A DNA stretch of 64,000 nucleotides from a virus (IMGVR_UViG_3300028833_000064:1-64000); one strand, 5' to 3'. Counted from the stretch's first letter, positions 1 to 64,000 are shown. Notes: generated by a model from the sequence alone, not told the origin. Program-made: numbers and translations.

Positions 1-249
1 GTCGATTGTAATCCAACCGACCTCTCCACCTCGATATACCTTCTTCCCACGTTTGATGTGGTCAAGAAGTTCGATGGTTGTCTTAAAGTGATACTCGGAA
101 AAGTGCTTGAGTCTTTTTTCAGACTCGGATTGTGTCGGTTTCTTTTCTTTTTTGTGTTTTCTAATAGGTTTGCTGTTGTCCAGCTCACCAGACATCAGCT
201 TTTCAAAATTTTTTTGGGACTTACCGTCCATCATTTCGAGAATATCCAT
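1..249 (-). CDS. hypothetical protein, runs off the left edge
   Basis: Open frame MDILEMMDGKSQKNFEKL...GWITID from ATG 249, downstream of the promoter at 279-310; not in the ORF track. Confidence 0.75.
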   Translation of the reverse strand, partial: MDILEMMDGKSQKNFEKLMSGELDNSKPIRKHKKEKKPTQSESEKRLKHFSEYHFKTTIELLDHIKRGKKVYRGGEVGWITID

Positions 250-278
250 AGTGTTAATTTCTTTTTTTCAAAGATACT

Positions 279-310
279 ATTTTTCTCCAAAAAAATCAAA
301 ATTTTACATA
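279..310 (-). promoter_or_regulatory. Bacteroidota sigmaA-type promoter (-33 TTTG / -7 TATCTTTG)
   Basis: Minus strand TTTG-N~20-TATCTTTG matches the TTTG...TAnnTTTG consensus. Confidence 0.75.
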
Positions 311-567
311 GATTGTGTAAATTTTATTTTGTCTGTTGTGGTATATGTCGGTACAAACTTTTGTTCCAACTTACCAAACAAACATTCAGAACAATTCCTC
401 TCTGAACACGGAGCGTCTATCGCCATACAATAAAATAGTGATGAAGATTTTTTAAAACTTTCATCATCTTTCTCTTTTAAATCTCTCATGGCGAGAATTT
501 CAGCGAGACTTTTTTTGTCAAAGAACATATACTCTTCGACTTTTTTTTCAAATTCTTTAAAATTCAT
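304..567 (-). CDS. hypothetical protein with CxxxxCxxC motif
   Basis: 87-aa ORF in a - strand run. Confidence 0.7.
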   Translation of the reverse strand: MNFKEFEKKVEEYMFFDKKSLAEILAMRDLKEKDDESFKKSSSLFYCMAIDAPCSERNCSECLFGKLEQKFVPTYTTTDKIKFTQSM

Positions 568-580
568 ATCTTATTAATTT

Positions 581-880
581 TTAATTTAATATTTCTTTTA
601 GGTCTTTGAAGTTATACACACCAATGGTTGTGGAATGTGTTCCATTTTGAAAAACATCGAAAAAAAACATGTCGTCAAGACAATCACTATCTTCTACATT
701 GCCACCAGTGCCGATATAATGTAAAGTTAGAAGTTGTTTTTTCTCTTGTTTCTGGATATTCCCGTTGATGTTTATTGTATTGTAATTAACAACTTCATAA
801 TCATAACAATTATCGTCGTCTTTTCTTTTTTTGAAACCATTTTCCAAAAGGCCTTTTTTTATTTCTTCAAGTTCGTTCAT
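581..880 (-). CDS. hypothetical protein
   Basis: 99-aa ORF with upstream TTGTTATATTT promoter-like element. Confidence 0.75.
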   Translation of the reverse strand: MNELEEIKKGLLENGFKKRKDDDNCYDYEVVNYNTININGNIQKQEKKQLLTLHYIGTGGNVEDSDCLDDMFFFDVFQNGTHSTTIGVYNFKDLKEILN

Positions 881-962
881 ATCTAAAATATAACAAAAAA
901 AAATGGTTCATTTGTAATATCATAAAATAAAGTTCTTACAATTTATTATTTTTTTTTATGTT

Positions 963-970
963 CATAAATA
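963..970 (+). promoter_or_regulatory. putative late promoter CATAAATA
   Basis: Recurs before structural genes at 963, 4768, 7026, 9110 and 12027; one base from the T4 late promoter TATAAATA. Confidence 0.65.
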
Positions 971-996
971 ATAGTAAAAGAAATAATATAATTTTT

Positions 997-2622
997 ATGG
1001 CTATCAAGAGAAATGATACTTATGAATATAGAAAGGTTGTAAAAAGACCGGACTTGAGAGTCAGTTTACTGGAGATAGGATTCTGTACGGAAAATGTTCT
1101 TTTCAATGAGTTGAAAAAAAAATTTAACGGGAGAATGTATCTCACAACAGATACTAATAAATTCTACTTTGACTATAACGGTAAACGTCATGAGATGAAC
1201 ATATCCGGTTCTGGTGAAAGTACACCGGATATGAGTGGGTATGCAAAAAAAAGTGATATTCCTACTAAGATAAGTCAACTTACGAATGATTCTGATTTTT
1301 TGACTATTGAATCTGTCGGTGATTTTTTGAGAAATAACGGGTACATAACCGAAGAAATGCTTGCCGATGAGATTGCTAATCTTGTTACTGATGATGAGTT
1401 AGAGGAACTTTCCAATAGATTGTCAAATCTTGCAAGTACCGTTTCAGATGTACAAGACAACATATTTGAACTTCAAGATAAGATTGAAGATTTGGAACAA
1501 CTTAATAAGATTTCCACCGTTGTTTCCTCGGATGCAAACAACACCCCGAAGGGAACATCTTGGGGAGAGCCGGAGGTTGTCGGAACGCTTGAACCTTCAG
1601 ATTTTACAACTGGAAGAATATATCTTGTTCCAAATCCGGTCGAAGGAGATGATGTGTTTGATGAATATTTGACGGTCAAGACTAATGAAGACGAATATAT
1701 TTGGGAACGTATAGGTTCTACAAGTACAAACGTTAACGGATACGTAAAGACTTTAGTCCTTAATGGAAGAGAGTATTCAGTGGGTGACAACACCAATAAA
1801 CTTATAATCGGAACGGACATTATAACAAGAATAGATGGTGAGACGAATTCTGACCTTAATGAGACCGGAATGGTTAATGTTAGGGCGACAACGACCAAGG
1901 ATGTAGTTCTTGGAACAAATATCACCACACTTGTCTCATCTTTGAAAACGGTTGATTTGGATTCTGCCACAAGTAACAACAATGGTCTTGTAACCGCTTT
2001 GGATGTTAAGAATAAACTAAACTCACTCGGTTCAGACTTCACCGGAAGCAAATCTGTCAAAGACACAAAGGGGAATGTGACAATTTCTCTTAAAGAAGAA
2101 AGTGGAGTCGTGACACAACTTGGAGTCAATGTCTCCTATGCAGAAATAACAAAGACAGATGGCGACGGACTTACCAACGACACAACGATTGAGGTTAAAA
2201 GTGGTGATGGAAACAAACTTGTAATCGGCTCCGATATTTCGAAAATTGTTGAATTTATCAATACGAGAATAGGTGAGGAACTTGGAAAACTTGACAACAT
2301 AGTTTCATCAAACGACTTTGGTTCCGACTCAGACGAAGAACCGGTCGAAGTGACCGTATATCAGAAAAACGGAGTTGTTGATGGGGTCGATGTAAATGTA
2401 CTCGGTGCAGATGTATCTGTCAACAACGGAGAAATTTCAGTTTTGAATGAAAATGGAATTGTATTAGGAAAGGATATTGTTGAATTTAAGAAACTTATAG
2501 ATATAAAAGATATTGATGTCACAAATTCAAATGGAGATTCCGATGCAATTAAATTGACAAAAACTATCAATAATGGAAAAACCGTATTTGACATAAATAT
2601 GGTATGGAGTGAAAACGAGTAA
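997..2622 (+). CDS. virion structural / tail-fibre-associated protein
   Basis: IPTKISQLTND motif, coiled coil, IYLVP..DEYL..WERIG motif typical of phage tail proteins; start moved to ATG 997 after the late motif. Confidence 0.65.
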   Translation: MAIKRNDTYEYRKVVKRPDLRVSLLEIGFCTENVLFNELKKKFNGRMYLTTDTNKFYFDYNGKRHEMNISGSGESTPDMSGYAKKSDIPTKISQLTNDSDFLTIESVGDFLRNNGYITEEMLADEIANLVTDDELEELSNRLSNLASTVSDVQDNIFELQDKIEDLEQLNKISTVVSSDANNTPKGTSWGEPEVVGTLEPSDFTTGRIYLVPNPVEGDDVFDEYLTVKTNEDEYIWERIGSTSTNVNGYVKTLVLNGREYSVGDNTNKLIIGTDIITRIDGETNSDLNETGMVNVRATTTKDVVLGTNITTLVSSLKTVDLDSATSNNNGLVTALDVKNKLNSLGSDFTGSKSVKDTKGNVTISLKEESGVVTQLGVNVSYAEITKTDGDGLTNDTTIEVKSGDGNKLVIGSDISKIVEFINTRIGEELGKLDNIVSSNDFGSDSDEEPVEVTVYQKNGVVDGVDVNVLGADVSVNNGEISVLNENGIVLGKDIVEFKKLIDIKDIDVTNSNGDSDAIKLTKTINNGKTVFDINMVWSENE

Positions 2623-2665
2623 AAAAAAACAAAAAAAAAATATATAAAATAAAACAAAATAAATT

Positions 2666-4717
2666 ATGGCTACTAGTACAGCAATTAAATTTTACAGTAA
2701 GGCATATACTACCACCACAGGTGAGGGTAGTGCATTGAAAGTTTCACAAGACAATGCTGGTGCAATTGTATTCGACAAGACTACTCATTCGATTTATGTC
2801 GGAGGTCATCAATATGGTGGTTCTAATTTAGTAGACGCTACTTTTAGTAGTAATGTTCTAACAATCACCAAAAGAGACAACAGTCAAGTTCAACTTGATT
2901 TCTCAACACTTGCAACGGCTCAGTCAGTTGCAGAAGCTTTACGGATGGTGGATGAACAAATAACTTTGACATCTGGTGCTGGTGAGTATGTTCCAGTATC
3001 GGATAGAGGTTATGTTTCATCAACAACATTGACATCTGTAAATGAAACAGATGTTTTTGACACAGAAGGAAGTGACAAAGACAGTGTTGCCGATGCAGTT
3101 TTAAAGTTGGACAGAAAAGGTAAGGCAACAATGACAGAGGTTATCTCTGCAAAAAAGGAAATCGATGCAGTTGAAACTGGTGCCGGTCTTGGTGCAGACG
3201 GTACATACACAGCAAACACAAACACAAACTACATCAAGACTGCAACTTCATTGAAGGATGCAGACGAGAAGTTGGATGCAGCAATAAAGAATATCTCCAA
3301 CACAGTTGATGGCTTGACAAGTGGTACAGTTTCAGATGTTAAGGTTAACAACACTTCTGTTAAGACAGACGGTATTGCAAACATCGCTGTTGAAGGTACA
3401 TACAACTCAGAATCAAACAAGATTGCAACACAGTCAACAGTTTCAAATGCAATAAACACATTTGAGAGTGGTTTGACTGGTAGTGCAACCATCGCTTCAA
3501 AGAGTGGTGATGTTGTTACAATCAAGACTGGTGTCACAGAGACAGCCGGTAAGATTAGCAACGACAGTGGTACAGACATCGTTCTTGAAGAGGTCGCCAC
3601 AACCGGTGCAGCAGCAGATGTTAGTATTGCAGACAGTGGTAACAAAATCACTGCAACCAATGTAGAAGGTGCTTTGGCAGAACTCGCCGATGCAATCAAT
3701 AGCAACAAAGTTAGTGTCGCTTCTAACGATAAGATAATCTCGATGTCTAATACCAATGAACTTTCATCAACACTTACAATGGTTGTTGAAAAACAAGGTG
3801 AAGCGGGAAACCAGAAAGACTATATCGTTTTGAAGGGTATCGGTGACACCGAAATCACAAAAGTTGATGCTACTGCATTTGTAAAGGACGGTATGCTTTC
3901 TAATGCAACATTGGTCACTGTTGCAGAGCAAGATGTTACCGTAACGGCTCCTTATATCAAACTTTCATTCAATACAGATGCTGGTCAGCAGGATATCCGC
4001 TTCTCTGTTTCTTCTTTAGTTGATACCTACATAAGTGGTGATACAAATACATTGACTGTATCAAACTACACAATCACACCTGTGACAGCAGCAGTTTCAG
4101 CAAACGGTACTGCATTGACAACCGGTGGTCAGGTTTATACAGCCATTGCAGCAACAAAGGGTCAAGACATTCAGACAATCACTGGTGAGAATGCAACCAC
4201 ACAAGGTAATTATATTGATGTTAAAGTGACAGCAACAAAGGGTGCAAGTGATGACAACTACACACTTTCAACAACATCTAACGTAACAACACACGCTGTT
4301 GAAACAGCAGAAAGTGGTGCTGATGGTCTTGCAACTGCTTTGGATGTTAAGACTTATGTTGATACAAAAGTTGGTACAGCAATACAGAGTGTTGATGGTT
4401 CATCAACTGAAAATGGAAAGAGTGTTACACAGAGCAGTTATGCAGTTGTTAAGGTTACTGCAACAACCGATTCCGAAAACGAGGTTGAACTTGACAGTGC
4501 AATCGGTTTGACAATTCAAGGTGTTAGTAGTGCAGATTCTGAACATATGGGTCTCGCTGAAGCTTCAGATGTGAAGAGTTATGTTGATACAAAAGCAGCC
4601 GTAGTAAATGTAGGTGCAACAGTCCCAGTTAATTCTACTACTGCAACAACTCTTGCAACCGTTGGTGGAACCGCTATAACAGCACAAGCAAGTTTTAATT
4701 GGGAAGTATATGAATAG
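2666..4717 (+). CDS. virion structural / fibre protein
   Basis: 683 aa, Thr/Ala/Ser-rich; SLKDADEKLDAAIK and FVKDGML motifs; GLATALDVK shared with the upstream gene. Confidence 0.65.
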   Translation: MATSTAIKFYSKAYTTTTGEGSALKVSQDNAGAIVFDKTTHSIYVGGHQYGGSNLVDATFSSNVLTITKRDNSQVQLDFSTLATAQSVAEALRMVDEQITLTSGAGEYVPVSDRGYVSSTTLTSVNETDVFDTEGSDKDSVADAVLKLDRKGKATMTEVISAKKEIDAVETGAGLGADGTYTANTNTNYIKTATSLKDADEKLDAAIKNISNTVDGLTSGTVSDVKVNNTSVKTDGIANIAVEGTYNSESNKIATQSTVSNAINTFESGLTGSATIASKSGDVVTIKTGVTETAGKISNDSGTDIVLEEVATTGAAADVSIADSGNKITATNVEGALAELADAINSNKVSVASNDKIISMSNTNELSSTLTMVVEKQGEAGNQKDYIVLKGIGDTEITKVDATAFVKDGMLSNATLVTVAEQDVTVTAPYIKLSFNTDAGQQDIRFSVSSLVDTYISGDTNTLTVSNYTITPVTAAVSANGTALTTGGQVYTAIAATKGQDIQTITGENATTQGNYIDVKVTATKGASDDNYTLSTTSNVTTHAVETAESGADGLATALDVKTYVDTKVGTAIQSVDGSSTENGKSVTQSSYAVVKVTATTDSENEVELDSAIGLTIQGVSSADSEHMGLAEASDVKSYVDTKAAVVNVGATVPVNSTTATTLATVGGTAITAQASFNWEVYE

Positions 4718-4728
4718 TATAAAATAAT

Positions 4729-4760
4729 GTCAGTCAGGGAACACCTGACTGACTTATTTT
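4729..4760 (+). terminator. hairpin / terminator
   Basis: GTCAGTCAGG-gaaca-CCTGACTGAC followed by TTATTTT. Confidence 0.7.
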
Positions 4761-4767
4761 AAGTTTT

Positions 4768-4775
4768 CATAAATA
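4768..4775 (+). promoter_or_regulatory. putative late promoter CATAAATA
   Basis: About 24 nt upstream of ATG 4799. Confidence 0.65.
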
Positions 4776-4798
4776 AGTTAAAATAAAGAAATTAATAT

Positions 4799-5911
4799 AT
4801 GGCTAACGTAAGATTTTATAAACTTAGTTCCTTACCAACATTTGTTGCAAGCACTCATACCGGTATATTCGTCCACTTGACCACAGATTACACGGATACG
4901 AATAATGAGATAACATATCCAGAAGGTCTTTGGTTTGGTGGTAGAAATGGTTGGGAATATTTAACAAATTCCACAACGGCCATTGACCAACTTGATGCAG
5001 AAACAATTGAAACATTAGTTGCAGAAGATATACCTGCCGATAGAGGAAGTGGTACAATCCTCACACTCAAAGGTGTTAAAGAAGATGATGGTATAATCGA
5101 ACAAGGTGATGGTACAAGTAAAGTGACAATCGGTGCAGGAAAGTTGCAAATCGGTGTTGGAAATGCCGACGACCCATCTGACCTTTTTGGTGCAAATGAC
5201 ACTACTAACACAGTTTTGGTGTTGGATAGTACTCATTTTCATTATAACCCATCTGCTAAAAAACTCAATATTATTACTGAGTCACCTACAACCGATACTA
5301 ATAAGATTGCAACAATGGCAGACATTGCTTCATTGACTGGGGCAATGCACTATAAAGGAGTTTTAAACTCTCCATTAGACTTTCCATTAACAACCGAACC
5401 AGGTGATGTCTATATTGTGACAACTGCTTTCACATACGATGATAGTGATAGCGACAGTGATAGTGATAGTGGTATCACTTTTGAAGTAGGTGATATGGTT
5501 GTTTACGGTAACAATGGTTCAATGAACATCGTTCAAAGTAATATGACCATCGGTGTCAATGATGGTCAATTTGCCGTCAATGATGGAGCACTCACTAGTG
5601 GTAATATCGTTGTTGCAACCGGAACAGGTATTGAAACATCAGATTACAGTCTATCTGGTGCTTCATCGAGAACACAAACGATTACTGATGCTACAACCGA
5701 TGGTCAAACACCAATTGATGGTGTAAACCATTCTACGAGTATCGTTGACACACTCACAATCTTTGGTGAAGATAGAACAACTAGACTTGTAATAGGTTCT
5801 ACCAACCCAAGCATTGAGGTGAAAGAGGGACTTGCACCAGACGTTGAGGTGTCTCTTGATTTGGTATGGAATACGACAATTCCTTCAGTACAAAATGAAT
5901 CTGGTGACTAA
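4799..5911 (+). CDS. virion structural / fibre protein with DS repeat
   Basis: GAMHYKG..GDVYIV..EVGDMVVY module shared with 12062..16912; DDSDSDSDSDS tract. Confidence 0.65.
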   Translation: MANVRFYKLSSLPTFVASTHTGIFVHLTTDYTDTNNEITYPEGLWFGGRNGWEYLTNSTTAIDQLDAETIETLVAEDIPADRGSGTILTLKGVKEDDGIIEQGDGTSKVTIGAGKLQIGVGNADDPSDLFGANDTTNTVLVLDSTHFHYNPSAKKLNIITESPTTDTNKIATMADIASLTGAMHYKGVLNSPLDFPLTTEPGDVYIVTTAFTYDDSDSDSDSDSGITFEVGDMVVYGNNGSMNIVQSNMTIGVNDGQFAVNDGALTSGNIVVATGTGIETSDYSLSGASSRTQTITDATTDGQTPIDGVNHSTSIVDTLTIFGEDRTTRLVIGSTNPSIEVKEGLAPDVEVSLDLVWNTTIPSVQNESGD

Positions 5912-5926
5912 TAATATCAATAAGAG

Positions 5927-5963
5927 AAAAAAAAGAGTTCGGATTTTTCCGAACTCTTTTTTT
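5927..5963. terminator. bidirectional intrinsic terminator
   Basis: A-tract, GAGTTCGG/CCGAACTC stem, T-tract between convergent genes. Confidence 0.85.
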
Positions 5964-6075
5964 ATAATTTAGTTTTCAATATATTCGATATAGTCTTTCC
6001 ATCGGCTCTACCGGTGAGTCTCTTATTCAATTCATTCATAACCGGTCCCATCTGATTGAGACTAGTTTCCGACAT
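5962..6075 (-). CDS. 37-aa micro-ORF resembling the GatB/YqeY C-terminal helices
   Basis: MSETSLNQMGPVMNELNKRLTGRADGKTISNILKTKL; MGxVM..L.GRADGK.IS is the YqeY tail motif. Confidence 0.55.
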   Translation of the reverse strand: MSETSLNQMGPVMNELNKRLTGRADGKTISNILKTKL

Positions 6076-6114
6076 TTTATTCTCATATATTTTTAAATTA
6101 AAAAAATAATCAAC

Positions 6115-6318
6115 CTATTCTTCGTCATCATCTAAGTTTTTTGAAAATTCATAATCCATGAAATCGAATATGTTTTCTATATTCGGAAATGTCTTCTTTA
6201 ACGATTGCAAAAAATAGAATGCAGTATATTCGTCTTCCAATTGTTCTTCATTATGGGCGATTCTTATTGAATCGGCGATAACGACAGCCTCTTCTTCCGT
6301 GATATCTATATATGCCAT
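6115..6318 (-). CDS. acidic hypothetical protein
   Basis: 67-aa ORF ending in TAG. Confidence 0.7.
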   Translation of the reverse strand: MAYIDITEEEAVVIADSIRIAHNEEQLEDEYTAFYFLQSLKKTFPNIENIFDFMDYEFSKNLDDDEE

Positions 6319-6321
6319 AAA

Positions 6322-6948
6322 TCATTGTTTGTTTCTTTTTAAGATACAAAACAATCTCGTTTTATTAGGGAACATAGATTTTACAATTTCGAAATTTATC
6401 AACTCCCAACATTCGTCACCAAGTTTGTTCAATGACTCATCCATCAAATCTACGTTTTCGAAATCTACGAGTATTGTTTTATACTCATATTTATGTTCTG
6501 TCATTGGAATAGTTTGAACATTTATTTGTGCTTCAGTTGAAGTGGTGTTCTTTTTTCTCACCGATTGTTTCTTTTGGGGTTTCGGAGTTTCTTCCAAGGA
6601 TATGTTGGGAATCGATTCTTGTTTTTCATTAAATATATGCCATTTCGGTTTCAGTTCATCCTCTATCTCCTTTTGTAATTCTTCATCCATTTCTGATTGT
6701 TCGGGAAGTTGCTCTGTAGTTTCTTGTTTTGGTTGTTCTATTTGCTCATTAACTTGAACTTGTGTTTTTCTCTTGAATGGTGTCACTGGTTTCAGTTTGA
6801 ATACTGAATCACAAGGGATACTCACGGTTTCATTAGTGTCCAAAAATCTCACACTATATTGTTTAGGTTCGGTGTTTGTGACTTCTGTGTCGTCGAACTC
6901 AAACTGTCTTTGTTCCGGGTCATTTCTATTAATTCCTATCCAATTCAT
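6322..6948 (-). CDS. protein with C-terminal DUF4177-like domain
   Basis: KYEYK...LNKLGDECWEL...LKR pattern. Confidence 0.6.
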   Translation of the reverse strand: MNWIGINRNDPEQRQFEFDDTEVTNTEPKQYSVRFLDTNETVSIPCDSVFKLKPVTPFKRKTQVQVNEQIEQPKQETTEQLPEQSEMDEELQKEIEDELKPKWHIFNEKQESIPNISLEETPKPQKKQSVRKKNTTSTEAQINVQTIPMTEHKYEYKTILVDFENVDLMDESLNKLGDECWELINFEIVKSMFPNKTRLFCILKRNKQ

Positions 6949-7063
6949 AATTAAAAAATATTGTTATAATATAATAAAAATAACAAAAAATCTATAATTT
7001 ATAGAATATTAAATTTAATTCTTTTCATAAATATATAAGAATGTATTTTAAATATATGATTAT

Positions 7064-8533
7064 ATGATAAATATACCTAATAACGAGATTTGGTACACAA
7101 CAAATGACGGAAATATTTTATCACCGGCGGCATCGAGTATCACAGGTGTCACACTAATAAGCAATATGTACAACAATAACCTTGGTGTATCAACATTCAG
7201 TGGTAATGTAACCGATATCGGGATGAGTGCATATGCTGTTGGAACACATACATTGACATCAATAATTCTTCCAAGTACTGTGACAAGTATAGGGATTGCC
7301 GCTTTCGGGGGACAGGTAAATCTTACTTCTATGACTATATTGTCGACTACACCTCCTGTCACCAATGGTTCGTTTCCGAATACCCCAAATGATTTTATAA
7401 TCTATGTTCCAGAATCTGCCCTCGACACATATAGAAACTCTTCTTATTGGAATGACAGGTATGACTATATATTCCCGATTGCTGAAGACAGACAAGTGAA
7501 ATTCTACTCACTCAATGCCATTCCAAGTACGTACCACAACGGTTCGTTCCTCAATCTCACAATTGGGACAGCGAACAATCCGGCTGGTTTGTATTTTTGT
7601 TATAATAACTCATGGAGATATCTTGTCAATACTGATTCCGAGATAAGGAGTGCCGCCACTTGGAACAACACGATTTATTTCTATTCAACGTACCCTGCAC
7701 CGGTTCTTGATTCAGAACCACCCTCCGGAACGTATGTGTTTTCTGTGGAGATTCCATCATTGGGTGTTGGAGATGGATTGTCGCTTTCTGATGGAAATGT
7801 GGAATTGTCGCTTTCTCAGACGACAGTCAACGGAAATACAACAACCCCACACACCGGAAGCACAAACCTTCTTAAAATAGACTCAAACGACAATCTGTCA
7901 ATCAGTGACACTTGGGACTGTGGTGAATATGACGACCAAGTTTATAGACACGTGATTCAGTTGAAGACAAGTAATGTGGAATATGCCCATGTCTTGAAAT
8001 CGGATATTCCCGATGGTTCAACGATTGTAAGTGTGTCGAGTGTTCCAACTAATCCAACCACAAGTTCTCCGACATATATTCAGTTGAACAGCGGTAACAG
8101 ATGGTATTATCAGTTGTCTGGTAAGACTCCATCCTTGTCGAGCATACAATATGGTGAGATTGCCGTATCTTATGCAGACGGTCACGAAAGACTTTTCATA
8201 AAGAACTCTAACGATGAGATTATCGAGTTTGAACCATCTGTCCGTCGTCGTAATGTGGTGAACAACGTCACTTTTATGAATCCAGATTTAACTGAAAGTA
8301 ATTCAGAATGTAAATGGAAAATTCCTTATGCAGACATAACTTCAGCCGGTATAACAATTATGGGGGCAGTGTGTTTTCTTAGGGAGGTCGATACCGGAAA
8401 ACAGTTGATACCAGATGTTGTTTTTGATGATACAAACTCTGTGGTGGAAATAACAATTTATTCAACCACAAATATACGCCGAAACACTTATACTGCAATA
8501 ATAATCGGTTCAAACTACAATAACTTAATATAA
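7064..8533 (+). CDS. tail-fibre-like protein with N-terminal BspA-type LRR segment
   Basis: LTSIILPSTVTSIG..AF and IYVPESALDTY (LRR_5 cap); IQLK..GEIAVSYAD..LFIKN fibre motif; CATAAATA at 7026. Confidence 0.65.
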   Translation: MINIPNNEIWYTTNDGNILSPAASSITGVTLISNMYNNNLGVSTFSGNVTDIGMSAYAVGTHTLTSIILPSTVTSIGIAAFGGQVNLTSMTILSTTPPVTNGSFPNTPNDFIIYVPESALDTYRNSSYWNDRYDYIFPIAEDRQVKFYSLNAIPSTYHNGSFLNLTIGTANNPAGLYFCYNNSWRYLVNTDSEIRSAATWNNTIYFYSTYPAPVLDSEPPSGTYVFSVEIPSLGVGDGLSLSDGNVELSLSQTTVNGNTTTPHTGSTNLLKIDSNDNLSISDTWDCGEYDDQVYRHVIQLKTSNVEYAHVLKSDIPDGSTIVSVSSVPTNPTTSSPTYIQLNSGNRWYYQLSGKTPSLSSIQYGEIAVSYADGHERLFIKNSNDEIIEFEPSVRRRNVVNNVTFMNPDLTESNSECKWKIPYADITSAGITIMGAVCFLREVDTGKQLIPDVVFDDTNSVVEITIYSTTNIRRNTYTAIIIGSNYNNLI

Positions 8534-8550
8534 AATTCGAAAATAGAAAG

Positions 8551-9099
8551 ATGAGTATAAGAATAACACAACCATTTGCATTCGACTCACAGAAACCTAA
8601 TTTCGATAGAGATAATATAAATTCAAGTGAGTTCGAGAGTCAATCACCACTTAAATTGACGAGTGACGAAGAAGAAGATTTATCCAACAGATATGACATA
8701 GGTCATATTGTATGGGATATAAATACAAGGTATCATTATCGTGTAGAATTTACAAACAATCATATATCTCTCGTTCCATTGGAACCTTTGATAAAAACTA
8801 CACAAGAATGGTATAATCTTGGTAACAATTATATACCGAAATTCGGTGAAGTAATAATATTTTCCGATTATAGACAAGTAAATGGTGAAAATATTCCTTC
8901 ATTTAAGATTGGAAATGGAGTTAACAATCCATTTGAACTTCCTTTTGCAGAAACAGATTTCGCCACTACTTCAAATTATGCCGAAACATCGGGTGTGGCC
9001 AATAAAGTTGCACATCAACTACACATCGGACCACACGACTATGATGGTTCGGTAGAAGTAACTGTTGGATTGTATGACGGAAGTTATTCACAATTATAA
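8551..9099 (+). CDS. tail protein with Mtd-N/hyaluronidase-N-like motif
   Basis: TTQEW...IPKFGEVII...FKIGNG....ELPF. Confidence 0.55.
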   Translation: MSIRITQPFAFDSQKPNFDRDNINSSEFESQSPLKLTSDEEEDLSNRYDIGHIVWDINTRYHYRVEFTNNHISLVPLEPLIKTTQEWYNLGNNYIPKFGEVIIFSDYRQVNGENIPSFKIGNGVNNPFELPFAETDFATTSNYAETSGVANKVAHQLHIGPHDYDGSVEVTVGLYDGSYSQL

Positions 9100-9139
9100 T
9101 AAACAAAAACATAAATAATATATAAATATTTAATTATAT

Positions 9140-11947
9140 ATGGCAACTGAAAATGAAAATTTTATAATTTCGACACAAATTGATACATTTAATATTGATG
9201 AAGCCGGTACTTTTAGCGGTTCAAAGAAAATTACTTTGAACACAAAAGATACTTATGTTCCAAAAAATATTGAAGTAAATGTTGGTGCAAACGTTAATGT
9301 TACAGCAGCATCACTTGCAAATACAGAGACAAGCGGTCAGACTTATACTGAAAATACGGCCGATGCAACAATAATTCCAGCGGGTGGTGCATTGTATATT
9401 AATAAGGGTTGGATAAACAACACGAAAATCACACTCGGTCATATGATTCCGGATGATACTGGTTATACCAACGCCGGTGTTGCACATATCCGTAATGGTT
9501 TTGAAGCTTATGACACAGAAGGTAATAAACTTATCGGTACAATGGCCAATACAACACTATCATCTTCCGGTGGTGCAATGTCTGGTACATTATCTGTTAC
9601 CGGTGGTACAATTGATGTAACTCCAAAAATTACTGGTACAGGTGTTTCCGCTTCACAAGGTCAGACGTATGGTGTTACATCCACAAAACCAAGTGGTACA
9701 GATGGAACCAGTTATCTCACTTTTGACCCAGATGCAACTGGAGGAAATGTGTCAAATAGTGGTTCTATAACGGTTACACGTGCTAAAGTTGAAACATCCG
9801 GTATTCCTGGTTATTATGATGGGACAACTACAGAATTCAGTTCTGACACTAAATCATTTACAGGGAGTGCAACAACATCTACAAGTATTAAAGCTGGTTC
9901 AAATTATTATATGCCAATCGTAACAATTGCAGGTACAGGTGGTGGGGTTACAAAATCTTCCGGTTCCGGTTCTGTTACAGGTACAAAACCAAATGTTACT
10001 GTTGCATATAGTGGTAAGTTTACCGAATTAGGAACATCTGGTGTTGGTAAAAATTATGGTATTATTGAAGGAACACCCGAAACTGGTACAGATGGAACTA
10101 ACTATTTGAGTATAGTAACAACCGCTACACCGGATGCAGCACAGACTTGGAGTGGTACAGCAACCATCGATTATACTAGGGCAGAAATTAAATCTAACGC
10201 CAACAAAGCCGGTGCTATAAAGGTGACAACTTCAACATCTTTATTGACATCAACAACCGGTTCTTTAACACACGAAATAAGTGGTAGTGTTCAAGCAACC
10301 GTAAGTGGTGCAAAGACATATTCCATTCCTATTGTGAGTGTGACACATTATGGTGGTGAAGTTACGGCAACTGCAAGTGGTTCAACCGGCACTCGAGCAA
10401 CAGCAACGGTAACTAATAATATTTTGGGTAAAACTTCTACCGGTGATACAATAGATGTCGGTAATTATGGTTTTGAGGCCGGAACTTGGACTCTTTCAGA
10501 GATGTCTGGAGCAAACGCCGGAAATGGATATATTACCATTTATCCGAGTTACAGTGGTAATAGTCCGACTTGTGTTTGTAAGGCAAATGCACATGTAAAT
10601 GCCGTAACTTATTCAAATAACGCCGGTGCAGTTGCAGCACATAGTGGAGAAACTGCATTGGAAGCAGATAATGCTACCAACTCAAAGACTGTTACTTTAT
10701 CATCAACACAAGTTGGATATACTAGTGGTAAAAGGTCATGGAGAATACATGTTGTTGAGCCAAAGGGCACAGGTGGTATAGTTACTGTGGCTGCAACTGC
10801 ATCCATAACTCCTGTTGGAGAGGAGGGTGGTTCAACTGCACCCGAAGTGAGTATCGATTATTCAGGATGGCTTAATGACCATGACGATACATATGGTATC
10901 GTCTATGAGGAACCAACTGGATTCCACGATGGAGACAACTATACCTTACTTAGTGTAAGTAACACAAATACCGATGGTTCAATTGTTGGTTCAATTTCTG
11001 GTCATTATGATAGAACGGCTGTTAAGGCAGATGATATTTATCAAGGTGCCGTCAATATGTCAACTTCCACAGAATTATTGGCCGCTGCAAGTAACCAACC
11101 AATTTCAGGTACTTTTACAACGGGTTCTATCGGAGCAAATGTCACTGGTCAAAAAGACATTTATATACCAGTTGCACAATATTCAATAACAGGTGGTGAT
11201 TTAACTCAGGATAGTTTTACGGTAAGTACCGCTACTGGTAATAAAGATATGACACCAGATATGTCTTTCTCTAAAGGTACTGGTAATGGTAGTGGTTCTT
11301 CAATTACATCTAGTACTTATGGTATTGGAACAACAAAACCTAGTGGTGACTGGGTTTCAATTGACCCAAATGTTAGTGATGGAAGTAACACAAGTGGTAC
11401 ACACAGCATAACCTTTTCTGGAAGTGCAAGCGTAACCCGTGCAGCGGTTACGGCTTCTATGACAAGAGGAATAACAACAGATGCAAGTTGGATGTTGAAT
11501 TCAAAAACTTCAAACCTTAGTGGTAGTGGTACATGGTCTTATACACTTAAAAGTGGTACAACAAAATATATTACCGTTTCAACAGCAACACCATCAGTCG
11601 TCGAACATACCGTAGTCGACCCAACCGCTACCGGTTCGGAAAACGCTTCATTTAAAATACAAGGAACACCTCAAACACTTCCAGCCGGAGTTAATATTCT
11701 TACATCCGAACCAGTAGATTTTGATACATATAGTGGAGGATATATTATCATCGAACCAAATGTGACAACAACTGCCGGAAGTAGTTCTGCAAAAAGTAAA
11801 GTATCGATTACCAAAGGTATCACATCGGCAAAAGATGTCGAATCAGCAATAGATGCACAAAATGTCTCCGTTACGGTGAATACCGCTTCAGATAAATGTT
11901 ACATAAAGGTTTATAAAGTGGAACCAAATGGATACACGATTTCGTAA
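9140..11947 (+). CDS. large Gly/Thr/Ser-rich tail fibre or spike protein
   Basis: 935 aa, degenerate YG.....P.GTDG..YL repeats; CATAAATA at 9110. Confidence 0.65.
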   Translation: MATENENFIISTQIDTFNIDEAGTFSGSKKITLNTKDTYVPKNIEVNVGANVNVTAASLANTETSGQTYTENTADATIIPAGGALYINKGWINNTKITLGHMIPDDTGYTNAGVAHIRNGFEAYDTEGNKLIGTMANTTLSSSGGAMSGTLSVTGGTIDVTPKITGTGVSASQGQTYGVTSTKPSGTDGTSYLTFDPDATGGNVSNSGSITVTRAKVETSGIPGYYDGTTTEFSSDTKSFTGSATTSTSIKAGSNYYMPIVTIAGTGGGVTKSSGSGSVTGTKPNVTVAYSGKFTELGTSGVGKNYGIIEGTPETGTDGTNYLSIVTTATPDAAQTWSGTATIDYTRAEIKSNANKAGAIKVTTSTSLLTSTTGSLTHEISGSVQATVSGAKTYSIPIVSVTHYGGEVTATASGSTGTRATATVTNNILGKTSTGDTIDVGNYGFEAGTWTLSEMSGANAGNGYITIYPSYSGNSPTCVCKANAHVNAVTYSNNAGAVAAHSGETALEADNATNSKTVTLSSTQVGYTSGKRSWRIHVVEPKGTGGIVTVAATASITPVGEEGGSTAPEVSIDYSGWLNDHDDTYGIVYEEPTGFHDGDNYTLLSVSNTNTDGSIVGSISGHYDRTAVKADDIYQGAVNMSTSTELLAAASNQPISGTFTTGSIGANVTGQKDIYIPVAQYSITGGDLTQDSFTVSTATGNKDMTPDMSFSKGTGNGSGSSITSSTYGIGTTKPSGDWVSIDPNVSDGSNTSGTHSITFSGSASVTRAAVTASMTRGITTDASWMLNSKTSNLSGSGTWSYTLKSGTTKYITVSTATPSVVEHTVVDPTATGSENASFKIQGTPQTLPAGVNILTSEPVDFDTYSGGYIIIEPNVTTTAGSSSAKSKVSITKGITSAKDVESAIDAQNVSVTVNTASDKCYIKVYKVEPNGYTIS

Positions 11948-11967
11948 ATTTGTTTGGTTGTCTTAAA

Positions 11968-12004
11968 TAAAAAAAGTGACAGATACAAGTCTGTCACTTT
12001 TTTT
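11968..12004. terminator. intrinsic terminator
   Basis: AAAAAAGTGACAGA-tacaag-TCTGTCACTTTTTT. Confidence 0.85.
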
Positions 12005-12061
12005 GTTATTTTTATATATAATAACACATAAATAAATTAAATATTAAAATTTCAACAATAT

Positions 12062-15000
12062 ATGTCAAATATACCTATAGAAGTCAATACCGGTGAAACT
12101 AAAACAATCACATTTCACACAGCCGGTACTTTTAACACAGAGGATATAGTTTTTTCAATTTCAGCCGCCGGTGGTGATGCAAATACCACATTGAGTGGTG
12201 TCGCCTATTGTAGTACCGCTGCTGCAACCGCCGCTAAAACTGCTACAATGCCGGGTTTTGAACTAGTAACCGGACAGAGGATACTCCTTCAGACAACTAA
12301 TACAAATAGTGCAACATCCAATGTCACACTCAGTGTGAATGGTACAACAGCCAAACCAATCAAAATTGGTACGGCAAATCCAACAGCAAGTAACTTTCTG
12401 GCTGGTTGGTGGATTGCCAATTACGATGGTACGAACTGGGTTCTGACAAGAATTTATTTAAGTGATGAGAATACTACACAGACATACGCTTCGGCATCTG
12501 GTTACACATATTGGAGACCACTTGTTATAGGATATAGTGCCGGTTCAGAAGGTTTTACACCATCTACTAAAACAGATAATACATACACGTTTAGTACTCT
12601 TACATGTCAACCAAGCAGTGGTACGATAAGAGCAGGACATTTCAAAGTCATTGATGGAACATCTTCTCAATTCTTGAAAGCCGACGGAAGTGTGGATAAT
12701 AACACATATTCACTTTCATCACACGACCATAGTGGTGTCTATAAACCAATTCAAACCGCTGTTTCAGACCCAAGTGTCCCAGAGAGTGGTACAACTACGT
12801 CGACAACTTTCATTGACACAATAAGTCAAGATACAAACGGTGTGATTACTGCAACAAAGAAAACACTTCCGGCATATCTGTCGGCTGTCACTGCATTGTC
12901 AGCAACACCATCTGCTTCACTATCAGATAAAACTTTGACATTTAAACAATTTAGTCAAGCAACATCTGCACAAGTTTCTGCCGCTGACAGTAGTACTAAA
13001 TTGCATTTCAACACTGCACCAACGGAGACTAACAAAATTGCAACAATGTCTGATGTAACTAGTGCTTTTCAGGTAAATGATGCAATGATATTCAAGGGAA
13101 CTCTTGGAACAAACGGTACTGTTACAGCACTACCGGCCAAACACTATCAAGGATGGACTTATAAAGTTATCACTGCCGGTACTTGGGCTGGTGTAACTTG
13201 TGAAGTCGGAGATATGGTAATCTGTATCACCGACGGTACTTCTGCAAATAACGCCCATTGGACTGTTGTTCAGTCTAATATTGACGGTGCTGTCACTGGT
13301 CCTGCATCTTCTGCTTCTGGTAACGTGGTGACTTTCAACGGAACAACAGGAAAGTTGATACAAGACTCTGGATTTACAATCGGAAAGAGTGTTCCAAGTA
13401 ATGCAGAATTTACTGATACGAAGGTTACTTCTTCCGCCAACCATTATACACCTGAGACCGTTTCTGGTCAGGACAAAAGTGCAAGTGCTTCCGGTGGTTC
13501 TGCTGCATGGAGTATAGATGTTGTTAAGGGTGTGACTTTGAACACTGATGGCAAGGGTCACGTTACCGGTATTTCTGTTACTTCGGGTAAGTTACCCTCT
13601 AACCCCAACACCGATACTAAGGTTTCACAAGGTAGTACAACCACTGCTAATTACAGAAAGGTACTTCTTGCACATAATAGTAATGCTTCTGCCGGTGCAG
13701 ATGTTGTAACTGAAACTGATGTCGTATATGGTGCAAAATTAGTTGAAGTCCAACCAAGTACTGGTACATTAAGGGCAAATGCTTTTGTAAAGGTTGACGG
13801 TAGTGCATTACAATTCTTGAAGGCTGATGGTAGTGTTGACAGTAGTAAATATGCTTTGGAGAGTCATAATCACGATGGTGATTATCAACCAGTGGGTAAC
13901 TATAAGACAACACAGACTGCCGTTTCAGACCCAAGTGTTCCAACGAGTGGTATAACTACATCAACATCATTTATCGATACTATTAGTCAAAATACAAATG
14001 GTGTCATAACAGTAACCAAGAAGAATCTTCCTACTGCAAGTACAACCGTTGCCGGTATAACAACCGTCGGTGCTTCGGGTGGTGCTGCCGCTTATAGTCA
14101 CACACATAGTTATGCATCATCAAGTCATACTCACGGTAATATTACAAACGCCGGTGCTCTTCAATCTACTGGTGTTGATATTGCAAACAATGATTGTCTT
14201 GTTGTGACAGACGCTTCAAATAGTGCAAAAGTTGCAAAAACAACCACTGTGTTTGATGGTAGTACAACATCACAATTCTTAACAAAGAAAGGTACTTTTG
14301 AAAGTCTTCCTACTGCAAGTACAACCGTTGCCGGTATAACAACCGTCGGTGCTTCGGGTGGTGCAGCATCTTATGGACACGACCACAATGGAGTTTATCA
14401 ACCAGTCGGTAACTATAAGACAACTCAGACTGCCGTAGCAAGTCCAACTGCTGGTACAACAACTGCAAGTGCATTCATTGACACAATTAGTCAAGACACC
14501 AACGGTGTGATTACTGCAACAAAGAGTCCTATACCACAAGATATGGTGTACATTGAAACTGCTGCCGGTACGAAAGCAAAGACTGCCACAGTTCCTTGGA
14601 CATATACTTTGAACACCGGTAATGTATTTCCCGTTGTGTTGAAGACAAGTAGTACCGTTGCTGCTGCAACATTAAGTATTAATGGAACAGCCGCTAAACC
14701 GGTGTATATAGATGGTGCTGCCTCCACAGCATCTAACTGGACTGCTGGAACATATCTTTGTTATTACAATGGTACTAACTACTATATGTACACTGATAGA
14801 AGTCCGTTCCAAGATAAGAAAGTTACACCAGTTGCACTTTCTTCTACCGGAACAACGAATTATAATATACTTCTTGCATATTCAACAACTCCTACTACAA
14901 ATGGTCAACCAAACTATGCAACAACAGCAAAGATAAACGGTAAGGGTGAAATAACGGCAACCAAGTTTAAGTTGTCTAGTGGTACTGGTTTCTTGAAGGC

Positions 15001-16912
15001 TGACGGAAGTGTGGATAGTAATACATATTCAACTTCAGACCATACACATAGTGGCTACAAAACAACCCAGACCGCTGTTTCAGACCCAAGTGTTCCAACG
15101 AGTGGTGCAACCACATCGACAACTTTCATTGATACTATAAGTCAAGATACAAACGGTGTTATAACTGCAACCAAGAAAAATCTTCCTACTGCATCAACAT
15201 CGACAGCGGGTATTATCAAGATTGGTACTACTGAAACAACAGCCGCTGCCGGTAATCATACACATACGTTTGAAAGTCTTACTTCGAAACCGACAACACT
15301 TGCCGGTTATGGAATAACCGATGCAACCGACACCAAGGTAACACAGACCGTAACTGGTAGTTCAAATAGTTCGTGGAGACCACTTATCATAGGTGGTTCG
15401 TCTTCTGATGCAACCCCTTTTGCCCCATCAACAACTACAACTACAACTTATGCAACACATCTTGCAAAATTCAAACCATCTACAGGTGTTCTCGGCATTG
15501 TCGGTTTGAATAAGATGAAAACCAATGGAACGGTCGCTGATGGTTCAAATAACACATTATGGAATACTAACGGAGGAACTACAACCATTGCTACTGTTGC
15601 AACTTCAGGTTCGTACTCTGATTTGAGTAACAAACCTCCAATACCAACAATGATGAGTGAACTCACAAACGATGTTGGCTACACAGACAACATAGGTACG
15701 GTCACAAGTGTTAAAGTTGGAACAAATTCATATAATCCTTCGAATGGAGTGGTTTCACTTCCCGAATATCCTACAGATACAGAAGTGACACAGACATACG
15801 CTTCAGAATCGGGTTACACAAATTGGAGACCACTTATCATAGGATATAGCAGTAAATCCACTGAAGGTACTGCACCATCTACTATCACAAGTACTACATA
15901 CACGTTTAGTACTCTTACATGTCAACCAAGCAGTGGTACGATAAGAGCAGGTAGTTTTAAAGTCATTAATGGAACATCGTCTCAATTCCTGAAAGCCGAT
16001 GGAACTTTGGATAGTAATACATATTCAACATCTGATACGAAAGCATCATCTGTGGTGGTTGGTCCAACTTCATCAACTGATGTTAATACCGATTCGACAG
16101 ACTCTTGTTTTATCAATGTTGTAAATTCTGACGGTACTGTTGCACCTGGTGTAAAAATCACTGGTAGTGGTTCTGTATCGGTTAGTTCAAATCGTAATGG
16201 TATTATAACTATAACTGGAACAGGTGGAAGTGGAGGAGCCGATGTAACTATACCGGAATCAGACATAACCATAGGAACAACAGCAACAACCTATATAACA
16301 GTAAATAGTACGAGTAGAAGTATTAAATTACCTACAAAACCTCCTTCAGGATGGTTGGGTACAAGTTCCGATACTGCTTCTAAAGGTACTCATTCACATG
16401 GAACTATAACAAATGGAGGTTATATCAATGGTAATAGTGTGCAATCCGGAGGTGTGTCAAACAACCAGGTTCAAATTGCTAATGGTGATAGACTTGTAAT
16501 TGGTGACTACAGTGCAAGGTCATCAAACACATATCATCCGTTAAAACTCACAAGTATTACATTTGACGGAAGTACTACAACACAATTCCTTTCAAGAAAA
16601 GGTACTTGGGAGACTCCCACGACTCCTCTTGCTACTCCAGTAGCGACTGATGAAGTTGATAGTATTGGTGTAGAGGGAACCGTATTACCAGTAGATTCTA
16701 TTGGTGGTATTTCTGGAATAGGAGGAACAAAATATGATTTAAGTGCAGCAAACATTCAAATTTTGAGACCTAGTGGTAGTAATATTGAATATTTACTTCC
16801 AATTTGTATGGATGATTATGGTCATTTATTCTTACCTATTTCGGAAGCTTTTAAATCTTTCTTGCTTGGTTCAGAGATTGGTGATTATTATTTTACATTC
16901 CAACAACATTAA
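12062..16912 (+). CDS. long modular tail fibre protein
   Basis: 1616 aa; repeated FLKADGS, FIDTISQDTNGVIT, HxH and KPTTLAGYGITDA modules; CATAAATA at 12027. Confidence 0.75.
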   Translation: MSNIPIEVNTGETKTITFHTAGTFNTEDIVFSISAAGGDANTTLSGVAYCSTAAATAAKTATMPGFELVTGQRILLQTTNTNSATSNVTLSVNGTTAKPIKIGTANPTASNFLAGWWIANYDGTNWVLTRIYLSDENTTQTYASASGYTYWRPLVIGYSAGSEGFTPSTKTDNTYTFSTLTCQPSSGTIRAGHFKVIDGTSSQFLKADGSVDNNTYSLSSHDHSGVYKPIQTAVSDPSVPESGTTTSTTFIDTISQDTNGVITATKKTLPAYLSAVTALSATPSASLSDKTLTFKQFSQATSAQVSAADSSTKLHFNTAPTETNKIATMSDVTSAFQVNDAMIFKGTLGTNGTVTALPAKHYQGWTYKVITAGTWAGVTCEVGDMVICITDGTSANNAHWTVVQSNIDGAVTGPASSASGNVVTFNGTTGKLIQDSGFTIGKSVPSNAEFTDTKVTSSANHYTPETVSGQDKSASASGGSAAWSIDVVKGVTLNTDGKGHVTGISVTSGKLPSNPNTDTKVSQGSTTTANYRKVLLAHNSNASAGADVVTETDVVYGAKLVEVQPSTGTLRANAFVKVDGSALQFLKADGSVDSSKYALESHNHDGDYQPVGNYKTTQTAVSDPSVPTSGITTSTSFIDTISQNTNGVITVTKKNLPTASTTVAGITTVGASGGAAAYSHTHSYASSSHTHGNITNAGALQSTGVDIANNDCLVVTDASNSAKVAKTTTVFDGSTTSQFLTKKGTFESLPTASTTVAGITTVGASGGAASYGHDHNGVYQPVGNYKTTQTAVASPTAGTTTASAFIDTISQDTNGVITATKSPIPQDMVYIETAAGTKAKTATVPWTYTLNTGNVFPVVLKTSSTVAAATLSINGTAAKPVYIDGAASTASNWTAGTYLCYYNGTNYYMYTDRSPFQDKKVTPVALSSTGTTNYNILLAYSTTPTTNGQPNYATTAKINGKGEITATKFKLSSGTGFLKADGSVDSNTYSTSDHTHSGYKTTQTAVSDPSVPTSGATTSTTFIDTISQDTNGVITATKKNLPTASTSTAGIIKIGTTETTAAAGNHTHTFESLTSKPTTLAGYGITDATDTKVTQTVTGSSNSSWRPLIIGGSSSDATPFAPSTTTTTTYATHLAKFKPSTGVLGIVGLNKMKTNGTVADGSNNTLWNTNGGTTTIATVATSGSYSDLSNKPPIPTMMSELTNDVGYTDNIGTVTSVKVGTNSYNPSNGVVSLPEYPTDTEVTQTYASESGYTNWRPLIIGYSSKSTEGTAPSTITSTTYTFSTLTCQPSSGTIRAGSFKVINGTSSQFLKADGTLDSNTYSTSDTKASSVVVGPTSSTDVNTDSTDSCFINVVNSDGTVAPGVKITGSGSVSVSSNRNGIITITGTGGSGGADVTIPESDITIGTTATTYITVNSTSRSIKLPTKPPSGWLGTSSDTASKGTHSHGTITNGGYINGNSVQSGGVSNNQVQIANGDRLVIGDYSARSSNTYHPLKLTSITFDGSTTTQFLSRKGTWETPTTPLATPVATDEVDSIGVEGTVLPVDSIGGISGIGGTKYDLSAANIQILRPSGSNIEYLLPICMDDYGHLFLPISEAFKSFLLGSEIGDYYFTFQQH
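12477..16030 (+). repeat. dispersed intragenic DNA repeats in the tail fibre
   Basis: About 55 bp identical at 12582 and 15897; 60 bp identical at 14026 and 14305; TAVSDPSVP module at ~12755, ~13915 and ~15071. Confidence 0.85.
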
Positions 16913-16946
16913 AAAAAACCCTCGAACAATTTGTTCGAGGGTTTTT
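16911..16946. terminator. bidirectional intrinsic terminator
   Basis: AAAAACCCTCGAACA-att-TGTTCGAGGGTTTTT between convergent genes. Confidence 0.9.
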
Positions 16947-16955
16947 AATATTTTA

Positions 16956-17582
16956 TTATAGAAAGAATCCTTTCTTTTTAAGATACTTGCCGAATGAGTC
17001 AAATATTTCCAAAATATTGTCTTTCATAATTTCCGTGTCAGATTTTACAATTGGTTTTGTGTATGGTTTTTTCTCGGTATTGTCTATCTGTTTATAATTC
17101 TTATAATCTTTGTCAACATAACTCAACAATCTGTTGTAGTAACGGATACCGGTGTCAAGAGTCTTGTTTTCTTTGTTTAGTTCGGTAATTCTTTTGTTTG
17201 CAGAGTCTATATCTTCTTTGCATTTTTCAATCTTTCCATCATTTTCTTCCTTATATCTTTTCCAATTTTTAATGTATCTTTTCAAATTTTCAATGACATC
17301 TTCCTTGTTGGAACAGTTTTCCAGCTTTTCTTTGATTCCTTCTTCAATCTTGTATTCACCATTTTCATCTTTTTCAGAATCCCTTGACAATGTGATTTCA
17401 TCAGTGTCTACAATAATTTTTTCGCCATCTTTCTTTACTGGTTCATCATCTGGAACAATCTTCTCATATGATGTGACAACGAGTTGTTCATAAGGGTTTT
17501 CCATTGCTTTTTTTACGGCTTCGTTGAAGTCTTCACGATTGGTGTATTCAACACCGTTTACATTTCCGATAAACTTTTTCAT
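16956..17582 (-). CDS. coiled-coil hypothetical protein, paralog A
   Basis: First 26 aa identical to 17641..18270; shared C-terminal F.SFG..LK..GF. Confidence 0.8.
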   Translation of the reverse strand: MKKFIGNVNGVEYTNREDFNEAVKKAMENPYEQLVVTSYEKIVPDDEPVKKDGEKIIVDTDEITLSRDSEKDENGEYKIEEGIKEKLENCSNKEDVIENLKRYIKNWKRYKEENDGKIEKCKEDIDSANKRITELNKENKTLDTGIRYYNRLLSYVDKDYKNYKQIDNTEKKPYTKPIVKSDTEIMKDNILEIFDSFGKYLKKKGFFL

Positions 17583-17640
17583 TTCTTCAATTTTTTTATA
17601 TGTTTAATTCTTCTATTCTATTATTCTATTATTTGTTCTT

Positions 17641-18270
17641 TTAAAAGAATCCATTTCTTTTCAAGAAAGAACCAAACGATTCAAACACATTTGAAGAATC
17701 ACCATAGGTCTTAACCGAAGGTTGAATGTATTCGGATGTATTCTTACCGATATGGGAAAGAAGAGTCTCGTAGTAACGAGTTGCACCCGAGGTTTGTTTA
17801 TGGTATTTCTTCATTTTAATCAATCCCTCATTTTCTGCCTTTATCTCTTCATTTAGTTTTTCTATACGTAACTTGTTTTCGGAAACGTATTTCTCAGCAG
17901 TCTTTTCTTCCTTCTTCCAATAAGAGAGATGCTGTTTAATGTTTGCAATAGTTTCTTCAACATTTTCACAATTTTCAAGTTTTTTCACCAAACCATCTGG
18001 AATCTCATAAACAATAGAAGTTCCGTCGTCTGTCGTTTTTTCATTCTTTGTGGAAATACCAGACACTAAATCTTCGTCGAACACATGCATCTTCACCTTT
18101 CCGATTGGTTGACGCTTCTCTTGATTTACATCAACATTTTCAATATCTGTCTCGTATGAGGTAACGACAAGTGTCTCATTAGTGTTCTCAATTGCTTTCT
18201 TTACGGCTTCATTGAAGTCTTCACGATTGGTGTATTCAACACCGTTTACATTTCCAATAAACTTTTTCAT
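17641..18270 (-). CDS. coiled-coil hypothetical protein, paralog B
   Basis: Tandem paralog of 16956..17582. Confidence 0.8.
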   Translation of the reverse strand: MKKFIGNVNGVEYTNREDFNEAVKKAIENTNETLVVTSYETDIENVDVNQEKRQPIGKVKMHVFDEDLVSGISTKNEKTTDDGTSIVYEIPDGLVKKLENCENVEETIANIKQHLSYWKKEEKTAEKYVSENKLRIEKLNEEIKAENEGLIKMKKYHKQTSGATRYYETLLSHIGKNTSEYIQPSVKTYGDSSNVFESFGSFLKRNGFF

Positions 18271-18282
18271 ATTTCTATTATT

Positions 18283-18663
18283 TTATATGTTTAACTCTTC
18301 TATTCTATTATTCGTTTTTTCGCCCATTAGAGAGGCGAAAATGTGTCGGTGACAGAAGTCCCCACTCTTCTCAAAACAGAGCAATACGAGGTCTCTTTTG
18401 CCGTTTATTTCGGATATTTGTTCAAATGTTTCCCATACACGGTTGAAATCAAACCTTTCCATATCCTTCCTGTAGATTTTCTCGTATTCGGTTTCGTCGA
18501 TTTCACCGGACTTTATTTTTCTCAGTAAATCCTCCGAGGGGGCGAAAGTTTTAATCTCGGCGACATCGAGTCCTTTCGGTGTGTATCTTGCAATGGATAT
18601 TGGAAAATATCCGGCATCCAATATTTTGTTGAGTTTTGCAAAATAACTCGTATAAATCTTCAT
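18283..18663 (-). CDS. DUF488-family protein
   Basis: IYTSYFA..ISIARYTP..APS..LL and LLCFEK.GDFCHRH signatures. Confidence 0.85.
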   Translation of the reverse strand: MKIYTSYFAKLNKILDAGYFPISIARYTPKGLDVAEIKTFAPSEDLLRKIKSGEIDETEYEKIYRKDMERFDFNRVWETFEQISEINGKRDLVLLCFEKSGDFCHRHIFASLMGEKTNNRIEELNI

Positions 18664-18700
18664 ACACTAAATATAACAAAAAATCAGTGAAAACAATATT

Positions 18701-18886
18701 TCACTGATTTTTTTCCTTTTCTTTTTTGAGTTCTTTTTTTAGAATTTCAATCTCGAGACACATACTTTGGTTTCTCCCGTATAAGTTTCTTACATTATCA
18801 CGTTCTGTTTTAAGACGTTCTTCAAGTATACTTATCTCATTTTTTAATCTTTCTATTTCTTCATCCTTTTTTCTAAACCAAAACAT
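18701..18886 (-). CDS. small coiled-coil protein
   Basis: 61-aa ORF. Confidence 0.6.
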   Translation of the reverse strand: MFWFRKKDEEIERLKNEISILEERLKTERDNVRNLYGRNQSMCLEIEILKKELKKEKEKNQ

Positions 18887-18892
18887 AGTATA

Positions 18893-19129
18893 TTATTTTA
18901 TTCTTTTCCAAACAAATTTATTTTCCGATACATAAACTTTTACTATTTTACCGTCAGCAATATCTTTTCTTAGTTTCAATATTTTTGAATATCTTTCGTT
19001 CACATTGTTTGATTCTACAGACTTTTTTGCTTCTGGTATTTGAATAGGAATGGAAGTATCGTTTTTTCTATCTTTCAATTGATTTATAAAATCTCTGTAT
19101 TCTCTTTCAAATTCATTCATATTAAACAT
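18893..19129 (-). CDS. hypothetical protein
   Basis: 78-aa ORF; CATAAATA on the - strand at 19152-19159. Confidence 0.65.
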   Translation of the reverse strand: MFNMNEFEREYRDFINQLKDRKNDTSIPIQIPEAKKSVESNNVNERYSKILKLRKDIADGKIVKVYVSENKFVWKRIK

Positions 19130-19151
19130 ATTGATAGCATTTATTATATTT

Positions 19152-19184
19152 TATTTATGATGTAAAGAACATAAATATTTTATG
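19152..19184. promoter_or_regulatory. back-to-back CATAAATA late motifs
   Basis: - strand at 19152-19159; + strand CATAAATATTTTATG at 19170-19184. Confidence 0.6.
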
Positions 19185-20135
19185 AGAATTTTAGTTACAG
19201 GTTGTTGTGGTTTTATAGGATACCACCTTTGCAAAAGACTTTTAAGTATAGGACACACTGTTGTCGGAATAGACAATATGAACAATTATTATGATGTTTC
19301 GATGAAGTGGAAAAGATTGAATGAAATAAAAACATTTGATAAATTCACATTCTTTGAAAATGATATTTGTAATAACAATTTTCTTATATCTGTATTTAAA
19401 GATAACAAATTTGATATTGTTGTAAATCTTGCTGCACAAGCAGGTGTAAGATATAGTATAGAAAATCCCTTTGTGTATATTCAAAGTAATATTGTTGGTT
19501 TTTCAAATATATTGGAGTGTTGCAGAAACTTCAATATAGAGAGACTCATTTATGCCTCATCAAGTAGTGTGTATGGAAATTCAGACGATATTCCTTTGAA
19601 AGAATCGGCAAATACAGACCATCCAGTCAGTCTTTATGCAGCGACAAAAAAATCAAATGAAATCTTGGCTGAGTCATATTCGACATTATATGGTTTTCAA
19701 TGTACCGGTTTAAGGTTTTTCACGGTTTATGGTCCAAACGGAAGACCAGATATGGCACCTTTCCTTTTTACAAAAGCAATAGATGAAGGAAAACCTATAA
19801 CTGTTTTCAACAACGGAAATATGTTGAGAGATTTTACCTATATTGATGACATAGTAAATGGAATTGTTTCCATAGTTGATAAAAAACTTGACTATAAACA
19901 CGAGATATACAACATCGGATGTTCATCTCCTATAAAGTTAATGGATTTCATCAAGGAAATTGAAAGATGTCTCGGAAAAAAAGCTGAAATTATTTTCAAA
20001 GAGATGCAAAAGGGTGATGTTGTAAAGACATATGCAGATACAACAAAACTTCAAAGAGATTTTGGATATAAACCATCAACAAAGTTAAATGATGGTATTG
20101 AAAAATTTATAAAATGGTGGAAAGAGTATGAATAA
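19182..20135 (+). CDS. NAD-dependent epimerase, UDP-glucuronate 4-epimerase (WcaG/CapI-like)
   Basis: GCCGFIG Rossmann motif, LAAQAGVRYS, YAATKK, LRFFTVYGP.GRPDMA. Confidence 0.92.
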   Translation: MRILVTGCCGFIGYHLCKRLLSIGHTVVGIDNMNNYYDVSMKWKRLNEIKTFDKFTFFENDICNNNFLISVFKDNKFDIVVNLAAQAGVRYSIENPFVYIQSNIVGFSNILECCRNFNIERLIYASSSSVYGNSDDIPLKESANTDHPVSLYAATKKSNEILAESYSTLYGFQCTGLRFFTVYGPNGRPDMAPFLFTKAIDEGKPITVFNNGNMLRDFTYIDDIVNGIVSIVDKKLDYKHEIYNIGCSSPIKLMDFIKEIERCLGKKAEIIFKEMQKGDVVKTYADTTKLQRDFGYKPSTKLNDGIEKFIKWWKEYE

Positions 20136-20925
20136 GATTGTTGTTAGTATGACAAGTTATCCAGGCAGAATAAAGAATGTCGGAAAATCAATTTTTCTTT
20201 TATTGAAGAAACAGACAATAAAACCGGATGAGATTCACCTTTGGCTTAGTATAGAGGAATTCCCGAATAAGGAAAAGTCGTTACCGGAAGATTTGAACTT
20301 AATAATAGATAAATGTGATGGTGTTTTCTTACATTGGTTGGAGAAGAATACCTATGTCCATAAAAGACACGAAATATTTAAATTCATAGAAGATGCATAT
20401 GTGTTCCTTATCGATGATGATGTTAGATATGCAGACAACTTGATAGAAACGGTTATCGGAAAGGCTAAGAAATATCCAAATTCAATAGTTTGTTATAATC
20501 GTTATAACCAGCACAGATATGTTGAGAAGCATATCCTTTATGGAAATCCGGCACCAGTAAATTCACCACCTCTGATAAACAAATACAGATGGTGTGGACA
20601 AAGTATGATACCATCAAACATATATCCAAAGGAATGTTTGACAAAAGAAAACCAAGAAATAAGAGACAGAACATCACCGGTTAGTGATGAGTGTTGGTTT
20701 CAACCCTGGATTGTGAAAAACGATATTCCAATCGTGTTTTGTAATTATGGTTGGGGTGATGACATAGACCCAAACAACGGCAAGAAGAAGGGATTGGTTG
20801 CTTGGTCACACCAAAAAGATAAGAATGGATATGAAAGAAGAGACATTTGGTTGAATAATGTTCTTAAAGCATATCCAGAAATAATGCAAAAATATATAAA
20901 ATTGTTTAATTATGGAAAATTTTAA
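20128..20925 (+). CDS. GT-A fold glycosyltransferase-like protein
   Basis: VSMTSYPGRI N-terminus, LIDDD motif, SDECW. Confidence 0.75.
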   Translation: MNKIVVSMTSYPGRIKNVGKSIFLLLKKQTIKPDEIHLWLSIEEFPNKEKSLPEDLNLIIDKCDGVFLHWLEKNTYVHKRHEIFKFIEDAYVFLIDDDVRYADNLIETVIGKAKKYPNSIVCYNRYNQHRYVEKHILYGNPAPVNSPPLINKYRWCGQSMIPSNIYPKECLTKENQEIRDRTSPVSDECWFQPWIVKNDIPIVFCNYGWGDDIDPNNGKKKGLVAWSHQKDKNGYERRDIWLNNVLKAYPEIMQKYIKLFNYGKF

Positions 20926-21550
20926 TATAATATCTAATAACTGTGTTGGTGCAAGATATTATGAGAAAAAAAGTTTTTTTCCTAACCCATTTATGTGGAA
21001 CTCAATAAAATTAAAAGACTTCATATTTCTTATAGAAAATTTTGATAATATAAATTTATCAAATATTAAATCATACTTTACGAGTAACGAGATACATAAA
21101 GATAAAGAAAATGATAAATGTTCAACCATTCTTTTAGATGGTTGTGTCAAGTTGTACTATATTCATCACCATTATGAAAAATCTCATTCGTCTAAAAAAG
21201 TGTTCAGAAACAATAAGAGTAAGAAAAATTACAAAAATAAGAAATTTGAATCTGTCGAATATGATGTTTCTGGATATGATATCCTTGATTATCTTGAAAA
21301 ATGTTGGTTTAGACGATTGTCAAGATTTGATAGAAAAAAGAAAAAAATATTTGTCTATTGGGATTCCGATGAATATACAAATGACGATGTGAAAAAACTA
21401 TTCGAGATGAAAGGGGATTTCATAATAATAGTTCTGTCAAAAAACGACTATTCAAACCTTGCTGATGACTCTCACATATACTTACATATGGATTTCAACA
21501 ACACGATTTATATGGCAGGTGTTTTGGATAAGTTTTTAATAAATTTTTAA
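20912..21550 (+). CDS. DUF1919-like polysaccharide biosynthesis protein
   Basis: IISNNCVG..Y...NPF, HH.Y and W.RRL.R motifs. Confidence 0.7.
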   Translation: MENFNIISNNCVGARYYEKKSFFPNPFMWNSIKLKDFIFLIENFDNINLSNIKSYFTSNEIHKDKENDKCSTILLDGCVKLYYIHHHYEKSHSSKKVFRNNKSKKNYKNKKFESVEYDVSGYDILDYLEKCWFRRLSRFDRKKKKIFVYWDSDEYTNDDVKKLFEMKGDFIIIVLSKNDYSNLADDSHIYLHMDFNNTIYMAGVLDKFLINF

Positions 21551-22240
21551 TTTATTGAAAACCTTTTTTATAAGTTCATATTTATCACTCATATTTAAAA
21601 CATTATACTCATTATGTATAGGGTTTTTTTCGTCGTGGAATTTGTATGTTGTTCTGTGACTTCCATTTATTATAACGTTGTTCAATTTCATCTTCATTTT
21701 TAGACAAAGATAGTATATATCGTCTTGATTTGTTAATTTCAACAAGTCATCCGATAGATTTTTTATACCGATTTCCTCGAATATGAACGGTGGATATAAT
21801 GTTGCTGCACCGGCTGTATTTGTTGTATATCCGTTATTGAAGTTTCTATATTTTTTACCCCAACAACTTATGAAACAATCTTTATGTTTCAACCATTCGT
21901 CATAAAAATCTTGTGCATAGTTTCTCAAATATATGCAGTCATCATCTGCACTTATCACAGGAACATTACGATATTTGTCCATAGTAAACAACACTTTCTT
22001 GAAAGCTTTGTAATTTTTATATACCCAAAGTATTTCGATTAAGTCATTGTCAACAAACAACATTAGTTCCTCGGGAAGTTCCTTCTCTTTTTTAGGAAAT
22101 TCCTCTTCACTCAACACCAACACAATATGAAAACCTGGACACATTTTTAGTAAACTATATAAAGTCTTACCAACAGTGTTTATTCTTTCTTTCCACGACG
22201 TGAGACTTATAATAGCCTTTTCTCCATTATATTGTTTCAT
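21536..22240 (-). CDS. GT-A fold glycosyltransferase-like protein
   Basis: ISLTSWKERI, ISADDDCIY, LYPP, QDDIY. Confidence 0.75.
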   Translation of the reverse strand: MKQYNGEKAIISLTSWKERINTVGKTLYSLLKMCPGFHIVLVLSEEEFPKKEKELPEELMLFVDNDLIEILWVYKNYKAFKKVLFTMDKYRNVPVISADDDCIYLRNYAQDFYDEWLKHKDCFISCWGKKYRNFNNGYTTNTAGAATLYPPFIFEEIGIKNLSDDLLKLTNQDDIYYLCLKMKMKLNNVIINGSHRTTYKFHDEKNPIHNEYNVLNMSDKYELIKKVFNKLKIY

Positions 22241-22958
22241 AATATCCAAATGAATCTATTATATTTCTTCCTGTTTTATTTTTGAAATTATCATTTACAA
22301 CCATATCATATTTCTTTCCAATCAGATGAATATGATTTCCTTTCATTGAAAATTTATCTTTAATTTCGAATTTTTCTAAAAGTTCTTTTATAGACCACTT
22401 GCTGCAACCTTTGTTTGTATATCCATTTAACCACATAATAGTTAAATATGTTCTGTCGTCGTTATATGTGTGTATAACAACATCATCAACGAATTTGTCC
22501 CAATTATTCAACATTTTCTTTTGAAACAACGACATTGCTTGAACTGGACACATTCTTCCGTTAAAACCTATAGATGTTTTTGGATTGGATGAAATTGGGT
22601 ATTTACATTCGTTTCTCTTAAAATCGTTCAATCGACATTCAATAAAATCAACGGGAAACAGTATGTCGTCGTCAGCATCTATGATAATGTCATCATCATT
22701 CAGTTCTTTCAAAATGGGGAATACTTTTTTCATAGACTTTGTATTCTCACCATAAACCCAGTTTATAATTAGTCTGTCGTCTGAATTGAAATAGTCAACC
22801 AAATCATTTGGAATTTTAACTTTTTCTGAATCAAATTCAGTTTTACTCAAATTCAGATAAACTCTATCTGGTTTAACTGTGTTGTTCATAATACTTTCAA
22901 CAACACTCTTAACATTTCCAATTCTCTTGACCCAAGATGTCATAGTAACAATCAGCAT
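22227..22958 (-). CDS. GT-A fold glycosyltransferase-like protein
   Basis: VTMTSWVKRI, IDADDDILFP, NDDR. Confidence 0.75.
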   Translation of the reverse strand: MLIVTMTSWVKRIGNVKSVVESIMNNTVKPDRVYLNLSKTEFDSEKVKIPNDLVDYFNSDDRLIINWVYGENTKSMKKVFPILKELNDDDIIIDADDDILFPVDFIECRLNDFKRNECKYPISSNPKTSIGFNGRMCPVQAMSLFQKKMLNNWDKFVDDVVIHTYNDDRTYLTIMWLNGYTNKGCSKWSIKELLEKFEIKDKFSMKGNHIHLIGKKYDMVVNDNFKNKTGRNIIDSFGYYETI

Positions 22959-22969
22959 ACTTAAATTTT

Positions 22970-23335
22970 TTATATTGCAGTTTTTTCAATTTCTTCGTCA
23001 AGCATAAAGTCGGAATCATCCAAATCAGAATCGTCTACAAATCCGAAATTTGATGACAATGTGGATTCCAAATTCTTAAACAATGAATCAAAATCTGATT
23101 TCAAATCATCCATTCCACTCTTGTCAACTCTTCTCGGTGTATATCCGTTATCTACACCGGTCCATTTTGCAAAAGAAATATATCCGTTCTTTTTCTTATA
23201 CTCATCCCATTGCTCGAGTGCATCCTCCGGCATTTCGAAATCAATGTCAAAAATTATATCGGACTCACTATATCTTTTACACTCTTCATCTGAAAAAGAA
23301 TGTTTTTCCTTGAATTTGTTTAAATAGTTTTCCAT
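22970..23335 (-). CDS. acidic hypothetical protein heading the GT operon
   Basis: ATG 23335 directly after CATAAATATTTT. Confidence 0.7.
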   Translation of the reverse strand: MENYLNKFKEKHSFSDEECKRYSESDIIFDIDFEMPEDALEQWDEYKKKNGYISFAKWTGVDNGYTPRRVDKSGMDDLKSDFDSLFKNLESTLSSNFGFVDDSDLDDSDFMLDEEIEKTAI

Positions 23336-23347
23336 AAAATATTTATG
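23333..23347 (-). promoter_or_regulatory. putative late promoter CATAAATATTTTATG
   Basis: Identical 15-mer to 19170-19184. Confidence 0.6.
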
Positions 23348-23352
23348 TATAT

Positions 23353-23397
23353 AAAGAAAGAAAGACAATCATTTACGACTGTCTTTCTTTCTTTTTT
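23353..23397. terminator. intrinsic terminator downstream of the DUF2828 gene
   Basis: AAAGAAAGAAAGACA...TGTCTTTCTTTCTTT inverted repeat. Confidence 0.8.
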
Positions 23398-23409
23398 GTG
23401 GAGTATCTC

Positions 23410-24975
23410 TTAATCGGACAATGCCTTGTCGATAAGAGAGTATCTCTCATTGTCAAGTGTCTCCTTCAAGACCTCCCAAGGGTCAGTCTTACCGGACATC
23501 ACCATTCGGACGATGTTCACTGAGAAACCAGATACGAGGGCGACACCGTTTTCGTTCTCGGTAACAGGGATGGTGTTGGTTCTAGAATTGACATTCCAGA
23601 AGACCAATCTCGGCATCTTGTAACCGGCAATGTTGTACTCACGGGTTATGTTTTCAAATAGGGTGTTCATCCGACTCTGGAAGTTACCACTCCAACGGTT
23701 GATTGTGGTTGCACCGTCAAACTCCATATCGGAGATGATGAGGATTCTCTCGGGCAAGTCTGACTGCTTCATCTGATACTTCTTGGCAGTGCTGAGAATA
23801 AGCATGAACACTTTCTCAATATCAGTGTTGGAACAGTCGTCGTACTTTGCAACATGTTTGATTTTGTCAAGCAAAGTGTTCTGACCATTGATGTCAATGA
23901 AATGTGGATGACTCGAGAACTCGATGAACTTGTTCTTGAACTCTCCCTCACATCTTTCGGCAAAGTACACCGAAAGAGAACGGCTCACGTCGATTGCTCG
24001 AACTGAAGAACCTCCGATGGATGATTCCATAGAACCCGAACCGTCACAGACGACCATAGTGTTTCCACAATTCGGTGTATCCTTCAAGTTCTGCCAAAGG
24101 GCTTCCAACGACTTGTCGAGGGTGAGTTTGTTGTAGTTAACCCAACGACTCTCGTCCCGGTGTACATATTTTGCCCAAATCTCATGGGGATAGAGAACAC
24201 TGGCGTTCATCTTCGGCTGGTTTTCCGAAGTGGTGTCAAGGACTGCATCAAGGAACTCCTGACGACGCTGACCGTCGTGCTTCAAGAAAGCATCCTTGTA
24301 ACGAAGATTTGCCCTTGAAGGAACCGCCTCATAGTCAATCTCATTCCAGCGGTTTGCACAAGTCTTGTTCTCGACGATACCGATGTAGGCACGGAGTTTG
24401 GAGAGCATCTTACGGTATTCCTTACTTGACAGTTCGAGATAGTCTCTCAACTCGAGAGCCATCGGGCGGGCACTGTCGGAGGCGTTGATGGAAGGTATCC
24501 ACTTGGCGAGCAAGGAGATACTCTTACCAGCGGTGAAGTTGTCGATGTCGTTCTTCAACTGCTCCTTCACAACGTTGAAGCAAACACCCTTCAACTCGTC
24601 GTTGTTGGCATACTTCATAATGTCAAATAAGTCCTTCCATCGACCATACTCACCAACGAGGGAGATGACCTTGGCGGCCTTACCCTTGTCGAAGGAGAAG
24701 AATTGGGTGAAAAACTCCACGAAAGATTTCTTTTCACCAAGACCCTCACGAGCGTCACGGAGGAAAAACAACCATTTGATGGCATACGAGAGGTTATTTC
24801 TCATTGCATCCTCAAATGCAAATAAGGCATCTGTGGGTACACCTTTACGGAATGATGGAACCTTGAAGTTGAGGTCTACTAGGATGTTACAGGTTGTTGA
24901 ATGACCGACGGCATCATTCTCAGTACACTGAAGACTGTTTGCTCTGTTGATTTCGTTTTCGAATTCTTTCATCAT
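23410..24975 (-). CDS. DUF2828-family (TROVE-like + vWA) protein
   Basis: TENDA, RDAREGLGEK, YGRWKDL, LAKWIP, DGSGSM (MIDAS), ISDMEFD, VFWNV, SGFS. Confidence 0.9.
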   Translation of the reverse strand: MMKEFENEINRANSLQCTENDAVGHSTTCNILVDLNFKVPSFRKGVPTDALFAFEDAMRNNLSYAIKWLFFLRDAREGLGEKKSFVEFFTQFFSFDKGKAAKVISLVGEYGRWKDLFDIMKYANNDELKGVCFNVVKEQLKNDIDNFTAGKSISLLAKWIPSINASDSARPMALELRDYLELSSKEYRKMLSKLRAYIGIVENKTCANRWNEIDYEAVPSRANLRYKDAFLKHDGQRRQEFLDAVLDTTSENQPKMNASVLYPHEIWAKYVHRDESRWVNYNKLTLDKSLEALWQNLKDTPNCGNTMVVCDGSGSMESSIGGSSVRAIDVSRSLSVYFAERCEGEFKNKFIEFSSHPHFIDINGQNTLLDKIKHVAKYDDCSNTDIEKVFMLILSTAKKYQMKQSDLPERILIISDMEFDGATTINRWSGNFQSRMNTLFENITREYNIAGYKMPRLVFWNVNSRTNTIPVTENENGVALVSGFSVNIVRMVMSGKTDPWEVLKETLDNERYSLIDKALSD

Positions 24976-24992
24976 AACTTTTACTTTTTTAC

Positions 24993-25030
24993 AAGATTCT
25001 GTTCAACATTTTTTTGCTGTCAAGAATCTT
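24993..25030 (-). promoter_or_regulatory. leader RNA hairpin of the DUF2828 gene
   Basis: AAGAUUCU..CAGCA-A6-UGUUG..AGAAUCUU between the promoter (~25058) and the ATG. Confidence 0.5.
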
Positions 25031-25057
25031 TAGTTAATAATTCCGTTTATTGTTTTG

Positions 25058-25082
25058 TAAAGATACTATTATTTTTTCAAAC
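25058..25082 (-). promoter_or_regulatory. AATAGTATCTTT early/middle promoter motif
   Basis: Same motif at ~279, 26654, 28240, 29813, 34331, 40140, 46117 and 53955, always upstream of - strand genes. Confidence 0.7.
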
Positions 25083-25106
25083 TACTATATAAAAATAACA
25101 AAAAAA

Positions 25107-25343
25107 TTATTCAGTTTTGTATTTTTGCATTTTTTCACAATTGTTTTTTCCACAATAGAGATAACATGATTCACCATGTTCAGTACAATTCTTACAGACT
25201 GCATCCATTTCGTTGCAACATCTCCAGTCGCCTATGCAACCGAGTCCTTGACAACCTGGACACTTTCCACCCTCACCCTCTTGTGGTTTGGTACATGTCT
25301 TGCATCTTTCGAGTCTTTTTCTCGTCTCTTCTTTGACACACAT
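25107..25343 (-). CDS. Cys-rich small protein (13 Cys in 78 aa)
   Basis: ATG 25343 just after the smpB stop; several CxxC pairs. Confidence 0.65.
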   Translation of the reverse strand: MCVKEETRKRLERCKTCTKPQEGEGGKCPGCQGLGCIGDWRCCNEMDAVCKNCTEHGESCYLYCGKNNCEKMQKYKTE

Positions 25344-25344
25344 A

Positions 25345-25797
25345 TCAGTATTCTCTTTTTGCTTGACGGTCGATGTCTCTTTCCTTGATAGACTGTCTCT
25401 TGTCATAGTCGTGCTTACCCTTTGCAAGGGCAATCTTCAGTTTGGCGAGTCCATTTTCATTTATAAAGAGATACACAGGTACTATAGTCATCCCGTTTTC
25501 TGATACCGCCTTCGAGAGTTTTCGAATCTCTTTCTTATTGAGGAGAAGTTTCTTGTCACGAAGTGGGTCTGATTTCTCATACCCTTTCTTATCATATTCG
25601 GATATATTAAGATTTTTTACAAAGACCTCACCATCTTTAACGTAGCAGAACGATGACTCGTTCATACTCACCTTCCCCTCTCGGATTGACTTTATCTCAC
25701 AACCCGTAAGTACTATCCCAGCGACGAACTCTTCAATCAGTTCGTAGTTGAAATTTACCTTTCGGTTTTCAATTTTTTTTGTTCCTGTATTTTTCAT
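25345..25797 (-). CDS. smpB: SsrA-binding protein SmpB
   Basis: NRK..FNY...AGIVL.G.EIKSIR.G, KLLL.KKEI, LAKGK..YDKRQSIKERD. Confidence 0.95.
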   Translation of the reverse strand: MKNTGTKKIENRKVNFNYELIEEFVAGIVLTGCEIKSIREGKVSMNESSFCYVKDGEVFVKNLNISEYDKKGYEKSDPLRDKKLLLNKKEIRKLSKAVSENGMTIVPVYLFINENGLAKLKIALAKGKHDYDKRQSIKERDIDRQAKREY

Positions 25798-26024
25798 TGG
25801 GTGACAAAGAAGTTTTGAATTATAAACCAGGCGAAGAAACAAACAAGTCCGAATGAAATCAACGACCCAATTTCCAACCCAATCATATTGTCTTTTCTGT
25901 TGGTATCATACCCCTTTTCTCTTTCGAGCATATCACATGTAAATTTGTGATGGGAACGCTCATACTTGTATAACAAATATGTTCCGATTATCAATAGAAT
26001 ATATTTCCAAACTTCAATTTCCAT
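25794..26024 (-). CDS. small two-TM membrane protein
   Basis: Two hydrophobic segments; ATGA overlap with smpB. Confidence 0.7.
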   Translation of the reverse strand: MEIEVWKYILLIIGTYLLYKYERSHHKFTCDMLEREKGYDTNRKDNMIGLEIGSLISFGLVCFFAWFIIQNFFVTQ

Positions 26025-26026
26025 AG

Positions 26027-26638
26027 TTATTCCTCCATATCTTTGTAGTACAATACTGTAGGTGTTCCGTCGTGGATGTCAATCGATTTTCTGTAAATTG
26101 CAGAAAACGTCTTCTTGTTGAACGGTTTTGTAATGATGTGTTTCCCATGTGGTGTCGGAATGATGTCAACAACCTTGTCGACATCAATGGGTTCACATTG
26201 GGAAAGGACACCGATAATGTCCAGAAGTTCATCTTCGGAATTGGTGTCGACATCGACAATCCAAGTCTTGTTCTTGTCACATGCACCGGTCTGACCACAA
26301 GCACTTTCGAAAAGACTTCTTATACTGTGGTATTCTTTGGTGCAGATGATGTCAGTCATAATTCTGAGACCCTTAAAAGCGGTCTGCTCGAAGTTTTTCT
26401 TGTTGAGGTTGATGACTGCACGGGCGTTGAAGAACTCACACAATGCCTTGATTTCCTCACGTCTTCCCTCGAGGTACTCGATGGATTCGACAAAGTACGA
26501 CTTAATGATACGGACAGCACTTGAGGCACGACCGTCGTTCTGGTCTTTACCCCTCTGCATAATCTGAATCATATAGAACTCACCTTCGTTCTCAAAGTTG
26601 AGCAATTTTTCAATCTGGTCAAAATTATCTACTGTCAT
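26027..26638 (-). CDS. conserved phage protein, possibly AEP/prim-pol-like fold
   Basis: WIVDVD (DxD) and TPHGKH motifs. Confidence 0.5.
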   Translation of the reverse strand: MTVDNFDQIEKLLNFENEGEFYMIQIMQRGKDQNDGRASSAVRIIKSYFVESIEYLEGRREEIKALCEFFNARAVINLNKKNFEQTAFKGLRIMTDIICTKEYHSIRSLFESACGQTGACDKNKTWIVDVDTNSEDELLDIIGVLSQCEPIDVDKVVDIIPTPHGKHIITKPFNKKTFSAIYRKSIDIHDGTPTVLYYKDMEE

Positions 26639-26686
26639 ATCGTTTTTTTTTTTCAAAGATACTATTTATTTTTTAAATAATTGAAT

Positions 26687-26902
26687 TTATTTTTTAAAGT
26701 GTTCCATAAACGCTTTTGCACTCCAAGTTATGTGTCGAGAAAAAAACAAACTCCACCCCAAAAAGAAAATGGTTACACCAATCCTTTTGAAATGTCTTGT
26801 GACCTTTATTGTCGGAATCAAATAGAACTCACGTTTGTTCCAATGTGATATAACAACAACTTCGATGGTAGAACCATCCTTTTGTGGTCTGCTAAATTTC
26901 AT
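26687..26902 (-). CDS. hypothetical protein
   Basis: 71 aa, ATGA-coupled. Confidence 0.65.
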   Translation of the reverse strand: MKFSRPQKDGSTIEVVVISHWNKREFYLIPTIKVTRHFKRIGVTIFFLGWSLFFSRHITWSAKAFMEHFKK

Positions 26903-27192
26903 TTTGATACTCCTATATAATGGGTTATTAATTCTCGACTATAAATTTGTTTCTTATATCTATTCTCAAGATACTCGATAAATTCATAATCATTGACAGC
27001 ATCGAACAAACACCCTTCGAGTTCCGGATAGTCATCGACTTTTTCACCAACATGTTCTTTGAGAATTTCCATCAACTCGTGGACTTCTATTTCTCTACGA
27101 CCTCTCTCCTTATTGAGAATAGACATTATATCAATCTCGTCAAGAAGAGTGAATGTGGTCTGCATGGATTTTTCCAAATCAAAATCAACCAT
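26899..27192 (-). CDS. hypothetical protein
   Basis: 97-aa ORF in a tightly packed operon. Confidence 0.75.
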   Translation of the reverse strand: MVDFDLEKSMQTTFTLLDEIDIMSILNKERGRREIEVHELMEILKEHVGEKVDDYPELEGCLFDAVNDYEFIEYLENRYKKQIYSRELITHYIGVSK

Positions 27193-27199
27193 TCTCTTT

Positions 27200-27772
27200 C
27201 TATGATATTATGATGTCAACCTCACCGGCACTCGGTAAGTATTTTCTATATTCTTTCATCCAAGGGTCACGACTGTTGATGTTCTGTGCATAGCAACTCT
27301 CAAAGGAGTTTCTGGTCGACGACTCTCTTATAAAGAGAATACGGACGACTTTCATCCTTGATATTGCATTTGTAAATTTATCTTTGTCCAACTCAAGTCC
27401 TTCATACTTGTTTGAAACATATTCGGATACAGCACATTCTTGTTTTCTCTCATCGAGAATGTCTTGAACAACCTTTTTGATTTTTCCCTCGTTGTTTTGG
27501 TGTATGAGACATTTCGTGTCACCATATGATATTGTGAGTTTGACAACCTCCATACGTCTTCCGTTTTTGTCGAAGAGAAATTCAAACTTATCAACATCAG
27601 TCTTTGTGATATCGTGTCTCATCAGCCACAAGACAATATTGTCTTTGAGTTGGTAATATTGGTTCCTTGTGATTATGTCCTTTACATCAAAGGTTTTCAT
27701 AATCCGGTTTGTATAGGAAATATCATCCAACAATTGTTTGAAGTCAACCTCTACATTAGTTTTCAATTTCAT
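27200..27772 (-). CDS. hypothetical protein
   Basis: 190-aa ORF in operon. Confidence 0.8.
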   Translation of the reverse strand: MKLKTNVEVDFKQLLDDISYTNRIMKTFDVKDIITRNQYYQLKDNIVLWLMRHDITKTDVDKFEFLFDKNGRRMEVVKLTISYGDTKCLIHQNNEGKIKKVVQDILDERKQECAVSEYVSNKYEGLELDKDKFTNAISRMKVVRILFIRESSTRNSFESCYAQNINSRDPWMKEYRKYLPSAGEVDIIIS

Positions 27773-28029
27773 AGTTTTACGAATTGAATAAAAGTGTCTA
27801 TAACTTGGGCAGCAGCATTGTTCTCCATATTCTCATTCAACACTTTGTTCATTTCCAACATCCGCTTCACCTCATTGGTGTTCTCTTCGTCGGATTTGGT
27901 GTCATCCCAATTTTGGTTGACAAGTTTGGTGAAGTTTTCTTGTGCAAACTGTGCAGCACCATTCTTCATCAACATATAGCAAGTATTTACAAATGAGTCG
28001 ATTTCACGTAATAATTCTACTTTTGTCAT
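27769..28029 (-). CDS. hypothetical protein
   Basis: 86 aa, 4-nt overlaps on both sides. Confidence 0.75.
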   Translation of the reverse strand: MTKVELLREIDSFVNTCYMLMKNGAAQFAQENFTKLVNQNWDDTKSDEENTNEVKRMLEMNKVLNENMENNAAAQVIDTFIQFVKL

Positions 28030-28220
28030 CGTTGTTTTGTTTTTGTTACTACAACTATTGAATTACCACTATGAGGTCTGACCAAAATGTCATTCCCCTC
28101 GATTTCAAGGAGTTTAAGACCGTCGACTTCCTGTTTGACCATAAATTCTTTGTCGTGAATCTTGATACGTATTGCATCGGTTTCGACGGGTTCTGATGAA
28201 TGATTCAATTGTACTTCCAT
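28026..28220 (-). CDS. hypothetical protein
   Basis: 64 aa, first gene after the promoter at ~28240. Confidence 0.7.
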   Translation of the reverse strand: MEVQLNHSSEPVETDAIRIKIHDKEFMVKQEVDGLKLLEIEGNDILVRPHSGNSIVVVTKTKQR

Positions 28221-28275
28221 AATAACTTTAACTTTTTTTCAAAGATACTATTTATTTTTGAAAATATAAAAAAAG

Positions 28276-29070
28276 TTATTTATTATTCATCTCTTTCAGT
28301 TTATAATACCGGATTCTTTGTTTGATTCTTTGTTTTTCACGAAACTCTGGAGTTTTCGAATATGTTTTCATATATTTTCTCATATATTCATTTAATTTCT
28401 CACGATGCTCCATCCTATACCGTATGAAGTATTCTGGTTTTTTCTTCCTATACTCCTTATGGTATTGGTTTCGTTCTTTACGGTGATTTTTCTCCCATGT
28501 GGAGATTAATTGTTTCAATCTATTACGTTGTTCATCACTGAGACTTGCAAGGTATCTTTTTTTATACTCTCTCTGTTTTCTTTTCTTCAACCGTGCAAGT
28601 CTTCTCCTTTCATTAATTTCCTCACGGTGGGTTTCACGGTATTCTTTATTCTTTAACCGTATTTCCTCATGGTGAACTTCACGGTATGCTTTCTTCTTTG
28701 CAAGGATTTCTTCACGGTGAGACTCACGATATTCTTTGTTCTTCAACCGGATTTCCTTACGATGGATTTTACGGTATTCTTTATTCTTTAACCGTATTTC
28801 CTCACGGTGGGTTTCACGGTATGCTTTCTTCTTTACAAGGATTTCTTCACGGTGAGACTCACGATATTCTTTGTTCTTCAACCGTATTTCCTCACGGTGT
28901 GTTTCACGATATAATTTCTTCTTTGCAAGTGTTTTCTCACGACGAACCTCGTTCTCATTTTTCATTTTAATTCGTTCTTCTCTTTTTTTATGCTCCTCTT
29001 CACGACGTTTTTTCTGTTTCAACAAGATTTCCTCACGATGTGCTTCGTAGTATGTTTTTTGTTTATTCAT
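28276..29070 (-). CDS. highly basic helical repeat protein
   Basis: 15-aa repeat YRETHREEIRLKNKE / YRESHREEILAKKKA. Confidence 0.75.
   Translation of the reverse strand: MNKQKTYYEAHREEILLKQKKRREEEHKKREERIKMKNENEVRREKTLAKKKLYRETHREEIRLKNKEYRESHREEILVKKKAYRETHREEIRLKNKEYRKIHRKEIRLKNKEYRESHREEILAKKKAYREVHHEEIRLKNKEYRETHREEINERRRLARLKKRKQREYKKRYLASLSDEQRNRLKQLISTWEKNHRKERNQYHKEYRKKKPEYFIRYRMEHREKLNEYMRKYMKTYSKTPEFREKQRIKQRIRYYKLKEMNNK
28615..28930 (-). repeat. 45-bp coding tandem repeat (~7 units)
   Basis: Identical blocks at 28621/28801 and near-identical blocks at 28686/28821. Confidence 0.9.
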
Positions 29071-29083
29071 ATTGTTTATTTTT

Positions 29084-29707
29084 TTAAACTTGTTTAGGAC
29101 ATAATTCCACCATGTGGTGATGCCACTCTTTCCAAATGGGTTTGTATTTCTTGTTGAAATCCTCCCATCCGAAACCGTTGTTCAAATCATTCATGATTTC
29201 TTTGTTGAGTTCCACACCACATTTGTAGTTCACAATCTGCCCCCACTTTGCAATCTGCACGGCGAACATAAGAATACGTATCGAATGAAAGAGTGACTTT
29301 GCACCACACCTCATGTCAAGGTCTTTTTCCACCGTCATCTTTTTCTTGGCCTTAACCCAAGAATTGGATGAGACACCCGAAAACTCCTGTCTCAACTTCC
29401 ACTTGTCGAGTTCGAAATGAATCAAGTAGTTGTGGCAGCAGTCTTGGAAGAGTGCTTCGAGAGCAAAGATACGATGTTCCCTAATCATCTCTATGAAATC
29501 ACTTTCACGGACATACTGCATGTCGACATGCTGTCCGAATCTTTCCATACTAGTAGAGAATATTCTATTCTCATAACCTGGTTCAGATGTTGATGTTGTA
29601 TTTGACAAATCAAAGTGGTCGGGAACGATGAAACCGAAATCTAAATCAGATGTTTCGTCATTTGTCCCAAAAAGATACGAACCCCTTTCAAACATTAAAT
29701 TACTCAT
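29084..29707 (-). CDS. Pol-beta superfamily nucleotidyltransferase
   Basis: RGSYLFGT...SDLD (GS..DxD); KSLFHSIRI helix; start may be 29764. Confidence 0.75.
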   Translation of the reverse strand: MSNLMFERGSYLFGTNDETSDLDFGFIVPDHFDLSNTTSTSEPGYENRIFSTSMERFGQHVDMQYVRESDFIEMIREHRIFALEALFQDCCHNYLIHFELDKWKLRQEFSGVSSNSWVKAKKKMTVEKDLDMRCGAKSLFHSIRILMFAVQIAKWGQIVNYKCGVELNKEIMNDLNNGFGWEDFNKKYKPIWKEWHHHMVELCPKQV

Positions 29708-29840
29708 ATCATAATTGTTATTTTTTTCGAAAATCAAAAAATCATTTTCGAAATGATTTTTCATAAAACCTTTTTTCGATGATTTTTCGAAATTGATTCT
29801 TTAACACATTTCAAAAGATACTATTTATTTTCGAAAAAAC

Positions 29841-29869
29841 AAAAAAAAGGAGGAATTTCCTCCTTTTTT
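29841..29869. terminator. intrinsic terminator
   Basis: AAAAAAGGAGGAA-t-TTCCTCCTTTTTT. Confidence 0.8.
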
Positions 29870-29944
29870 ATCTTTAATATAATATCCATCGAATAGTTTA
29901 ATTCATTGACAATTTTCGAAATCGTTTCAGAAAAACTAAAAATA

Positions 29945-31381
29945 TTATTTCTTACACACAATATCTACACTTTCGCTCGCCCTCGTGATAGCGACATATC
30001 TCAACTGCCTTCTCATCTTTTTATCCATACACGAACAAATGTCCATGTCGTTTATGAAAACATGATTGAAAGTGCTGCCTTGACTCTTGTGTATTGTATG
30101 TGCATATCCATAGTCAATGACTTTTCCTTGAAGTAAAAAACCATAGTTGTCACGAATGTTGTCGTTGACAAAAAGCATGTTGTCTATCTCGTTGATACGT
30201 GCAAGATAGTTCGGTTTTTCATTGGGTGATGCAGATTTCCATCTGTTCCATAAAAGTTTCTTCTGATAACTCAGAAGTTTGGTCGCCCTCAAATTCTCCC
30301 GATTGTCCTTCACATCAATGTAAGGAACCACAACATTGAGTCCAAGAGCATCTTTCAATTTCAACTTTTTAATTGTCAATGGAATATAATCGTCACCACT
30401 ATATTCAACCTCAATATATTCAGCAACATCCTTTGTTTCTTCCTTTACGATTTCAACAACTTGGTAACTTTCTGAGTTGATGAAACGATATGGTGTTCCG
30501 GTATATCTTCTTGAATAGTCATAACCCCAGTTTGCATAGGACATCATCGGTTCTCCTTTCTGTGGGTCAAGACCGTCATATCCGAGTTTTTTCCGGATGG
30601 CGTGGTTGAGTGTTTCAACATTCTTGTTCGTAAAAGAAAGGACACGGAAAAAATTGGGGTTTTCTTTCAGACCAGGAATGTATGTTTCGAAAATCTCACT
30701 CACTTTTTTTCCGTCGGTGTGGTCGATGAAAGTGATTCCATTATCATCCTCATAACTCAGTTCGGCACCATTTCTGATTGCTGTCGCCTCTTTGAGAATA
30801 CCGTTGTCCCCAGTCCTTTCCACTTTGGTGAGTGTGATGATTTTCCCCAATTTCTGTCTGAACACAATTGAAATATCATCCTCTTTTACTGGAGCGAGCT
30901 GTGCAGGGTCTCCAACGAAGATGACCTTGCAGCTAAACTCTTGACATTTTTCCATCACGTCGGCGAAATTCTCCTCACTCAACATCGACGCTTCGTCTAT
31001 AATTACAACCGAACCTTTCATCAACTTGTTGTCACCCTCACGTCTTTTCTTCAAAGACACGTCGAAATTTTCGACATCTAAATCTTGTTCTATGACGATA
31101 CCGAAAAGAGAATTGACCGTACTAACGTGTTCGTTGACCTTTTCTTTCAAGACACCCGCTGCCTTGTGGGTGGTAGCTGCAAACTGAAGACAGACATCAT
31201 ACCGGAAAATATCCCTTATGATGCCCATCAACGTTGTCTTTCCAGTACCGGCATACCCCATCAACGTGAGACATGTCTTGTCACTCTGTATGAAATCTAC
31301 AATCTCTTCAACTGCCGCTATCTGTTCATCATTTAATTTGAGGTTGACATTTACTTTCTTACCTCTAAATTCATATTTCAT
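29945..31381 (-). CDS. dda: Dda/RecD-like SF1B helicase
   Basis: GYAGTGKT, ATTHKAA, IIDEASM, GDPAQLAPV, YAHTIHKSQGST, YVAITRA. Confidence 0.9.
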   Translation of the reverse strand: MKYEFRGKKVNVNLKLNDEQIAAVEEIVDFIQSDKTCLTLMGYAGTGKTTLMGIIRDIFRYDVCLQFAATTHKAAGVLKEKVNEHVSTVNSLFGIVIEQDLDVENFDVSLKKRREGDNKLMKGSVVIIDEASMLSEENFADVMEKCQEFSCKVIFVGDPAQLAPVKEDDISIVFRQKLGKIITLTKVERTGDNGILKEATAIRNGAELSYEDDNGITFIDHTDGKKVSEIFETYIPGLKENPNFFRVLSFTNKNVETLNHAIRKKLGYDGLDPQKGEPMMSYANWGYDYSRRYTGTPYRFINSESYQVVEIVKEETKDVAEYIEVEYSGDDYIPLTIKKLKLKDALGLNVVVPYIDVKDNRENLRATKLLSYQKKLLWNRWKSASPNEKPNYLARINEIDNMLFVNDNIRDNYGFLLQGKVIDYGYAHTIHKSQGSTFNHVFINDMDICSCMDKKMRRQLRYVAITRASESVDIVCKK

Positions 31382-31548
31382 ATACAACCAAGATTATGAA
31401 TATGTATGAAAAGTAGAACAGTATTCACCAATACTAATAAAATACCAAGAAATAACCAAAAATCTTCTCTGGAGTTAATCGAATCACATATTAGATATAT
31501 ACCACAAATGATTGCTATGATTGATAAAATAATTCCTACAATAATCAT
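31378..31548 (-). CDS. 56-aa two-TM membrane protein
   Basis: MIIVGIILSIIAIICG...; fills the gap with ATGA overlaps on both sides; not in the ORF track. Confidence 0.65.
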   Translation of the reverse strand: MIIVGIILSIIAIICGIYLICDSINSREDFWLFLGILLVLVNTVLLFIHIHNLGCI

Positions 31549-32486
31549 ATTATTTTCTCATTTATTATGTTGTAAATTTTACCTGAATATTCGACGGTCC
31601 CGTCACCATTGTCGACGATTCCCATCTTCTTTATTTTCTCAATAAGAGTGAGTAACATAAGTTCCATTGACGTTATACGTGGTTCACTTTCACGATAAAG
31701 GGCGGGACCGAGAATCGGAAGAAAGTCGGAGATTTCACCCTTGGTATACACTTCGACACCATCTATCAAAGCCAATGTCTGTCCTGTCTGGAAAGCAATA
31801 ACCTTCAAAACGTCTTTTCCACTCATGTTCTTGTTCAACGAGTCGAAATCTATTTCTTCAAGCTTGATGTCCCATAACGTATCAAGTCTCTCTTTCCAAC
31901 CACCACGTAGGGCAGACTTTATCTCGGAACGATATTGTGACCTCGACATGTGTGAAAGAATTATCCTCACGGCACGGATAACCTTCATGCAGACATCTCT
32001 CTCGACCGGTCCAGAAATAGGATTGTCCTTGTTTTCCTTATGAAGTGGTACGGTTCTGTACATCGAGTTGTTCAACTCATCGGGAACACCCTTGTAGCAC
32101 CACACAACATGTCCGTCCTTTATTACAGCGAGATTTGGGTTTCCATCCAACATTTCACAAAGTTTTTTGCAAATACCTGGTTCCATCGGTTCGTCAATGA
32201 CATAAACGATGTCTTTATCTACACTGTCAGGACTTCCATGCACATAAGACTTGGTATAGGACTCGATACGGTTTTCACATCTATATCTATTGCATTCTTT
32301 CTTATCTGTATATATATATTCCACCTCTCCACTTCTGTTTTTTCCCGTCTTTCTGATTTCTGACATATATTGCAGATGATTGATATAATGAATACACTCA
32401 TCACGATGTGGACAAGAAAAATACATATAAAATCCATCATTCAATACAGAGTAATCACCGGTACACATTCTTTTTGATTCTCCCAT
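31545..32486 (-). CDS. nucleotidyltransferase-like protein with Cys-rich N-terminus
   Basis: HGSPDSVDKD (GS..DxD); YKG.PDE.NN. Confidence 0.6.
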   Translation of the reverse strand: MGESKRMCTGDYSVLNDGFYMYFSCPHRDECIHYINHLQYMSEIRKTGKNRSGEVEYIYTDKKECNRYRCENRIESYTKSYVHGSPDSVDKDIVYVIDEPMEPGICKKLCEMLDGNPNLAVIKDGHVVWCYKGVPDELNNSMYRTVPLHKENKDNPISGPVERDVCMKVIRAVRIILSHMSRSQYRSEIKSALRGGWKERLDTLWDIKLEEIDFDSLNKNMSGKDVLKVIAFQTGQTLALIDGVEVYTKGEISDFLPILGPALYRESEPRITSMELMLLTLIEKIKKMGIVDNGDGTVEYSGKIYNIINEKII

Positions 32487-32495
32487 AACTCTACT

Positions 32496-32723
32496 CTAAT
32501 TAAAATAATCTTCATAATTTTCACCATCCCAAGCTTCTGCATAATCAATCTTGTCTTGTGGGGTATTGTTCGGAATATAGAAATCCCATATTCTACACAA
32601 GTTGCACATGTCCACGCTTTCAACTGGGACAAGGGTTCCACGTCTCGAACACTCGTAACACTCACAAAGATAATTTGCATCTGCATCGTGGCGACTGAAA
32701 TATATACAATCTTCTCTTACCAT
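32496..32723 (-). CDS. small Cys-rich protein
   Basis: 75 aa, CxCxxC and CxxC. Confidence 0.65.
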   Translation of the reverse strand: MVREDCIYFSRHDADANYLCECYECSRRGTLVPVESVDMCNLCRIWDFYIPNNTPQDKIDYAEAWDGENYEDYFN

Positions 32724-32725
32724 AC

Positions 32726-33307
32726 TTACTTTATCTTTTCGGCGAGTTCGATGTATTTCTTGATGACATCACGTCTCTCGAAAACACAGTTGGGAACCCA
32801 TTTGTTCAACTCATCGTCATCATCCAAAATCATCTGACGGACTTTGGTGGCGGAAATGCCCGAACAAGTCGCCCCACGTGCAAGAAGTTTCAGACTTACA
32901 AAGTCCCTCATAATGAAAGTCGGGAACCAAGTCGTGATAATTTCAAATCCGTCTGAATAATAGATGGTGAAATATGGTGTTTCGGCCTCCTTTAAAATTC
33001 TCGTGTAAAGATAGAAACCCCAGTCGTGTGAATTGTCACTCTCGTCTGTCAGGTCGTCGATGGGGATGATTTTCACCTCGGGACAACCGGTGTTGTATTT
33101 CTTCTTCACCGTCTCGATTGCCTCTTCTGCAAGCTGCATACGGAGGTTGATTGGGAGAGGGTTTCTCTTGTTGAATTTGTCTGCACTCCCTATGAACACA
33201 AAAACACGGTCGTTCTCGTCACATGCTTGTTCTATGAGTTCGAGATGCCCGTTGTGGATTGGTTGGAGTCTTGCCAGAATTATACCTGTCTTTGGATTCA
33301 ATATCAT
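32726..33307 (-). CDS. nicotinamide mononucleotide adenylyltransferase (NadM-like)
   Basis: RLQPIHNGH, IGSA, RNP, ISATKVR. Confidence 0.85.
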   Translation of the reverse strand: MILNPKTGIILARLQPIHNGHLELIEQACDENDRVFVFIGSADKFNKRNPLPINLRMQLAEEAIETVKKKYNTGCPEVKIIPIDDLTDESDNSHDWGFYLYTRILKEAETPYFTIYYSDGFEIITTWFPTFIMRDFVSLKLLARGATCSGISATKVRQMILDDDDELNKWVPNCVFERRDVIKKYIELAEKIK

Positions 33308-33311
33308 ATCT

Positions 33312-33671
33312 TTATTCCTCTATAGTAATCTTGTAGTTTGAAAACACATATTCAACTTGAATGGTTTTGTCGGTTCTCACCCAACCACCTTCGACGTATC
33401 TCTCCAGTTTCGACAAGAAGAAACGCTTACCTTCCTTGATAAGCTTCGGATGAGGAGTGTTCCTCCATTCATTCTCCCAAACTTTGTTGTTACTCCCATA
33501 GAAGTCATACACGAGTTTCTTCCCCTTGATGTGCAGGTTTCCTTTGTCGTCGATTTCGGCAGTCACATCCTGTAGAGCGTCTGTGGTACTGCAATTGAAA
33601 TTTAAAGTCAAGTTGTCGAACAAAGTTATGTTCGTACCTTCAACAAAACCGTAGGTGTAATTCTTTTTCAT
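33312..33671 (-). CDS. hypothetical protein
   Basis: 119-aa ORF in operon. Confidence 0.75.
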   Translation of the reverse strand: MKKNYTYGFVEGTNITLFDNLTLNFNCSTTDALQDVTAEIDDKGNLHIKGKKLVYDFYGSNNKVWENEWRNTPHPKLIKEGKRFFLSKLERYVEGGWVRTDKTIQVEYVFSNYKITIEE

Positions 33672-33675
33672 ATAT

Positions 33676-34191
33676 CTATTCTTCTAAAAATCCATATTTC
33701 TTATAGTACTCACGCTTCAGCAAGCACACCACATGTACATTTGGAACAAGACACGGGTTTTTGGGATTGGTGTCTTCCACCTTGTACTCATCCGGATGCA
33801 TGTCGAGAAGATACCTTACAACACCCTGACTCCTCGAAATACCGGCCGAACAATGGACCATCACGTTCTTTCCGATATTAGACTCGAGGAACTCGTACAT
33901 CCTCTCTGCATCCTCGTCACTCATACCGTACACGTCTTTGTACGCCTCCTTCTTTTCCGGAGTCCATTCCTCGTTGGGGAGGGCGTCCCACATCCGATAA
34001 CCGGCGATGTCGTCGAAGTCCATGTTTATCACATTCCCACATTCCTTCAACAAATGTGGTTCCTTTCCGTATGACTTATGCTCGCCAATCGAGATAAAAA
34101 CCCAGTCTGACGGAAGATGTCCGTCAGACCACTCATTGTTCAGTAACTCACGTCTGAACCCTTCCCAACTGTAACACATCAGTTTAGCCAT
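33676..34191 (-). CDS. tyrosine/dual-specificity phosphatase-like protein
   Basis: FDDI, HCSAGISRS (CX5R), PN.HV. Confidence 0.85.
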   Translation of the reverse strand: MAKLMCYSWEGFRRELLNNEWSDGHLPSDWVFISIGEHKSYGKEPHLLKECGNVINMDFDDIAGYRMWDALPNEEWTPEKKEAYKDVYGMSDEDAERMYEFLESNIGKNVMVHCSAGISRSQGVVRYLLDMHPDEYKVEDTNPKNPCLVPNVHVVCLLKREYYKKYGFLEE

Positions 34192-34194
34192 ATA

Positions 34195-34320
34195 TTATTC
34201 TTCTTTATTTTTTTCAGTCTTCATAAATTCGTTCAACACCGAATTTTCATATCCCTTTTCAATCTCGTCCTGAATCTCAGTCTCATTCATCTCCGGACTC
34301 ACGTAAATAAATTCTCCCAT
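34195..34320 (-). CDS. 41-aa acidic micro-protein
   Basis: MGEFIYVSPEMNETEIQDEIEKG..., directly after the promoter motif at 34331. Confidence 0.5.
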   Translation of the reverse strand: MGEFIYVSPEMNETEIQDEIEKGYENSVLNEFMKTEKNKEE

Positions 34321-34356
34321 AACTATATTATAAAGATACTATTTTTAATAAAAAAA

Positions 34357-34875
34357 ATGAAATCCAACAAACCCCCGTCCGAAAACTGGATACGAGAATT
34401 TCATAAATCGGCAGAATCGGCAACAAACTCATTGAACATAATCCTGTCCCAAATCGGATTGCACGTGGTAGAAGTCCCACACGATTTCTCAAACGGAGAT
34501 TCGAAAAAATACGGAATATTCCTACGGCACGGAAAATCATTCCACGAAAACACCATAGAAATCTCACTCAACCCAACACTCGTTTTCGAAAAACTTTCGG
34601 AACTCGGAAAGACTTCTCTCCGTGATGCACGACAGCAGGCATCTATCCTCACAGCCCACGAGACCTCCCACGGAATTATAGACCATATAAGAAAACACTA
34701 TATGGATTCAGGACTCACATACACGTCAATCGTCTCTAAAATCAAAAATAACTCACAGGAAGAGGAAAGAACTGCAAGAGACTTCTCACTGAACTTCGTC
34801 GACCCCTCCTACAAGTCTCTCCTGAGACTTTCCCTTACAGAAATCCTTGAACTCACGGTACGTGGTGAAACTTAA
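34357..34875 (+). CDS. putative zinc metallopeptidase-like protein (HExxH)
   Basis: AHETSHG followed by EEERTARDF; lone + strand gene; 3' overlap with 34786..35160. Confidence 0.55.
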   Translation: MKSNKPPSENWIREFHKSAESATNSLNIILSQIGLHVVEVPHDFSNGDSKKYGIFLRHGKSFHENTIEISLNPTLVFEKLSELGKTSLRDARQQASILTAHETSHGIIDHIRKHYMDSGLTYTSIVSKIKNNSQEEERTARDFSLNFVDPSYKSLLRLSLTEILELTVRGET

Positions 34876-35160
34876 ATCCATGAACCCGTCTTCACCGAGA
34901 TTCCCCCCGTGAAGCATCTCAACGTATTCGTCATCCCCTATCTCGACCCTCGACGACTCGAAACTCTTGTCCAATCCGGTCAACGAATCAACACCGACCC
35001 TCATCCTACGATAGATACCAGAATAGTCGACAAACTCCACGAAAACATCAGGCATCTGACTCACGTCCTGAACGAAACCCTCGAATACCTTTCCTTGGAA
35101 AGGAACTGCAACACGGTCTCCGACATTCACGTCATACTCTATGATAAACTTGGACATCAC
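34786..35160 (-). CDS. KOW/SH3-like hypothetical protein
   Basis: VNVGDRVAV..G.V.EG.V. Confidence 0.6.
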   Translation of the reverse strand: MMSKFIIEYDVNVGDRVAVPFQGKVFEGFVQDVSQMPDVFVEFVDYSGIYRRMRVGVDSLTGLDKSFESSRVEIGDDEYVEMLHGGNLGEDGFMDLSFTTYREFKDFCKGKSQERLVGGVDEVQ

Positions 35161-35265
35161 TCCTCCTTCTTTAAGATTTTATCAAGAACCACAGCGGCAA
35201 CATAGAATGCCGACAACGTGGCAGCCGACACTCCGAACAACTTAAATAAAAAATATTTCATATTA

Positions 35266-35571
35266 CTATACTTTATGTTCTTCTACAAATTTCCACCCTA
35301 TGTTCTCATAGACAATTCCTCCCATTAAGGGTGTACAATCAAACGGAACGACATCCTTGTATCCTTCAGACCTCATCCTGTCTGCCTCCTTCTTCACCTC
35401 TTCCACATCATCGTACAGTCCGACAATCCACGGAAGACCTTCTAAGTTCACTCCACTCACATCATCAAGACTACACGGAACACCATCGAAGTCGTATCCA
35501 TTACGGTCTCTATATGCTATACTATAACTTTTCTTCATCTTTTTCTCTGTGTGATTTTTCTCATCCTTCAT
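35266..35571 (-). CDS. hypothetical protein
   Basis: 101 aa, TAG-TAA double stop. Confidence 0.7.
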   Translation of the reverse strand: MKDEKNHTEKKMKKSYSIAYRDRNGYDFDGVPCSLDDVSGVNLEGLPWIVGLYDDVEEVKKEADRMRSEGYKDVVPFDCTPLMGGIVYENIGWKFVEEHKV

Positions 35572-35926
35572 ACTTGTTCCTTATGAAAGACTCGACCAAC
35601 CCAATGACAAACCTCTTCATGTTCGCCAATTCATAAATCATCTCCAAGGACTCCATCCTCATCCTCTGTATCCTGTGTTTCTTCGACTCGTCCCACCACT
35701 CGGCACGAAACACCAGAAAACTATCATCGGGCATGAAACTATTCCTTATGAAAAACTCCACAACCCTCCCACTCGGAAACTCCTCGTACTTACACTGAAT
35801 TGCCGGATAATCCAGACTGTGGTCTTTATCGAATACAACCTCAACCATCCTCGTGGTTAGACCACTTATCCCAAGTCCATCCAACTTATCCTTGAAATCA
35901 ACAAGTACAGTCAATCCTCTATACAT
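35561..35926 (-). CDS. hypothetical protein
   Basis: 121-aa ORF. Confidence 0.7.
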   Translation of the reverse strand: MYRGLTVLVDFKDKLDGLGISGLTTRMVEVVFDKDHSLDYPAIQCKYEEFPSGRVVEFFIRNSFMPDDSFLVFRAEWWDESKKHRIQRMRMESLEMIYELANMKRFVIGLVESFIRNKYEG

Positions 35927-35951
35927 AATCTATACAAATTTATTTCTTCAA

Positions 35952-36224
35952 CTATATGGAATATTCAATCAACGTGGTTACAAAGTCAAAGTCATACACC
36001 TCTCTCTCGACAACAACCATCTTTTTTTGATAGTCGAATGCCTTCTCTACAAAATCATAACGATAGGAAAAAATCCTATAATATCTGTCCAACAGGAGAT
36101 AATTGAAACCATATATGTCTATGTAAATCCACGCCCTCTCAACCCCAACGACACGAAACTCGTCACCGGTCTCCTTATACACTATCACATCACCTTTCGA
36201 AAATTTCAAACCGTCCTTATCCAT
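35952..36224 (-). CDS. SH3-like hypothetical protein
   Basis: KFSKGDVIVYK..G.EF.VVGV. Confidence 0.65.
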   Translation of the reverse strand: MDKDGLKFSKGDVIVYKETGDEFRVVGVERAWIYIDIYGFNYLLLDRYYRIFSYRYDFVEKAFDYQKKMVVVEREVYDFDFVTTLIEYSI

Positions 36225-36444
36225 TCCCCCTCCTTTTGTTGACAACGTCAATTATCACGAAAATCAATAACATCAAAATAGGACTGAACACTATACAAAA
36301 CAACCAGCACAGCAAATAGTTTATTCCTAACTTGGAACCATAATTACATATAAGGTGATATATCAAAAATACTACGACTATGACAAGAAAACCCAAAAGA
36401 AAGTAAAGTGGTTCCGGATTCACCAAAGTAATATCTTCAATCAT
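36217..36444 (-). CDS. small two-TM membrane protein, family copy 1
   Basis: INY....LFCIVFSPIL....IID pattern shared with 38544, 39316 and 40159. Confidence 0.75.
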   Translation of the reverse strand: MIEDITLVNPEPLYFLLGFLVIVVVFLIYHLICNYGSKLGINYLLCWLFCIVFSPILMLLIFVIIDVVNKRRGNG

Positions 36445-36447
36445 AAC

Positions 36448-36996
36448 TTACAAATCATCATCAATGGGGAAATTGTATCTATTAACATAAATTATATTGA
36501 TGTTAAACTCATCACTTATCCCTACCATACTCACACACACAGGTTTCATCTTATCACCGTTTTGTATGTACATATTCATATATGTTTTGGAATTGACTAA
36601 CATCTCATAAGAAATGTTTTCATCTTCCCAAATTAAATTACTTTTACATGTTACATACTTGAGACTTCTCTCAAATTGTTTAGATAAATTATTGAATATA
36701 ATTTTCGCCCAACTCTCGTCATAACCAGTAACACCACCAATCACGACAACAATAGCACTCACTTTTTCTTTGTATGTCTTGATTTGTAATAAAACATTAT
36801 ATCCATTGAATTCTCCTTCTAGAAAATCATCAGCTACTTCTACTTCATGGAATCCCTTGTTTTTCAATTTCTGAATCATTTCACTTTTGGTTCCGTCCAC
36901 CGGAATCCCCATGAACTTAGTCACGTCTTTCTTTTCCTGTGCATTACACACCATCACGACCATTAACATGGTCAATAAAACAATAATCTTTTTCAT
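36448..36996 (-). CDS. secreted protein, Prevotella/Bacteroides type
   Basis: Signal peptide MKKII..CNA-Q; FMGIPVDGT..EMIQKLK.KGF motif. Confidence 0.75.
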   Translation of the reverse strand: MKKIIVLLTMLMVVMVCNAQEKKDVTKFMGIPVDGTKSEMIQKLKNKGFHEVEVADDFLEGEFNGYNVLLQIKTYKEKVSAIVVVIGGVTGYDESWAKIIFNNLSKQFERSLKYVTCKSNLIWEDENISYEMLVNSKTYMNMYIQNGDKMKPVCVSMVGISDEFNINIIYVNRYNFPIDDDL

Positions 36997-36997
36997 T

Positions 36998-37579
36998 TTA
37001 TTCGAAAGGTTTATTTAATATAATAACTGTACCCATACCTATAAGAGCACTAATAAAAAAAATCGCTTCATAAGTCCCTTCTTTGTCAACTACTTCAACA
37101 GACTTATCAGGATAAAGATAAGTTATCTTCTTTGTTGGAGAATATTTTCCACATAATCTTTCATATTCTTTAGGATTTGAAGTTTCACATCCTGTTACTT
37201 GAAGATTGGTTACATAGTAGAATCCGTCATAGGCGAAGTCATAGTAGAATCCGTTACTAGTACTTTTATTCAATTGATATGACACTGTATAGTTCATGGT
37301 ATTCCCAAGTGTGTCAGCAAAACTATAAGTGTCACTTGTAATATAATTATTATCCAAACGTGTTCCGTATCCAGAATATTTAGAGTAAGATTGCCCTGTT
37401 ACAGTTACCTCATTCTTTGTGTCGGTACTCGTCCCAGCCGGGTAATAACCTTTACTTTTTAATTCTATGGCTACGTTATCAATAGTTCTATCTAACGATG
37501 TTTTTGATACTACTTTATGAGTAGTATAACAGCTACTAAAAGTAAAGCAACAAATGATTAATACAAATAACTTTTTCAT
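36998..37579 (-). CDS. predicted lipoprotein with C-terminal TM
   Basis: Lipobox FSSC; hydrophobic C-terminus. Confidence 0.7.
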   Translation of the reverse strand: MKKLFVLIICCFTFSSCYTTHKVVSKTSLDRTIDNVAIELKSKGYYPAGTSTDTKNEVTVTGQSYSKYSGYGTRLDNNYITSDTYSFADTLGNTMNYTVSYQLNKSTSNGFYYDFAYDGFYYVTNLQVTGCETSNPKEYERLCGKYSPTKKITYLYPDKSVEVVDKEGTYEAIFFISALIGMGTVIILNKPFE

Positions 37580-37600
37580 CTTTTTATAACTTTTTATTTT

Positions 37601-37981
37601 TTATTCATAATGTTTCCCAAAACTACGGTAATATACACGAGTCCCGTATTTCTCATGTGCTTTCTTATGACACTTTTCACACAAAGTGACCAAGGATTCA
37701 TCGGGATAGTCCCACGGGTCTACAAAATCATTGTTCGGAAATTTTTCATAATATTTGTGGTGTACCTGTAAATTAGAATCCGAACCACACCACGTACATC
37801 TGCAACGGTCACGAGAGATAATCTTTCTCCTTTTCTCTTTCCATCTTTCATCTTGTAACAGTTTTGAATATTCATCTCTCCAACCACCCGAGCACTCTGT
37901 TCGTTTCTCTGTTCGTTTCTCTCGGCATAAAAGAAAAAACAAAAATAACAAACCTATTATAATAGCTAACATGTCTCCCAT
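37601..37981 (-). CDS. HNH endonuclease with N-terminal hydrophobic segment
   Basis: W..KR..I..RD..RCTWC, LQVHH, LVTLCEKCH..H. Confidence 0.85.
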   Translation of the reverse strand: MGDMLAIIIGLLFLFFLLCREKRTEKRTECSGGWRDEYSKLLQDERWKEKRRKIISRDRCRCTWCGSDSNLQVHHKYYEKFPNNDFVDPWDYPDESLVTLCEKCHKKAHEKYGTRVYYRSFGKHYE

Positions 37982-38194
37982 AATTTTATTTCTTAATCCC
38001 GTTCATAAAACTCCTTCCTCTCTCCACATTTCCTGCACTCCCTGTATCCCCCACACTCCCACGTCCAGACCCTCTCCCCGAAATCATGCCCACAATATCT
38101 CCGTCGAAGTCTAACCCTCTAATCATCCATCTTCTCCTTCAGAATACCCTCCTTCTTCCTCTTGAACTTCTCAATCTCATGGGGTATCAAATAC

Positions 38195-38578
38195 TCACAC
38201 CCCTCCACCAGATTTCTCCCGATTTCCAATATCGTCTGAATAGTCTTCCTCATCGTGTATACGTACCCAGAGTACAGAGTACCCCGATTCGGATGACAAC
38301 TTTTTGAGATAAAAATGTATATTGTTCTTCTCAAAGTTATTACGGAAAGGAAAAGGATACCCACCCTCTTTCTCTTTCTTCTCTAATAGACCCAGAATAT
38401 CCCTGAACAACTCATTCCCCCACATACTATACTCATTCGGATAAAACCTTATAAAATACTCATCATCTTTCCTCAAGTCCGAAAGCATCTTGTCAATGAC
38501 CGACAAACTCCCCTCCCTCAAAGCTTCGGCGATTTCAAGGTCTTCACCGGTCAATTCGTATTCTTCCCTTATCTTCAT
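38195..38578 (-). CDS. hypothetical protein
   Basis: 127 aa; 3' end overlapped by an alternative frame (38119..38364). Confidence 0.6.
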   Translation of the reverse strand: MKIREEYELTGEDLEIAEALREGSLSVIDKMLSDLRKDDEYFIRFYPNEYSMWGNELFRDILGLLEKKEKEGGYPFPFRNNFEKNNIHFYLKKLSSESGYSVLWVRIHDEEDYSDDIGNREKSGGGV

Positions 38579-38783
38579 ACTTAATATCATCAATTAACAT
38601 CAGAACTATAAACACAAGAAACGAAGTGAATACCAAACACAAACCAAATGTGACAAACCAATTTATATTAAACAACTCTCCAAGCTCACACACTTTGACT
38701 GTAAAATAAATGTATGAAAATACAATAATTAAACCAATTAAATACAAAACAAAAATTAAAAACTCAGACATAATATATCCCAT
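38544..38783 (-). CDS. small two-TM membrane protein, family copy 2
   Basis: INW...LCLVFTSFL....LID. Confidence 0.75.
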   Translation of the reverse strand: MGYIMSEFLIFVLYLIGLIIVFSYIYFTVKVCELGELFNINWFVTFGLCLVFTSFLVFIVLMLIDDIKYEDKGRIRIDR

Positions 38784-39251
38784 TTATTTTATGTTAAACA
38801 TTTGAAAAAAACTCCCGAAGAAACTCTTCACCACGTACCTGTTGTACGCCCTCGCTCCACTAAACACAATCAGTCTGTTGGAAACAATGTCACCGTTATT
38901 CCCCAAACAATACTCACTCCCCTTCGGAATTATACAAACAGAATTGGTGCAACCTTTCTTCAACATACTGTGAAAACCCTCACTTATAGTACTTATAGTC
39001 GTACACAATACTTCTATCTGTAAGTGATTCACAGGATACTCCTTTTTATAATGATAACAATAACCATTAATTTTATCCTTCTCAACAGCATACGTCCTTA
39101 TCTTCCTGGCGGTCTCCACTTTGTTAAATGAAAACACACCACCGAATAACGGAGGAATCCAATGGTCTCCTTTATTGATTATTTTCTTGTATACCACAAT
39201 GTCTTTCTCGGCGACACGTATGGTTTCACCATGTTTGACTGTTAAACACAT
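38784..39251 (-). CDS. MCL..VYK family phage protein, paralog A
   Basis: A.KDIVVYK, EGFHSMLK, CIIPKGSEYC.G.NGD.VS shared with 39685..40113. Confidence 0.8.
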   Translation of the reverse strand: MCLTVKHGETIRVAEKDIVVYKKIINKGDHWIPPLFGGVFSFNKVETARKIRTYAVEKDKINGYCYHYKKEYPVNHLQIEVLCTTISTISEGFHSMLKKGCTNSVCIIPKGSEYCLGNNGDIVSNRLIVFSGARAYNRYVVKSFFGSFFQMFNIK

Positions 39252-39260
39252 CTCCTGTTT

Positions 39261-39315
39261 CCTATCTTATACTGTCAATTATTACAACAACTAAAAACAA
39301 AACTGAAAGCATAAT
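39261..39315 (-). pseudogene. duplicated 3' end of the membrane-protein gene
   Basis: VLFLVVVIIDSIR* repeats ILVFFVVIIIDNIRMR* of 39316..39507. Confidence 0.55.
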
Positions 39316-39507
39316 CTATCTCATTCTAATATTGTCAATTATTATAACAACAAAAAAAACCAGAATCGGAGTGAATACAAGAGAAAGAACAAATACTATG
39401 TATCGGTTAAAACCAACCAAGTACTCTGCAAACTTACCCATATCGTATGCAAACCATACATAAGCACATATCACAAGAATGAGAAAAACTAATGTTATAA
39501 AATCCAT
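39316..39507 (-). CDS. small two-TM membrane protein, family copy 3
   Basis: FNRY...LSLVFTPIL....IID. Confidence 0.75.
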   Translation of the reverse strand: MDFITLVFLILVICAYVWFAYDMGKFAEYLVGFNRYIVFVLSLVFTPILVFFVVIIIDNIRMR

Positions 39508-39508
39508 A

Positions 39509-39721
39509 TTATTTCTGTTTTTTATCGTTTAACTTTCTTATAATCCACAATTTCTGCTTCATCAACTTCCTCCAACTATCAGTGTGCATCCTACCTATCT
39601 TCTCCAAAGACTCCATCTTCCTCTTTACCTTATTCAACATATTCCATAAAAATTCACGTTCCTCATCCTCACACTCATCGTTGGTCATATACATCCCACT
39701 CTTCCAATCGTATCTCGCCAT
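39509..39721 (-). CDS. hypothetical protein
   Basis: 70-aa ORF. Confidence 0.65.
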   Translation of the reverse strand: MARYDWKSGMYMTNDECEDEEREFLWNMLNKVKRKMESLEKIGRMHTDSWRKLMKQKLWIIRKLNDKKQK

Positions 39722-40113
39722 ATACTCTTTAATTTGAAAACTACATAATCAAACCACGTCTCGAACACAATCAACTTCACACTCACTACATCACCATTAT
39801 CACCTATACAGTACTCACTCCCCTTCGGAATGATACACGTACATACAAGGTTACCCAAATACACATCTTTTTCCTTCAACATACTGTGAAACCCCTCGTG
39901 AATAAATCTTCTATAATCAATAGACAAATGCTCTATAGGAGTTCCCATATTCATCGCCGTCTCAACTTTGTTGTAATCAAAATGTGTATAGAAACAAGGA
40001 CTACGCCAACCCGTTTCATCATCATCATCAAAATCTTCAACTACACCCTTGTATACCTTGATGTTTTTTCTCGCTTTCTCTATCTTTCCATTAATGGGAA
40101 CAAATAAACACAT
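39685..40113 (-). CDS. MCL..VYK family phage protein, paralog B
   Basis: Paralog of 38784..39251; promoter motif at ~40140. Confidence 0.8.
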   Translation of the reverse strand: MCLFVPINGKIEKARKNIKVYKGVVEDFDDDDETGWRSPCFYTHFDYNKVETAMNMGTPIEHLSIDYRRFIHEGFHSMLKEKDVYLGNLVCTCIIPKGSEYCIGDNGDVVSVKLIVFETWFDYVVFKLKSIWRDTIGRVGCI

Positions 40114-40158
40114 ATCTTTAATCTTTTAATCTTTTTTTATAAAGATACTATTTTTTAT

Positions 40159-40356
40159 TTAAATTCTTGAATTAATTACTTGAATTAATATATCAACAAA
40201 AAACATTAATACCGGAGTGAATAATATACACAATAAAAAAGCAACAAGATAATTTAATCTAAACTCTTCGTTAAAATCTTCCGAAACTAGATGGCATAAT
40301 AATAACCATGCAACACATAAAAAAACAATTAATAAAATTTTTATCAAAGTTACCAT
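40159..40356 (-). CDS. small two-TM membrane protein, family copy 4
   Basis: LNY...LLCILFTPVL..VD. Confidence 0.75.
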   Translation of the reverse strand: MVTLIKILLIVFLCVAWLLLCHLVSEDFNEEFRLNYLVAFLLCILFTPVLMFFVDILIQVINSRI

Positions 40357-40640
40357 AATTATATAAGATATTTTATATATAAAATATAACAAATTTCCGG
40401 CAACTTTATACAATTCTCGACAATAATTTATTTGATTTTTTGGACATCCACTTTTTTAGAACGTTGAATTTTTGAAACTTAAAATAAACATATTGATTTT
40501 CAATAAGTTAAAAATGAATAAATATAATTCACTGAAAATAAAGCATATTCAAAACTGAGCCTTTTAAGTAAAGTCCCCAATATGCCCCATATTCGAAAAA
40601 ACACGATTTTCCCCAAAAAGGGCCTTTTTTGGATATACCC

Positions 40641-40740
40641 CAAAATACCCCTTTTTGGGGGGTCAAAATACCCCTTTTTAGGGGGGTCAAAATACCCCTT
40701 TTTAGGGGGGTCAAAAATAGGCCTTTTTTTAGGGGGTGGT
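40641..40740. repeat. 3-4 tandem ~24-bp palindromic repeats
   Basis: CAAAATACCCCTTTTT(A)GGGGGGT at 40641, 40664 and 40688, plus a degenerate fourth copy. Confidence 0.92.
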
Positions 40741-41316
40741 AAAAAGGGGCCTATTTTGGGATTTCGAAAAAATAGGGTGTTTTCTGAAATACTCGTTTTT
40801 TATGTATTTTGAGAAAATGCACTTTTTGGCCATTTTTTGGATTTCTATGATTTTTATCATATTCACAAAATTCGTGTTTTTTGGTTTTTTTCATTTTTTC
40901 CTATTTCTGAGTATTTTGTAAAAACACCATATTTTGCAAAATACCGAGTTTTTGTAAAATATTGAGTTTTTATGTTTTATGTAAAAACTCCATATTTCGA
41001 AAATCTATGTTGTTTTTTCAATATATTAATAATGAATATTTGGTGTTTTGTGTAGATATCGGATATCCACGTATATTCATCACATATGGTTTTCCACAAT
41101 TATATCATATATTTCCTTATAACCATCGGTGCCTCATTTGGATACCTTTGGCGGTATCCATAAATTTTGACTCGACTGCTGTATGGGGTCATCTGCATCC
41201 GGATGAGTCTTCAACCGGTGGTATCCGGCTGGAGGCCGGTACTGTTTTTCCCAGCTTCCCTGTCCGGACTTTGATACCCACGATGTGGTCAGACAGCTTG
41301 GTGGGTTCGGGTCTTA

Positions 41317-41362
41317 CCTAGAGTAGCTGTAGTCAAAATGCCTAGAGTAGCTATAGTCGAAG
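41317..41362. repeat. direct repeat, 24-bp period
   Basis: CCTAGAGTAGCT(G/A)TAGTC(A/G)AA at 41317 and 41341. Confidence 0.85.
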
Positions 41363-41534
41363 TTCAACCACATTGGATGCACGTCACTACCAACCACTAT
41401 GGTGGGTGGAGGTTATTCGAAAATGAAATCGACCCATCTTGGTAAGATGAGTCGAAAAAATGGTGATGTAACCGAGTGCCAAATGATTCTACCGAATGAC
41501 CAATAAGTGGGTGGGGTTAGTTGGATACTCGATA

Positions 41535-42029
41535 TTATTTGTCATTTTTATAGAATTTTGAGATGGGTATTTCAAGTGGTTGATGGACGAGACCTTTGAT
41601 GTCCTTTTCATTCTGCACCATCGTCCTTATGAGGGATGAGGAGATTCCACTGAGTTCCGAAGGAGTTGGTATGAATATAGTACGGATAGTTGGGTCTATG
41701 ATTCTATTTGATTCGGCGAGGATAAGTTCCTTTTCGAAATCCAATGTGTTTCGGATACCTCTGAACATAATGGTAATTTCGTTTTGTTGACAAAAATCAA
41801 CAAGGAGACCTTCGGTATATGTTACTTTTATATTTGGTGAGATGTGTTTGACGGACTCTAAAATCCAATTGCTTCTTATGGCGACATCGAGTTGTGTCGG
41901 AGGTGTTTTCTCGGGATTGACGGCGATTACGACGTAGAGTTCGTCGACGAGCTTTGAAGCGACGTTGACCACATACTCATGTCCGAGATGAAATGGGTTG
42001 AATGAACCGGCGAAGATGCCACGAGTCAT
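41535..42029 (-). CDS. coaD: phosphopantetheine adenylyltransferase
   Basis: FAGSFNPFHLGH, NPEK, RGIR...DFEKE, ISSSLIR. Confidence 0.88.
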   Translation of the reverse strand: MTRGIFAGSFNPFHLGHEYVVNVASKLVDELYVVIAVNPEKTPPTQLDVAIRSNWILESVKHISPNIKVTYTEGLLVDFCQQNEITIMFRGIRNTLDFEKELILAESNRIIDPTIRTIFIPTPSELSGISSSLIRTMVQNEKDIKGLVHQPLEIPISKFYKNDK

Positions 42030-42481
42030 CGGTCGCCTCCTTTTTCCAAATACGACATCAGTCGTCTGTGCAACGAACCGGTATCCAAATGCAGGAAGCT
42101 TTTTCTTACGGCAGGAATATTTTCAGAGTCATCTGAAAGAGTTACTGGAACAAGTTTGTAGAGTTCTATGTTGAGAAACTCTTGGTTATTGTCATCCTTG
42201 GAAAATTTAATGGAGATTGATAATGAACCTTTAATTGTATATATTCTATCCACTTTATTTATCAGACAACTTCTTATAATGTCCCTTACAGCAATTTTGT
42301 CACTGTTGAACGCTTTGAAACTTTCGAAATCAATATATGAATGTTTTTTGTTTTTAGGAAATTCTTCTTTAATAGTTTCAATCAGTGAATTGGTGAATGC
42401 AGAATTATTAATGATTAATTCTTCTGTAATTAATACAGAAAATTTGACAATGACTTTCCTTTTTAATTCTATGGTTTTCAT
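42026..42481 (-). CDS. hypothetical protein
   Basis: ATG 1 nt after the upstream TAG stop. Confidence 0.7.
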   Translation of the reverse strand: MKTIELKRKVIVKFSVLITEELIINNSAFTNSLIETIKEEFPKNKKHSYIDFESFKAFNSDKIAVRDIIRSCLINKVDRIYTIKGSLSISIKFSKDDNNQEFLNIELYKLVPVTLSDDSENIPAVRKSFLHLDTGSLHRRLMSYLEKGGDR

Positions 42482-42482
42482 A

Positions 42483-42722
42483 CTATTGTTCTTCTTTACG
42501 AGCATCATTGCCGATGACTTTTAGGATTCTATATACACAATCATCAGTGGGGTTTTCATAGACTCGAATATTTTCTGTTGATATGGAAAAGTTTCCTACA
42601 GTATATATTATTTCCATTTTTTGGTTGATTGTGACTTCGTTGATTCGGCCGTAGATTATGTTGGAGTAGTAGTCGATTACGGACACAATATCTCCAATGT
42701 CATATTTTGTTTTGATTTCCAT
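42483..42722 (-). CDS. small SH3-like phage protein
   Basis: IKTKYDIGDIV. Confidence 0.7.
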   Translation of the reverse strand: MEIKTKYDIGDIVSVIDYYSNIIYGRINEVTINQKMEIIYTVGNFSISTENIRVYENPTDDCVYRILKVIGNDARKEEQ

Positions 42723-43255
42723 TGTTTGATTTTTTTAATTGTAAGTTCCTTGAAACCATAACTCTTCAGTTTTTCTACATCTTCATCGGTAATCTTGGTG
42801 ATGTTTGCCCTTTTGAAAGATTGACACAGTTGTTCGACGTATCCGTCTGGGACATTGGACAGAATAAAGATAGTTCCGTTTTTCTTTTCAATCATGTATG
42901 TATTTAAAGTGTCTGTGCATTTCAGTTCCTTTCGAAAAATCTTCCTCACCTTGAAGATTATCACCATCGATTCGACCCAATCTATTATGGGAAATATCAT
43001 AATATCAGATAATATACTACCCATAACATTATAGTTGACCAAGGGAATATAAGTGATGATGTTTATAAAAGTGTATTTATAAGGAAATAAGAATCTTATA
43101 ATTCCAGCACTTTTGTCATTTGCATGTTTGTTGGACATTTGTCGTTTTGACAAATGTTCATATGGTGGACTGAAAATTTGTCGTTTTGACAAATGTGCAT
43201 ATAGCAGACTGATTACGATAGGGATTATATATATAATAAAAAACTTTACAAACAT
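42677..43255 (-). CDS. membrane-associated hypothetical protein
   Basis: N-terminal TM; internal HLSKRQ duplication. Confidence 0.7.
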   Translation of the reverse strand: MFVKFFIIYIIPIVISLLYAHLSKRQIFSPPYEHLSKRQMSNKHANDKSAGIIRFLFPYKYTFINIITYIPLVNYNVMGSILSDIMIFPIIDWVESMVIIFKVRKIFRKELKCTDTLNTYMIEKKNGTIFILSNVPDGYVEQLCQSFKRANITKITDEDVEKLKSYGFKELTIKKIKQWKSKQNMTLEILCP

Positions 43256-43258
43256 AGT

Positions 43259-43471
43259 TTAAAGATATTTATCCTTGATTGCACACAAGTAGATTATCGT
43301 GAGGATGTTGATGGTAGGCCAAAACACCAAGAAAGCGTTCACAATTGTTCCCAATTTAGGGAATGGTGTAATGAAGTCCTTGAATGTCTTGATGTTCTTT
43401 TTGTTTTTGATGAAATTTATTATTAAGATTATCACCGCCGGAAGCAGTGATGAGATGAGAATCGCTGTCAT
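43259..43471 (-). CDS. small membrane protein
   Basis: Two hydrophobic helices; P.IN motif resembles its neighbours. Confidence 0.7.
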   Translation of the reverse strand: MTAILISSLLPAVIILIINFIKNKKNIKTFKDFITPFPKLGTIVNAFLVFWPTINILTIIYLCAIKDKYL

Positions 43472-43785
43472 TTTATATTTTTGTTAAGAAAGTTTTTGAT
43501 TTTTAAAAAGAATTTGGTATCTTTGGCTCTATCGAGCATCATTTCAATCCCCATATATGTTCCAAGTAGGAATGCCAATAATGTGACCATCGTATTCACT
43601 ATTGGGAAGTATGTCCCGAAAATCGTGGCCCAAATATCATTACCCTCCCATCCGAATGGACACAAGATGTTTCCGATTTTCAAGTCGTTCCAATTGATGA
43701 TAACAGAGGTTATTATCTGTATAAGGATTGTGGCGGCATACACAATTGTGAGAAATAAGATTGTGTGGTTTTCTATGAATTGCAT
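43468..43785 (-). CDS. small membrane protein
   Basis: TM helices; PIVN motif. Confidence 0.7.
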   Translation of the reverse strand: MQFIENHTILFLTIVYAATILIQIITSVIINWNDLKIGNILCPFGWEGNDIWATIFGTYFPIVNTMVTLLAFLLGTYMGIEMMLDRAKDTKFFLKIKNFLNKNIK

Positions 43786-44270
43786 AATATTGTTGATTTG
43801 ATTGTTTCTTTCATGAGTTCTTTCGAAAAATTGACGGCCTCGCTCATGGTTAGCATGTATTTTTCACCGATTGTGTCTTCATTTATTGGTTCGAGAATCC
43901 AGCATGCACACTTGACCGGTTCGTCATATGTCCAGCTGTCTTTCATCCAGTCACAGTTTTTACAGTGATGACCGGGTGAACAATGTTCGTCATCGGTTTT
44001 ATCATGGTTTGCACAACTCATCATATTGAGTTGGTAGATTTCATCGACTTTATGAAGAGGCCATTTGTCGATGTCATGCCCATTCCTCCTCAATGCATTC
44101 GGCTGAAGTTTGTCATACTACGAGAGGCATCTATTGTCGTGTGGGGCACCCTCGATGAAGGCGTACTCGATATAGCGCCCGTTTTCATCCTCTCTCAGAT
44201 ATACGAATCTGTCGAGGTTATCTGTGGCGGTCGCCCAAGCTTTCAGTAGGGTTATGTTTTCTTGTTTCAT
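43773..44270 (-). pseudogene. 165-codon gene interrupted by one in-frame TAG (nonsense or readthrough)
   Basis: ATG 44270 overlaps the upstream TGA (ATGA); reads MKQEN...NRCLS-TAG(44118-44120)-YDKLQPNALRRNG... into ORF 43773..44093. Confidence 0.7.
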
Positions 44271-44680
44271 TTATACACATACTCTAATTTACCGTACTCG
44301 TCCTTCAAGTCATTTTCCAAGTTCCATCCACGTTTCTTGATGGTGCTGTATATTTGGTCAAGTAGTTCCTCTCGGGTGTATTTCCGGCGGACATCATATG
44401 GAACAACTCCGTCGAGTGAATATTCTTGCTCATAGGAGAGAAAGAGATTTTCATCCGGAAGATAGTACAATGTTTTTTCATGCCATTGCAGTCCATTGTC
44501 GGGATGTTTCATCGACCAGTCGAGAGCGTCTTCATAGGAGTCGAAGATGTTAGATTCTCTGTGTCTCCGTATGATTTCTGCATGTTCCTTTTCACGGATT
44601 TCGTCTGCAATTCGTTGCATTTCATTCCGTAAGTCTTCGATAGGTTTTGTGTTTGGACACAGGTCAAAAATTGTCGGCAT
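44267..44680 (-). CDS. hypothetical protein
   Basis: 137-aa ORF. Confidence 0.75.
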   Translation of the reverse strand: MPTIFDLCPNTKPIEDLRNEMQRIADEIREKEHAEIIRRHRESNIFDSYEDALDWSMKHPDNGLQWHEKTLYYLPDENLFLSYEQEYSLDGVVPYDVRRKYTREELLDQIYSTIKKRGWNLENDLKDEYGKLEYVYK

Positions 44681-44690
44681 TTTTCGAAAA

Positions 44691-45038
44691 TTATTCGGTA
44701 CTCACTTCTTGAATAGTAAACTCCGCTCTGTCGTCCGAGTATTCAGTTGTTCCTCCGTCAATGTATTTGATGGTAATGATATATCGTCCATTGATAGCAC
44801 GTCTGATGGTTTTTTCCGAAAGGTTCGGTTGTATGAAATTTTTAATGGCGCCCAGTATAGAGTTCTTCAGATTGTCGGACGATTCATCCGAAATGTATAA
44901 GGATTCCATACCTTTTATGATTGCTGTGTAAATGAAGTTGACAAGGACTCTCATCATATCCTTGTATTTAATTAGTTCATCTACTGAGATGATGACCGGT
45001 TCCTTCAGAATTTCTTTTTCTTTTAACTTGATTTCCAT
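44691..45038 (-). CDS. hypothetical protein
   Basis: 115-aa ORF. Confidence 0.7.
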   Translation of the reverse strand: MEIKLKEKEILKEPVIISVDELIKYKDMMRVLVNFIYTAIIKGMESLYISDESSDNLKNSILGAIKNFIQPNLSEKTIRRAINGRYIITIKYIDGGTTEYSDDRAEFTIQEVSTE

Positions 45039-45050
45039 AGTATTTGTTTT

Positions 45051-45506
45051 TTAAATTTTATGCAGAGCTTTCTTTATGAGTTCCTTTGGTAAGTCCGAGT
45101 AACTCTCAGTTCCGTCGGTTACATATTCGTAGAATATCACTTCGATGCACTCGTCGTCTTCGTAGTAGACTTCCTCCGCTTCACGGAAAAGCTTCAGATA
45201 GTCGTCTTTGATTCCGAGCATTGTGTATTCGACTATCGGACTGTCAAGGAAATGTTCCATCTCTTTCAGTACCTCTTTTGCCTCCTTTCTACCGGAGGCG
45301 ATGTAGATTCGGCCGAATGACGAGTCGGTTCTTTCGATTTTGGTCTCGATGAAGTAGCGGTTGTCGGAATCCTTTTCAATGGAGATGATGGTGTTTTCCT
45401 CACCATATCCGTTGAACATTTGCACACTTGCAATGGTCTTGGTCTGTGCATTGGACACCAGAGTGGTGACGATTAGCAGAATCAGTGTTACGATATACTT
45501 TTTCAT
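45051..45506 (-). CDS. secreted protein
   Basis: MKKYIVTLILLIVTTLVSNA-Q signal peptide. Confidence 0.75.
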   Translation of the reverse strand: MKKYIVTLILLIVTTLVSNAQTKTIASVQMFNGYGEENTIISIEKDSDNRYFIETKIERTDSSFGRIYIASGRKEAKEVLKEMEHFLDSPIVEYTMLGIKDDYLKLFREAEEVYYEDDECIEVIFYEYVTDGTESYSDLPKELIKKALHKI

Positions 45507-45533
45507 TTTTCGAAATTGATGTTTTTTTTTTTG

Positions 45534-45567
45534 GTTTGGGGGGAGCGGACTTTGCCGCTCCCCAACA
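45534..45567 (-). terminator. GC-rich hairpin
   Basis: GGGGAGCGG-actttg-CCGCTCCCC; a second hairpin GGGGTGGT/ACCACCCC at ~45612-45639. Confidence 0.6.
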
Positions 45568-45661
45568 AACACTTGGTACTTAAAGTTTATGAAACATTTT
45601 GTATTATGGGAGGGGTGGTGGTTGTTTGGATACCACCCCATACCCATTTGATGAAAGGAGA

Positions 45662-46078
45662 TTACATTATAATGCCGGTTATTTCGACGGAGACTGGGTG
45701 TTTTACCACAAGGCAGTTGATTTCGACTGTAGTTGCTTGTTTCGATGAAAGGTATCCTTCGACAAAGGCTTTGGCTTCCTCCTTCTCTGTGAAGATGTGC
45801 TGTACATCATTGATGTCCATCACGTTGGTGGATGTTGAATAGACCAAGATATGTTCTCCGTCGGGATGGGCGACGATGAGAGCCGGGATTACAGAGATTT
45901 CATTGGTATCTTCGTTGATGACCGGTGTCCAAACGACGGGGACTTCAAGTTCATCAAGGGGTGTATCGGTCATCTTGGATTCAGTTATTGTAATGGCGGC
46001 GACCAGCGGGGAGACAATTTTCTCCAAGATTGCACGTGCAGTTTCTTTGTCGAGGGGTTTCTGTGTATTGATTCTCAT
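45662..46078 (-). CDS. VPVVWTPV family protein, paralog A
   Basis: EL.VPVVWTPV..IP...ILV.S..TN...V..IFT...EA..F shared with 47067..47570. Confidence 0.8.
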   Translation of the reverse strand: MRINTQKPLDKETARAILEKIVSPLVAAITITESKMTDTPLDELEVPVVWTPVINEDTNEISVIPALIVAHPDGEHILVYSTSTNVMDINDVQHIFTEKEEAKAFVEGYLSSKQATTVEINCLVVKHPVSVEITGIIM

Positions 46079-46143
46079 AGTTATTATTATTTTTAATGTT
46101 GATATTTGTTTCTTTTTAAAAGATACTATTTATTTTTGAAAGA

Positions 46144-46416
46144 TTAAAAAGAATTTTGTTTTCTTTGTAAATCATTTCTTTCTTTTTTCATTCTGTGAAT
46201 GTCTTGGCAGGCGTTTGTGAAACTCAGTTTTGCCTCTTCAAGGTCTGAGATGTATTCTCCTATGGTTATCGACTCGTAGGGGTCTGGGTAGAATGTCTGA
46301 ATATTGTGTTTGGAAAGTTCAATCATTCTCATCCAGTAGGCGGCGGCCTCCCTCCTCATAGAAAGTCTTCTTTCAATAGACCTTATCTCTTCTTTGATTT
46401 GTTCCTTTGTTTTCAT
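46144..46416 (-). CDS. coiled-coil hypothetical protein
   Basis: 90 aa. Confidence 0.7.
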   Translation of the reverse strand: MKTKEQIKEEIRSIERRLSMRREAAAYWMRMIELSKHNIQTFYPDPYESITIGEYISDLEEAKLSFTNACQDIHRMKKERNDLQRKQNSF

Positions 46417-46685
46417 ATTTGAATCATCACTTCGTGGTTCTCGAGAATCTTGATGTGAACAATGCTGTCTTCAATTCTGTATTCGACATTTCGAATATCC
46501 CATCTTTCTTTCAGACGTGTCTCCAATTCTTCAAAAGTCATAGGTCCGTTTGGTTGTATCCACACTTTGAGTTCATTGGTTTCAGTGTCTATCAGAAAAC
46601 TATTGAATTTTCCGTAACTCGTGTCAAGAACGTGTATCTCATTCTTGTTTGGAGTTTCTTTGGGGGCGAACAAGACTCTGAACAT
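46413..46685 (-). CDS. hypothetical protein
   Basis: 90 aa, ATGA overlap. Confidence 0.7.
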   Translation of the reverse strand: MFRVLFAPKETPNKNEIHVLDTSYGKFNSFLIDTETNELKVWIQPNGPMTFEELETRLKERWDIRNVEYRIEDSIVHIKILENHEVMIQI

Positions 46686-46691
46686 AGCGTT

Positions 46692-47015
46692 TCATTTTTG
46701 GTAATATTCAGAATACGTGTCAATCCATCCGTTTTCCAGTTCATATAACATCCGTTTGCATTCCTTGACGTAGGGGAAGGCGAGTACGAAGCGTGTTCCG
46801 TACACACAAAAGATATATAAGAATATGAGCAGAATCAAATTAACATCGATTGGTCCGAATGAAGTGTTGATAAGAATCCCGAGATAGATTCCGTCGATGA
46901 CTATCATCAAGATGTACAGTATCACCTGTAACCAGTTCGGAATATAGGTTTCCTTTTTATTGGTGAATGTCATCTGTATGGATTCTGGGATTTTGACCTT
47001 GGTTTTCATTTTCAT
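46692..47015 (-). CDS. two-TM membrane protein
   Basis: Two hydrophobic helices. Confidence 0.7.
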   Translation of the reverse strand: MKMKTKVKIPESIQMTFTNKKETYIPNWLQVILYILMIVIDGIYLGILINTSFGPIDVNLILLIFLYIFCVYGTRFVLAFPYVKECKRMLYELENGWIDTYSEYYQK

Positions 47016-47027
47016 TCTTTTTTTCGA

Positions 47028-47053
47028 AAGAGGGCGGAGTCTCCGCCCTCTTC
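47028..47053. terminator. intrinsic terminator
   Basis: AAGAGGGCGGAG-t-CTCCGCCCTCTT. Confidence 0.8.
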
Positions 47054-47066
47054 TTGTGTAAAGACC

Positions 47067-47570
47067 TTACATTTTGGCGATGAGACGTGCCAGCAATTTG
47101 ATAACCATCACCATCACAACTTCGATGTCGACTTCGATTTCGTCTTCATCCTCATCCTTGTTTTCTTTATCTTCAAAGATGTCATCGACGTTGGGAAGAT
47201 AAACGACTCGTTCACATCTAGCAACGTCACTGATTTCGCTTTCATCACCATATTCGGGGATGAGGTTTTTGTCGGAGAGAAACTTTGCCGCCTCACTAAA
47301 CTTGGTGAAGATATAGGGGACATCCTCGATGGGGGTCGGGTTTGTGTTCGGAGAACAAACCAAGATGGTCTTTTGGTCGGAAGCGAGTACCAACATTGAT
47401 GGTATGATTTTGACATCACCCTTTCTGTTTCCAACCGGTGTCCAAACGACGGGGACTCCGAGTTCATATAACGGTTTACCTGTTTGGCGATGCATGTACA
47501 TCACATAATTGGCATTGGATGCACTTACGATATAGCAGTTCAATTCTTTGTTGTTTTTTGTGAGTCTCAT
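47067..47570 (-). CDS. VPVVWTPV family protein, paralog B
   Basis: Start reassigned to ATG 47570 downstream of the promoter cassette. Confidence 0.8.
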   Translation of the reverse strand: MRLTKNNKELNCYIVSASNANYVMYMHRQTGKPLYELGVPVVWTPVGNRKGDVKIIPSMLVLASDQKTILVCSPNTNPTPIEDVPYIFTKFSEAAKFLSDKNLIPEYGDESEISDVARCERVVYLPNVDDIFEDKENKDEDEDEIEVDIEVVMVMVIKLLARLIAKM

Positions 47571-47618
47571 AATTGTTGTTGTTTTAATTATTATTAATTG
47601 TTGTTTGTTTCTTTTTTC

Positions 47619-47727
47619 TGATACAAAAATACAATTTTTTTTTGAATTACCAAACTTTTTTTCAAAAAAATTTTCATTTTTTTCGTAAGTGCTTGATTTA
47701 GTGAGATAAAAAATGAAAATTTTTTTC
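47619..47727 (-). promoter_or_regulatory. degenerate copy of the ~110-bp promoter cassette
   Basis: Collinear with 58850-58958; -7 element TATTTTTG. Confidence 0.7.
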
Positions 47728-47894
47728 AACCACCCCAAAAAAAGTCCTGCAAAATTGGATTTTTTATCTCCGATTCCAGAAAATTGACCACTTTTAAAAT
47801 CATAGAAAAACAGAAAAACACACAACATACTATTTTATAAGTAGTTATGTGTTTCTCCCTTTTCAAATATCAACTATTTTCGAAAATCTTCGAT

Positions 47895-48119
47895 TTATTT
47901 TTTATTGTATGATACTGATGTGTTCAGTCTGAACAACAGGGTTAATAGAACACTGAGTCCCCAGCTTTGGATGTATGAAATCTGTGGGAGATTGAAGATG
48001 ACTGGCATCAACCAGTTCCACAGCGGCCACACGATGAGAGCGACCACAAATGCAACAACGATTGAAAACAGCAGACTAATCAACATCAAACAAAGGGTTT
48101 GAATAAAAGTTTGGCTCAT
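47895..48119 (-). CDS. small membrane protein
   Basis: LWNWLMP.IF.LP.ISY.Q..G motif common in phages. Confidence 0.75.
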   Translation of the reverse strand: MSQTFIQTLCLMLISLLFSIVVAFVVALIVWPLWNWLMPVIFNLPQISYIQSWGLSVLLTLLFRLNTSVSYNKK

Positions 48120-48160
48120 TTGTAATATCATAATATAAAAGGTTAATAAAAGAAGAATCT

Positions 48161-48607
48161 TTAGAGGTCTGTAAAAAACTGATTTTTATTAGATTCTATA
48201 AGTTCTTTGTTTTTTCGAAATATCTCACTTATTTTTTGAGATATAGTATTTTCACCGAATATAAAATAATCAGCTGCAAATACCATTTCATCATCAGAGT
48301 CTGAAGTCTTCAATTCTATAATTTTTGAGTCGATGAGTTTGACCACCATCTTATCATCAATTGTGATGAGACATTCTTTGAGATATATTGGATTGTCTAT
48401 ACATGAATTTTCAAGTGATTGTCTCAGATAATTTTGTTCTCTGAGTCTTGTCCCTTTTATTGTTAAGAACCCACGTGATAGAACATGGTATGAGTAATGA
48501 TTGAGTTCATCTATAGACTTAGCTTCGTCAATGATGATTTCTTTCAAAGGAATAACTTCACTACCGAGACGTAGTGTTAATCCGTCTTCAATAAACCTGT
48601 GTTCCAT
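48161..48607 (-). CDS. hypothetical protein
   Basis: 148 aa, TAATG overlap. Confidence 0.7.
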   Translation of the reverse strand: MEHRFIEDGLTLRLGSEVIPLKEIIIDEAKSIDELNHYSYHVLSRGFLTIKGTRLREQNYLRQSLENSCIDNPIYLKECLITIDDKMVVKLIDSKIIELKTSDSDDEMVFAADYFIFGENTISQKISEIFRKNKELIESNKNQFFTDL

Positions 48608-49320
48608 TATGCCTCATATTTCTCTATGATTGGTTTGCACGTTTCAAGTACGGAGACGACTTTATCCAAGTCGAAGTAGTCGTTTGTCCGGACTCCGGAC
48701 TCCATGTCAATCCAAAAGTCTCCCGAGACATTCTCGTAGAGGTACGTAAGTTTCTCTGCACAGTTCTCTGGATTAAATCCACCGGCATACCCCACACATC
48801 CGTCGTAAGGATACAGTTGGATACCGGTATCGATTCCACGCCCACCACTGCCGTCGATGAGAACAGACAATGTGCATTTGTTCCATTCGTATTCCTTCCA
48901 CTTCTCGATGGTATTCTTCAGTATTGAGTCGTTAACTGTATCTTTCTGCTGGATGATGATTTCTTGTCCGGAGAAGATTGGTGCCCAGCAATAGTTCGGG
49001 TTGTCATCTCTTTTGGCGATGTTGAGTTGGATTCGTTTGAAGATTTCGAGATTTCTGCCGATGAGATTATCGACCTCGACCCAGAATCCCTCGGCGGCAT
49101 CACGGGAGATACTCCCACACAAATGGAGGGCGAGGTTGAGTTTCTTATCGTAAAATTTATGTATGAGACTCGGATTCAGATAACGGGGACCGTTTTCATT
49201 CCAATGCTTGCTTGCAAGAATTCCGAATTCAACAATTGGATACTCCCGCTGGATTTCCACCAGTCTGTCGATGTCTGTTTTTGAATCGACACCTGTGAAT
49301 GTTATATGTTTTAGTTTCAT
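48607..49320 (-). CDS. TrpF/PRAI-like TIM-barrel protein
   Basis: TFTGVD, HLCG, DGSGGRG, GYAGGFNPEN, WIDMESGVR. Confidence 0.75.
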   Translation of the reverse strand: MKLKHITFTGVDSKTDIDRLVEIQREYPIVEFGILASKHWNENGPRYLNPSLIHKFYDKKLNLALHLCGSISRDAAEGFWVEVDNLIGRNLEIFKRIQLNIAKRDDNPNYCWAPIFSGQEIIIQQKDTVNDSILKNTIEKWKEYEWNKCTLSVLIDGSGGRGIDTGIQLYPYDGCVGYAGGFNPENCAEKLTYLYENVSGDFWIDMESGVRTNDYFDLDKVVSVLETCKPIIEKYEA

Positions 49321-49658
49321 ATTTCTTTTGATTCGATTTCGTATTCGTATAGTCTGTATTTTTTAAAAGTTATCTTTATGGTTTCTCCGAACCGTGACAT
49401 CTCCACAAGTCCGCCCAATGCTTTTATACCGATGGCCAGAAATAAATTCTTTGTGGTCAGAATACTATAGACGGCTTTGTCGATTTCAGCGACTGCTTCA
49501 TTGATGTCACATTCATCCGATGGTGCCGCTTCATCCAATATCTTTTGGATGAATCCTGCATATTCTTCCGGAGACTCGTTGACTTTTTTCAGATTTTCGA
49601 TGGTTGTATTAAACCTTGTTTTCGGTACTTTGACGTGTATTTGTATGCATTCTTTCAT
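49317..49658 (-). CDS. hypothetical protein
   Basis: 113 aa. Confidence 0.7.
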   Translation of the reverse strand: MKECIQIHVKVPKTRFNTTIENLKKVNESPEEYAGFIQKILDEAAPSDECDINEAVAEIDKAVYSILTTKNLFLAIGIKALGGLVEMSRFGETIKITFKKYRLYEYEIESKEI

Positions 49659-50164
49659 ATCAGTTCAAATTTGGTGTTTGATGACATAGTTCCCATTGGA
49701 ACGAAGATGGTATCGGATTCGCCGGTATACTCTTTTTTCGATATTGTGAATCGTATATAGTTACTGATATTTCTTTCCTTATATTTTATATTTTGATTGA
49801 TATGAGGATTCTCATCAGTCTCGACTATGGCCGTATATTTTGCCGGAAGAAGTTTCTGAACATAACTACTGTCAGTCTTCTTTAACATGACAATGTAGTA
49901 GAAATCTTCATCTATCTGTGTTTTGGTGAAATATATGTTTTCATTTTGTACAACCTTTGTTGCAATAATCTCATCATGAATGCTTTCCTCTACCGGTTTA
50001 AATCCCCAGTCAATCGTAAAGATTTGAGAAAGCAACCAGATTATAAGACCAATAACGCCGGTAAATGAAACACGTACTACATTGTCACGGTAATCCTTAT
50101 CGAAGTGTCCAATGACACATACAATAATGAAAGCAAATAAAAGTGAACTTAATAAAAATACCAT
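49655..50164 (-). CDS. membrane-anchored hypothetical protein
   Basis: Two N-terminal TMs; I.VP.GT C-terminus. Confidence 0.75.
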   Translation of the reverse strand: MVFLLSSLLFAFIIVCVIGHFDKDYRDNVVRVSFTGVIGLIIWLLSQIFTIDWGFKPVEESIHDEIIATKVVQNENIYFTKTQIDEDFYYIVMLKKTDSSYVQKLLPAKYTAIVETDENPHINQNIKYKERNISNYIRFTISKKEYTGESDTIFVPMGTMSSNTKFELI

Positions 50165-50181
50165 AATTGTTTTGTTTTTTG

Positions 50182-51177
50182 TTATTTACACACTTCGTCC
50201 AAAGATGCACTGAGGTGTTTCGAAAATTCTCTGTATTTCTGTGAGTCGAATATCCATCGACCCCTTTTCTCTGAACCGTAGTCAATATCCATCTCCTCGA
50301 AGATGGTGCAAGGATTGGGTTTGAGAATGAATATCTTGTTACTGATGTAGAGTGCTTCCTCCAGTGAGTGGGTGACGTTGATGATGGTATGCTCGGTCTC
50401 CTCTGCAATCTTGATGATGAGGTCTTGAATCTCACGTTTCATCTTGATGTCCAATGCACCTGTTGCTTCGTCGAGGAAAAATACCTTGCTGTTTGATGTA
50501 AGGCATCGTGCAATGGACACTCTCTGCAACTGTCCTCCGGAAAGCTTCGAAGCGTTGGCGTATTTGCCGGCGTGCTCTTCAAGTCCAACAAGCTTGAGTG
50601 TCTCCATCGCCTTTTCACGTGCATCCTTTTTGTCCATCCCTTTCAGGACCATCGGTAGCGCCACGTTGTCGATGACCGTCATCCAATGGAAAGACGAGTA
50701 ACTCTGAAATACCATCGGTACTGATTTATACTCGTCGATGTGCTGTCCGAATATTCGGATGTCACCTTTCTGTGGGGTCATTAATCCAGCGGCCATCTTC
50801 AAAATGCATGATTTACCACATCCACTACCGCCCATTATGCTGACAACTTCGGAGACCATGGGTTTGTCTTCCACCTTGAGTGAGAAGTCGTTGAAAATCT
50901 TGAACTCGTGTTTAGTACCCTCATCGAAGATATGTGTGAGATGGTCAATTTCGAAAGAATATCGTTTTCCATCATCCACAGATATTTTGGGAGATTTTTC
51001 AACCGGAGTCGAAACTGTAGTTGGAACTGTAGTTGTCACAGGAACTGTAGCCGGAACTGTAGTTGACTGGATGGGTTTCATAAATGGATTGTTGGACACC
51101 GGTACCGTAGTTTTGGTCTCAGTCGAATCCTTACTACCATCTATTGGTTTCGAAAATGCCGAAATATTTTTTTTCAT
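50182..51177 (-). CDS. ABC transporter ATP-binding protein (TauB/SsuB-like)
   Basis: GGSGCGKS, VFQ, LSGGQLQR, LDEATGALD, VTH; Thr/Pro-rich N-terminal extension. Confidence 0.93.
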   Translation of the reverse strand: MKKNISAFSKPIDGSKDSTETKTTVPVSNNPFMKPIQSTTVPATVPVTTTVPTTVSTPVEKSPKISVDDGKRYSFEIDHLTHIFDEGTKHEFKIFNDFSLKVEDKPMVSEVVSIMGGSGCGKSCILKMAAGLMTPQKGDIRIFGQHIDEYKSVPMVFQSYSSFHWMTVIDNVALPMVLKGMDKKDAREKAMETLKLVGLEEHAGKYANASKLSGGQLQRVSIARCLTSNSKVFFLDEATGALDIKMKREIQDLIIKIAEETEHTIINVTHSLEEALYISNKIFILKPNPCTIFEEMDIDYGSEKRGRWIFDSQKYREFSKHLSASLDEVCK

Positions 51178-51179
51178 AG

Positions 51180-51989
51180 TTACTTCTTTGTGTGGGGGAA
51201 TATGATTGGTTTCAAGAAATGGAAGAGTCTGTCTTGCAGTAGTCCTATCATCACGATAACGAAGAGGAGGGCGTATATCTCCGGAGTCCTGCTCTGTCGA
51301 CTGAATGTGGAAATCATTGCACCGATTCCTCCGACTTTGTTGAGACTTTCTGCAATGACGACGTATGTGTAACTGATGGCCACAAGACTTCTGATATCAT
51401 CGTATACCTTTTCCATCACATATGGGAAGTACACATACTTGAAAGTCTGCCAGTTTGACATACCCATGGTCTTGGCCGTCTGAAGATAGACATTATCGTT
51501 CACATTGGTTGGGTTCTGCAAGTCGAGTACCTTACCGACAACGCTTGGAAGGGTGAAGATGAAGATACCGAAAGCAAGGAAGAAAGCTTTCATACCGAAG
51601 GCGAGTCCAAAGATGGAGATGAAGATTCCGGATACTGTTGGTAGCGGGAGGTATCGTAGCGCCTCAAAATATTTCCTGAACAACGAGTTGAACATAGGAA
51701 TCATTCCAATCAAGAATCCAAGCGGTATTGCAAAGAGTACGGCAATGAGGTATCCCGAGATATTCAGTGACACCGTATACCATATATTGTCCAACAAGTG
51801 GTATTTCGAGAACAAGTCCGGAACAATGGAGACAACCTTTACTGGGTTAGGGAGAATACCCGGACTGATGATTTCACCAGTCAATGTCACGAGATACCAT
51901 ATTGTTATAAGAAGTACAGCACCTATCGACCCAATAATCCTACCCTCTTTTTTCGAAATTTCCCCACCTGGTTTGAAGTACTTGTTCAT
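51180..51989 (-). CDS. ABC transporter permease (TauC/SsuC-like)
   Basis: Multiple TMs, LP.P..V, EAA-like loop QTAKTMG, AE..G.G. Confidence 0.9.
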   Translation of the reverse strand: MNKYFKPGGEISKKEGRIIGSIGAVLLITIWYLVTLTGEIISPGILPNPVKVVSIVPDLFSKYHLLDNIWYTVSLNISGYLIAVLFAIPLGFLIGMIPMFNSLFRKYFEALRYLPLPTVSGIFISIFGLAFGMKAFFLAFGIFIFTLPSVVGKVLDLQNPTNVNDNVYLQTAKTMGMSNWQTFKYVYFPYVMEKVYDDIRSLVAISYTYVVIAESLNKVGGIGAMISTFSRQSRTPEIYALLFVIVMIGLLQDRLFHFLKPIIFPHTKK

Positions 51990-52003
51990 TTGATTTCTTT
52001 TTT

Positions 52004-52090
52004 AAAAGGGGGTCGTGACTCTGACCCCCTTTTCATGTTAAACCATTTTTACCCTTTTTTTGGAGGGGAGTCAGAACGACCCCCCTCTCT
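52004..52090. terminator. pair of mutually inverted GC-rich hairpins between binding-protein and permease genes
   Basis: GGGGGTCGTGACTCTGACCCCC and the reverse-oriented GGGGGTCGTTCTGACTCCCC. Confidence 0.7.
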
Positions 52091-52101
52091 GTTGTATATT
52101 G

Positions 52102-53634
52102 TTATCGTTGAACCAGCTTCATACTTGTGGTACGGTATTTCTGATTGCTTCCGACGACTCCATCCGAGATTGCACGTTTGGGACCGTTACCCTCGACGAT
52201 GAATCGATTTTTATCTACACCTTGACGACTGAGATAGTTTGCCACACTCTGAGCACGCTGCTTGGACAGTTCAATGTTGTGCTGATAGCTGCCGGTGTTG
52301 TCTGTGTTACCCTCGATTCGGACATAGCAGTTGTTGAACTGTTTGATGATAGGAAGCATCTCACGCTCGATGATAGTCTCTGCATCGACGCTCAATTCAC
52401 TCCCATCGACGGGGAACTCGATAACCACTTCCTTGTCAGAGAATGCTTCGGTAGATTTGACTTGCATCGACGGGGCGGCAAACTTACGTTTAGCGGTACC
52501 CTTTGCAGTCTGGTCATTGGTAAGGTTATTGCTTTTCATCAGAGATTCGATGATAGATGTCTCAGAGATTGTACGCCACGGCATGGTTGCCTTTGCAAGA
52601 CCGATTTCACCGTACACCTGACTCATCTTGGTATAGAGTTTCTCACCGGTGATTTCATCGTATTCAGTGTTCAGACCGAACCAGTTGATGTTGTCTTCGA
52701 GAGTAGCGAAGTTAATCTTGCTGCCGACTGTCAGAACATCCTCCTCCGGAACGTCGAACTCTTTGGCGAACACGTGACATACTTCCTTATACGTCTCGGG
52801 GTTGTTCATCTCCGAATTTGCCCACAGAAGTGCTTCCACAATCTTTTTTGCAGTTTCGGGATTTTCTTTCAACCATTCCTCGTGAGCAAGGAAACCATCG
52901 GTTACAAGGGTCTGGATATCTTTGGTGCTTACCAGGACGTGTGTGCCGGTAGGACCATCCTTGATACAAGCGTCGTCATCGGGACAGAATACCACTGCTG
53001 CATCAGCAGTACCCGCCTTGAACGCCGTTGCAACGTCGGAACCATATCCAGTCGTGATAATCTGCACGTCACTGTTGGAAAGACCATTGGCAGCGAGAGT
53101 ATTGAGTAGGAGAGAATGTGATGCTGTACCTTCCGAGCAGACGATTTTCTTTCCCTTCAAATCCGCCACTCTCTTGATGTTCTTGGTTGCCACGATTGCA
53201 TCTGCACCGGCACTGAAGTTGTGAATCATAAAATAACGGGCGTCTGTCATAGTGCCGGACTGGCTTGCCTCCACGGGATACGAGTCAAGGGTGCAGAAAC
53301 GGAGGGCGTTCTTGTGTTCCTTGAAGTAAGCAGTTGCTCCATCGAAGTCATCCATCTGGATAATCTTGAGGCGGATACCGAAACGCTTGTAGAACTCAGA
53401 CTCCTTGCTTCCGTCTTTGCCTCCGTTGAAAGTGACGAATGGTGCCCAACCTGTATAGGTGTCCACGAGCACGTAGGCGTCGTACTTACTGTTACCGCCG
53501 ACAAGTTTGCCGAGATTGATTCCCGAGTTTTTGGTCCCGAAGAAGACTGCTGCACCGAGCAGACCTACAGCGAGAACGATTGTTAATAGACGGCCGAAAC
53601 CCGTCAATTTTGAAAAAGTGCTTTTGATACTCAT
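52102..53634 (-). CDS. NMT1/SsuA-like substrate-binding protein fused to an OmpA_C peptidoglycan-binding domain
   Basis: N-terminal TM anchor; SAGADAIVA..I..VADLKGK; AFKAGTADAAV; IEGNTDNTG..N..LS..RA.SV..YL..GV...R. Confidence 0.88.
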   Translation of the reverse strand: MSIKSTFSKLTGFGRLLTIVLAVGLLGAAVFFGTKNSGINLGKLVGGNSKYDAYVLVDTYTGWAPFVTFNGGKDGSKESEFYKRFGIRLKIIQMDDFDGATAYFKEHKNALRFCTLDSYPVEASQSGTMTDARYFMIHNFSAGADAIVATKNIKRVADLKGKKIVCSEGTASHSLLLNTLAANGLSNSDVQIITTGYGSDVATAFKAGTADAAVVFCPDDDACIKDGPTGTHVLVSTKDIQTLVTDGFLAHEEWLKENPETAKKIVEALLWANSEMNNPETYKEVCHVFAKEFDVPEEDVLTVGSKINFATLEDNINWFGLNTEYDEITGEKLYTKMSQVYGEIGLAKATMPWRTISETSIIESLMKSNNLTNDQTAKGTAKRKFAAPSMQVKSTEAFSDKEVVIEFPVDGSELSVDAETIIEREMLPIIKQFNNCYVRIEGNTDNTGSYQHNIELSKQRAQSVANYLSRQGVDKNRFIVEGNGPKRAISDGVVGSNQKYRTTSMKLVQR

Positions 53635-53664
53635 AGTTTTTTGATTTTTGAAATGTTGATATTT

Positions 53665-53925
53665 TTATTTGTTGTTATTATGTTTGTTTCTTAAATCTTC
53701 GAGAAACTTCTCATGTTTCTTGTGCTCAGATTTGTTGTGTTTCAACAAAACCAAAAAGATGGTCAATCCGATGGTCAGAAGAATTGCAGCCGTAATCCAT
53801 ATCGGTGATAGCACCCACCACCAAGACCAGTCGATTACATTACAAAGCTTGAGAATGATGAAGGTAATGGTCAAAAGACCGACGAACCCGATTCCACCAC
53901 TTGTTGTTGTTTTTGATTCACTCAT
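53665..53925 (-). CDS. conserved phage membrane protein
   Basis: GIGF.GLLTI.FI.LKL..VIDWSWWWVLSPIW. Confidence 0.8.
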   Translation of the reverse strand: MSESKTTTSGGIGFVGLLTITFIILKLCNVIDWSWWWVLSPIWITAAILLTIGLTIFLVLLKHNKSEHKKHEKFLEDLRNKHNNNK

Positions 53926-54002
53926 TTTTTTTTTCTTTTGATTTCTTATATTTAAAAGATACTATTTTTTTTTCGGTATTTTCGAAAAATGAAGAATATT
54001 TT

Positions 54003-55082
54003 TTAAAATAAATCTTCTTGCAGAACCGAGATTGGCATCCACCACTTTACATGAGTCCGGTTATACAACTCCCACTTTCCGTTGCAATAGGTGTTTACCA
54101 GTACAGTATGTCCATCACAGTCAAGCATGGTTATGTAGTCTCCATCAGTATCCGGATATTCGTCCGTCTTCGGATTTCTTGGGTTTGAAACGGTCTTTGT
54201 CCAAGGAATGGATTTTTCGAGACTTTCCTTTTTTATAGAATATGTTTCTTTTAAATTATTGGTTTTATAGATTGAACCATACCCATGAAAAATACCATTC
54301 GTGTATTCAAGTATAAAACCGGTATTACTTTTGAGAATCTGTAAAATCTCAGACGGACTCATCTTTTTGTCTTCAGTCTTGTCCAATAATGCACGTGTAC
54401 ATACGTTCGCCTCGACGATGGAATCGTCTTCATAGAATGTGTAGGCGTCAACTGGTTCTCCCGTCACCTTGTTGTTTTTATACGGATGTTTGACAATCTC
54501 CTTCACGGTGTTGATTCGCTGACCACTCTTGAATGGTTTCCCCGAAAACTTTACAACCTTGTCGCCGGGTTCAACGACTATGGATTGCTCACGAATGGCT
54601 TTCTTTTCGGATTTCGAAAATCTATGCTCCAAAATATGACTTTTGATTTCATTGACTTTTTTATCGATTTGGTCAATTTCATCATATAAATCTTTAGCGT
54701 CTATGGCGATACCGGCTTCGATGAGATTTTCGAAATCGAATTTGTTTTCGTAGAACCACTTCACGATTTTTCCAATTCCCATTGGACTGAAAAACGAGTC
54801 ATTGGGGAATACCTTATCATACTCAAGTTCCTCCTTATTGGTCATCGACATCATCCGTCTAAGATAGGGTCGAACCAAAACTTCGTCGAGTTTGATGGTT
54901 GTACGGAAAATGTCAAATATATTCGTAACGGTTATTTCCTTCTTCCTTATATCAACGGATACAAGTTTGGCTTTCTCCCATACCACACTTCCGTCATTCC
55001 ATTCGATATGGAGGATAAGGCCGTAGGGCATTCTTGCAGACAACTGCTGCAATAAGATTTCCTGTCTATCTTCTTGTTTCAT
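54003..55082 (-). CDS. multi-domain phage protein
   Basis: L.AR.PYG/PYLR.M.SMT domain, KFSGKPFKSG domain and DUF551-like C-terminus (V.WWMP). Confidence 0.7.
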   Translation of the reverse strand: MKQEDRQEILLQQLSARMPYGLILHIEWNDGSVVWEKAKLVSVDIRKKEITVTNIFDIFRTTIKLDEVLVRPYLRRMMSMTNKEELEYDKVFPNDSFFSPMGIGKIVKWFYENKFDFENLIEAGIAIDAKDLYDEIDQIDKKVNEIKSHILEHRFSKSEKKAIREQSIVVEPGDKVVKFSGKPFKSGQRINTVKEIVKHPYKNNKVTGEPVDAYTFYEDDSIVEANVCTRALLDKTEDKKMSPSEILQILKSNTGFILEYTNGIFHGYGSIYKTNNLKETYSIKKESLEKSIPWTKTVSNPRNPKTDEYPDTDGDYITMLDCDGHTVLVNTYCNGKWELYNRTHVKWWMPISVLQEDLF

Positions 55083-55099
55083 AATTTTATAGATAATGG

Positions 55100-55372
55100 T
55101 TAACATTTTGACAGATATCCTGCCGGATTAATTGATATTGAAACGTCTTCAATTGTCGCTTCGTTCAAGTTAATAACTTCCGATGAATAGGGGTAGTGAC
55201 GCTTCCCTGTGAAATAGTCGGTAAATCCCCAATGACCTTCATCATCTTGTTTGAAAAATTTACCTATGTGGATTTTCTTTCCTGAATAGAAAAGGTAGAC
55301 ATCACCATCCTTTATGCTCGGGTCTTCTGGATTGAACTCCTTGAATCCACCTAAATAAACAGCTCTTTTCAT
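55100..55372 (-). CDS. hypothetical protein
   Basis: Start reassigned to ATG 55372. Confidence 0.7.
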   Translation of the reverse strand: MKRAVYLGGFKEFNPEDPSIKDGDVYLFYSGKKIHIGKFFKQDDEGHWGFTDYFTGKRHYPYSSEVINLNEATIEDVSISINPAGYLSKC

Positions 55373-55376
55373 ATTT

Positions 55377-55970
55377 TTATTTTTTAAGTTTCCAACAGTC
55401 TCCAACCGTTTCTGCACCCGATTCAAGTTCTGACAAAGCCGATACTGCCCATTTCTTCATTGGGTTTTCATCTCTCAGATGCAAGTACCTCTCGATTTTT
55501 TTTCTGACAATACTTCTTTCTTTCTCCGTATCCGGACGGATATTGTACGCTTTCCAAGTTCCGTCTTCTTTTTGAAAGGCTTGGTACTTTATATATTCTC
55601 CACAATATGGGGCGTAGGCGACGACATTGCCTCCACTCCATGGTTCATGTCCGTCGATAAGGGCATGGACATTCTGCAAGAAAACTTGTAGAACCATTAT
55701 GATGTCTCCTTTGTCAAGATAATAACTCAATGGTTTTTCATCACAATATAATTTGTAAAGCATTGTATTTATATCATGTGTCACACATCTCAATACTACA
55801 TAGTAAGGATTCGATTCGTCGGATGAATTCCATATATTGTCCACAATTGTCCGATAATGTCCAATAAGGTCTTTGAACAACGAGTCGTCCATTGTAATCC
55901 AGAATGGATGTTCCTTTATGGCATCATGCTCGGTTCTCAGAATACCGAGTATTTCTTCTCTTGTTTTCAT
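55377..55970 (-). CDS. hypothetical protein
   Basis: 197 aa. Confidence 0.75.
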   Translation of the reverse strand: MKTREEILGILRTEHDAIKEHPFWITMDDSLFKDLIGHYRTIVDNIWNSSDESNPYYVVLRCVTHDINTMLYKLYCDEKPLSYYLDKGDIIMVLQVFLQNVHALIDGHEPWSGGNVVAYAPYCGEYIKYQAFQKEDGTWKAYNIRPDTEKERSIVRKKIERYLHLRDENPMKKWAVSALSELESGAETVGDCWKLKK

Positions 55971-55971
55971 T

Positions 55972-56424
55972 TTACTGTGAAACTTTAAAACCGGATTGCT
56001 CTACAAGTTTGATTGCTTGTTCGAGAGATTTTCTTTTCTGTCTCTCTTCATCCTCTTTTTTCTTTCGTTCTATTTCGATACCTTGGTCAATACGACTCTT
56101 AATCTTCTCGATTCTTTTTTTCGCTTCTTCTTCTGTTTCCGGTTCTGGCCATGAAAGCTCTGTTTCAAACGAAGCTTCCCAATCTGCTCCGTTTGGGTTA
56201 TATTGCTCACTTTCACCAGTCATCACAACCGTTACACAGATGTCGTCATGAGGGATTACACTTGACTCAAGTTCTTTCTTTTTTCTCTTGACGGCATTCA
56301 GTAATTTCCTCAAGTCTCCACTCGTGAGACTGATGATGTTTGAATTATCACAACAATGTTTCTGAAGACGAGTGGTCTTATAGACATTTATTCTATCGTC
56401 GATATTATATCCTCTGTAATTCAT
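55972..56424 (-). CDS. MNYxG family protein, paralog A
   Basis: MNY.G..ID, K..EL, H.D...TG, F.TEL.W.E.E, GxKV shared with 56647..57096. Confidence 0.8.
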   Translation of the reverse strand: MNYRGYNIDDRINVYKTTRLQKHCCDNSNIISLTSGDLRKLLNAVKRKKKELESSVIPHDDICVTVVMTGESEQYNPNGADWEASFETELSWPEPETEEEAKKRIEKIKSRIDQGIEIERKKKEDEERQKRKSLEQAIKLVEQSGFKVSQ

Positions 56425-56642
56425 TTTAACAATGCTTTTAAATCTTCGATTATTGTTTGATTAGTTTCATCCATAGGAAGCATTTTGACAAGGCTGAGTA
56501 GTTCTTTTTTCTCTTCAGCGTATTGTTTGTCTTTCCACTCCGCCATCATGAGAGCCGACAGATAACACTCCATCGAACTACATGCTACATGGTATTGTTT
56601 GTTTTTTTCACTCAGTTCCTGAGCTTTTTCTTCGTTTGTCAT
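56421..56642 (-). CDS. small phage protein
   Basis: MTNEEKA.E...A..MAEWKD motif. Confidence 0.75.
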   Translation of the reverse strand: MTNEEKAQELSEKNKQYHVACSSMECYLSALMMAEWKDKQYAEEKKELLSLVKMLPMDETNQTIIEDLKALLK

Positions 56643-56646
56643 ATCT

Positions 56647-57096
56647 TTAAAATTTTACTGTTCCACCATTTTCTTCGATTGTTTTCACCGCTTCTGCAAT
56701 CTTCTCACGTCTGGCTCGTTCAGCCATTGCTTCGCTGGCAATCCTGCTTTCGATAATCATATCGATTCTGTCTTTTTCCCACTGAATTCGTCTATTTCTT
56801 TCCGCCACACTTTCCATCTCCTCCCAGCACAGTTCGGTGATAAACTCGGCACTTTTGTATTTACCATTCATGGTGATACATTGTTCATCACAACCAGTCA
56901 GTTCTATCTTAACATCACCATGCTTGATTCCTTTCTCATTGAGTTCGGCTTCTTTCTTTATAATGAGTTCCTTCAATTTATCGAGGTCCTCTATTCCGAG
57001 TTCAATATTGTTGGAGTAGTCGTAGGTGAATTTATCCAACTTCTCGTGTCTTATAACATTTTTTGTGTTATCAATATGCTGTCCCTTGTAATTCAT
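56647..57096 (-). CDS. MNYxG family protein, paralog B
   Basis: Paralog of 55972..56424. Confidence 0.8.
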   Translation of the reverse strand: MNYKGQHIDNTKNVIRHEKLDKFTYDYSNNIELGIEDLDKLKELIIKKEAELNEKGIKHGDVKIELTGCDEQCITMNGKYKSAEFITELCWEEMESVAERNRRIQWEKDRIDMIIESRIASEAMAERARREKIAEAVKTIEENGGTVKF

Positions 57097-57099
57097 ATC

Positions 57100-57768
57100 T
57101 TATTCGTTATAACGGTTATAACTAATTTTGTTATCGATGAACCACTTGGCCGCCGCCTCGGCTTCAGCCTTGGTGTTCCATTTCATATTGCCATCTTTGT
57201 CCTTAATGTCGAGATTGCCTATCTTGGCATACCAGTGGTTTCCACCGTAGTGCTTGCAACTCTCCGGAAGTCCCAACGCCAAGTAGTCCATCTTCCCCCA
57301 CTGCATATACCGGACTTCTTCGAGACGGCATTGGGTTTCGATTGGGAACTCCAGTGTATCCTTGACGACCTCATCGACAATCTCATCACCCTCCACCAAC
57401 ATGGTCTCAACCACACCGTTGTCAAGATACATTTCGTGACCTTTTCGAAAATCATTGACTCTGTTGTTGAGGGTCTCGTTTTCCAACCGTACCGCCGCCT
57501 CAATCCAAGAGCACCCCCATACGGATTTATAGACATCGACGGCTTTTGCCCAAGGTGTGATGGCGTGCTCTGTATACACCCAGTTTCCATCGGGTTTTGA
57601 TTCGTCCGGTATAAGATGACTGTGTTCGATATGGTCGTGAACACCGTCACGAATCTCACTTCCGAAGATTTTCTTGAAGTGTTCAACCACCTGCTCTTCA
57701 GTCTCGGGTTTGAAAAACCAGTGACCATCATTTGAACCCTTTCTCCGTATCTTGACAAACTTGTACAT
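57100..57768 (-). CDS. hypothetical protein
   Basis: 222 aa; QW..G.HWYAKIG..KWNT. Confidence 0.8.
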   Translation of the reverse strand: MYKFVKIRRKGSNDGHWFFKPETEEQVVEHFKKIFGSEIRDGVHDHIEHSHLIPDESKPDGNWVYTEHAITPWAKAVDVYKSVWGCSWIEAAVRLENETLNNRVNDFRKGHEMYLDNGVVETMLVEGDEIVDEVVKDTLEFPIETQCRLEEVRYMQWGKMDYLALGLPESCKHYGGNHWYAKIGNLDIKDKDGNMKWNTKAEAEAAAKWFIDNKISYNRYNE

Positions 57769-57772
57769 GGTA

Positions 57773-58354
57773 TCAGATGTTGATTGATTTGACAAACTCT
57801 ATGTGTTCCTTGCTCATTGGAACTCCGGTGAAGTTCACGTTGAGGAAAGCTCTTTTTACTTTCTCGTCCGAACAGTTCTCACGGAGGAAATAGAATGTGA
57901 GGCAGTTTCTTCCCTTGAAGAATCTCTGGGCGGGCTTGCTGAAATCTTTCCAATAGTTGCCGTTGCTGTCGGGGAACTTATTTTCGAAAAAGTCCATGAG
58001 GCAGTTAAGTCTCTGTTTTCCGTCGACCACATCGTGTTCATATCCGGTTTCCTCGAATTTCTTGTAGTCGTTTGTCTTCAACACAATGTATCCACAGTTA
58101 ATCCCGAGATAAATCGAGTCGATGAAGTTCTGCTTATCTTGGAGTGTCCAGCAAAGAGGTCTTTGGTAGAAAACCTTTTTACCGTCTTTATCCACGATGT
58201 ATGGGTCGAAGTTGAATTCCTCACGGGACTGACCATAAACCCAATCAAGTGTCAGTTGGGATACTTGCATGTCGTCATGCCAAGTTCCATTTACTAACGG
58301 ATTAACCCCGTTTTCTGTGAACCTCTTACGTTCAATATTGATATTGTCTTCCAT
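57773..58354 (-). CDS. DUF262 (GmrS/ParB-like) domain protein
   Basis: YQRPLCW...FIDSI, VVDGKQRL, F..VN..G..M. Confidence 0.85.
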   Translation of the reverse strand: MEDNINIERKRFTENGVNPLVNGTWHDDMQVSQLTLDWVYGQSREEFNFDPYIVDKDGKKVFYQRPLCWTLQDKQNFIDSIYLGINCGYIVLKTNDYKKFEETGYEHDVVDGKQRLNCLMDFFENKFPDSNGNYWKDFSKPAQRFFKGRNCLTFYFLRENCSDEKVKRAFLNVNFTGVPMSKEHIEFVKSINI

Positions 58355-58484
58355 TTTATTTTCTTTTAAGTTTATCTTTGATGTCTTCAAGAGTGGTCTT
58401 AATTAAAATGAGTTCAATTAAGATTAAACAAAGAAGAATCTAAATACAAAAATTAATAAAATTCATAATTTATTATTTTTAAGA

Positions 58485-58832
58485 TTATTTTTTAACAACC
58501 ACCCATACATTTCCTTCCTTTACATACATTCCCTTCTCGATGGCGTGGCGTGTGAGCTGTCCGGCGTACTTCCCAATCTTCTTGAAGAGTATCTGAATCT
58601 GTTTCTCTGAGAGTCTCCCATACTTCTGATACTGCTTGCAGAAAGAGGTGAGTATTCCGGAATCGGTACCGGCGAACCCTACACCGTTGAACTCACTGAC
58701 ATCACCACTCTCCTGTTCACTCTCGGTCTGATGCTCATATATTCTGAGCATTGCCTTGATTGCTTTCTGTGGGTCAGTCGTGATTGCTGCCCTGATGGCC
58801 GATTCTATTGCTGATTTAGATTTGTATTCCAT
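58485..58832 (-). CDS. conserved phage protein
   Basis: IY..QT..EQ...NGVGF...D..ILTSF..LSEKQ..KY..QL. Confidence 0.8.
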   Translation of the reverse strand: MEYKSKSAIESAIRAAITTDPQKAIKAMLRIYEHQTESEQESGDVSEFNGVGFAGTDSGILTSFCKQYQKYGRLSEKQIQILFKKIGKYAGQLTRHAIEKGMYVKEGNVWVVVKK

Positions 58833-58849
58833 TTTTCCTTTTATTTTCT

Positions 58850-58958
58850 TGATGCAAAGATACGAACTTTTTTTGAATTACAAAACTTTTTTTTCAAAAA
58901 AAATTAATTTTTTTCGTAACTACTTCATTTAGTGAAAGTAAAAAATGAAATTTTTTTA
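58850..58958 (-). promoter_or_regulatory. ~109-bp promoter cassette, copy 1
   Basis: TTTG-N18-TATCTTTG plus upstream A/T tracts and an imperfect palindrome; identical to 60841-60949. Confidence 0.85.
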
Positions 58959-58990
58959 TCGCTTATAGAAAAATCCCTTGCAAAATCTCC

Positions 58991-59677
58991 TTATTTTTTA
59001 TTTTTTTTTTTCTTATTTTCGGCACTACGGTCTCTTATTCCACGGAAAAGAGCCATGCTCCATTCGGAGATTTGCTGTGGAGTGATGGGGACAATCTCAC
59101 GGTTCAACCATTCGTCTTCCGTCATCCCGTCGATGTTGATGAACATATCGTGCTTAAGATTCTTTACAATGGTTTCCGAGTGGGTGATGACAACAACCCC
59201 GTAGCAGTTGCCGAGATATTTTTCGAAAATTTCGTTGAGATAATTGCAGATACCCACTTGCATCTCACGGCTCATTCCGATTTCAATCTCATCTATGACG
59301 ATGAATGCTTTTTTATTGTCACGGTTTTTTTCGTCTTCCTTGATGACGAGACTGTTCATCATGCTGACGATTGTACCTACCGAGGCGTTGGAAGTGCTGT
59401 CCCATGGGAGGTCGGACAGCATGTGGTCGAGTCCGGTTCCAAACAGTGAACTGCATCCGTTGGTTCTTTTCTCCATCGAGATGGTGGCGATTGGACTCTT
59501 GTCGAGTCCGAGTTTCTCCATTATGGTAAATACGAGTTGTTTTCTAACTACAGATTTACCTGACGAGTTGCTTCCTGTCAGGATGGTCACTTTACCCGGT
59601 TCGATTGATTTGGTGACATCGACGATTCGGTCGATGTGGTTGCTAATATGTTCTGACGATAAATTTGTATAATCCAT
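58991..59677 (-). CDS. stand-alone ABC-type ATPase
   Basis: GSNSSGKS, IVIDEIEIGMS, VITHS. Confidence 0.8.
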   Translation of the reverse strand: MDYTNLSSEHISNHIDRIVDVTKSIEPGKVTILTGSNSSGKSVVRKQLVFTIMEKLGLDKSPIATISMEKRTNGCSSLFGTGLDHMLSDLPWDSTSNASVGTIVSMMNSLVIKEDEKNRDNKKAFIVIDEIEIGMSREMQVGICNYLNEIFEKYLGNCYGVVVITHSETIVKNLKHDMFINIDGMTEDEWLNREIVPITPQQISEWSMALFRGIRDRSAENKKKKNKK

Positions 59678-59679
59678 TT

Positions 59680-60318
59680 TTATATATATTTTTCAGTTAA
59701 TCTTCTTTCTGTGATATGTCTTTCTCCGGACATAAAATACTCCATTTGGTTTTCGAAAACCATATCTTTTCTGACAAATGTAGTGAGAACTCTATATTCT
59801 TTCTTTCGTGTTCCAAATCCAACTCCATCATCCATACTCCAGAATATAGAGTTCTCATGGTCTGGACACTGATAGTTCACACTGGAAAGTATTCTATTCT
59901 TAGTGAAGAAATTGGTTATCAAACCAAGACGGTTGTCAAACTCACACTGGCCTAACCTTTCCACATATCTGTCGAAAAAATGTGGGGCGATGAACAAGAA
60001 TTTGTCACCTTTATTGTGGAGTGAGCAAACCCACACTCTGTTGTTTCTTCTAAACGTAGAGAATGTGAGGGTTTTCAACCCATTCTTCAAATAGTCCCGC
60101 TTTCCATATGTGGAGATTATCAGATGGTACTCAATACCCGAGTTCTTGCTTGTGAAGTCAACCCTGTTGAAATACCGAAGGTCGTCTCCCGTCATTTTAA
60201 GGCAAGCCTTTCTGTACTTAGAATCCGAAATAACAGAGATAACCTTTCTATGAACATAGTCCATTTCTGAAATAATCAGATTCTTAATTTCATCCAATGT
60301 CATTGTGTCTACATACAT
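59680..60318 (-). CDS. hypothetical protein (HFFDRY.ER motif)
   Basis: Start reassigned to ATG 60318. Confidence 0.75.
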   Translation of the reverse strand: MYVDTMTLDEIKNLIISEMDYVHRKVISVISDSKYRKACLKMTGDDLRYFNRVDFTSKNSGIEYHLIISTYGKRDYLKNGLKTLTFSTFRRNNRVWVCSLHNKGDKFLFIAPHFFDRYVERLGQCEFDNRLGLITNFFTKNRILSSVNYQCPDHENSIFWSMDDGVGFGTRKKEYRVLTTFVRKDMVFENQMEYFMSGERHITERRLTEKYI

Positions 60319-60331
60319 GGCTCGGTCGGAT

Positions 60332-60820
60332 TTAAAGTTTGACAATACTTTTAACCGCCTGTGCAAGGTAGTCGTAGTGGAGGAACATGTATGAACTCGG
60401 TTCAACTGGTTCACCACCGTCGTACTGCATTTCGTAGAACGTCTTGTACCCGTCTTCCGTTTCCTTTATCGAAAAGACCGAGAACACATGGTCATTTAAA
60501 GTTGAAAGACTCTTTGCTTTCCTCAAAGCCTTCTCATAGTCGTCTGTGAGATAAAGGGTGTCCATTAACGATTCGGACAATACACAATAGTCAAAGTTGG
60601 GATTCACATACTCTCTACCCAGTGTCATCATAAACTCGTCATGGTCTGACATTTTGTAGTCGGGTTTGTTGGCGATATTAAGAAGTGCTTCAATACACTG
60701 CTCTGTGGTCATTTCCAAATCGGCGGGAGGGTCAATACTCGTTTCAGGGTTATGGAAAAACCTTACTCCATTTGCTGCCCAAATGATGAGTCTTAGTTCT
60801 TTGTCGTCTATTATTTTCAT
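60332..60820 (-). CDS. hypothetical protein
   Basis: 162 aa, first gene after cassette copy 2. Confidence 0.75.
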   Translation of the reverse strand: MKIIDDKELRLIIWAANGVRFFHNPETSIDPPADLEMTTEQCIEALLNIANKPDYKMSDHDEFMMTLGREYVNPNFDYCVLSESLMDTLYLTDDYEKALRKAKSLSTLNDHVFSVFSIKETEDGYKTFYEMQYDGGEPVEPSSYMFLHYDYLAQAVKSIVKL

Positions 60821-60840
60821 TTTGTTTCCTTTTTAATTTC

Positions 60841-60949
60841 TGATGCAAAGATACGAACTTTTTTTGAATTACAAAACTTTTTTTTCAAAAAAAATTAATT
60901 TTTTTCGTAACTACTTCATTTAGTGAAAGTAAAAAATGAAATTTTTTTA
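60841..60949 (-). promoter_or_regulatory. ~109-bp promoter cassette, copy 2
   Basis: Identical to 58850-58958. Confidence 0.85.
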
Positions 60950-61096
60950 CTTAGAATAAAAAAATCCTTTGTAAAATGATAAAAAAGAAACCGGTTTTTC
61001 AAAAAATAGACACCTTTAAAAAGAATCAGACAACTCGTCTCGGTAAGAGGGAGTTATCTGATTTTCGAAAAAAAAAGGAAAACAAGTATGTAGACA

Positions 61097-61288
61097 TCAA
61101 CCTACGTTTTCAAGTATGTATTGTATCAATATTTCTTTTGGAATTTGGTCAAGCATTTCCCTTGCTTTCTTTTTGTTTGCTTCGATGCCTTCAATTGGGA
61201 GACGCTGAGCCACGATAGCAGAACCCTCTTCTACAACCTTATGTTCTCTTCTGTATAGAGATACTGCTGCTTTTATCTTGTCGTTCAT
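61097..61288 (-). CDS. hypothetical protein
   Basis: 63 aa, ATGA overlap. Confidence 0.65.
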   Translation of the reverse strand: MNDKIKAAVSLYRREHKVVEEGSAIVAQRLPIEGIEANKKKAREMLDQIPKEILIQYILENVG

Positions 61289-61830
61289 TTGATTACGTTT
61301 TTTTCGAGTATATCCAAATCAAGGTTTTCGAAAATCTGCATGAATTTTTCAAACTCCGGATTTCTCCAAGCGTTCATGCAGTATGGTCTTGGTTTAGAAT
61401 AGTGGTACCAATTTGTTTTGATGTGTTCTTCGGCCGCTCGTTTAGTCAGGAAGCAACCGGTTTTGTCTGATATTTTTTCATACGCCTCATACTCGTGGGT
61501 ATCGACGATTCTATTGAGGTATTGTCGTGCAAATCCAAGTACATCTTCTTCGAATACTTTATTGATGTGTTTCCATTTGATGCAGATGTCTGCCGGCATG
61601 TCTGACAGGAAATTCTCTTCGATGTATTCGGCATAATCCTCAATCGAGTTGAAAACTCTGATGTCGTGTGTCGAATCTATAATCTTGATACAATCTCCAC
61701 AACCTTCTTCGGTGGGGCGCTCCCCCGATTCCATTATTCCCCAGAATCGGGGGGCGGCCGTACCTTCTGTGCTCTGTTCTCTGAGTTCCTTCTGTAGGGA
61801 TTTCAGAAAGTCAAGCTCTTCTTTTGTCAT
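61285..61830 (-). CDS. conserved phage protein
   Basis: Q.T.G.A.PRFW, FLT..AA..HI..N.YHY, AWRNPE. Confidence 0.8.
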   Translation of the reverse strand: MTKEELDFLKSLQKELREQSTEGTAAPRFWGIMESGERPTEEGCGDCIKIIDSTHDIRVFNSIEDYAEYIEENFLSDMPADICIKWKHINKVFEEDVLGFARQYLNRIVDTHEYEAYEKISDKTGCFLTKRAAEEHIKTNWYHYSKPRPYCMNAWRNPEFEKFMQIFENLDLDILEKNVIK

Positions 61831-61832
61831 AA

Positions 61833-62939
61833 TCAACCTCCGAAATATGACGACTTGTGAGTTTCTCCTGATGTGGAGGCGGGAATAGATTCCGGGGTTT
61901 TAACCTCGGAGAACTCTATCGTCTCGGGTTGAGTTCCGGCACCGATGGCCTGATGGGTGAAACTGATGTTACCGGTGTCTTCAACTGGTTTGTCAAAAAT
62001 TCCAAACCCATTCTTTTCAAAGTCGGCCATAATCTGATTGGCCTTGTCCAAGTTAATGTCGGAGTTGATTTCGAAATTCATCAGGATGTCGTTACTTCCG
62101 TCGATGAGTCTGTTGATTTCGGCAATTGACTGATTGATGGTATCGTTCACAGTCTTCATGGCGAGTTCCTGTTCCATAGAGGAAGTAAGAATACCATGCA
62201 TGATGGAGTTGATGTTTTTCATCGCCGTGCTCTGTGCCACTGCTTGCTCATACTCCTCCACTCGGAAGTCGTGTTCATTCTGAGCATCCTGCACTTTATA
62301 TCCAACAGCAATTTGGAGTTTCTGCATCACTTTCAGATACTTCTCCGAAGTCTGAATTCTTGCACGCTGATTCTCGATTTGCTTCTTGCCTCGGACAATT
62401 TCGTTAGAGACTAATTGAAGCTGAGCCATGAGTTTGGTTCTCTCACTCTGGTCGGTAGTACTCCTGAGTTTGTTTTCGATTGCTGTTTTTTTACGGACGT
62501 TGTTTTCGAAATTCTCTTCGTACTCTTTCAACTTCCGTTTCATTCTTACAAGGATGCTGCCGAGATTCGTCACATTCTTATCTATGATTTGAAGTTTTTC
62601 CTTCATCTCACGGATACCGTTTTCAAGGATGGCGATGGGGTCGATATTGACCACAAGTCCATATACTTTCCTCATAATCTGTAACCACAACAGACTGATA
62701 AGTCTTCGAGTCTTCTTGTTGGTCACGATATAGACGATGGCGGCGATGGCGGCAAGTTCGGCGACGAAAAGAAGCAGGTTTGCTGTTGCTGCAATGAGGA
62801 ACGGGAGTGCAAACTTGAAAAATGCATATCCGATTCCGAGCATTGCCAGTATACCGGTCAGTTTAGCGAACCCACCACCGGGTCTTTTCCACAATTCCTT
62901 GAATTTGTCTTTGGGTTGAAGGGCTACACTGTTGTCCAT
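61833..62939 (-). CDS. two-TM membrane protein with long coiled coil (PspA/IM30-like)
   Basis: N-terminal TM pair, DPIAILE..I.EM, ~200-aa coiled coil. Confidence 0.65.
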   Translation of the reverse strand: MDNSVALQPKDKFKELWKRPGGGFAKLTGILAMLGIGYAFFKFALPFLIAATANLLLFVAELAAIAAIVYIVTNKKTRRLISLLWLQIMRKVYGLVVNIDPIAILENGIREMKEKLQIIDKNVTNLGSILVRMKRKLKEYEENFENNVRKKTAIENKLRSTTDQSERTKLMAQLQLVSNEIVRGKKQIENQRARIQTSEKYLKVMQKLQIAVGYKVQDAQNEHDFRVEEYEQAVAQSTAMKNINSIMHGILTSSMEQELAMKTVNDTINQSIAEINRLIDGSNDILMNFEINSDINLDKANQIMADFEKNGFGIFDKPVEDTGNISFTHQAIGAGTQPETIEFSEVKTPESIPASTSGETHKSSYFGG

Positions 62940-62957
62940 ATTTTTCCTTTCTTGTGT

Positions 62958-63641
62958 TTAAATTGTTAATGATTCGATTTTCTGACGGTCAGTGTTCAGA
63001 ACATCCAGCACAGACTGGATGGAGGCGTTGAACGTCATTCGGTTGTTGTTGATTTCAACCTTTGCTGCTTGCATTGCCATGTTCTTCTGACCGATTTCAT
63101 CCATGAGGGCATCATATTCTGCCTTCATCTGCTGGGCATGGGTTTGCATCTCTGCTATCTCTGCCTCCACACTGGAAACTCTTTCGTGCTCCAATTTGTC
63201 CAACTCACCGAGTCCTGTCTGTTTCTCGGTCTCCACCACACCAAGGTAGAAGTCGATTGCCTGTAGGATGGCGGTCTTGTCGAAGTTCGGGTATTGTCCT
63301 TTCAACACATTGAAGGCTGCCGAAATCTTCTGCTCCAATGTGATTGGGAGACTGTCCAAACTTTGCAGGGTCGTCTTGAGTTCGAGATAGTCGGGACCCG
63401 GCCGGTTCTGGGCGATGATTGCATTCCAAATTCTGTCGATGATGTTTTTGTCTGCCACTGCTGTCGGGGCGGCCCCAGTCTGCTCGATGGTCGCTGTCGG
63501 GGCGAAACTTGTCGAAATTGAACCCATTGAACTCACCGGAATCTGAGCACTTACATTTGTGTTGTCTTGGACAACCTCTTTCGATACTGGTGGGTCTTCC
63601 TTGATGAGAGCTCTTTTGATTGCTTTTCCTATTGATGCCAT
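62958..63641 (-). CDS. coiled-coil protein, likely partner of the PspA-like protein
   Basis: N.PGPDYLE motif and C-terminal coiled coil. Confidence 0.65.
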   Translation of the reverse strand: MASIGKAIKRALIKEDPPVSKEVVQDNTNVSAQIPVSSMGSISTSFAPTATIEQTGAAPTAVADKNIIDRIWNAIIAQNRPGPDYLELKTTLQSLDSLPITLEQKISAAFNVLKGQYPNFDKTAILQAIDFYLGVVETEKQTGLGELDKLEHERVSSVEAEIAEMQTHAQQMKAEYDALMDEIGQKNMAMQAAKVEINNNRMTFNASIQSVLDVLNTDRQKIESLTI

Positions 63642-63679
63642 TTTATTTCTTTTTAATCGTTAGACAATTGTGTTGATTG

Positions 63680-64000
63680 TTAGAAAGCGAGGCGGGCGAC
63701 CAACCAGGGCTGGAAGTTCCAACTACCTTTTCCGTGAATGGAGAGTTTGGCAGGATTGTCGGTCACGTTGAAGAGCATGAGATTCACACCAACATGTACC
63801 ATAGGGGTAATCTTGTAATACACCTTCTGCTCGGTACAGAGATTGAATGTGTTCGGACCCCACGTGTCGAGATAACCCTCGTAGTAGATGTGGTCGAAGT
63901 CGGCGCTGCTATTGATGGAAAACTGCCAATTGTGGCCGCTGCCAAAGTCGTATCGGTACATAGGGGTGAGACTGAAACAGAAGTTACCCAGCAAGAGTTC
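63680..64000 (-). CDS. outer-membrane beta-barrel, DUF5020/Tsx-like (C-terminal part; gene enters from the right edge)
   Basis: Amphipathic strands, EGYLDTW, TEQKVYY, terminal beta-signal ARLAF. Confidence 0.6.
   Translation of the reverse strand, partial: ELLLGNFCFSLTPMYRYDFGSGHNWQFSINSSADFDHIYYEGYLDTWGPNTFNLCTEQKVYYKITPMVHVGVNLMLFNVTDNPAKLSIHGKGSWNFQPWLVARLAF

Follow-up and report, generated by a model that had tools for sequence, protein, structure and literature searches.

In silico analysis of a large gut phage revealed six genes of an envelope module, all encoded on the minus strand and lying where the first-pass annotation had placed them: an outer-membrane barrel, a soluble coiled-coil protein (cc), a coiled-coil protein with two transmembrane (TM) segments (TMcc), a binding protein, an ABC permease and an ABC ATPase (Table 1). 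The whole stretch of DNA that was analysed, called here the window, comprises 64,000 nucleotides (IMGVR_UViG_3300028833_000064:1-64000). We give an about even chance to the view that the six genes form one envelope module, split by an 8 kb insertion, in which a solute channel, an importer and a membrane-stabilising pair are combined. This module type is uncharacterised yet has precedent in bacteria and in huge phages.

The first-pass annotation had described a complete ABC importer and, about 8 kb upstream on the same strand, a second trio, both seemingly richer in G+C and in C-ending codons than the structural genes. The importer was found with all its parts (PF00005 ATPase, PF00528 permease and a TM-anchored NMT1-OmpA binding protein), the barrel and both coiled-coil proteins were located 8.2 kb from it, and the compositional bias extends to all six genes, whose GC3 of 0.51-0.68 (genome mean 0.365, sd 0.10) places each at or above the 90th percentile, with the barrel at the top of 243 ORFs. 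The intervening block of about 14 genes is syntenic in an 80% relative (L005) and a 90% relative (L012), which have the same split layout, and is missing from the genomes with a contiguous module; the split form is confined to this clade.

Table 1. Features of the envelope module and its surroundings in the window
Feature	Position	Strand	Description
ABC ATPase, 331 aa	50182..51177	-	PF00005 1.4e-26, 94 bits (cutoff 25)
ABC permease, 269 aa, BPD_transp_1	51180..51989	-	PF00528 2.7e-7, 30.9 bits (cutoff 26.4)
Intergenic spacer	51990..52101	-	two hairpins rich in G+C, with a U-run after the second
Binding protein, 510 aa	52102..53634	-	PF09084 66.3 bits (cutoff 20.5); PF00691 60 bits (cutoff 27.2)
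Small ORF, 86 aa, 2 TM	53665..53925	-	directly upstream of the binding-protein gene
Lineage-specific block, ~14 small genes	53926..61284	.	splits the ancestral operon; outside the system
phrog_3205 protein, 183 aa	61285..61836	-	start overlaps the TMcc stop
TMcc, 368 aa	61833..62939	-	2-TM hairpin, PspA/ESCRT-III-like helical hairpin, disordered tail
cc, 227 aa	62958..63641	-	soluble coiled-coil protein; family alignment A4
Barrel, 220 aa	63680..64000 in the window	-	full ORF 63680-64342 of the contig; C-terminal 106 aa in the window

That the two groups belong to one system, as had been proposed, is supported by other genomes. At least seven further phage lineages, including Lak megaphages, a 735 kb phage and several IMG/VR contigs, have the coiled-coil pair immediately upstream of their transporter genes, and the order cc, TMcc, binding protein with OmpA domain (SBP-OmpA), permease and ATPase is contiguous in Lak-C1, LR756501, L008, L013, L014, L010 and the P0084 contig. 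Even where cc members are as distant as ~22% identity, TMcc and SBP-OmpA still follow. Clusters of the binding protein, TMcc and the barrel also fall on contigs of identical size, some very short: 5,835 bp (P0028/P0142), 3,832 bp (P0046/P0164), 4,181 bp (P0228/P0125) and 16,503 bp (P0011/P0140/P0222). The five-gene core, that is the module without the barrel, is likewise contiguous on Bacteroidales chromosomes, where it forms an operon in ~6% of those sampled; a cellular operon with housekeeping flanks was identified in L025 (904 kb contig) and L034 (4.86 Mb contig). Because of this chromosomal version, the earlier description of the system as phage-built is misleading. Nor are complete ABC importers rare in phages as far as this family is concerned, since 988 homologs of the fused binding protein were counted at cluster level (E<=1e-10), and several of those listed sit on contigs of 300-400 kb.

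The importer appears, by its motifs, to be a catalytically competent member of the NitT/TauT type. The ATPase possesses an intact Walker A (116-123), Q-loop (Q158), LSGGQ (212), Walker B (232-237) and H-loop (H270), preceded by an N-terminal extension of ~75 aa rich in Thr, Pro and Val. Five segments of the permease are hydrophobic, and its EAA-like loop, QTAKTMG, departs from the consensus at E->Q. The best NCBIfam matches were SaoA, NrtCD and TauB-type for the ATPase, all under their cutoffs, and SaoP (1.9e-23) and TauC (1.1e-12) for the permease. An equivalog-level match (taurine, sulfonate, nitrate, urea-related or Sao) was not found for the transporter, and since all equivalog scores are far under the cutoffs (the binding protein reaches at best 81 bits where 334 are required, the ATPase 158 where 360 are), the transporter cannot be given a substrate. 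The known NitT/TauT importers (TauABC, SsuABC and NrtABCD; TC 3.A.1.16/17) share the ATPase, the permease, the NMT1/SsuA-type binding protein and the catalytic motifs with the phage transporter, whereas a TM-anchored binding protein fused to OmpA_C and an N-terminally extended ATPase set the latter apart.

The binding protein is composed of a single N-terminal TM segment (16-34), an NMT1/SsuA-type domain, a linker of ~70 aa and an OmpA_C peptidoglycan-binding domain, and it matches phrog_25518 over its full length. The profile search matched SsuA and TauA structures, and the OmpA_C domain could be aligned to solved OmpA-like domains; its signature residues (TD...RA), D445 and R460, are invariant across 16 diverse homologs (alignment A3). 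The protein is predicted to be tethered twice, to the inner membrane by the N-terminal helix and to the peptidoglycan by the OmpA-like domain. In a simple nutrient importer such a double tether would be out of the ordinary, and the protein may rather have a structural role or act in sensing. Many cleft-type residues of the binding domain are invariant, which is consistent with a real ligand. The spacer between the binding-protein gene and the permease gene folds with a minimum free energy of -41.9 kcal/mol (z -5.5), and none of 200 shuffles was as stable; L012, L005 and L013 carry a hairpin at the equivalent place with a different sequence. The hairpins are likely an attenuator or mRNA stabiliser acting between the binding-protein gene and those of the membrane components. 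A hairpin in this place is also a feature of classical importer operons in which the binding protein is made in excess.

The PspA-like character ascribed to the 2-TM protein appears to hold in a remote sense. In TMcc, the TM segments (27-45 and 55-73) precede a hairpin modelled by AF2 as helices 101-160 and 164-244, and the disordered tail ends in a conserved YF. Vipp1 occupied the top five places in Foldseek (E 3e-3 to 1.6e-2), and hhalign of the TMcc alignment (A2) against four genuine Bacteroidales PspAs gave 67% (E 5e-5, 107 columns), in register from a DP motif. VIA-align placed Vipp1 at Z 10.1-10.3, level with the hairpins of BAR, SMC and AhlC, the atlas structure search remained below a TM of 0.5, and the A2 profile met generic coiled coils only among PDB sequences. 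The window protein has no Pfam match at E<=10, PF04012 included; this family is sub-threshold in 7 of 24 TMcc family members (best E 0.0059), and two TMcc proteins of bacterial modules score 26-28 bits (cutoff 33.9). TMcc is regarded as a probable remote relative of PspA. With PspA/Vipp1 (IM30, bacterial ESCRT-III) it may share the helical hairpin, and it differs in falling below the Pfam cutoff and in carrying a 2-TM hairpin in place of the N-terminal amphipathic helix (alpha0), which is not present. Neither PspBC nor PspF turned up among the genes inspected in the surroundings of the module.

The cc protein begins with a basic-hydrophobic peptide, followed by a low-complexity linker, an NxPGPDYLELK motif and a C-terminal coiled coil. 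The motif starts with NRPG in the window protein and with NLPG in most members of the family, which counts 402 cluster representatives, nearly all of 210-245 aa, and corresponds to no Pfam family.

The barrel possesses a signal peptide and a C-terminal Phe, and its AF2 model has 12 strands (pLDDT 82). The first-pass annotation had called it DUF5020/Tsx-like, and the likeness to Tsx stands at the level of fold: VIA-align to Tsx (1TLW) gave Z 17.6 (rmsd 3.5 A, 188 aligned), 2.5 Z above the next family, with OMPLA, NanC, KdgM and PcoB following at Z 14.8-15.1. Membership of either Pfam family does not stand, as the barrel has no Pfam match at E<=10, hence neither Tsx (PF03502) nor DUF5020 (PF16412), no precomputed match to them exists among 37 homologs, and DUF5020 occurs in only 11% of the members of the nearest atlas cluster. 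Like Tsx and the small porins KdgM and NanC, it is a 12-stranded barrel of the monomeric type with ~200 residues, although at 9-13% identity it lies outside their Pfam families. In two diverged phages (L010 and the P0230 contig) the barrel adjoins the permease inside the operon. It is missing from Lak, LR756501 and phage G, and a search with its profile did not find it in three Paludibacteraceae genomes; an outer-membrane step is therefore not essential. Phage G, whose host is Gram-positive, carries the transporter and no outer-membrane component, so that a route from the outer membrane to the cytoplasm, as put forward at first, cannot be the core function. Coiled-coil genes stand beside the transporter of phage G; homology to cc and TMcc is not demonstrable.

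Bacterial operons of TM-PspA/Snf7 proteins with an ABC ATPase, a permease and a PBP-OmpA have been described by comparative genomics only, with a third coiled-coil protein in Bacteroidetes neighbourhoods, and membrane remodelling was proposed to be connected with transport (Ravi et al. 2024, mSystems, PMC11237479). The same content (TM-PspA-like protein, ABC ATPase, permease, PBP-OmpA) was met here in phage lineages and on Bacteroidales chromosomes. In comparison with those operons, to which it is likened by description, the phage copy is phage-borne, split by the 8 kb insertion and supplemented with an outer-membrane barrel. Some of the published examples include an AAA+ ATPase, whereas none was found with the phage copy: PF00004 has no match in the 185 kb contig, itself 63% complete. 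A survey of huge phages counted 15 cases of PspA beside complete ABC transporters and reported phage outer-membrane proteins of 10-22 strands beside transport genes, "nitrate" included (Yuan & Chen, preprint 2026, bioRxiv 10.64898/2026.10.24.761521). Those 15 cases are a survey-level count that may or may not include the family of the window, and the preprint describes neither the fusion to OmpA nor the cc family, operons with the barrel inside them, the chromosomal version in cells or the split form.

In the explanation proposed here, the five-gene core would be an ABC importer with two partners at the cytoplasmic face, to which a small 12-stranded Tsx-like outer-membrane channel would have been added in the phage lineage of the window. 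During infection a small solute would enter the periplasm through the barrel, and the wall-tethered binding protein would pass it to the permease and ATPase for ATP-driven import. The PspA-like pair, with TMcc as its permanently membrane-anchored, remotely ESCRT-III-like member and cc as the soluble coiled-coil partner, would stabilise or organise the inner membrane at the transporter or in its vicinity, presumably in physical association with it.

A different reading, which we hold to be rather doubtful, makes the module a membrane-remodelling or stress device instead of a nutrient importer. The ABC ATPase, permease and binding protein would then serve as sensor, anchor or energiser of the ESCRT-III/PspA-like pair, filling the role played elsewhere by AAA+ ATPases (PspF, Vps4), and the inner membrane would be kept intact or reshaped in the long, bulky infection by a huge phage. 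The co-conservation of both coiled-coil proteins with the transporter in distant members fits this, as do the lack of a detected AAA+ ATPase in the incomplete contig, the extension of the ATPase together with the conserved terminal motif on the TMcc tail, the SPFH/Band_7 and VWA genes of L010 and the link suggested by Ravi et al. The permease, however, has the type I importer fold (BPD_transp_1) and not the FtsX/MacB mechanotransmission type, the conserved cleft fits a real ligand, and the coiled-coil neighbours in phage G are not demonstrably homologous. In its more specific form, with the transporter as an ATP-driven partner of the pair gated by ligand or wall state and not mainly a nutrient importer, the idea is unlikely. 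If true, phages and bacteria would have a counterpart of Vps4-ESCRT-III with an ABC ATPase in place of the AAA+ motor, and huge phages would use it while infecting to preserve the inner membrane of the host or change its shape.

The scavenging of nucleosides or nucleobase precursors for the replication of a very large genome, through a Tsx-like channel, the binding protein and the importer in turn, is distinctly improbable. Tsx, a nucleoside channel, is the best structural match of the barrel, NMT1/THI5-type proteins include binders of pyrimidine precursors, and nucleotide or NAD salvage genes lie beside the module in L008, L010 and the P0084 contig. Against this, the barrel shares only 13% identity with Tsx and lacks a match to either Pfam family, KdgM, NanC and PcoB come almost as near in structure, the barrel is missing from the majority of module carriers, and the transporter has no equivalog-level match. 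The known ABC importers of nucleosides rely on binding proteins of the BMP family and not on those of NitT/TauT type, and NitT/TauT binding proteins are not known to bind nucleosides. Superinfection exclusion or receptor masking, in which the outer-membrane protein and a wall-bound inner-membrane complex alter the envelope and block other phages, is very improbable: phage outer-membrane proteins can block receptors (Lom-LamB, cited in the discussion of Yuan & Chen, bioRxiv 10.64898/2026.10.24.761521) and codon bias in the contig is strongest in the barrel gene, but neither a conserved ABC importer, catalytically intact by its motifs, nor bacterial chromosomal operons with housekeeping flanks would be explained.

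Besides the six genes of the proposed module, two others may be accessory. The 86 aa ORF, with TM segments at 12-30 and 42-60, matches Tmemb_185A (PF10269) above cutoff (3.9e-7) and a holin-like family weakly; with homologs at the equivalent position in L005, L006 and L012, it is possibly an accessory found in close relatives only. The phrog_3205 gene, which comes after TMcc in L005 and L012 and two genes upstream of cc in L010, encodes an accessory loosely linked to the module. Among other neighbours of the module are an IMPDH-like gene in L008, PurA-like and nucleoside deoxyribosyltransferase genes on the P0084 contig and, in L010, genes for NAPRTase, NAD synthase, NT5C and a nicotinamidase-like protein, with SPFH/Band_7 and VWA genes nearby.

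By their linkage across genomes, the two gene groups do appear to form one system. The six genes singled out in the first-pass annotation are all encoded on the minus strand of the contig: an ABC importer (ATPase, permease and SBP, an NMT1 binding protein fused to OmpA_C) and a second group composed of TMcc (a PspA-like coiled-coil protein with two transmembrane, TM, segments), its soluble coiled-coil partner cc and a barrel. The proposal that these groups belong together is borne out by their co-occurrence in other phages and in Bacteroidales. All 15 Lak megaphage records encode full-length homologs of SBP (~43% identity), as do a 735 kb uncultured phage (36%) and Bacillus phage G (27%). Immediately upstream of SBP-permease-ATPase, both Lak-C1 and the 735 kb phage have homologs of cc and TMcc; the contiguous order is also found in phage contigs L008, L013, L014 and P0084, and is kept around cc homologs of just ~22% identity. 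Several of the SBP, TMcc and barrel clusters fall on same-sized contigs, down to 3.8-5.8 kb, which indicates that these genes are adjacent. The 8-9 kb insertion occurs only in the window's own clade, with L012 (90%) and L005 (80%), where the small genes are syntenic. An IMG/VR pattern scan returned 4 loci only. The G+C-rich character and C-ending codons ascribed to both groups have been confirmed, GC3 being at or above the 90th percentile in all six genes, with the barrel at the top of 243 ORFs.

Features of the module and its surroundings (contig positions; L001 is the contig numbering from ~60 kb on)
Feature	Position	Strand	Description
ATPase	50182-51177	minus	every catalytic motif; low-complexity N-terminal extension of ~75 aa
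Permease	51180-51989	minus	BPD_transp_1, TauC/SaoP type
SBP-permease spacer	51990-52101		112 nt; two strong G+C-rich hairpins (z -5.5), U-run after the second
SBP	52102-53634	minus	one N-terminal TM helix, NMT1/SsuA-type domain, OmpA_C domain
Inserted-block paralogs	55972-56424 and 56647-57096		adjacent, 150 and 149 aa; charged coiled-coil tails; similar N-termini (MNYRGYNIDD / MNYKGQHIDN)
Inserted-block genes	57773-58390 and 58991-59677		PF03235-homolog gene; small P-loop protein
TMcc	61833-62939	minus	8.2 kb upstream of SBP gene; two TM segments, then long helices
cc	62958-63641	minus	soluble coiled-coil protein
Barrel	63680-64342	minus	220 aa, signal peptide, C-terminal Phe; extends beyond the window end
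Sigma-70-family gene	L001:8184-9059		between barrel and TonB_C genes
TonB_C protein	L001:9851-10852 (contig 69851-70852)		beyond the window; 333 aa, N-terminal TM, PF03544 at 1.4e-15

The source contig, an IMG/VR virus record, is single and linear (185,388 bp, 36% G+C, the window being its first 64 kb), lacks terminal repeats and is 63% complete by CheckV estimate; in it, the Snf7 and AAA Pfam models match no gene. It carries phage replication genes, e.g. for a Dda-like helicase. Close relatives of its genes are located on contigs of 377-390 kb, so the record probably covers about half of a huge-phage genome. Two homologs bear NCBI labels of Prevotella bins, a weak pointer to the host.

As far as its sequence tells, the importer seems competent for catalysis and specific for a ligand. 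In the SBP OmpA_C domain, the Asp and Arg that bind peptidoglycan do not vary across 16 diverse homologs. The position of the spacer hairpins is conserved in relatives, their sequences differing, and they are a candidate attenuator or stabiliser. In classical importer operons the binding protein is produced in excess over the membrane components, and by analogy the hairpins would fit such an excess of SBP. Scans for sigma-70 promoters and terminators gave hits at chance level only, and no phage record matched the ABC operon by megablast.

The barrel had been described as DUF5020/Tsx-like. Its AlphaFold model is confident (12 strands, pLDDT 82); Foldseek placed PcoB, KdgM, NanC and intimin at the top, and VIA-align ranked Tsx first (Z 17.6, rmsd 3.5 A, 188 aligned), with a score 2.5 above OMPLA, NanC, KdgM and PcoB. 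Pfam, however, gave no match, and the closest named atlas cluster carries DUF5020 in just 11% of members; the results thus point to a Tsx-like fold and not to family membership or specificity. Only 37 barrel homologs have been found, a narrower distribution than that of the five-gene core (the module without the barrel). In two diverged phages (L010 and P0230) the operon includes the barrel gene, immediately upstream of the permease gene, and two barrel-bearing orders occur: barrel-perm-x-ATPase-cc-TMcc-SBP and cc-TMcc-SBP-x-barrel-perm-ATPase. In L010, SBP and barrel are separated by a 333 aa gene that has no Pfam family and does not match the TonB_C protein of the present contig.

TMcc had been called a two-TM PspA-like protein, of which a remote likeness stands. 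Its predicted structure is a long helical hairpin, for which Foldseek put Vipp1 at the top with weak E-values; VIA-align did not separate Vipp1 from other hairpins. Compared by hhalign with four genuine Bacteroidales PspAs, the family gave 67% probability, in register from a 'DP' motif which is the start of helix alpha1. PF04012 gives matches, all of them sub-threshold, in 7 of 24 family members; two bacterial module members are likewise picked up by the PspA model, at E about 5e-6. The TMcc profile found nothing beyond generic coiled coils among PDB sequences, and the atlas fold search gave TM scores below 0.5 throughout. We read TMcc as a putative remote member of the PspA superfamily, in which the amphipathic helix would have been exchanged for a two-TM anchor. 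The cc family is well-defined, with 402 representatives, conserved terminal peptides and an 'NLPGPDYLELK' motif. No relatives of it were detectable by Pfam scan (coiled-coil noise alone for 30 members), atlas feature search (unnamed clusters only) or hhalign against genuine PspA (1.4%); in PHROGs, neither cc nor the barrel was matched. The complex prediction for cc and TMcc (residues 75-368) scored 0.00, which is evidence neither way.

A cellular version of the system has also been identified. Among species-representative genomes, a scan located ten SBP-OmpA loci, all in rumen MAGs of Paludibacteraceae type, and at eight of these loci the five-gene core is complete and contiguous; in the genome samples searched with the TMcc profile, matches came from 17 of 151 for Paludibacteraceae and 25 of 401 for Bacteroidales. 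The genes flanking one copy (904 kb contig) are those for MiaA, an MFS transporter, PorV, a tRNA methyltransferase and NIF3; another copy, on a 4.86 Mb contig, is bordered on one side by genes for a PBP1C-type protein, CstA and a hydrolase, and on the other by a two-component system and a polysaccharide lyase. The barrel is absent from the three carrier genomes examined. A quick maximum-likelihood SBP tree requires at least three switches between phage and bacterium, the Paludibacteraceae clade being nested in phage sequences and another Bacteroidales clade lying outside; because the search was quick and the root was placed at the midpoint, the tree does not settle the direction of transfer.

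The co-conservation of the importer with the cytoplasmic PspA-like pair is too tight to be incidental. In the best-supported model, which has about an even chance of being correct, solute import is coupled to inner-membrane maintenance: the importer would bring the solute in and the PspA-like pair would maintain the inner membrane. The main rival, clearly less probable, takes the transporter parts as a sensor, anchor or motor for the remodelling proteins. Nucleoside scavenging, to which the Tsx fold of the barrel and the nucleotide and NAD salvage genes adjoining the module in some relatives would point, is unlikely, being at odds with the ligands known for NitT/TauT binding proteins and with the lack of a barrel in most carriers. 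Superinfection exclusion is very improbable, since it leaves the importer and the chromosomal operons unexplained.

The system is real and coherent, and its outline has already been noticed. By comparative genomics, operons have been described in bacteria in which a TM-bearing PspA/Snf7 homolog occurs with an ABC ATPase, a permease and a PBP-OmpA protein, and the authors suggest that membrane remodelling and transport are linked (Ravi et al. 2024, PMC11237479). A preprint reports 15 huge-phage PspA genes adjoining complete ABC transporters, and phage outer-membrane proteins of 10-22 strands next to transport genes (Yuan & Chen, October 2026, bioRxiv 10.64898/2026.10.24.761521). No experimental work on the module was found in the literature. 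New here are the six-part anatomy, the cc family, the barrel-in-operon arrangements, the split form, the chromosomal copies, the phage-bacterium exchange and the negative result on the coiled-coil neighbours in phage G. If the parts cooperate as their linkage suggests, they constitute a widespread envelope system, a peptidoglycan-tethered ABC importer coupled to ESCRT-III/PspA-like proteins, with repeated transfers between the chromosomes of Bacteroidales and the largest known gut phages (Lak, the 735 kb phage and the ~380 kb relatives). The identity of the ligand would reveal the import needs of huge phages, and ABC-PspA functional coupling, if shown, would mean that bacterial ESCRT-III-like proteins can be regulated in a new way. 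The phages themselves being uncultivated, genetics becomes accessible through the cellular copies in Bacteroidales.

Two candidate readings have been dropped. For phage G, the presence of all five core components is not supported: hhalign of gp246 with the cc family and of gp247 with the TMcc family gave probabilities of 1-2%, and demonstrable relatedness is confined to its permease, ATPase and two SBP-OmpA paralogs. The TonB_C gene, ~5.5 kb upstream of the barrel, is not counted in the module, since it is syntenic only in this clade and a sigma-factor gene intervenes; both genes are syntenic in the 377 kb relative L037, and no TonB-dependent receptor was seen near the TonB_C gene.

Within the inserted block, the 56%-identical L005 homolog of one gene carries PF03235 (GmrSD_N/DUF262) and the small P-loop protein has weak AAA_15/AAA_21 matches; both genes may be nuclease or defence-related cargo. 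In L010, an SPFH/Band_7 gene (L010:13064-14080) lies 0.5 kb downstream of the ATPase and a VWA gene (L010:4770-5462) just upstream of cc, with NAD-salvage genes on both sides of the module (NAPRTase, NAD synthase, nicotinamidase-like, NT5C).

The SBPs of several species-level Paludibacteraceae MAGs (L020-L026) are nearly identical, with branch lengths of 0.001-0.02, which suggests that these species are close or that the operon has recently spread between them. In Lak-C1 (L002:6924-22349), TAG is recoded and read as Gln; the module ORFs and the genes after them hold no in-frame TAG, and two large ORFs just upstream hold 17 and 8. TAG recoding has been proposed as a mark of late genes in such phages; if so, the Lak module would be readable early, and it may be part of a standard-code, possibly early, portion of the genome.
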